Assembly (NCBI GenBank): GCA_964549305.1 | Contig: CAZJVM010000077.1 | Location: 1 to 11,157 of the forward strand | DNA from: an uncultured bacterium | GTDB lineage: Bacteria > Schekmanbacteria > GWA2-38-11 > J061 | Direction of reading: 5' to 3' | DNA length: 11,157 nucleotides | Shown here: positions 1 through 11,157 of the stretch, piece by piece | Layout of the letters: the number at the start of each line of letters is the position of its first letter | How positions within the stretch are numbered: position 1 is the stretch's first letter | Program-made: the position numbers and the translations under genes | The notes under the pieces: model-generated | The model's input: the letters and a program-made list of their open reading frames with translations, nothing else | Database searches by the model: none | What the model was told of the DNA's origin: nothing

Positions 1-199
1 CAAAAAGTGGTTGAGTAACCGCCAATCTGCTGAGTAAGAACAGGATTATCCTCTACACTCCTGATAAACAATTCTTTAGAAAGATCTCTCCGTTTATTTT
101 TTTGTTTCCTTCGATAAAATTCTTCTGGACAGATGTGATAAAAAATATTTAAATCCAAAACACACATTCCTTTATCCGTAAAAAGCACAGTATCAACGT

Positions 200-205
200 T
201 ATAAT
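200..205 (+). promoter_or_regulatory. Candidate sigma70 -10 box
   Basis: Perfect TATAAT in the AT-rich leader, but no convincing -35 hexamer at 16-18 nt spacing. Confidence 0.25.
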
Positions 206-233
206 GCAGAACTGAGCCCGGAAAAGATTATTT

Positions 234-261
234 TTAAAATGTGACATAAGTCATATTTTAA
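234..261. promoter_or_regulatory. CRP/FNR-family transcription factor binding site (near-perfect palindrome)
   Basis: TTAAAATGTGAC-ATAA-GTCATATTTTAA has 11 of 12 arm positions complementary. Its core TGTGA-N6-TCATA (240-255) matches the CRP-type TGTGA-N6-TCACA consensus with one mismatch. It ends 66 nt upstream of the first ATG. Confidence 0.7.
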
Positions 262-315
262 TTTTTCTCTTTTGAATAACCATAGTATCGATGAGAGCAA
301 GCTTTTAATCTTGAG

Positions 316-320
316 GGAGG
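316..320 (+). promoter_or_regulatory. Shine-Dalgarno site for the first gene
   Basis: GGAGG 7 nt upstream of ATG 328. Confidence 0.8.
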
Positions 321-327
321 GTATGGT

Positions 328-1632
328 ATGTTGAGAAGACTGTTGATGTTCCTGTTCGTTTTATCCGCTTTTTTTATTATTTCTAATCCTTTAATTGTGT
401 CCTCGGAAGAATCTTCAACAAGTGCGAAATGCATAAATTGCCATGAAAAGGAGAGAATTGCGCGCGCAGCAATCGAGGAATGGAGCAAAAGCACCCACGC
501 GAAAAACGATGTGGGATGCTTTGACTGCCACGAAGCAAATCAGGAAGACCCCGATGCCCTATCCCATTACGGAAATTACATTTCTGTCATAGTAACGCCA
601 AAAGACTGCGGGCAGTGCCACGACAGGGAAGCAAATGAATTTCAGGGCAGTCATCACGCGAAAGCAGGCGCCATATTGGGTTCTCTTGATAATGTGCTCG
701 GTGAAATCGTAGAAGGCGTTGCCGCCGCGAACAGCGGTTGTAAGCAGTGCCACGGTTCGAAGGTCGCTCTTCTTCCAAACGGAAAGCTTGATCCTGCAAC
801 ATGGCCCAATACGGGAATCGGCAGAATCAATCTTGACGGAAGCAGGGGTGCCTGCTCTGCCTGTCACTCAAGGCACAGCTTTTCCGTTGAGACTGCACGC
901 CGTCCCGATAACTGCGGAAAATGTCATCTCGGTCCCGATCATCCACAGAAAGAAATTTACGACGAGTCAAAGCACGGAATAGCGTTTTACGCCAATGAAG
1001 ATAAGATGAATCTCAAGGCAAGGCCGTGGATACTCGGCAAGGACTATTCTGCCGCGCCTACCTGTGCCACCTGTCATATGAGTGCTACTCCGGAACTGCC
1101 TGTGACCCACGATGTGGGTTCAAGGATAAGCTGGACATTAAGGCCTGTCGTCTCGAAGAAGCTTGAAAACTGGGAGGAGAAAAGGACAACTATGAAGGGA
1201 GTCTGCACTGAGTGCCATTCGCCTTCATATGTTGACGGTTTTTATAAACAGTTTGATGAAGTCGTGAACCTTTACAATAATAAATTCGCAATACCTGCAA
1301 AGAATATAATGGCAAAACTTAAAGCAGAAAAGAAACTGACGCCCACTCCCTTTGATGATGAGATTGAGTGGACATTCTTCTTTTTGTGGCATCACGAAGG
1401 AAGGCGCGCGAGACACGGCGCGGCAATGATGGGTCCTGATTATACACAGTGGCACGGATTCTTCGAGGTTGCGGAAAGATTTTATGTTGAATTCCTTCCT
1501 CAGGCAGAGGAGCTTTTGCCCGGAGTTACAAAGGAAGTAGATGATATGGACCTTCATAAGTGGAGGAAAGGACTCTCGAAAGAGGAGAGAGACAAGATTA
1601 AGGGTTTTTATCAGAAAAGATACGGGCAGTAA
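328..1632 (+). CDS. hao: Octaheme cytochrome c, hydroxylamine oxidoreductase (HAO) family; periplasmic, probably reductive type
   Basis: Sec-type signal peptide (MLRRLL-hydrophobic-VSS/EE). Eight CxxCH motifs: CINCH, CFDCH, CGQCH, CKQCH, CSACH, CGKCH, CATCH, CTECH. HAO-family signatures CHSRHSFS, CHLGPDHPQKEIY..SKHG, PTCATCHM and the C-terminal helical region HHEGRRARHGAAMMGPDYTQWHG. Confidence 0.9.
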   Translation: MLRRLLMFLFVLSAFFIISNPLIVSSEESSTSAKCINCHEKERIARAAIEEWSKSTHAKNDVGCFDCHEANQEDPDALSHYGNYISVIVTPKDCGQCHDREANEFQGSHHAKAGAILGSLDNVLGEIVEGVAAANSGCKQCHGSKVALLPNGKLDPATWPNTGIGRINLDGSRGACSACHSRHSFSVETARRPDNCGKCHLGPDHPQKEIYDESKHGIAFYANEDKMNLKARPWILGKDYSAAPTCATCHMSATPELPVTHDVGSRISWTLRPVVSKKLENWEEKRTTMKGVCTECHSPSYVDGFYKQFDEVVNLYNNKFAIPAKNIMAKLKAEKKLTPTPFDDEIEWTFFFLWHHEGRRARHGAAMMGPDYTQWHGFFEVAERFYVEFLPQAEELLPGVTKEVDDMDLHKWRKGLSKEERDKIKGFYQKRYGQ

Positions 1633-1721
1633 AACTTTAAAGCAGATATGCGCAGACATTAAGCAGGGAGTCTTCGGAGAATTATTACATCAAAAATATA
1701 AAACAGGATGTATGAAAATTC

Positions 1722-3602
1722 GTGCCTGATTACAAAGTAGAAATACCTGATTACGGCTACTGGAAAAAGCAGATTAAATGTCAGGAAGCATGTCCCGTGC
1801 ATACCGATTCAGGCGGTTATGTGAGGGCAATCGCGGAAGGCAATTATGAACTGGCATATCTCATAGCAAGAGGTCCAAACCCCCTTGCTTCAATTTGCGG
1901 CAGAGTTTGCGGGGCGCCCTGCGAGGCATCGTGCAGGCGCGGTTCAGTTGATGAAGCAGTTTCCATAAGGGCGCTTAAGAGGTTCGTAATTGAAAGTCTT
2001 GCCCTTGAAGGGGATGAAAACCTCGCCGAGAAATTCTTCCACCGTCTTAAAAATTTCATATCACCGCAAAAATGCAGCGCCGGCGAAGAGCTTGCCGCTC
2101 TCAAAGATTTTCTCAACAGTGCCGGCATAAAGAAACCTCAAGGCGAAAAGATTGCCATTATAGGAAGTGGACCTGCGGGACTTGCCGCGGCGCACGACCT
2201 TTGCCTTCTCGGTCTTCGCCCCGTTATTTTTGAAATGGAACCTGTCCCCGCGGGAATGCTCTATCTCGGCGTGCCTGAATACAGACTTCCGAGGGAGATA
2301 ATCGAAGCGGAAGTGGAAGTAATCAAGTCACTCGGCACGGAGATAAAATGTAACATTCAGGTGGGCAAGGACATAACTCTTGAAGAAATCCGCAAGGAGT
2401 ACAAGGCGACTCTTATTGCGGTAGGGGCAAAAAAATCGGCAAAGATTCCCATCCCCGGTGTTGACGCAAAGGGGGTTATCGGAGGTGTTGAACTTCTGAG
2501 GTCAGTGGCGTTGGGCGAAGAGGTAAAGCTCGGAGAAAAGGTCATCGTAATAGGCGGCGGAAATGTTGCCTATGATGTGGCGCGTACCGTTGTAAGGCAG
2601 GCGGAATACGATGTGTCGAGAACGGCATTGAGGCAGGAGTCGGTTAAGGAAGTGAAACTTTACTGTCTTGAATCCCTCGAAGAGATGCCTGCCGATGACG
2701 TTGAAATTAACGAAGGTGATGAGGAAGGAGTGAGCAGGCATAACAGTTGGGGACCGGTGGAAATAATCCTCGATAACGGAAGAGCAAGAGGTGTGAAATT
2801 CAAGAAATGTCTTTCCGTATATGACGAGAACAAGAGATTTTCACCTGTTTTTGATGAAGCAAATATAATGGACAGCGATGCCGATACGGTAATTCTCTCC
2901 ATAGGACAGGTTGCAGACCTTTCATTCATCGATTCTGACAGGGACAAAATCAAACTCACCGAAAGAGGTCAGATTGTAGTAAATCCTGAAACGTTGCAGT
3001 CGTCATCGCAGGATGTTTTCGTGGCAGGCGATATCGCTCATGGCACGAAACTTATGATTGATGCCATTTCAAGCGGAAAGCAGGCAGCAAGAAGTATGTT
3101 CGAAAAGGTAACCGGCAAAAAACTGGAAGTTGACCGCAAAGCAGGTTTTACTCTCCTTGAAAATTATGACCGCGAAAAGGATTACGAAAAATTTCACCGC
3201 ACCCATCCTCCAACCGCCCATCCGTCGGAAAGGAAAGATTCAGTGAAGGTGACCGTTGAAAAAGGATATCCGGAAAAACAGGCAGTGAGGGAAGGCGTAC
3301 GTTGTTATTCCTGCGACATACAGACGATTTTTCACAGCGAAAGATGTATTCTTTGCGCGGGTTGTGAGGATGTATGTCCGCTCAGATGCCTCAGGGTTGT
3401 AAGAGTGGAATCAATAAGAGGTGATGAAAAACTTGAAAAACTTCTTCACCGCAGATACGGAGAAAACGCGCCTAAGAGGGGAAGCGCGGTTATAAAGGAT
3501 GAAACGGAATGTATCAGGTGCGGGCTTTGTGCCAAGCGTTGCCCCGCACTGGCTATAACGATGGAACAATTTAAATTCAAAGAGAGCTATTCAGTCAAAT
3601 AA
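1722..3602 (+). CDS. FAD/NAD(P)-dependent iron-sulfur oxidoreductase (GltD/NfnL/SudA-like) with C-terminal 2x[4Fe-4S] ferredoxin domain
   Basis: GTG start, with an in-frame TGA at 1713 ruling out earlier starts. N-terminal Cys motifs CQEACPVH and CGRVCGAPCEASC. FAD motif IIGSGPAG, GVPEYRLP, nucleotide motif VIGGGNVA, VFVAGD and RCYSC. Ferredoxin motifs CILCAGCEDVCP and CIRCGLCAKRCP. No signal peptide or TM helix. Confidence 0.9.
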   Translation: MPDYKVEIPDYGYWKKQIKCQEACPVHTDSGGYVRAIAEGNYELAYLIARGPNPLASICGRVCGAPCEASCRRGSVDEAVSIRALKRFVIESLALEGDENLAEKFFHRLKNFISPQKCSAGEELAALKDFLNSAGIKKPQGEKIAIIGSGPAGLAAAHDLCLLGLRPVIFEMEPVPAGMLYLGVPEYRLPREIIEAEVEVIKSLGTEIKCNIQVGKDITLEEIRKEYKATLIAVGAKKSAKIPIPGVDAKGVIGGVELLRSVALGEEVKLGEKVIVIGGGNVAYDVARTVVRQAEYDVSRTALRQESVKEVKLYCLESLEEMPADDVEINEGDEEGVSRHNSWGPVEIILDNGRARGVKFKKCLSVYDENKRFSPVFDEANIMDSDADTVILSIGQVADLSFIDSDRDKIKLTERGQIVVNPETLQSSSQDVFVAGDIAHGTKLMIDAISSGKQAARSMFEKVTGKKLEVDRKAGFTLLENYDREKDYEKFHRTHPPTAHPSERKDSVKVTVEKGYPEKQAVREGVRCYSCDIQTIFHSERCILCAGCEDVCPLRCLRVVRVESIRGDEKLEKLLHRRYGENAPKRGSAVIKDETECIRCGLCAKRCPALAITMEQFKFKESYSVK

Positions 3603-3624
3603 ACTGAAAAGAGGGGAGTATCGG

Positions 3625-4080
3625 ATGGAAGATAAAAAAATAGACCGCAGAAGTTTTCTTGAAAAGACCGGATTCTATTCCTTCTGGCTTACAATAGTTG
3701 CATCGGTTACGGGAATGCTCAGGTATTTTCTGCCGGAGGTTTTCGATGAACCGTCAATGTCATTCCGTCTTGGCAAATCGGAGGATTTTTCAAATGAGGA
3801 GGCAATACTCCTCGAGGATAAAAACCTTTTCGTAATCAAAGACTCCGAAGGTCTTTATGTAATTTCCGCCGTATGTACTCATCTCGGATGTATTGTAGCG
3901 CGCACGGACATCGGTTATGCCTGTCCCTGCCACGGGAGCAAATTCGATTTGAAAGGCAATGTGGTGGGCGGACCCGCACCCAGAAGTCTCTCCTGGTTCA
4001 AGGTTTACAGGTCTGCTGAAGGATATCTGATGGTTGATACTTCAAAGAGCGTGAAAATCGGAGAGAAATTAAAGATTTAA
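3625..4080 (+). CDS. qcrA: Rieske [2Fe-2S] subunit of a Rieske/cytochrome b complex
   Basis: Tat motif DRRSFLE followed by a hydrophobic anchor. Rieske boxes CTHLGC and CPCHGSKF, and GPAPRSL loop. RBS GAGGGGAG upstream. Adjacent to cytochrome b. Confidence 0.93.
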   Translation: MEDKKIDRRSFLEKTGFYSFWLTIVASVTGMLRYFLPEVFDEPSMSFRLGKSEDFSNEEAILLEDKNLFVIKDSEGLYVISAVCTHLGCIVARTDIGYACPCHGSKFDLKGNVVGGPAPRSLSWFKVYRSAEGYLMVDTSKSVKIGEKLKI

Positions 4081-4100
4081 TAAACCGGAGGGTTAATAAA

Positions 4101-5654
4101 ATGGCAGGTACCGATAAAAAAGCAATACCTGGTATCTTTATCGATAATCTGAAGAAAATCCCGACTTCATTTAAGGAGGCGTTTGTCAGACACGACCTTC
4201 CGCCGGAATCGGAGAGAGAAAGGGCATCGGCTGTCTTTTCCAATTTTTTTCTTCATCTTCATCCCACAAGAGTCAGCTCACACGTGCTCAAACCTACATA
4301 CACTCTCGGTTTGGGGCTTATGTGCGTATTTCTTTTTCTCATACTTGCTGTAACAGGTGTTATTCTGATGGTTTATTATGTTCCCTATGTGCCTGATGCG
4401 TATGAATCCGTTAAAAATATCCGCTACGCGGTTACGGGGGGACAATTCATAATCAATATCCACAGATGGTCTGCCCACGGAATGGTCTTAATCGTGATAT
4501 TCCATATGATGAGGGTCTTCTACACGGGTTCCTATAAATCCCCGCGTGAATTCAACTGGGTTGTGGGAGTCATACTGCTTGTTCTTACTCTTGCCCTGAG
4601 CTTCAGCGGTTATCTTCTTCCTTATGACCAGCTTGCATACTGGGCAATGACAATCGGCTCGAATATTGCGGGCTCTGTCACTGAATTTACCGATGCTATA
4701 GGAATAACCGGCATTTTCGATGTGGGCAAACTTCAGAAACAGATTTTAATCGGTGGCAATAAAATAGGTGAGTCGGCACTTTTAAGGTTTTATTTTCTAC
4801 ACGTTATTTTCCTTCCCATTGTTATAAGTATTTTCATAGGCGTCCATCTCTGGAGAATCACGAAGGACGGCGGACTTTCAAAACCGGGAGAGGAGACTGA
4901 GAGAATAGATTATCTTGATGTTGACGGGGAGAACGTTCCCAATACTGACAAAACATACGGGCTTATGTCCATTGTACGCGGGAATACTCCGCAGGTGGGA
5001 AATTATACCGACGATACCGTTCCCACCTGGCCCAATGTACTTCTTGCCGAAGGGGCGGTTTTTGTCTTCTGCGTCGCGGTAATGTGCCTTCTTTCCCTTT
5101 TCTTCGATGCGCCGTTGAAGGAGATAGCAAACGCGGCAGTACCTGAAAATCCTGCAAAAGCACCCTGGTATTTTCTCGGGCTTCAGGAACTTGTAAGCTA
5201 TTCGGCGTTTATCGGAGGCATAGTCGCTCCTGCCGTTACGGTAATAGGGCTTATGCTGATACCTTTTCTCGACAGGGAAAGAACGAATGTTGGCGTGTGG
5301 TTCTCAGGTTCTGAGGGAATCAGGATAGTCTTCAGGTCGCTTTTTTTCGGATTCGTGAGCATTGTTCTTTTAATCGGATTTACCGTGCAGTTTGGCTGGC
5401 TCAGAAACTGGTTCCCGGGAATTCCTCAGTTGATGATAATCCTCATTAATCCCGCAACTATAATAATGGCGCTTTTTGCCTACTGGTATTTTAAAATAAT
5501 CAAAGAGACCGGCTCAATGAGAATGGCTTCCATAGGGCTTTTCACGCTTATTATTGTGGGGTTTGCAGTGTTGACTTATGTAGGGGTTTTTCTCAGGGGG
5601 CCTAACTGGGATTTCTACTGGTTCAAATCACAGTGGCCGGGCATTCATTTTTAA
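4101..5654 (+). CDS. qcrB: Cytochrome b subunit (cytochrome b6-like domain fused to subunit IV-like domain)
   Basis: Heme b ligand pairs HRWSAHGMVLIVIFH and HVIFLPIVISIFIGVH. Motifs YKSPREFNWVVG, SGYLLPYDQLAYWA and LLRFYFLH. Subunit IV-like region WPN...PENPAKAPWYFLGLQEL...IPFLD...RGPNW. Multiple hydrophobic helices. GGAGG RBS. Confidence 0.93.
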   Translation: MAGTDKKAIPGIFIDNLKKIPTSFKEAFVRHDLPPESERERASAVFSNFFLHLHPTRVSSHVLKPTYTLGLGLMCVFLFLILAVTGVILMVYYVPYVPDAYESVKNIRYAVTGGQFIINIHRWSAHGMVLIVIFHMMRVFYTGSYKSPREFNWVVGVILLVLTLALSFSGYLLPYDQLAYWAMTIGSNIAGSVTEFTDAIGITGIFDVGKLQKQILIGGNKIGESALLRFYFLHVIFLPIVISIFIGVHLWRITKDGGLSKPGEETERIDYLDVDGENVPNTDKTYGLMSIVRGNTPQVGNYTDDTVPTWPNVLLAEGAVFVFCVAVMCLLSLFFDAPLKEIANAAVPENPAKAPWYFLGLQELVSYSAFIGGIVAPAVTVIGLMLIPFLDRERTNVGVWFSGSEGIRIVFRSLFFGFVSIVLLIGFTVQFGWLRNWFPGIPQLMIILINPATIIMALFAYWYFKIIKETGSMRMASIGLFTLIIVGFAVLTYVGVFLRGPNWDFYWFKSQWPGIHF

Positions 5655-5741
5655 ATATTCGGGGTGTTTTTTGATGATTGAAAAAGCATACAGCAGAGAA
5701 AATAGGAAACCCTCAATCAAAAGAGGAGTGAAATAAGGATA

Positions 5742-8288
5742 ATGAAGAAATTTTTCGCATATTCAAGCATCGCGGCTTTTTTATTAATCGTTATTGCCTT
5801 ATTGATTAATATTAATCCCCAGTGGAAGCATTATCAGAAGGAGTACAAAAAAATTGCAGCAGAAAAAATAAATGACAAGGAAATACTCGAACTCATCCTC
5901 GACAAGAATATTTCTCTTCAGCAAAATTTTGTCAAATCATTCGGAAAGAAAGACCGCTGTATTGCGTGCCATCTTGGAATCGAAAATCCCTATATGGCAG
6001 ATGTTGAACAGCCATTCACGAAACATCCTGGAAACATCCTTGATATCCATCCGGCGGAAAAATACGGCTGTACCATTTGTCACGAAGGGCAGGGGGTAGC
6101 CACGAATACGGAAGATGCTCACGGCATAGGAACACCTTATGTTGAACGGCCTATGCTCACAGGTCCCTTCATTCAGTCGTCGTGTATGAAATGCCACAGG
6201 GATGTTGACTCAATAGGTACGGAAATGCTTTCCCGCGGGAGAATGCTTTTCAGAGAGAATGGTTGTCAGAATTGCCACAGGGTAAAAGGGAAGGGCGGGA
6301 ATCGCGGTCCCGAACTTACATATATATCCGATGCGAGCATTTATATTAAGCATTCCACAGAAAATAACCTTCACGAATATCTTAAAAAGTTCAGTGAAAA
6401 TTATAATATTGCCTTCATCTTCGAATCTGTACTTCAACCGAAAGCACAACCGGAAAATTCGGCAATGGTTGATTTCAAACTTAATGAAGAGGACGCTCGT
6501 GCAATCACAGTTTATCTGAAGGGACTTACGGCGGAAGATGTTCCTGCGTCTTTCATCCCGGAAGAAAATGTTGAAAAACAGACGGGCAGAGAACTTTTTA
6601 TGCAGTACTGTTCTGTGTGCCACGGCAAAAAAGGCGAAGGCACGCGCCTTCCTGAACTTGGCGGAAAAATTGGTCCCGCAATCGGGAATCAGCAGTTTCT
6701 CGCAATCGCGGATACTGCTCTTCTGAAATATATAATTACAAATTCAAAGGGCGGTCCTATGCCCGCATGGGGGACAACGGGAGGACTTGATGAGAGCGAG
6801 ATAAACAAAATTGTCGCTTATGTTAAAAACTTTCGCACGCCTCCCCCGTCTTACAAAGAAGTAGCGGAAGCAGACGGAAACACCGCGTTCGGTGAAATGA
6901 TATTTATGGCAAACTGTTCCGGTTGCCACGGCATAGACGGTAAACACGAAACTGACCTCATAGGTCCCACTCTCAACAATCCCCAGCTTTTATCAATGGC
7001 GACGAAGAGATTCTGGTATGACACACTTACACAGGGAAGGGAAGGAACAGCAATGCCTTCGTGGAATTTTCTTGGCACCCGTCAGATTGCCGATGTTATA
7101 AGTTATCTTGAAAGCTGGAAACCGAAAAAACGTTATGTTTCCACTGCCCTTGCGACTTCCGGTTCTTCTTCCCGCGGCGGAAAATCATTTAGAATGTATT
7201 GTGCCGGATGTCACGGCAAATCCGCCGAAGGCGTAATAGGACCAAGTCTTCGCGCGCCTGAATTTTTGAGGATTGCGGGTTCACGCTTCCTTTATAGAAC
7301 CATTGTTGAAGGACGCGCTGAAACGGCTATGCCTTCATTCAGATATCTTCCTTCGCGGATAGTTGCGGACATAGTCGCGTATATTAAATCATTATACAAA
7401 GGGCCTGAAAAAAACTTGCCCTACATAAGAGTAAGAGGTTCGGAATATAACGGTGAGAATATTTTCAGCCGTATCTGCGCGCAGTGCCACGGCATTAAGG
7501 GTCAGGGCGGGATAGGTCCCGCAATCGGGAGAAAAGGATTCCTTGGGCAGGTTTCAGATTCTTTCCTCAGAGAAATAATACGTTACGGGCGAAGCGGTAC
7601 GCAGATGAGGGCAAATCTCGCGGGGCATGGCGGTCTTGTTGAACTGTCAAGGCGCGATATAGATGACACCATTTCCTACATAAGAACTCTTGATAACAGC
7701 AATAACCTGAACCCTTCATACATAGAAGGTGATGCCCTGTTGGGAAAAGAGAGATTCAGACGCCTTTGCGGGCAGTGTCACGGACTTGAGGGTGAAGGCG
7801 GGATTGGACCTGCAATCGGCAAGACAGCATTTCTGAACGCTGTTAGTGACGGCTTTATTCAGGCAATGGTCACAAGAGGCAGGGACGGAACGGAAATGAG
7901 GCCATTTACCGAAACAGGTGACGGCATTGCGCGCCTTGATGAAAAAGAGCTTTCCAATATCATTGCCTATCTTCGTTCACATTCCCATGAAGTGGATGGA
8001 ATATCAAAGTCTCTCACAGGGACGCCTGTTTCAGGAAAAATGCTTTTTGAAAGGAATTGCGCGCAGTGCCACGGTTATGAAGGAATGGGAAGTTTTGCTC
8101 CGGAGCTTGGAACATCACAATTCCTGAAAGCCGCGTCAGACAGTTATCTGCAGGCGACAATGGCGCTTGGAAGACATCAGACATTAATGAAGCCAATGAT
8201 AAGAGGAGGCGCCGGTGTAGTGGAACTTACATCAAAGGAAGTGAATGACATTATATCGTACCTAAGGACTATACAGAGAGATTATTGA
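5742..8288 (+). CDS. Membrane-anchored decaheme cytochrome c with tandem class I (CcoP-like) domains
   Basis: N-terminal hydrophobic helix. Ten CxxCH motifs: CIACH, CTICH, CMKCH, CQNCH, CSVCH, CSGCH, CAGCH, CAQCH, CGQCH, CAQCH. The last seven sit in class I-type domains (G..LF...CxxCH..GP....M). Confidence 0.9.
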   Translation: MKKFFAYSSIAAFLLIVIALLININPQWKHYQKEYKKIAAEKINDKEILELILDKNISLQQNFVKSFGKKDRCIACHLGIENPYMADVEQPFTKHPGNILDIHPAEKYGCTICHEGQGVATNTEDAHGIGTPYVERPMLTGPFIQSSCMKCHRDVDSIGTEMLSRGRMLFRENGCQNCHRVKGKGGNRGPELTYISDASIYIKHSTENNLHEYLKKFSENYNIAFIFESVLQPKAQPENSAMVDFKLNEEDARAITVYLKGLTAEDVPASFIPEENVEKQTGRELFMQYCSVCHGKKGEGTRLPELGGKIGPAIGNQQFLAIADTALLKYIITNSKGGPMPAWGTTGGLDESEINKIVAYVKNFRTPPPSYKEVAEADGNTAFGEMIFMANCSGCHGIDGKHETDLIGPTLNNPQLLSMATKRFWYDTLTQGREGTAMPSWNFLGTRQIADVISYLESWKPKKRYVSTALATSGSSSRGGKSFRMYCAGCHGKSAEGVIGPSLRAPEFLRIAGSRFLYRTIVEGRAETAMPSFRYLPSRIVADIVAYIKSLYKGPEKNLPYIRVRGSEYNGENIFSRICAQCHGIKGQGGIGPAIGRKGFLGQVSDSFLREIIRYGRSGTQMRANLAGHGGLVELSRRDIDDTISYIRTLDNSNNLNPSYIEGDALLGKERFRRLCGQCHGLEGEGGIGPAIGKTAFLNAVSDGFIQAMVTRGRDGTEMRPFTETGDGIARLDEKELSNIIAYLRSHSHEVDGISKSLTGTPVSGKMLFERNCAQCHGYEGMGSFAPELGTSQFLKAASDSYLQATMALGRHQTLMKPMIRGGAGVVELTSKEVNDIISYLRTIQRDY
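6582..8270 (+). repeat. Six tandem ~92-102 aa monoheme cytochrome c domains (intragenic repeat)
   Basis: CxxCH motifs start at 6609, 6915, 7200, 7476, 7767 and 8058. The shared pattern is CxxCHG..G.G.IGP.(I/L)...FL......L...I..GR..T.M. Exact DNA repeats: GGTCCCGCAATCGGGA (6672, 7515) and TGCGCGCAGTGCCACGG (7476, 8058). Confidence 0.85.
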
Positions 8289-8335
8289 GAATAATTTTTT
8301 TGAAAATATTTCCATAAATTTACGGGAGATTTGAG

Positions 8336-11005
8336 ATGGGAAAAAAAGGTAACGTAACACGCAGAAATTTTTTGAAATGCACCGCGGCGGGAACAATAGG
8401 TGCAGGCCTTGGGCTTGACGGAATGTTGTTTGCTCCGGATAAAGTGCTTGCCGAAGAAATGGGAGCCAGAGGTCTTATTGAAAAAATATCCCAGTGTCCG
8501 TACTGCGGTGTCGGTTGCGGAACTGTCATAAAAGCAGATCCCAAAACAGGAAAAATTGTGGGAGTCGTTCCTGATAAACAGCATCCCACAAACCGCGGTG
8601 TGCAGTGCATAAAGGGACTAAATGCTGATGAACCGACATATGTTGACAGGTTGACCAAAGTTCTCATCAGAAAAGATATGTCCGACCCTGAAAAGGGGTA
8701 TGAGTCGCAGACAAAGGGGAGTTTTGATGATGATGTGTGGAGGGAGGCAACCTACGAGGAAGCGGAAAAGCTTGTGTCTGAAAAGGCAGGCGCTATTGTG
8801 AAAAAATACGGGGGCAACTCCGTAGGCCTTTACGGCTCCGGACAGCTTACCGTTGAAGCACAATGGATGGAAAACAAACTGGTTAAAGGAATCCTTCAGT
8901 CAAACTCCATTGAAGCTAACGCAAGGATGTGTATGACAAGCGCGGTTACGGCGTATTTTGCAACATTGGGTTCGGATACTCCTCCTCTCTGCTATGACGA
9001 CATTGAAATGAGCGATATGATAACCTTCTGGGGGCATAACCCCCGCGAATCTCACCCAATAGTTTTCTGGCGCGCCGCAGACCATAAGAAAAAGAACGGA
9101 ATACCCACATTGGTTTCCGACCCGAGGCGCACCGGAACCGTTCAGGCGCTTGAATCGGTTAATCCCAGAAACAGCCATCACTTCGCTTCTATAAACGGAG
9201 ATATATCCTGCCTGAATGCCATTGCTCACTGCCTTGTAACAGAGCATGAGCAGGTAATCGATTATAAGTTTTTAAAGGAAAATGTAACAGGGTGGCAGGA
9301 GTATATTGCTACGGTTAAAAAAGATTATGCCCCAGAAAAAGTTAAAGACAGGACAATGGTTGAGCCGGCGCTTATAAGAAAAATTGCTTCCGAATGGGCT
9401 GCCGCAACAATGAAGGGCAGAAGGCGCGGGACGGGTGGTGTCATTTCATTCTGGGGTATCGGCTATAACCAGCACATCCACGGTCAGCATAATGTAATCA
9501 GCATCATCAACCTCCACGCCCTGACAGGAAATATCGGCAGACCGGGCGCAGGCCCTTTTTCAATGACAGGACAGCCCAATGCAATGGGTGAACGGTTGAT
9601 GGGGGGATTGACAGGCAGACTTCCTTTTAATGAAGCGCTTGCAAATCAAAAACACCGCGAATGGATGAATGAAAGCTGGAATCTTCCAAAAGGACGGCTT
9701 GATAAGACAGCGGGAGAAAAAAATCCCGGAATGATGATTGGACTTTTCGAGAGGGCGATGAAGGGGGATGTGAAAATGATGTTTTATATGTACACAACCC
9801 ATGTACATCAGCCCGACCTCAATACGCTTATAAGACCCGCGCTGAAGAAGCTTTTTGTTGTTACTCAGGATATTTACAGGCACGCCCCGAATCTTCTTTA
9901 TTCAGATGTTGTTTTCCCCGCGATGACCTGGGGAGAATGGCAGGGCGGAACATATATAAGCTCAGAGAGAAGATTTGATATTTGTGACGGAGTGGGCAAA
10001 ACCGCTGACGGTATTGAAGGATGCCTTCCTGATCTTGATATGGCGATTGACAAGGGTAAAAACATTGCAAAACTTCTCGGTCTGGACGGCGAGAAAATCT
10101 TTCCATACAAGAAAAGGAAATTTCATCCCACGGGAACAGAACTTTATGACGCAGAGGAAGTTTTTGAAGAAATCGTCAAGGCATCAAAGGGAACAGACTG
10201 CGACCTGACAGGTATGCTTGAAGTGAGGAAAAAGGACGGAACGGGTTTATATGACCAGATCAGGATGCACCGCGGTATTCAGTGGCCTGCTCCAAATTAT
10301 GAAATTGCGAAGGCAGGCGGGACAAAGAGACGCTATATGGGGCAGGAAGAAGGCTGGACAAAGAAACCCTATGGCGCGTTCAGGCACAGCGACGGGAAAC
10401 TTCATATAAAGACGTGCAAGCAGGATTATTCCCGGAGAAAAGCAATGTCAAAGGAGCTTAATAAATTCGGCACGCAAAAAGGTTTTTACACCATTGACCA
10501 TATGGACATCCTCAAGAAGGCGCGCGATATGGCGCTTACTCCTGAATTGCCTGATTTTGAATACAAGGGAAGAAAATGGGATAAGGTTCCAAAGAATAAG
10601 TATCCCTTCTGGCTTGGGCTTGGGATTGTTTATGAACATTTCCATACGGCAAAGACAATTCGCGGAGCAACAACAAGACGTCTTGTTCCTGAACAGTATG
10701 TTGAGATGCATCCTGAAGATGCAAAGGAAAACGGTCTTCATGACGGAGATAAGATACGCGTTACTACAAGAAGAGGGTCTTATGAAGGAAGGGTGAGTGT
10801 GGGTGGAATCAGAAGCAAGGTAAAACCTGCAAGAACCGAAGTGCCGAAAGGTTACATCTTCTCACCGTGGAATCTTTCAGTTGCAGACTCGGCAGACCCT
10901 AAAAAGAATAAATGGCTTGTTAACGCAGTTTCCCACAGGGCTTATGATCCTGTTTCAGGGCAGGCGGATTTTAAAAAGCTTGCGGCAAGAATAGAAAAGA
11001 TTTGA
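8336..11005 (+). CDS. napA: Tat-exported Mo-bisPGD nitrate reductase catalytic subunit (NapA/NasA/NarB clade), divergent
   Basis: Tat signal TRRNFLK...VLA/EE. [4Fe-4S] motif CPYCGVGC...CIKG. YGSGQ, Mo-ligand motif NARMCMTSAV (Cys-Met, typical of nitrate reductases, not the Cys/Sec-His of FDH), WGHNPRESHP, LTGNIGRPGAGPFSMTGQPNAMG and EHFHT. C-terminal VEMHPEDA...DPVSGQADFK. Confidence 0.8.
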   Translation: MGKKGNVTRRNFLKCTAAGTIGAGLGLDGMLFAPDKVLAEEMGARGLIEKISQCPYCGVGCGTVIKADPKTGKIVGVVPDKQHPTNRGVQCIKGLNADEPTYVDRLTKVLIRKDMSDPEKGYESQTKGSFDDDVWREATYEEAEKLVSEKAGAIVKKYGGNSVGLYGSGQLTVEAQWMENKLVKGILQSNSIEANARMCMTSAVTAYFATLGSDTPPLCYDDIEMSDMITFWGHNPRESHPIVFWRAADHKKKNGIPTLVSDPRRTGTVQALESVNPRNSHHFASINGDISCLNAIAHCLVTEHEQVIDYKFLKENVTGWQEYIATVKKDYAPEKVKDRTMVEPALIRKIASEWAAATMKGRRRGTGGVISFWGIGYNQHIHGQHNVISIINLHALTGNIGRPGAGPFSMTGQPNAMGERLMGGLTGRLPFNEALANQKHREWMNESWNLPKGRLDKTAGEKNPGMMIGLFERAMKGDVKMMFYMYTTHVHQPDLNTLIRPALKKLFVVTQDIYRHAPNLLYSDVVFPAMTWGEWQGGTYISSERRFDICDGVGKTADGIEGCLPDLDMAIDKGKNIAKLLGLDGEKIFPYKKRKFHPTGTELYDAEEVFEEIVKASKGTDCDLTGMLEVRKKDGTGLYDQIRMHRGIQWPAPNYEIAKAGGTKRRYMGQEEGWTKKPYGAFRHSDGKLHIKTCKQDYSRRKAMSKELNKFGTQKGFYTIDHMDILKKARDMALTPELPDFEYKGRKWDKVPKNKYPFWLGLGIVYEHFHTAKTIRGATTRRLVPEQYVEMHPEDAKENGLHDGDKIRVTTRRGSYEGRVSVGGIRSKVKPARTEVPKGYIFSPWNLSVADSADPKKNKWLVNAVSHRAYDPVSGQADFKKLAARIEKI

Positions 11006-11055
11006 TAAGCATATATGCGGTTGTTTAATTAGAGTGTGTTTTTTGAAGATAAATT

Positions 11056-11093
11056 TCAGGGCAAGCCTTTTATAAGGATGCCCTGATTTTTTT
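11056..11093 (+). terminator. Rho-independent terminator
   Basis: Hairpin TCAGGGCA-AG-CCTT-(TTAT)-AAGG-A-TGCCCTGA immediately followed by T7, starting 50 nt after the last stop codon. Confidence 0.85.
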
Positions 11094-11157
11094 AGGTGAT
11101 GAATAAGGTAATTCTCCTTTACGGATATAGTGAGGCAATGCTTATTGTGCTAAAATG

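Follow-up and report, generated by a model that had tools for sequence, protein, structure and literature searches.

Periplasmic nitrate reduction is tied to a Rieske/cytochrome b complex in Campylobacter jejuni, where Nap receives its electrons from QcrABC and the step is electrogenic, a wiring backed by knockout evidence (PMC6195509). The locus described here, whose wiring is predicted from its genes, would likewise send electrons to a periplasmic nitrate reductase via Rieske/cytochrome b; in C. jejuni, in contrast, the Qcr and Nap genes stand apart, are of the canonical types and include neither an NAD(P) subunit nor an octaheme. In Caldithrix abyssi the locus Cabys_2564-2556 is described in the order napM-napA-napG...napH-Rieske-cytochrome b-epsilon-Hao and, as in the present case, unites a periplasmic Mo nitrate reductase (in our locus a candidate one), NapG/NapH, a Rieske/cytochrome b pair and an HAO-type octaheme, there tyrosine-less, with no NrfA; its authors put forward energy conservation via the Rieske/cytochrome b complex as a genomic proposal (PMC5317091). 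As that report describes it, the C. abyssi locus has a Nap-family NapA and a tetraheme NapM and is without an NAD(P) flavoprotein or a decaheme, whereas ours has a Mo enzyme of a new clade, a flavoprotein gene amid the complex genes and another gene order (PMC5317091). The first-pass annotation of our sequence had not recognised its exact gene combination as a characterised system; the idea of such wiring has precedents in these two published examples.

For anammox bacteria, Rieske/cytochrome b complexes bearing an NAD(P) oxidoreductase (NADOR) subunit have been proposed to reduce NAD(P)+ with quinol by bifurcation and not to run a classical Q cycle (PMC12954380). In that source the bifurcation is an unproven proposal, the extra heme b of the complexes is an AlphaFold3 prediction, and clear support for functional Qi sites is lacking (PMC12954380). 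Our literature search found in print neither an NAD(P)-linked Rieske/cytochrome b complex outside anammox bacteria nor a link between a complex of this type and the Mo clade described below.

The six-gene locus and its borders

The window, by which we mean the whole stretch of 11,157 nt that was analysed, is one entire contig (C77). It holds six open reading frames on the + strand, encoding in order an octaheme cytochrome, a flavoprotein, a Rieske subunit, a cytochrome b, a decaheme cytochrome and a Mo enzyme, with intergenic gaps of 89, 22, 20, 87 and 47 nt. Their coordinates and the CxxCH counts (eight in gene 1, ten in gene 5) bear out the first-pass description of six co-oriented genes with 20-89 nt gaps and 18 such motifs, and the upstream palindrome and terminal terminator that it had noted were both found. 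The palindrome (240..255, no strand assigned) is imperfect, has a TGAC-N4-GTCA core, lies 72 nt 5' of the first start codon and is a candidate operator of a dimeric regulator, perhaps with some likeness to CRP/FNR-type boxes. The terminator-like element (11056..11093, + strand), 3' of the Mo gene, comprises a compound hairpin at 11056-11086 with an RNA fold of -17.6 kcal/mol and, directly after it, a run of seven T (11087-11093). This site was absent from the output of a simple consensus scan, which found no excess over shuffled sequence in the window for either promoter-like sites (15 against 17.5 expected) or terminator-like sites (13 against 12.2 expected).

A gene-neighbourhood check, as suggested earlier, showed that a genome of the sister genus in the same family (G004) keeps all six genes in identical order at 66-82% amino-acid identity, which indicates that the arrangement is not due to chance; the Rieske protein, cytochrome b, decaheme, Nap-like Mo enzyme and HAO-family octaheme do form one conserved unit. 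Both flanking elements have counterparts at the same places in G004, namely a perfect palindrome with the same core 5' of the orthologous first gene and a hairpin of -41 kcal/mol with T5 ahead of a NapG-like gene. NapG/NapH-like genes follow that hairpin on the same strand, and their homologues open contig C103 of the genome to which the window belongs, so that the locus appears to run beyond the window and to be cut by the contig end, even if transcription may stop earlier. The join of C77 to C103 is drawn from synteny, the contig ends having no overlap, and the terminator-like hairpin stands between the six genes and the NapG/NapH-like ones. A look-up listed no RNA run covering the window.

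The membrane complex and its anammox relatives

Gene 2 (1722..3602, + strand) encodes a 626-aa FAD/NAD(P) iron-sulfur flavoprotein resembling GltD and NfnB (Pfam Pyr_redox_2, 1.8e-27; Fer4_20, 2.1e-17; Fer4, 3e-09), with the Fer4_20 domain at its N-terminus and a 2x[4Fe-4S] domain at its C-terminus. It scores 381 bits against the NCBIfam NAD(P)-binding protein model PRK12771, its PDB relatives include NfnA/NfnI and GltD, and it is 34-36% identical to the gene in the same place in anammox clusters; it is predicted to be cytoplasmic and is the counterpart of the anammox NADOR subunit. A protein of this kind gives the membrane module the architecture of the Kuenenia stuttgartiensis complexes Kuste4569-4574 (R/b-3) and Kustd1480-1485 (R/b-2), and not that of a plain bc complex.

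The 151-aa Rieske [2Fe-2S] subunit (gene 3, 3625..4080, + strand; Pfam Rieske, 8e-13) has a twin-arginine-like motif and a membrane anchor at its N-terminus and retains both cluster-binding Cys/His boxes, with Ser and Phe past the second box as in Kustd1480. Its top solved relatives, placed above all b6f Rieske proteins, are 9rk4 (1.4e-17) and 9rk3 (1.3e-15), which are Kuste4569 and Kustd1480, respectively (PMC12954380). Gene 4 (4101..5654, + strand, 517 aa) encodes a fusion of cytochrome b6 and subunit-IV-like parts (Pfam Cytochrome_B, 1.8e-35; top PDB relative cytochrome b6, 2.9e-36), in which a hydropathy scan found eight segments, five of them within the subunit-IV-like part, as in the anammox complexes (PMC12954380). 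The four heme-ligand histidines and His52, in the N-terminal extension, are invariant in 9/9 aligned sequences, three of which come from anammox genomes, and His52 aligns with His43/His62, named as ligand of the proposed extra heme (PMC12954380). All seven residues named in that source sit at their stated positions in the ORFs of an anammox-type genome positive for hydrazine dehydrogenase (HDH; G151), so the residue mapping is sound; Arg247 of Kuste4571 corresponds to Thr254 in the window and Arg511 of Kuste4570 to Gly547, two differences that weigh against the analogy.

Complex prediction of cytochrome b residues 1-300 with the flavoprotein gave a median score of 0.48 (best of three controls, 0.00), with runs sharing at least 68% of contacts and a partner pLDDT of at least 77. 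The mark applied is passed by 58/80 solved complexes and 2/110 mismatched pairs, and at scores up to 0.60 by 7/80 solved complexes and both of those mismatches, so this result hints only weakly at the predicted pairing. Gene 5 (5742..8288, + strand) encodes an 848-aa decaheme cytochrome c (Pfam Cytochrom_C in six stretches, 1.1e-65; Cytochrome_C7, 2.1e-10) laid out as an N-terminal anchor, a four-heme c7/NapC-like part and six class-I cytochrome c domains.

The predicted membrane complex, comprising the Rieske subunit, the b6/subunit-IV fusion, the anchored decaheme and the cytoplasmic FAD/NAD(P) iron-sulfur subunit, has in common with R/b-2 and R/b-3 the Rieske protein, the b6-like cytochrome b, a subunit-IV-like part of five helices, a multiheme cytochrome c that stands where cytochrome f/c1 would be, the NAD(P) oxidoreductase and the conserved N-terminal His proposed as ligand of the extra heme b (PMC12954380); R/b-3 also has an HAO-family octaheme. 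It differs in that its cytochrome b6 is fused to subunit IV, its multiheme cytochrome has ten hemes and six class-I domains, its octaheme, encoded first, comes from a different HAO subfamily (about 25% identity to the HAO-like anammox subunit), a Nap-like Mo enzyme is encoded last, and the organism carrying it does not belong to the anammox bacteria. Two HDH-positive genomes carry comparable clusters: G151 has Rieske-cytb6-NADOR-SUIV-multiheme (L232) and Rieske-NADOR-cytb6-SUIV-multiheme-HAO (L233), and G315 has NADOR-Rieske-cytb-multiheme-HAO (L234), which is the order of the window. Identities to these clusters are 34-36% for NADOR, 32-36% for Rieske and 42-50% for cytochrome b, and the Mo family was found in 0/16 HDH-positive genomes among 401 sampled. 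By sequence, the Rieske/cytochrome b module is of a kind whose published descriptions, as far as our literature search shows, all concern anammox bacteria.

The two exported enzymes

Gene 6 (8336..11005, + strand) encodes an 889-aa TAT-exported Mo-bisPGD enzyme (Pfam Molybdopterin, Molydop_binding, Molybdop_Fe4S4 and TAT_signal). The first-pass reading of it as NapA-like is upheld in that it belongs to the Nap/Nas group: its best PDB relative is NapA 2nya (5.3e-77), its top Foldseek match is D. desulfuricans NapA, and its active-site Cys-Met pair is that of NapA and Nas (the host's own FdhA has Cys-His). A canonical NapA, however, it is not: NapA models that require 904-930 bits give it 311-336, and it falls in a separate clade. 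It scores 316 bits against the Fdh-alpha model (cut-off 666), and none of the curated models gives a score above its cut-off. The clade, third beside NapA and Nas, is tight, unnamed and spread over many phyla (SH-aLRT 100; stem of 1.3 changes per column), and has its own insertions; the Fe-S motif of the enzyme is spelled as in Nas and not as in NapA. With scores this low and a clade of its own, we can only infer nitrate as the substrate, and the protein is a candidate periplasmic nitrate reductase. A cultured bacterium, Photobacterium frigidiphilum, carries a member of this family.

The family resembles canonical Nap (NapAB with NapC and/or NapGH) in its exported catalytic subunit with an N-terminal 4Fe-4S site and the Cys-Met pair, in its NapG/NapH-like and sometimes NapC/NirT partners, and in having a c-type cytochrome as probable immediate donor. 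It differs in reaching about one third of the NapA cut-offs, as a separate clade, and in that the donor appears to be a class-I diheme unit and not NapB; Pfam and NCBIfam models of NapD and NapB had no match in the window. Stand-alone diheme cytochromes preceding the Mo gene in simpler, proteobacterial operons align to each pair of the decaheme's six homologous class-I domains, best at residues 465-650 (34-42% identity). The module of the Mo family includes a pair of NapG-like genes, a NapH-like gene in one or two copies, and two further conserved but unnamed proteins of about 185 and 510 aa; NapG/NapH-like genes lie 3' of the Mo gene in 9/9 Pfam-annotated loci and in 11/11 Planctomycetota loci with downstream DNA, and NapC/NirT occurs as well in 3/15 GTDB loci (L011, L015, L019). 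Given this constant company, the Rieske/cytochrome b complex, taken by the first-pass annotation as the route of electrons to the Mo enzyme, is probably not the sole one, and the NapG/NapH-like genes just past the window probably provide a second.

The octaheme cytochrome c (gene 1, 328..1632, + strand, 434 aa; Pfam Multi-haem_cyto, 4.7e-27) has a Sec-type signal peptide, judged by eye. Its best solved relative is IhOCC of Ignicoccus hospitalis (PDB 4qo5, E 1.7e-45; Nitrosomonas HAO, 1.6e-23), a nitrite-reducing octaheme without the P460 heme (PMC9250108), and it scores 84 bits against the hydrazine dehydrogenase model, whose cut-off is 900. Many phyla have homologues that are 60-75% identical to it. 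Sequence comparison places it closest to IhOCC, in the kind called epsilon-Hao, with which it shares the eight-heme HAO-type core; it is shorter than IhOCC (434 against 521 aa, the alignment covering part only) and, unlike IhOCC, is encoded within a Rieske/cytochrome b operon. We regard it as a candidate nitrite/hydroxylamine reductase. In all seven unrelated genomes with a NADOR-Rieske-cytb-multiheme-Mo arrangement, an HAO-family gene is present somewhere in the genome.

Electron routes and alternative readings

The two predicted exported enzymes, a Nap/Nas-like protein of a new clade and an IhOCC-like octaheme, suggest the following scheme. Menaquinol would be oxidised at the Qo site, and the high-potential electron would pass through the Rieske cluster to the decaheme. 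From there electrons would probably reach the Mo enzyme and reduce nitrate to nitrite; on a slightly favourable balance, they would also reach the octaheme, where nitrite or hydroxylamine would be reduced, most likely to ammonium. NO is a less likely product, as the host genome, whose sole heme-copper oxidase adjoins CcoO/P, yielded no heme-copper enzyme of the NOR type. The low-potential electron might, as a tentative analogy with the anammox proposal, travel over the b hemes to an extra heme b at His52 and onward along the Fe-S chain, reaching FAD and reducing NAD(P)+, or it might enter an ordinary Q cycle. The first-pass annotation had assumed a proton-translocating Q cycle; with the flavoprotein gene present, this is not the mechanism to be expected if the anammox proposal holds (PMC12954380).

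An ordinary proton-motive Q cycle, with both electrons passing through the decaheme to nitrate and nitrite, energy conserved as in bc1/Qcr and the flavoprotein accessory or serving another purpose, would agree with the Qcr-fed Nap of C. jejuni (PMC6195509) and with what was proposed for C. abyssi (PMC5317091). Loci of the C. abyssi type occur in the metagenome sample (L156, L197), and at least 8/80 octaheme-family metagenome loci have Rieske and cytochrome b genes directly upstream and no flavoprotein, so plain Rieske/cytochrome b-to-octaheme wiring is common. We nevertheless consider it unlikely here, as the flavoprotein gene stays inside the complex genes in G004, four other GTDB loci, three further Planctomycetota genomes and the anammox clusters, the cytochrome b retains the N-terminal His proposed to route electrons to the cytoplasmic side, and Qi sites are in doubt for such complexes (PMC12954380). 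The flavoprotein, of a reversible GltD/NfnB kind, could instead be the electron input, with NAD(P)H oxidised in the cytoplasm and its electrons passing over the b hemes to the periplasmic reductases; the complex would then be an NAD(P)H:nitrate/nitrite oxidoreductase that balances redox state without conserving energy. Periplasmic nitrate reductases do serve redox balancing in some bacteria, and neither RuBisCO nor the CODH/ACS beta subunit was found in the host genome, so a special autotrophic need for NAD(P)H, which would speak for NAD(P)+ reduction, is not evident; without quinol oxidation, however, there would be no point to a high-potential-type Rieske protein and an intact b6-like Qo scaffold, and electrons flowing outward would be expected to dissipate the membrane potential, making this very improbable.

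It is also improbable, in our view, that the Mo enzyme acts on another substrate, such as a different oxyanion, or is an oxidase, with the cluster as its respiratory module and the octaheme in a separate role. Such a reading gains from the model scores, the long stem and the clade-specific insertions, from DsbH/DsbD thioredoxin-like genes at four loci (L009, L012, L014, L019), and from the two conserved partners of unassigned function present in every locus. Canonical NapA accompanies the Mo family in 7/16 other genomes, one with two canonical copies, which fits a different substrate and an isoform equally well; several nitrate reductases per genome are not unusual. Nitrate is favoured by the Cys-Met pair, by the Nap type of every recognisable partner (NapG, NapH, NapC/NirT), by regulators adjoining some loci (a NarX/NarL-like pair at L013; Rrf2 at L007 and at L016, which also has a hemerythrin-domain protein), and by two genomes (G007, G009) that have full-length NirS and NirK without canonical NapA or NarG.

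Returning to the scheme with nitrate as substrate, we give about even credence to the window encoding the central part of a respiratory module that faces the periplasm, reduces nitrate and nitrite and is built on an anammox-type Rieske/cytochrome b complex, its parts read from sequence and its substrates and mechanism inferred. A profile search of the host genome, as the earlier annotation had advised, found no NrfA, NirS, NirK or NarG over cut-off, and neither a canonical NapA nor a second Nap-like gene; the claimed independence from NrfA thus holds for gene content, the nitrate/nitrite chemistry staying conditional. The candidates found in this organism for respiratory reduction of nitrate and nitrite are thus confined to the cluster.

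Extent and conservation of the locus

The window is the entire contig C77 of a 2.94 Mb source genome in 169 contigs (completeness rating 100%), from a phylum represented by five species only in the genome collection used. ORF calling gave six genes on the plus strand, separated by 89, 22, 20, 87 and 47 nt, which Pfam and NCBIfam searches identified as a HAO-family octaheme cytochrome with eight CxxCH motifs (328-1632), a GltD/NfnB-like FAD/NAD(P) flavoprotein that has Fer4_20 at its N terminus and a 2x[4Fe-4S] domain at its C terminus (1722-3602), a Rieske protein (3625-4080), a cytochrome b6 fused to a subunit-IV-like part (4101-5654), a decaheme cytochrome with ten CxxCH motifs, in which six class-I cytochrome c domains accompany a multiheme part (5742-8288), and a TAT-signal Mo-bisPGD enzyme (8336-11005). 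All six genes are found in the same order, at 66-82% identity, in G004, a genome of a sister genus. The palindrome at 240-255 and the hairpin with a T7 tract at 11056-11093 noticed in the first-pass annotation are real and have counterparts at the same places in G004; a consensus promoter and terminator scan of the window gave sites no more numerous than in shuffled sequence and missed the final hairpin. The cluster is thus real and conserved.

Past this hairpin, on the same strand, G004 carries six further genes (L088:1-4860), encoding in order a NapG-like protein of 203 aa, a NapH-like protein of 319 aa, an unnamed protein of 186 aa, a second NapH-like protein of 327 aa, a second NapG-like protein of 201 aa, and a membrane protein (430 aa or more) with a weak likeness to NapH. 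Another contig of the window's genome (C103:8-2989) opens, at base 8-20, with counterparts of four of these genes, from the first NapG-like to the second NapH-like one and including that for the unnamed protein (~185 aa), so the contig end cuts the locus. The ends of C77 and C103 do not overlap, and it is therefore by synteny that the two are joined. The single six-gene unit proposed at first keeps its genes and their order, both conserved in G004, but the locus runs on past the window to the NapG/NapH-like genes.

The Mo and octaheme genes are both absent from the same-genus genome G003 and from the neighbouring-family genomes G001 and G002 (completeness 97, 99 and 70%, respectively), so the cluster is accessory in this lineage, and was perhaps laterally acquired. 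On the other side of the locus, contig C55 is, by its synteny with G004, the probable immediate neighbour upstream. C55 encodes (902-1900) a NIR_SIR-domain protein, of which the 334-aa G004 counterpart stands directly upstream of the octaheme gene (L088:15829-16833); the G004 protein scores 127 bits against the sulfite reductase subunit C model (cut-off 324). A homologue with 58% identity is found ~2.5 kb from the Rieske gene of a Kuste4569-74-type cluster in the anammox genome G151 (L233:14169-14972). By its gene context, the NIR_SIR protein is a conserved neighbour of the putatively NAD(P)-linked type of Rieske/cytochrome b complex.

The Rieske/cytochrome b module and its anammox counterparts

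The first-pass annotation had correctly picked out the Rieske and cytochrome b genes as a membrane module, but had left the flavoprotein gene out of its model. With that gene included, the predicted module is of the anammox type. Among 401 Planctomycetota sampled, 16 genomes were positive for hydrazine dehydrogenase (HDH), and six of these were searched with the flavoprotein; homologues occupy the same position in three clusters of two of them. Those of G151 have the orders Rieske-cytb6-flavoprotein-SUIV-multiheme and Rieske-flavoprotein-cytb6-SUIV-multiheme-HAO (SUIV, subunit IV), and that of G315 has the order flavoprotein-Rieske-cytb-multiheme-HAO, its first four genes standing in the window's order. 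These gene sets match the ones described for the Kuenenia complexes Kustd1480-1485 and Kuste4569-4574 (PMC12954380). Identity between the window and the anammox clusters is 34-36% for the flavoprotein, 32-36% for the Rieske protein and 42-50% for cytochrome b, and only ~25% for the octaheme. The decaheme follows cytochrome b, in place of cytochrome f/c1, and its N-terminal part is 29-32% identical to anammox multihemes.

Details of the individual subunits agree with this assignment. The best solved relatives of the Rieske protein are those of Kuenenia (9rk4 and 9rk3), ahead of every b6f Rieske protein. Its second cluster box is followed by Ser and Phe, a trait shared with Kustd1480, for which a potential of +335 mV has been measured (PMC12954380). 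Among PDB entries, the cytochrome b has cytochrome b6 as its best relative, and a crude hydropathy scan shows five hydrophobic segments past residue 300, in the subunit-IV-like part; five helices rather than three are a feature stressed for the anammox subunit IV (PMC12954380). Whereas the b6 and subunit-IV parts are separate in the G151 clusters, they are fused in the window. In AlphaFold3 models of the anammox complexes, an additional heme b sits between the His43 (Kuste4571) or His62 (Kustd1481) residues of two cytochrome b monomers, towards the flavoprotein (PMC12954380). The aligned residue of the window, His52, is invariant in 9/9 sequences, and all seven residues named in that report sit at the positions it gives in the G151 ORFs. 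Among the neighbouring basic residues, Lys267 and Arg550 are kept in the window as Lys255 and Arg606, while Arg247/Arg266 and Arg511 are not, being replaced by Thr254 and Gly547.

Complex prediction with residues 1-300 of cytochrome b and the flavoprotein supported their contact weakly, with a median score of 0.48, against 0.00 for the best of three controls, run agreement of at least 68% and partner pLDDT of at least 77. Of the solved complexes, 58 of 80 passed the mark, as did 2 of 110 mismatched pairs; those passing with scores of 0.60 or lower were 7 of the 80 and both of these mismatches. Even in anammox, quinol-driven reduction of NAD(P)+ by these complexes has the status of a proposal (PMC12954380).

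The window's genome, like that of Kuenenia, has three Rieske/cytochrome b loci, the others being at C55 ~4058-9567 and C88 ~1411-2950. The C55 locus encodes a 251-aa 4Fe-4S protein in place of the flavoprotein; its cytochrome b is fused and shares the N-terminal His motif, and its 883-aa cytochrome carries eight CxxCH motifs.

A clade of Nap/Nas-like molybdenum enzymes and its probable substrate

The molybdenum enzyme had been called NapA-like at first, which holds for its TAT signal, its 4Fe-4S site (matches to TAT_signal and Molybdop_Fe4S4), its Cys-Met pair and its nearest solved relatives, which are NapA both by sequence and by a fold search with a predicted model (AlphaFold2, built from 23 close sequences; a mediocre pLDDT of 70.1, so that it served the fold search, not active-site geometry). 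It is not a canonical NapA, however. Against the NCBIfam NapA models, which have curated equivalog cut-offs (TIGR01706/NF010055), it scored 311.4 bits (cut-off 930.55) and 335.8 bits (cut-off 904), while canonical NapA genes of other genomes reached 1500-1610 bits with the same NapA model. In a tree of 52 sequences (quick search, LG+G4, with two long-branch rows as outgroup), 24 sequences of the window's type grouped together (SH-aLRT 100), the stem of their clade being 1.3 changes per column long, and 10 NapA and 16 Nas-like sequences formed separate clades, the branching among the three groups being unresolved. The Cys-Met pair, the Cys of which we take to be the Mo ligand, is common to all three groups in the alignment; the Fe-S motif of the new clade is spelled as in Nas, and its insertions are its own. 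Within this tree, the window's enzyme is placed with sequences source-labelled Omnitrophica and Verrucomicrobia.

The family is very tight, with 63-83% identity to the window's protein among the 120 matches listed in a protein search. Source names among these matches include ‘molybdopterin oxidoreductase’, ‘hypothetical’, ‘anaerobic selenocysteine-containing dehydrogenase’ and ‘ferredoxin-nitrate reductase’, and source organisms include Omnitrophica, Verrucomicrobia, Hydrogenedentota, Myxococcota, Bdellovibrionota and others. A GTDB scan placed 15 of the 80 loci listed in the clade (58-64% identity), the other 65 being Nas-like (27-33%). The arrangement flavoprotein-Rieske-cytb-multiheme-Mo is present in 4 of the 15 (MAGs labelled Gemmatimonadales, Phycisphaeraceae, Calditrichaceae and Planctomycetaceae). 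In eight others a class-I diheme cytochrome alone precedes the Mo gene, and three have none of the window's five other proteins; among the eight is L019 of the cultured Photobacterium frigidiphilum JCM 12947, a genome that carries two canonical napA genes as well. No octaheme gene was found near the Mo gene in any of these 15 loci. The window's decaheme contains three diheme units, to each of which the stand-alone diheme can be aligned (the best match being at residues 465-650), and because it is this diheme that precedes the Mo gene elsewhere, we read the decaheme as the probable direct donor to the Mo enzyme. Neither NapB nor NapD was matched among the window's six proteins, the cytochrome domains of which are class-I (Cytochrom_C, Cytochrome_CBB3).

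NapG/NapH-like genes lie 3′ of the Mo gene in 9/9 loci annotated with Pfam. Neighbours of clade members also include NapC/NirT genes (L011, L015, L019), a NarX/NarL-like pair (L013), Rrf2 regulators (L007, L016), a hemerythrin-domain protein (L016), and MobA, MoaA and MoeA. In the Planctomycetota sample, the clade occurs in 13/401 genomes and in 0/16 of the anammox genomes. The complete flavoprotein-Rieske-cytb-multiheme-Mo order is seen in four of these 13 carriers. In one other, the flavoprotein gene comes after the NapG/NapH-like genes; in three, a cytochrome alone precedes the Mo gene; a further four show neither, and in the last the contig is too short to judge. A NapG-like/NapH-like/X/NapG-like/Y set, X and Y being unnamed conserved proteins of ~185 and ~510 aa, is present in all 11 fetched Planctomycetota loci having downstream DNA. 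At L243 (G340:C137), the flavoprotein homologue (52% identity) stands 3′ of the Mo and NapG/NapH-like genes and not upstream, which indicates that modules have been shuffled between lineages. Crude ORF calling gave a 1290-aa frame with ~520 residues ahead of the Mo enzyme (L017:8423-12295) and a 1448-aa frame across cytochrome b and the multiheme (L020:5560-9906), both possibly gene fusions or start-codon artefacts. Genes for a large thioredoxin-like DsbH (DUF255) and for DsbD-type proteins adjoin the Mo operon at four loci of different lineages (L009, L012, L014, L019) and might bear on the substrate or the maturation of the enzyme.

As to the substrate, the enzyme, which scored 316 bits against the formate dehydrogenase alpha model (cut-off 666), has Cys-Met where the host's own FdhA, which is above its cut-off, has Cys-His, and a formate dehydrogenase can be discarded; the scores for arsenite oxidase, DMSO reductase and tetrathionate reductase are far lower. 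We consider reduction of nitrate to nitrite the probable activity. It is favored by clade membership, by the Cys-Met pair, by partner genes of Nap type and, at some loci, by regulators of nitrogen-oxide type, as well as by the presence of full-length NirS and NirK in G007 and G009, two carriers that have neither canonical NapA nor NarG; NarG is also missing in 8/9 clade-bearing genomes without canonical NapA. Arguing against nitrate are the canonical NapA co-present in 7/16 other genomes carrying the clade, the long stem and the unexplained partners.

The octaheme, the proposed electron route and their possible implications

The octaheme matches PF13447, 4qo5 and HAO structures. Its best solved relative is the Ignicoccus hospitalis octaheme IhOCC (E 1.7e-45, vs 1.6e-23 for Nitrosomonas HAO), reported to be a nitrite reductase with eight hemes and no P460 (PMC9250108). 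Neither the HMMER alignment to HAO nor that to the HDH model extends into the C-terminal region where the cross-linking tyrosine would be read; by analogy with IhOCC, its nearest solved relative, the window's protein may lack this tyrosine and P460. The family is large and tight (58-75% identity among the 120 matches listed). Among 80 metagenome octaheme loci listed, at least eight have Rieske and cytochrome b genes directly upstream, and two further loci, or two of those, also have a NapA-like gene, NapG and NapH, an arrangement published with NapA, NapG/H, Rieske/cytochrome b and epsilon-Hao for Caldithrix abyssi (PMC5317091); the window's exact arrangement is found in none of the 80. A HAO-family gene occurs elsewhere in all seven of the unrelated genomes examined that have the flavoprotein-Rieske-cytb-multiheme-Mo arrangement, a count made without a control for its background frequency there.

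A profile search of the host genome bore out the expectation of an NrfA-independent system, with NrfA, NirS, NirK and NarG all lacking over cut-off; a further Nap-like gene was likewise absent from the genome, and its single heme-copper oxidase adjoins CcoO/P. Because of this inventory, ammonium would be a more likely product of the octaheme than NO. An NrfA might have been hidden among the many multiheme proteins of the host, but a scan of 27 ORFs (26 located outside the window and having at least four CxxCH, and one having three) gave no NrfA match. That the host is itself an anammox bacterium can be rejected, since the sole match of the HDH model in the genome is the window's octaheme, at 75 bits (cut-off 900). 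Autotrophy by RuBisCO or CODH/ACS as the reason for producing NAD(P)H can likewise be set aside, since neither RuBisCO nor CdhC was found in the genome. Heme-rich ORFs lie at C14:9940-13281 and on C57, C88 and C42 (25 CxxCH in 675 aa, 16 in 434 aa, and several with 11-14 hemes), those with 25 and 16 CxxCH both scoring above the DmsE-family decaheme cut-off; together with the cbb3 oxidase, they suggest extracellular or metal-linked electron transfer in the host.

We infer the following electron route as the best-supported reading of the locus. Quinol would be oxidised at the Qo site, the high-potential electron passing by way of the Rieske cluster to the decaheme, which would supply both the Mo enzyme and the octaheme. 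The low-potential electron would cross the b hemes and then either follow the path proposed for anammox, in which the additional heme and the flavoprotein lead it to NAD(P)+, or return to the quinone pool. With potentials of ~-75 mV for menaquinol, +420 mV for nitrate/nitrite and -320 mV for NAD(P)+, as quoted in PMC6195509 and PMC12954380, such a bifurcation would be downhill overall.

Every pair of parts in this scheme has precedent: Qcr-to-Nap wiring with knockout evidence in C. jejuni (PMC6195509), Nap with Rieske/cytochrome b and epsilon-Hao in C. abyssi (PMC5317091), and a flavoprotein-bearing Rieske/cytochrome b complex with a HAO-like subunit in Kuenenia (PMC12954380, PMC12485887). A literature search, covering texts outside supplementary tables, found no printed description of the flavoprotein-bearing complex outside anammox, of its coupling to a Mo or Nap-like enzyme, or of the Mo clade as such. 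To our knowledge, the two odd anammox Rieske/cytochrome b complexes have been treated as an anammox peculiarity, and their NAD(P)H-forming bifurcation has never been demonstrated. The same architecture, with the same conserved cytochrome b histidine, is also found in the window's small phylum, Gemmatimonadota, Calditrichota and Planctomycetota, where, outside anammox, the complex is tied to a Nap-like enzyme instead of to hydrazine metabolism. It is conceivable, though as a joint claim we regard it as doubtful, that the Mo clade is a third clade of periplasmic nitrate reductases with its own NapG/NapH-type module in more than ten phyla, hard-wired in at least five of them to an NAD(P)-linked Rieske/cytochrome b complex, so that the bc complex that has been postulated to generate NAD(P)H in anammox would be a device of bacteria in general, one that bifurcates electrons from quinol, sending some to NAD(P)+ and some to a nitrogen oxide of high potential (nitrate, followed by nitrite).

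If this is true, these loci offer independent systems with a simple acceptor in which the anammox bifurcation proposal could be tested. The clade is widespread, and the members compared, with 58-83% identity to the window's protein, are named just ‘molybdopterin oxidoreductase’ or are mislabelled. The member in cultured Photobacterium makes the substrate open to ordinary genetics, and if the clade does reduce nitrate, surveys of napA and narG overlook it, including in genomes with NirS and NirK that have no recognised nitrate reductase.

Follow-up and report, generated by a model that had tools for sequence, protein, structure and literature searches.

A putative nitrate-to-ammonium gene cluster with a subfamily-G Rieske/cytochrome b core in Candidatus Schekmanbacteria

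Results

The window analysed here, an 11,157-nucleotide stretch of DNA, is an entire contig (C77) of the host genome (G000), which is rated 100% complete. Five open reading frames on the plus strand occupy positions 328-8288 and are of the kinds described for this gene run in the original prediction. A sixth, on the same strand at 8336-11005, encodes the molybdenum (Mo) enzyme, which had been counted into the run but lies just downstream of it (Table 1). The part listed there as 'b6/IV' turned out to be a single fused protein of 517 residues. Along the six genes, the intergenic gaps measure 89, 22, 20, 87 and 47 bases, and scans of the window for promoters (15 vs. 17.5) and terminators (13 vs. 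12.2) stayed at chance level. Pfam analysis assigned PF13447 to the octaheme protein, Pyr_redox_2, Fer4_20 and Fer4 to the flavoprotein, Rieske (PF00355) to the Rieske protein, the cytochrome b N-terminal domain to cytochrome b, six cytochrome c domains to the decaheme protein and molybdopterin, Fe4S4 and TAT domains to the Mo enzyme.

Table 1. Genes of the cluster, with positions in the window
Gene	Position	Strand	Assignment
octaheme	328..1632	+	HAO-family octaheme cytochrome c; putative periplasmic nitrite reductase
flavoprotein	1722..3602	+	cytoplasmic GltD/NfnB/DsrL-like FAD + Fe-S protein, C-terminal ferredoxin domain
Rieske	3625..4080	+	Rieske [2Fe-2S] protein, twin-arginine N-terminus
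cytochrome b	4101..5654	+	fused cytochrome b + subunit IV, subfamily G
decaheme	5742..8288	+	membrane-anchored decaheme cytochrome c
Mo enzyme	8336..11005	+	Tat-exported Mo-bisPGD enzyme, separate branch of the Nap/Nas/Fdh family

The six-gene run is genuine and a product of neither chance nor assembly, because a second genome of the same family (G052) contains the identical six genes in identical order, with 66-82% identity to those of the host, and because a contig of an independent sequencing run (record 18) joins the last part of the octaheme gene to the first part of the flavoprotein gene, with a diverged spacer between them. In G052, napG- and napH-like genes follow the Mo enzyme gene. 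In the host genome, no exact overlap of at least 15 bases links the end of C77 to the start of contig C103, and the contigs of the sequencing runs were short, none being shown to bridge napA and napG; we infer this join in the host from the arrangement in G052.

The host taxon, which had been considered impossible to determine from this DNA, is Candidatus Schekmanbacteria: RpoB reaches 85% and 70% to named Schekmanbacteria and 59-61% to the next best matches. A 16S gene was not found in the genome. The original prediction had pointed to hzsABC and hdh as diagnostic genes. HZS_alpha gave no match in this one genome (the model was run without an anammox positive control), the HDH model scored 84 bits against a cut-off of 900, and a single PF13447 match lay above the cut-off in the genome, compared with the many HAO paralogues expected of an anammox organism. 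Together with RpoB, these results led us to reject an anammox (Brocadiales) host. The genome encodes MqnA and NuoF (complex I); its PF00374 and PF16114 matches are weak, short and low-scoring, and we take them to be NuoD and succinyl-CoA synthetase. As acsB, RuBisCO and a convincing ATP-citrate lyase were all not found in it, an autotrophic demand for uphill NADH is not evident. Sulfur oxidation via Dsr was rejected as an electron source, with dsrA below the cut-off in 5/5 genomes.

By phylogeny, the Rieske/cytochrome b core is related to the two Kuenenia stuttgartiensis complexes (Kuste4569-4574 and Kustd1480-1485; PMC12954380) but stands outside their clades. The cytochrome b trees separate the locus and the Kuenenia complexes from other cytochromes b with 100% SH-aLRT support (38 subfamily-G rows split from 5 outgroup rows at 100%) and group the locus with 78 non-anammox loci at 98%. 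Nesting in the anammox clades was rejected by AU tests, both for cytochrome b (p = 3.5e-50 and 8.6e-5) and for the Rieske protein (p = 5.2e-14), whose best PDB matches, 9rk4 and 9rk3, are both Kuenenia-type Rieske chains. The locus shares with the Kuenenia complexes the subfamily-G cytochrome b with its P-WY motif, the five-helix subunit IV part, a co-encoded NAD(P)-type Fe-S flavoprotein (GltD/Nfn type), the His predicted to bind an extra heme, a Ser-bearing Rieske protein and the N-terminal part of the multiheme c subunit (over residues 1-270, the decaheme protein shows 27-40% identity to 18 multihemes of anammox loci). The features that bring it nearer to Kustd are Ser-x-Phe, Lys255 and Arg606. 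In contrast, its cytochrome b is fused, whereas theirs consists of a separate b6 and subunit IV and has CxGG, the motif for heme cn; it has CLES instead of YRRT in the flavoprotein, a decaheme instead of a hexa- or octaheme c subunit, an unrelated octaheme protein, and a Nap-like enzyme with napGH attached.

The subunit phylogenies proposed along with the original prediction thus bear out a relative of the anammox module as far as the homologous core is concerned, with subfamily G, the extra-heme His and the flavoprotein Arg in common, but they place the locus in separate clades and the octaheme protein in an unrelated one. The like categories of parts and the common subfamily could also speak for an anammox-derived module with an anammox function, namely nitrite reduction to NO for hydrazine and NAD(P)H supply for carbon fixation. 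Given the HZS_alpha, HDH and HAO results in a genome rated complete, the Schekmanbacteria host and the rejected nesting, we regard this as extremely improbable.

Cytochrome b has intact heme ligands (His121, His135, His234 and His249), the Qo motif P-WY (P355-W356-Y357 in 40/40 rows) and an invariant C-terminal His516, and its structure model with 4+5 long helices has a cytochrome bc fold (pTM 0.80). The Cys for heme cn occurs in 0/78 module cytochromes b compared with 15/15 kuste/kustd rows; the locus has GLGL, with Gly70. Five residues past the last heme ligand, where bc1 has a His, Thr/Arg is found. Both GLGL and P-WY are shared with other members of subfamily G (G or G'), such as Solibacter Acid_3505, in Fig. 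S1 of PMC5600118. For Kuenenia, a dimer-interface heme has been predicted, with Kuste4571 His43/Kustd1481 His62 as ligand and Lys267 and Kustd1483 Arg550 as propionate partners (PMC12954380). The matching residues at the locus are His52 (78/78 module cytochromes b) and Lys255 (76/76 ungapped rows) of cytochrome b and Arg606 of the flavoprotein (68/68 module flavoproteins in a motif census), whereas the position of Arg266/247 in Kuenenia cytochrome b is taken by Thr254, the heme itself being a model in that study. The host genome and G052 have lost two otherwise conserved Arg (Thr254 and Ile118 at the locus), of which one is predicted to be a propionate partner, and this speaks against the electron scheme proposed below. 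His52 is also present in related complexes without flavoprotein and is therefore no marker of flavoprotein wiring. The Ser-x-Phe second-sphere pair occurs in 71/75 module Rieske proteins, as in Kustd1480, for which +335 mV was measured.

The flavoprotein is GltD/NfnB/DsrL-like by Pfam and NCBIfam, has no hydrophobic segments and carries 16 conserved Cys. A CLES/SLES-type motif replaces YRR in 68/68 module flavoproteins (CLES at the locus), while 11/12 anammox flavoproteins have YRRT. With CLES in place of the NADP motif YRR, NAD(H) is suggested as the cofactor by analogy to DsrL (PMC7596348). Locus and Kuenenia flavoproteins are 33-35% identical. In the flavoprotein tree, the locus groups with 36 sampled loci at 99%; no single branch sets the outgroup apart, and the anammox and module clades have two paralogues of the host genome between them, so that the tree does not demonstrate a single origin of the flavoprotein link. 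A complex prediction for the cytochrome b dimer (22-420) and flavoprotein residues 470-626 (score 0.02, mark 0.32) weighs neither way.

On our preferred reading, the electrons of menaquinol would be divided by the bc complex between nitrate and NAD+, a direction that we infer. Electron flow could also be reversed, with the flavoprotein oxidising NADH and cytochrome b reducing menaquinone in a self-contained NADH:nitrate oxidoreductase. The CLES/SLES motif would fit, pointing to NAD(H) and the catabolic pool by the DsrL analogy (PMC7596348), as would the autotrophy markers not found in the host genome, the -145 kJ/mol from NADH to nitrate, and Glu317 of cytochrome b (35/40 rows), which could be part of a functional N-side quinone site. 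We consider this route unlikely: it would bypass complex I of the host and move ~2 charges per NADH instead of ~6, and NAD(P)H-driven quinone reduction has been argued to be wasteful in the presence of complex I (PMC12954380). Moreover, the Cys for heme cn, a heme viewed as a leak to menaquinone in the Kuenenia scheme (PMC12954380), is missing, and so is the His five residues past the last heme ligand.

On the high-potential side, the decaheme protein has 10 CxxCH motifs, with four N-terminal hemes homologous to anammox c subunits followed by six class I cytochrome c domains; such extra class I domains are found on the c subunit of the bc complex in Nap-type loci. The Mo enzyme has in common with NapA (PDB 2nya, 2jim) a Tat signal, a 4Fe-4S motif at the N-terminus, a Cys-Met pair (Cys199-Met) at the Mo site and napG/napH neighbours; its Cys199-Met and GQPNAMG motifs are of the nitrate reductase type. 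It differs from NapA in its score with the NapA NCBIfam model (336 bits, cut-off 904), in WGIG instead of WTMG (Ile at the NapA Met near the site) and in the absence of NapB (PF03892; 0/1 genome). In a quick tree, it forms a long branch of its own (100%), grouped not with NapA but in a polytomy with 3 NapA, 2 NasA, 3 Fdh-like (FdhF) and 1 Aio sequences, and it is ~30% identical to annotated NapA/NasA. A formate dehydrogenase was rejected on the basis of Cys-Met, compared with Cys-His/Gln and NNVQG of the sampled FdhF, and an assimilatory nitrate reductase on the basis of the Tat signal and napGH context. The napG gene follows the Mo enzyme gene in 24/25 Nap-type loci, whereas none of the loci with a different partner has it. 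As a second possible quinol source for the Mo enzyme, the napG/napH-like genes speak against the electron scheme proposed below.

The octaheme protein contains 8 CxxCH motifs and a hydrophobic signal-like N-terminal stretch (residues 6-24), and its best PDB match is 4qo5 (IhOCC, E 1.7e-45). In the alignment, Trp375 stands opposite the HDH Tyr at 462-463, of which we take 462 to be the position number of the cross-link Tyr; the cross-link (P460) Tyr is thus absent, and Tyr372 lies three residues before Trp375, as in other Tyr-less rows. Eight CxxCH, the HAO fold, an Asp-His pair and the missing Tyr identify it as a reductive HAO-family member of the IhOCC type, and an oxidative HAO/HDH was rejected on account of Trp375. 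IhOCC, likewise an HAO-family octaheme without the P460 Tyr, is described as an octaheme nitrite reductase, and for the Nitrospira OCC with its Rieske/cytochrome b, an assimilatory role has been proposed (PMC9250108, PMC6311188). In contrast to both, the octaheme protein here is encoded by the first gene of a cluster that includes a flavoprotein, and it lacks a membrane helix at the C-terminus; the Nitrospira OCC is likened to it by description and not by sequence. With 22-26% identity to the Kuste4574 type and a separate clade (100% support), it is not, on this comparison, a Kuste4574 orthologue, and the octaheme part of the likeness to the anammox clusters is convergent.

Because NrfA, NirK, NirS, NarG, NXR, NosZ and NapB were not found in the host genome, the octaheme protein remains as the sole candidate there for a dissimilatory nitrite reductase, and it is likely to be the nitrite reductase of the cluster. 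This octaheme type is present in 15/20 Nap-type module genomes compared with 78/301 sampled Planctomycetota, an unmatched control. Its gene adjoins the module in just 3/80 loci, and octahemes of the same clade often sit behind a Rieske/cytochrome b of their own (cf. PMC6311188).

The Mo enzyme, originally seen as an extension of this module by a nitrate reductase, is not specific to the locus but the usual end of the module in many phyla. A terminal oxidoreductase lies downstream in 59/65 related loci with enough downstream sequence, and 55 of these 59 belong to the nitrate/nitrite-type Mo enzymes, of which four kinds occur. Plasmids yielded no cytochrome b homologue at E 1e-60. All complete decaheme loci (22/22) lead to a Nap-like enzyme and none of the 6-, 7- and 9-heme loci does; when heme number was tested against partner by independent pairs, there were too few independent branches (2 starred pairs, p 0.5). 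Cytoplasmic-type NarGHJI, which is out of direct reach for a periplasmic cytochrome, forms the end of four loci, and these count against our scheme.

The module is also found upstream of NosZ, Aio/Idr-like and ArrA-like genes. This variety, the link of napG to Nap-type loci, the octahemes with their own Rieske/cytochrome b (PMC6311188) and the long Mo enzyme branch would suit NapGH as the true quinol dehydrogenase, with the Rieske/cytochrome b serving the octaheme protein or another acceptor, or a Mo substrate other than nitrate. We judge this to be very unlikely, since in Nap-type loci it is the bc complex whose own c subunit bears the additional class I domains, NapB is absent, and Cys-Met with GQPNAMG fits nitrate reductases, unlike the sampled FdhF.

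The flavoprotein gene precedes the Rieske gene in 70/80 loci and is absent despite room in only 1, a regularity that, together with nearly invariant Cys ligands and Arg606, argues against a mere accessory (priming, redox balance, ferredoxin link) with little flux beside an ordinary Q-cycling bc complex that feeds the Nap-like enzyme. We therefore think such an arrangement quite unlikely, even though L030 and probably L015 have no flavoprotein, cytochrome b retains an intact Qo motif and all four heme His, flavoprotein-free relatives keep His52, and the Caldithrix Rieske/cytochrome b is proposed to feed Nap and an octaheme without a flavoprotein (PMC5317091).

Discussion

Our preferred reading is a periplasmic respiratory cluster that takes nitrate to ammonium on an NAD-linked subfamily-G Rieske/cytochrome b complex; as a whole, including NAD+ reduction, we put it forward tentatively, at somewhat less than an even chance. 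Nitrate respiration on a bc-type core, taken by itself, is highly probable. The parts, cofactor motifs, order and spread are read from the sequence, and in the four electron steps built on them our confidence falls from the first to the fourth. Menaquinol would be oxidised at the P-WY site (step 1). The high-potential electron would pass from the Rieske protein through the decaheme cytochrome, whose six class I domains would replace the absent NapB, to the Nap-like Mo enzyme, reducing nitrate to nitrite (step 2), and the Tyr-less octaheme would reduce nitrite, with ammonium as the probable product (step 3). The low-potential electron would travel via bP, bN, the dimer-interface heme (His52), flavoprotein Fe-S and FAD to NAD+, which would replace the N-side quinone as acceptor (step 4). 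NADH could return via complex I, and the charge yield of nitrate respiration would then exceed that of a plain Q-cycle. Calculated from standard potentials, bifurcation to nitrate amounts to -50 kJ per NADH before pmf. Nap electron carriers usually lie well below +300 mV, so that the steps past the Rieske protein may be uphill.

The design is partly published already, for Caldithrix, Nitrospira and cytochrome b subfamily G. The nap - Rieske/cytochrome b - epsilon-Hao locus of Caldithrix abyssi, proposed for nitrate ammonification, likewise has NapA without NapB or NapC, napGH, a Rieske/cytochrome b pair and a Tyr-less octaheme; by description, it differs in a tetraheme NapM and has neither an NAD-linked flavoprotein nor a decaheme c (PMC5317091). 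The portion of Dibrova et al. 2017 considered here reports oxidoreductase genes beside such cytochromes b 'in many other cases' and terms G' operons of unknown function, drawing in that portion no link to nitrate or a terminal reductase (PMC5600118).

NAD(P)+ reduction by a bifurcating Rieske/cytochrome b has been proposed for anammox bacteria, and the module clade would offer a setting outside anammox cells, with a defined, assayable acceptor (nitrate), no heme cn to complicate matters and an occurrence in many phyla. More broadly, heme-cn-free NAD-linked Rieske/cytochrome b complexes might form a widespread overlooked front end, bifurcating to NAD+ and to a plugged-in high-potential enzyme (Nap-like, periplasmic Nar-like, NXR-like, NosZ or Aio/Idr-like), with the heme tail of the c subunit matched to the partner and the anammox complexes as specialised members of what would be an older design. 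This generalisation is possible but doubtful. If true, the charges moved per quinol would, with complex I, roughly triple, and the locus would be the version taking nitrate to ammonium via a Nap-like branch missed by napA screens.

The Mo enzyme group comprises 1296 protein clusters at E <= 1e-100, among which other family members may be included. As this large group is mostly annotated as generic oxidoreductase, genome surveys may underestimate nitrate respiration and ammonification. Among the Schekmanbacteria, a putative nitrate-ammonifying potential was assigned to 2/5 genomes.

Gene run and host

The window comprises contig C77 from end to end (11,157 bases). Six plus-strand open reading frames (ORFs) follow one another at intergenic gaps of 20-89 bases, and the first five bear out the run of HAO-like protein, flavoprotein, Rieske protein, b6/IV and multiheme c at 328-8288 that had been described in the original prediction. 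The run is real and conserved: G052, a genome of the same family, carries the identical six-gene order with 66-82 % identity to the window genes. Downstream of the six genes, G052 encodes napG-, napH-like, unknown, napH- and napG-like genes, in that order. Since orthologues of the first four (napG-, napH-, unknown, napH-like) open contig C103 of the window's own genome (G000), the cluster probably continues there; no sequence overlap between the ends of C77, the window contig, and C103 was found that would prove the join.

Features of the window with the evidence used for their assignment
Feature	Position	Strand	Evidence
Octaheme, 8 CxxCH	328-1632	+	ORF call, motif count, Pfam/NCBIfam domain search
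GltD-like Fe-S flavoprotein	1722-3602	+	ORF call, Pfam/NCBIfam domain search
Rieske protein	3625-4080	+	ORF call, domain search
Fused cytochrome b, 517 residues	4101-5654	+	ORF call, domain search
His516 of cytochrome b	5646-5648		
Decaheme c, 10 CxxCH	5742-8288	+	ORF call, motif count, domain search
Tat-bearing molybdopterin enzyme	8336-11005	+	ORF call, domain search

The host had been considered impossible to determine from the window, but RpoB of G000 (rated 100 % complete) places it in Ca. Schekmanbacteria, with 85 % and 70 % identity to proteins of that name and 59-61 % for the next matches. No more than four further genomes fall into its order, beyond which kinship is at the domain level; the Nap-like gene is present in 2/5 genomes of this order. 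The search for hzs and hdh suggested along with the prediction led us to reject an anammox host: the profile search of G000 gave zero matches to HZS_alpha (hydrazine synthase), and the single HAO-family gene above cut-off reached a hydrazine dehydrogenase (HDH) score of 84 versus a cut-off of 900. The genome encodes NuoF and MqnA, and one heme-copper oxidase is read as cbb3 from its neighbouring genes. NrfA, NapB, NirK, NirS, NarG/NXR/NosZ, acsB and RuBisCO were absent in the genome search, and DsrA had no match above cut-off. Genome-wide, 32 ORFs contain at least three CxxCH motifs, with a maximum of 25 hemes (contig C14).

The core is a cousin of the anammox complexes

For comparison, 22 of 401 Planctomycetota genomes were chosen with the HDH model (16 above cut-off), and a cytochrome b search in these led to 20 fetched neighbourhoods. 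Two of the fetched sets carry the residue numbers published for the Kuenenia complexes, namely His43, Arg247 and Arg511 of Kuste4571/4570 and His62, Arg266, Lys267 and Arg550 of Kustd1481/1483 (PMC12954380). In the cytochrome b tree (123 rows, quick method, SH-aLRT support only), the window and G052 group at 98 % with 78 loci of other phyla, hereafter the module, apart from the anammox side. Constraining the window cytochrome b with both Kuenenia complexes (p = 3.5e-50, reduced set of 42 rows) or with the anammox sequences as a whole (p = 8.6e-5, reduced set of 43 rows) was rejected. Anammox nesting was also rejected for the Rieske protein (p = 5.2e-14), where the window joins the module at 84 % (30 module rows sampled), while the flavoprotein tree unites them at 99 % (36 of 66 module rows) with an unreliable deep branching order. 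Because these trees reject nesting, yet join both cytochrome b sides at 100 % against five outgroup rows, and because subfamily-G motifs are present, the window core is, on phylogenetic grounds, a cousin clade of the anammox complexes. The motifs in question, GLGL and P-WY, match those of subfamily-G proteins listed in PMC5600118 (Fig. S1), for example Acid_3505. In the proposed phylogenies, the predicted kinship with the Kuenenia module thus stood as shared ancestry of the core, with the window core falling outside both Kuenenia complexes.

In contrast to the anammox complexes, the window cytochrome b is fused. The Cys binding heme cn is found in 15/15 anammox but 0/78 module proteins, and the flavoprotein motif YRRT in 11/12 anammox but 0/68 module proteins; the latter have a CLES-type motif which, by analogy with DsrL (PMC7596348), points to NAD(H) use. 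Common to both are His52 (78/78 module), Lys255 and flavoprotein Arg606 (68/68 module). Two observations caution against over-reading such shared residues: His52 is kept in flavoprotein-less complexes too, and two Arg conserved in 38/40 aligned cytochrome b proteins have given way to Ile118 and Thr254 in G000 and G052. As both residues may lie in contact with heme propionates, the hemes of this lineage may have altered potentials. The C-terminal His516 is invariant in 40/40 module proteins, and a counterpart is absent from both anammox subunit IV tails examined. Following nine helices, it should lie on the periplasmic side and is a candidate ligand for a c-subunit heme. A locus of an HDH-positive genome (L147, G376:C13:95474-102493) has the flavoprotein-Rieske-cytochrome b order of the window together with a CLEA motif, an octaheme of the Kuste4574 type and a split cytochrome b that retains the Cys for heme cn; it is possibly an intermediate between both designs.

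The octaheme was recruited separately

The expected likeness to the Kuenenia octaheme did not hold, as the window protein shares 22-26 % identity with the Kuste4574 type and falls into a different clade. For this reason, its position beside a bc complex is, from the tree, a separate recruitment. Its closest PDB match is IhOCC (4qo5), which PMC9250108 characterizes as a nitrite-reducing octaheme protein lacking P460, and Trp375 aligns to the HDH Tyr. The window clade includes a stand-alone anammox octaheme (45-51 % identity). Such stand-alone proteins (L162:8329-9990 in genome G212, and L163-L165) have Trp at the cross-link site and are distinct from the bc-linked octaheme. An adjacent octaheme occurs in only 3/80 related loci (one of a distant type; best 80 of at least 507 cytochrome b relatives). 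Genome-wide, 32/50 module genomes encode one at E <= 1e-50 (50 of the best 80 loci examined), including 15/20 of Nap type versus 78/301 sampled Planctomycetota, a comparison with an unmatched control and related, non-independent genomes.

The module habitually ends in a terminal oxidoreductase

The genome scan confirmed at least 507 cytochrome b relatives, of which the best 80 were kept, so that all counts lean to close relatives. A flavoprotein is present in 70/80 loci and missing despite room in one. Fifteen loci end too early for a downstream partner; 59 of the remaining 65 have a terminal oxidoreductase, in 54 cases no more than 600 bases from the c gene, and six have none. The Mo enzyme is therefore no local extension by a nitrate reductase, as had been proposed, but belongs to the module design, which habitually ends in a nitrate-type reductase. 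The 59 partners comprise 25 Nap-like enzymes, 19 Nar-like members of the periplasmic type II DMSO-reductase family with a presumed substrate, seven NXR-like, four NarGHJI, two NosZ, one Aio/Idr-like and one ArrA-like enzymes. The NXR label, in part presumptive, applies to proteins with 46 % identity to the Mo enzyme adjoining an anammox Rieske/cytochrome b locus.

Within the same best 80 loci, all 22 complete decahemes and three octahemes have a Nap-like partner, hexahemes pair with Nar types and NosZ, and subunits with 7 or 9 hemes with NXR-like enzymes. The partner label switches 11 times on the cytochrome b tree, with too few independent pairs for a test of heme number against partner. Loci of the Nap type come from nine or more named phyla. 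The window Mo enzyme has Cys199-Met and GQPNAMG as in nitrate reductases, scores 336 against the NapA model (cut-off 904) and forms its own 100 % branch with unsettled placement among NapA, NasA, FdhF and Aio references.

Several loci show other arrangements. At L064:13964-19590, the genes downstream of the module encode two MauG-like diheme proteins, a Rieske protein resembling AioB and an AioA-like protein, an arrangement presumably akin to that of iodate reductase IdrABP. L078:11481-19497 combines a 19-heme c subunit with an ArrA-like gene, and in the Nitrospirota loci L003 and L004 the module lies upstream of a Tat-type nosZ. It precedes a cytoplasmic-type narG, which a periplasmic multiheme could not feed directly, in L022 (narGHJI confirmed), L032, L044 and L070.

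Oxidoreductase genes adjoin subfamily-G cytochrome b in many organisms (PMC5600118), for Caldithrix a Rieske/cytochrome b complex was proposed as electron donor to both NapA and an octaheme lacking the Tyr (PMC5317091), and an octaheme adjoins Rieske/cytochrome b in Nitrospira (PMC6311188). Our search of papers accessible without subscription found none on a flavoprotein-Rieske/cytochrome b-multiheme module joined to nitrate reductases. To this, the window adds a Schekmanbacteria host and an octaheme that could complete nitrate ammonification; its bc core is by sequence a cousin, from outside the anammox bacteria, of their NAD(P)-linked complexes.

Possible electron flow

What is demonstrated for the window cluster comprises motifs, order and co-occurrence only. 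Menaquinol would be oxidized at the P-WY site, with electrons passing from the Rieske protein via the decaheme to the Mo enzyme, and the octaheme would remove nitrite. On the N side, we favour an exit via a putative His52 heme and the flavoprotein to NAD+, because heme cn is absent, the redox couples of nearly all partners lie at high potential and the Rieske protein shares a Ser-x-Phe pair with Kustd1480 (+335 mV). The flavoprotein may instead feed electrons from NADH into the complex, which would waste energy in cells with complex I (argument of PMC12954380). A plain Q-cycle or NapGH as the true donor may also apply; the conservation of Glu317 and the absence of autotrophy markers speak for both, as they do for NADH input.

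With exit to NAD+, the NADH-yielding reaction would release, per NADH and before pmf, 50 kJ if nitrate is the acceptor and 32 kJ for nitrite/ammonium, computed from standard potentials. A tally by hand gives about six charges per net quinol (two electrons across the membrane plus four protons from NADH re-oxidation at complex I) versus two for a Q-cycle. With 98 kJ available from each quinol, the scheme would be feasible only below ~170 mV and thus near its limit.

Further Rieske/cytochrome b sets in Schekmanbacteria

G000 encodes a second subfamily-G set of Rieske, fused cytochrome b and octaheme c without flavoprotein (L120, C55:3848-8616, minus strand). The orthologous set of genome G053 (L118) precedes an NXR-like gene, but the search of G000 yielded no NXR. 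A third Rieske/cytochrome b set lies amid multihemes on C88, and C42 carries an ACIII/Qrc-like set. In G053, another Schekmanbacterium, L117 (contig C18) encodes a flavoprotein (CLES), Rieske, fused cytochrome b (SLGL) and pentaheme amid many multihemes and falls outside both the module and the anammox clade.

Follow-up and report, generated by a model that had tools for sequence, protein, structure and literature searches.

A GltD/NfnB-type flavoprotein gene within a Rieske/cytochrome b operon: a candidate N-side subunit of an anammox-kind complex in a relative of Ca. Schekmanbacteria

The closest described systems are the Rieske/cytochrome b complexes Kuste4569-74 and Kustd1480-85 of Kuenenia stuttgartiensis, which bear the NAD(P) oxidoreductase subunits Kuste4570 and Kustd1483 (PMC12954380). 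As relayed in the same paper, Kartal et al. 2013 proposed a bifurcation at the Qo site in which a high-potential N-oxide sink drives the formation of NAD(P)H. The Kuenenia complex is reported to migrate with all its subunits together (PMC12954380, Discussion, citing de Almeida 2016). As presented there, the anammox case rests on this co-migration and on AlphaFold3 models, in which His43 of Kuste4571 and Arg511 of Kuste4570 line an extra haem between the monomers. Since the anammox proposal it has been an open question in the field if the low-potential electron from quinol oxidation can leave a bc-type complex for NAD(P)+ and not return to quinone; anammox bacteria are hard to grow.

A second point of reference is the APWY clade of Kao and Hunte 2014 (PMC4122944): patchy across phyla, it pairs an APWY motif in cytochrome b with a Rieske protein of the Ser-Phe type ('Mid+'). 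Its complexes are argued there to operate backwards, fed with electrons from the high-potential side; the APWY discussion of that paper is about reverse operation and makes no mention of a flavoprotein subunit.

The window analysed here (the whole stretch of 11,157 nucleotides) carries six genes on the same strand, separated by gaps of 20-89 nt:

328..1632, + strand: octahaem c-type cytochrome of the HAO/octahaem family (434 aa, 8 CxxCH, N-terminal hydrophobic leader)
1722..3602, + strand: GltD/NfnB-type flavoprotein with FAD and four FeS clusters, predicted cytoplasmic subunit (GTG start, 626 aa)
3625..4080, + strand: Rieske [2Fe-2S] protein (151 aa; RR-containing N-terminal anchor; box II CPCHGSKF with Ser105/Phe107)
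4101..5654, + strand: cytochrome b with fused b6-like and subunit-IV-like parts (517 aa)
5742..8288, + strand: membrane-anchored 10-haem cytochrome c (848 aa; c7/c3-like part, then six class-I cytochrome c domains)
8336..11005, + strand: TAT-exported NapA-like molybdopterin enzyme (889 aa)

The flavoprotein gene is embedded in a bc operon, as the initial annotation of this DNA had proposed: it sits between the octahaem cytochrome gene and the genes for the Rieske protein, cytochrome b, the decahaem cytochrome and the NapA-like enzyme. A promoter and terminator scan of the window gave counts at the level of shuffled sequence. The anammox clusters are built alike, with the flavoprotein gene inside a Rieske/cytochrome b/multihaem cytochrome cluster that includes an HAO-like octahaem gene; the order differs, being flavoprotein-Rieske-cytochrome b here and Rieske-flavoprotein-cytochrome b or Rieske-cytochrome b-flavoprotein there.

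The Kuenenia NAD(P) oxidoreductases also match the window's flavoprotein in domain order and in their four Cys clusters. Full-length homologues lie in two Rieske/cytochrome b loci of an anammox genome, G177 (tblastn: query 3-621, 35% identity, E 3.7e-100; query 10-626, 34% identity, E 5.2e-91). In a FastTree phylogeny of 53 rows, the anammox flavoproteins fall in a clade separate from that of the window's protein, which differs from them by an extra insert of about 35 aa holding Cys118. Unlike anammox bacteria, the host has no hydrazine dehydrogenase above cut-off in its genome, and an anammox host was rejected on this ground.

The flavoprotein itself reads as follows:

1770..1997, + strand: N-terminal Fer4_20-type cluster domain (aa 17-92; Cys 20, 24, 59, 63, 67, 71)
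2163..2180, + strand: FAD Rossmann motif GSGPAG (aa 148-153; invariant in alignment A1)
2274..2291, + strand: PEYRLP motif (aa 185-190; aligns to PEYRLP/PEFRLP of solved homologues)
2553..2570, + strand: second Rossmann motif GGGNVA, for NAD(P) (aa 278-283)
2664..2675, + strand: CLES at the position of the NADPH-type YRR[T/S/G] (aa 315-318; preceded by a clade-specific 13-aa insert)
3303..3542, + strand: C-terminal Cys-rich region (RCxxC at 527-531 and a 2x[4Fe-4S] ferredoxin domain at 542-552 and 597-607)

Pfam matches above gathering score place Fer4_20 at residues 17-92 (E 2.1e-17) and Pyr_redox_2 at 143-452 (E 1.8e-27), with Fer4, Fer4_10 and Fer4_7 matches at 537-613. A motif script locates two CxxCxxCxxxCP motifs at 542 and 597, preceded by Cys 528 and Cys 531. 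Pfam and the script together bear out the two Rossmann motifs, the PEYRLP motif, the two N-terminal-type clusters and the 2x[4Fe-4S] domain that had been noticed initially. The six Cys of the N-terminal domain are retained in all 80 related loci and all 11 of the C-terminal region in 73 of them, the remaining 7 being uncovered there (6) or partly covered (1). The absence of an export signal holds as well: the N-terminus has neither a twin-arginine motif nor a hydrophobic leader by motif script and hydropathy reading, and no 19-residue stretch reaches a Kyte-Doolittle value of 1.6, the maximum being 1.4. Alignments of relatives begin at residue 2-4, consistent with the GTG start.

The Fer4_20 plus Pyr_redox_2 module and phmmer matches in the PDB to NfnB, GltD and DPD place the protein in the GltD/NfnB/DPD type. 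Judged by sequence, homology is far beyond chance, from the NfnI large subunit 5jca_L (E 7.8e-54) and 4ylf_B, an NfnB/NfnL (E 1.4e-50), to GltD 2vdc_G (E 1.3e-39), and relatives show 57-88% identity across 99-100% of the length. NCBIfam GltD models stay far below their cut-offs (e.g. 172 vs 483 bits). An AlphaFold2 model from a 24-row alignment reached a mean pLDDT of 61.9, with the FeS domains below 50; it is too poor for a fold search, so that the fold assignment rests on the sequence matches.

The flavoprotein has in common with NfnB/NfnL the Rossmann domains for FAD and NAD(P) as well as the two-cluster domain at the N-terminus, and its residues 512-534 align weakly to the NfnB N-terminal segment. 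It differs by its extra C-terminal 2x[4Fe-4S] domain and its missing NADPH Arg pair, and the window has no NfnA/NfnS: a profile search of the six window genes found no GltB, NfnA/NfnS or PreA partner, in agreement with the first reading. Since there is no second electron branch from FAD, flavin-based bifurcation is not expected, and an Nfn-like mechanism was rejected: the window holds neither an NfnA-type second branch nor a partner for it. The best solved sequence matches are 9bov_A ('Molybdopterin oxidoreductase', E 8.8e-89), 9n5u_A ('NfnA') and 8oh5_C, which combine a GltD-like module with a Cys-rich region; the alignment begins in the FAD domain and reaches the Cys-rich region at the C-terminus (query 136-609). 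These enzymes are soluble, 960-1180 aa long, fused to other catalytic domains and retain YRR, whereas in the window the flavoprotein stands alone, with linkage to membrane bc genes.

This linkage is tightly conserved. At least 583 relatives of the flavoprotein occur among species-representative genomes, and the best 80 loci, from many phyla and nearly all from MAGs, were inspected. Hosts of the clade include Acidobacteriota, Planctomycetota, Omnitrophota, Poribacteria, Desulfobacterota and, here, a relative of Ca. Schekmanbacteria. Homologous operons commonly lacking the gene had been named as an argument against its place in the complex. Instead, wherever a locus leaves room, a Rieske gene follows the flavoprotein gene within 400 nt (69/69), and cytochrome b follows as well (63/63); a multihaem cytochrome gene comes after cytochrome b in 59 of 60 such loci, and in the window's clade 45 of 51 loci have a gene for a molybdoenzyme downstream. 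The reverse test, on a Planctomycetota sample, gives the same picture: all 17 genomes with a close cytochrome b (at least 50% identity) have the flavoprotein on the same contig, and in 16 its gene immediately precedes that of cytochrome b, on the same strand. The earlier view of the flavoprotein as part of the bc complex gains strong support from this two-way linkage, and further support from the full-length anammox homologues.

The window's Rieske protein finds its best solved matches in 9rk4 (Kuste4569, 1.4e-17) and 9rk3 (Kustd1480, 1.3e-15). It is of the Ser/Phe type, like Kustd1480, which was measured at +335 mV; a Ser-containing Rieske protein of the high-potential type is common to the window and the Kuenenia complexes. 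In cytochrome b, eight non-overlapping hydrophobic segments were scored, and nine helices are read by adding the unscored helix B. The haem ligands are H121/H135/H234/H249. The Qo motif APWY, at 354-357, is invariant in alignment A2 and present in 61 of 63 covered loci; with S105/F107 of the Rieske protein it makes the pairing that defines the APWY clade. This motif and a five-helix subunit IV part are shared with the anammox cytochrome b, as is a WR[IV]RKD motif between the complexes; unlike in the anammox forms, cytochrome b and subunit IV are fused in the window's clade.

His52 of cytochrome b, in the motif FLHLHP, is retained in 69/69 loci and in the anammox loci L108 and L109. It corresponds to His43 of Kuste4571, by our count on the G177 homologue L109, and is predicted to bind haem. 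Arg527 of the flavoprotein, retained in 74/74 covered loci, is assumed to be the counterpart of Kuste4570 Arg511. At the position of the haem cN cysteine (CxGG), alignment to the anammox cytochrome b places Gly70 in 69/69 loci of the window's kind and Cys in the two anammox loci.

On the periplasmic side, a NapA-like enzyme is attached, unlike in the anammox complexes. It has a TAT signal and an Fe4S4 domain. The NapA model gives 336 bits against a cut-off of 904; its best solved matches are NapA (2nya, E 5.3e-77), with ARMCMTSAV vs ARHCMASAV around the Mo-Cys. The octahaem cytochrome, a probable periplasmic end enzyme, is closest to 4qo5_A (E 1.7e-45), with hydroxylamine oxidoreductases next, and is syntenic at 75% identity in G007, a genome of the same family. 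In G007, NapG- and NapH-like genes come after the NapA-like gene. Rieske/cytochrome b genes are also linked to periplasmic Nar in haloarchaea and Methanoperedens; like the window, these clusters set a bc-type complex beside a molybdoenzyme of the nitrate reductase family. We know of no GltD-like flavoprotein in them.

With moderate confidence, we take the 626-aa protein to be the N-side subunit of an anammox-kind Rieske/cytochrome b complex, most likely one that bifurcates quinol electrons to NAD(P)+. Docked at the cytoplasmic face, the flavoprotein would provide a wire from pyridine nucleotide through FAD, the two N-terminal-type FeS clusters and the two ferredoxin-type [4Fe-4S] clusters to the N-side haems of cytochrome b, the last step possibly leading over an additional haem to which two cytochrome b monomers would each contribute their conserved His52, as in the Kuenenia model. 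Menaquinol would be oxidised at the Qo site. One electron would take the high-potential branch, by the Rieske cluster and then the 10-haem cytochrome, and end in the NapA-like enzyme and the octahaem cytochrome as the N-oxide reductases of the periplasm; the other, strongly reducing, would pass from the b haems along the FeS wire to NAD+ or NADP+. Qo-site bifurcation making NAD(P)H with an N-oxide sink, plausible here, is not new: the window's complex is a member of a published, biochemically unproven kind, and our interpretation restates the Kuenenia proposal. What the analysis yields for the window is a sound annotation of such a complex.

Several points count against this explanation. APWY-type complexes are argued to work in the reverse direction (PMC4122944); the clade's cytochrome b lacks the haem cN cysteine, so that the last step of the modelled path differs from that of anammox; the NapG/NapH-like genes of G007 imply that the nitrate reductase may have its own quinol route; and the missing NADPH-type Arg pair makes the substrate of the flavoprotein uncertain. 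A complex prediction for two copies of cytochrome b 1-290, four haems and flavoprotein 440-626 scored 0.00 in both runs, without folded controls; each protein had its own alignment, and cytochrome b was cut, without the subunit IV part or a fifth haem. The score speaks neither for nor against binding.

The nucleotide site is best seen by comparison. The Arg pair for the NADPH 2'-phosphate, part of the 'YRR' that follows strand 2 in the second Rossmann fold, is present in all five aligned solved homologues and absent from the window's flavoprotein. At least 73 of the 80 loci have L-E-S there, preceded in the clade by the insert, whereas the anammox proteins have YRRT (RRT in L108 and L109). Of the NAD(P)H link put forward at first, the Rossmann motif GGGNVA stands, while the replacement of the Arg pair by CLES makes NADH a possible reading of 'NAD(P)H'.

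The same complex might also run in the other direction, a tentative reading to which we give less weight: NADH or NADPH would be the donor, and electrons would enter the b haems from the N side. Quinone could then be reduced at a putative Qi-type site, making an NADH:quinone/cytochrome c reductase in one complex, or confurcation at Qo with an electron from a high-potential periplasmic donor could reduce menaquinone in a reversed Q cycle. The wire is in principle reversible, Glu317, standing where solved homologues have the Arg pair, suits an NADH-type site, and the GltD and NfnB relatives normally oxidise NADPH. Other loci have molybdoenzymes of the type II DMSO reductase and NarG families (TIGR03479, TIGR01580), which we take to include substrate oxidisers such as nitrite oxidoreductase. 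The APWY discussion of Kao and Hunte proposes reverse operation too, e.g. beside p-cresol methylhydroxylase in Geobacter metallireducens (PMC4122944). In the window, however, the periplasmic partners look like reductases (NapA-like, and an octahaem cytochrome nearest 4qo5), and spending NADH on filling the quinone pool would bring no obvious gain with a nitrate partner.

Improbable, in our view, is a degenerate pyridine-nucleotide site serving ferredoxin or another cytoplasmic carrier in place of NAD(P). The change from YRR to CLES and the conserved 13-aa insert in the second Rossmann fold would fit it, and the initial annotation also named ferredoxin as a possible product; yet alignment A1 shows no variation in GGGNVA and the fold around it, and within the insert it has conserved Arg292, Arg300 and Arg304, which could still bind a nucleotide. 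A soluble flavoprotein that only shares a transcript with the bc complex and does not bind it is very improbable: this reading finds a weak negative in its favour in that no fusion to Rieske or cytochrome b domains occurs among the best 120 of 372 longer homologues, mostly HdrA-like fusions, but adjacency is invariant from phylum to phylum, whether one starts from the flavoprotein or from cytochrome b, the protein lacks any other partner and any substrate domain, and the Kuenenia complex is reported to co-migrate with its flavoprotein homologue included (PMC12954380).

If bifurcation to NAD(P)+ is the right reading, quinone-based bifurcation to NAD+ (or confurcation), driven by nitrate or another high-potential acceptor, would be widespread and not an anammox speciality. 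For the large non-anammox clade, we tentatively suggest a probably NADH-type flavoprotein wired to b haems without haem cN, and connected on the p-side to molybdoenzymes of the nitrate reductase family. Because the module is tightly conserved in many other phyla, nearly always beside a molybdoenzyme, it offers a wider choice of test organisms and partner reactions, and its sequence variants give three variables: NADH vs NADPH, haem cN present or absent, and Nap vs Nar-type partners. As to the partners, TAT motifs are found in the NapA-like enzyme and, read by eye, in four of the five other molybdoenzyme types.

The 11,157-bp contig C77 that forms the window belongs to a 2.94-Mb genome with a marker completeness of 100%. 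It carries six genes on one strand, separated by intergenic gaps of 20-89 nt:

328-1632, + strand: octahaem cytochrome c
1722-3602, + strand: flavoprotein
3625-4080, + strand: Rieske protein
4101-5654, + strand: cytochrome b (cyt b), 517 aa
5742-8288, + strand: 10-haem cytochrome c, 848 aa, with a single N-terminal anchor
8336-11005, + strand: NapA-like molybdoenzyme, TAT-exported

The contig ends 152 nt past the last gene. The proteins nearest to the host RpoB are named Candidatus Schekmanbacteria (87% and 76% identity). No hydrazine dehydrogenase scores above the family cut-off in the host genome; it is therefore not an anammox bacterium, and an anammox origin of the window is ruled out. Two additional Rieske/cyt b loci are found in the same genome, on contigs C55 and C88, neither of which holds a paralogue of the flavoprotein. 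The C88 cyt b match crosses two TAA stops, so it probably represents separate b6 and subunit IV genes.

The domains and motifs of the flavoprotein, located with Pfam and a motif script, respectively, are as follows:

aa 17-92: Fer4_20 (Pfam)
aa 143-452: Pyr_redox_2 (Pfam)
aa 537-613: 4Fe-4S dicluster domains (Pfam)
aa 148: GSGPAG (script)
aa 185: PEYRLP (script)
aa 278: GGGNVA (script)
aa 542 and 597: two CxxCxxCxxxCP motifs (script)

All features listed in the initial annotation (the FAD and NAD(P) Rossmann motifs, PEYRLP, Cys for two N-terminal-type clusters and an extra 2x[4Fe-4S] domain) are thus in place. It had also reported no export signal, and indeed the script detects neither a hydrophobic stretch nor a twin-arginine leader; likewise, no GltB, NfnA or PreA partner lies within the window. 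The script finds six Cys at the N-terminus, with further ones at positions 528, 531 and 556. Residues 512-534 (…GY…RCxxC…; window 3255-3323) align weakly, with a domain score of -1.2, to the N-terminal segment of NfnB; on this basis Cys528 and Cys531 probably complete the N-terminal-type clusters, for a total of four. The segment that opens NfnB-type proteins sits here after the flavin domains, as if the N-terminal cluster domain had been circularly permuted.

The best solved relative is 9bov_A (E 8.8e-89), and the NfnI large subunit 5jca_L (7.8e-54), Thermotoga NfnB 4ylf_B (1.4e-50), GltD (1.3e-39) and dihydropyrimidine dehydrogenase (2.8e-24) match as well. The protein belongs to a large family: of 8,000 scored candidates, 7,994 have E <= 0.001, and the best 120 share 57-88% identity with it across 99-100% of its length. 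One 1,198-aa protein, P0241, matches 99% of the flavoprotein at 41% identity and adds cytochrome c Pfam domains, either as a genuine fusion or through an error in gene calling.

Homologous operons, which the initial annotation took as a gauge of its reading, do not commonly lack the flavoprotein gene. A scan of species-representative genomes returned 583 relatives, of which the best 80 were examined. Wherever the contig leaves room, a Rieske gene follows 3' within 400 nt on the same strand (69/69 loci) and cyt b lies 3' as well (63/63); a multihaem cytochrome related to that of the window comes next in 59 of 60, the exception being L042. Conversely, 17 of 401 sampled Planctomycetota genomes encode a cyt b that shares at least 50% identity with that of the window (E <= 1e-131). 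All 17 have the flavoprotein on the same contig; in 16 it is the immediate upstream neighbour of cyt b, in the same orientation. In the remaining genome, G366, it is found on contig C137, 6.4 kb from the cyt b orthologue and on the opposite strand. A flavoprotein homologue also adjoins three cyt b genes that are less closely related (47% identity).

The gene is patchily distributed: only three of 41 relatives, the host itself among them, possess it, and it is absent from a same-genus genome that is 97% complete. Genome G007, of the same family, has the entire six-gene cluster at 66-82% identity. Its locus (L111) continues past the NapA-like gene with NapG-like (203 aa, RR leader) and NapH-like (319 aa, Fer4_5) genes (12829-15246), and upstream of the cluster it has genes for a NIR_SIR/ferredoxin protein, a CBS protein and a ferredoxin (339-1860); the equivalent positions fall beyond the contig ends in the window.

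The arrangement has counterparts in anammox bacteria. According to PMC12954380, Kuenenia has two such complexes, Kuste4569-4574 and Kustd1480-1485, each of which includes a putative NAD(P) oxidoreductase facing the cytoplasm. All subunits reportedly co-migrate, and the two Rieske proteins have measured potentials of +303 and +335 mV. The same paper credits Kartal et al. 2013 with the proposal that quinol is bifurcated, one electron going uphill to NAD(P)+ and the other to a high-potential acceptor. Its AlphaFold3 models contain four FeS clusters, the number expected in the window flavoprotein, and an unexpected additional b haem ligated by His43 from two cyt b monomers. PMC5600118 states that, 'in many other cases', genes for such oxidoreductases are found close to short cyt b genes.

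In our sample, 16 of the 401 Planctomycetota genomes have a hydrazine dehydrogenase above the cut-off, and each of the five probed with the flavoprotein yielded three paralogues. In one anammox genome, G177, two of the three are inside Rieske/cyt b loci whose gene orders are those reported for Kustd1480-85 and Kuste4569-74; they align with the window's flavoprotein over the full length at 35% and 34% identity. The best solved matches of the window Rieske protein are both Kuenenia structures (9rk4, 1.4e-17; 9rk3, 1.3e-15), and it shares a Ser/Phe pair with Kustd1480. Common to the window clade and the anammox loci are the four canonical haem ligands of cyt b, the APWY Qo motif, WR[IV]RKD past helix D, flavoprotein Arg527 and cyt b His52, which by our own count on the G177 homologue occupies the position of Kuste4571 His43.

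The window thus adds a member to an already described type of complex whose biochemistry is still hypothetical, and its clade shows some variants of its own. In a FastTree tree of 53 rows (every second locus of the best 80, with L081, L084 and some further chosen ones added; the incomplete L013, L015, L085 and L002 were left out), the window falls within a well-supported 40-row clade, while the two anammox types stand outside as separate clades. Unlike the anammox forms, cyt b of this clade is fused to the subunit IV part. A script finds eight non-overlapping hydrophobic segments in the window protein; we read it as having nine helices, counting helix B, which holds His121 and His135 and stays below the hydrophobicity threshold. 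In b6-type cytochromes a Cys attaches haem cN; both anammox cyt b keep it (CMGG), whereas Gly takes its place in 69/69 loci of the survey (Gly70 in the window, 4308-4310). Consequently, the set of haems on the N-side has to be different from that in the published anammox models.

The nucleotide site differs too. All five aligned solved homologues have the NADPH-type 'YRR[T/S/G]', and both anammox subunits retain 'YRRT', in contrast to 'CLES' in the window (aa 315-318; 2664-2675). L-E-S occupies these positions in at least 73 of the 80 loci, and a conserved Arg-rich 13-aa insert (window 2598-2636) precedes 'CLES' throughout the clade. As a general rule in Rossmann folds, an acidic residue at that position goes with NADH, which points to NADH as the substrate or to a modified nucleotide site.

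Our analysis establishes the parts of the complex, their predicted sidedness and their linkage. The flavoprotein would dock onto the cyt b dimer from the N-side, in a linear wire that would link NAD(H), via FAD and four FeS clusters, to the b haems. The Rieske protein, containing Ser, is likely of high potential, and the p-side partners resemble nitrate and nitrite reductases; for these reasons we favour, at about an even chance, a forward mode in which quinol would pass its electrons both to an N-oxide and to NAD+. Any bifurcation would be quinone-based, at Qo. The main alternative, that the same machine runs backwards or that NADH feeds a Qi-type site, is less likely but has some backing: the flavoprotein carries an NADH-type motif, and PMC4122944 argues that complexes of the APWY clade, which spans several phyla and pairs with Ser-Phe or Ser-Tyr Rieske proteins, operate in reverse. 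Nfn-type flavin bifurcation is argued against by a linear wire without a second branch. What the initial annotation observed is confirmed. Its interpretation, a possible NAD(P)H-linked or bifurcating input on the N-side, is supported in part, but it repeats a hypothesis that had been published before for homologues and is still unproven.

Of the 80 loci, 51 extend at least 5.5 kb past cyt b, and 45 of them have a downstream molybdoenzyme gene on the same strand: 24 of the type II DMSO-reductase family (frequently accompanied by a Fer4_11 beta subunit), 14 NapA-like, 2 NarG and 5 divergent. In the literature searched, we found no paper describing a link between a molybdoenzyme and the flavoprotein-Rieske-cyt b-cytochrome c module. 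Five of six representative N-termini, read by eye, show a TAT motif, the NarG type being the one without. NapA structures are the best matches of the window enzyme, which keeps the Mo-Cys context. Since NapG/NapH-like genes follow the NapA-like gene in G007, the nitrate reductase may also receive electrons by a route that bypasses the bc complex.

The closest solved structure to the octahaem cytochrome is 4qo5, a 'hypothetical multiheme protein' and an Ignicoccus octahaem cytochrome; HAO and hydrazine dehydrogenase come next. The window protein has a parallel in Kuste4574, the HAO-like member of the Kuenenia complex. Within the set of 80 loci it turned up only in L083, and G007 has it too. In Omnitrophota, the NarG of locus L047 (1,468 bits, above the equivalog cut-off) has no TAT motif and so is cytoplasmic, unlike the other partners read, and locus L078 has a 1,204-aa molybdoenzyme of equal size.
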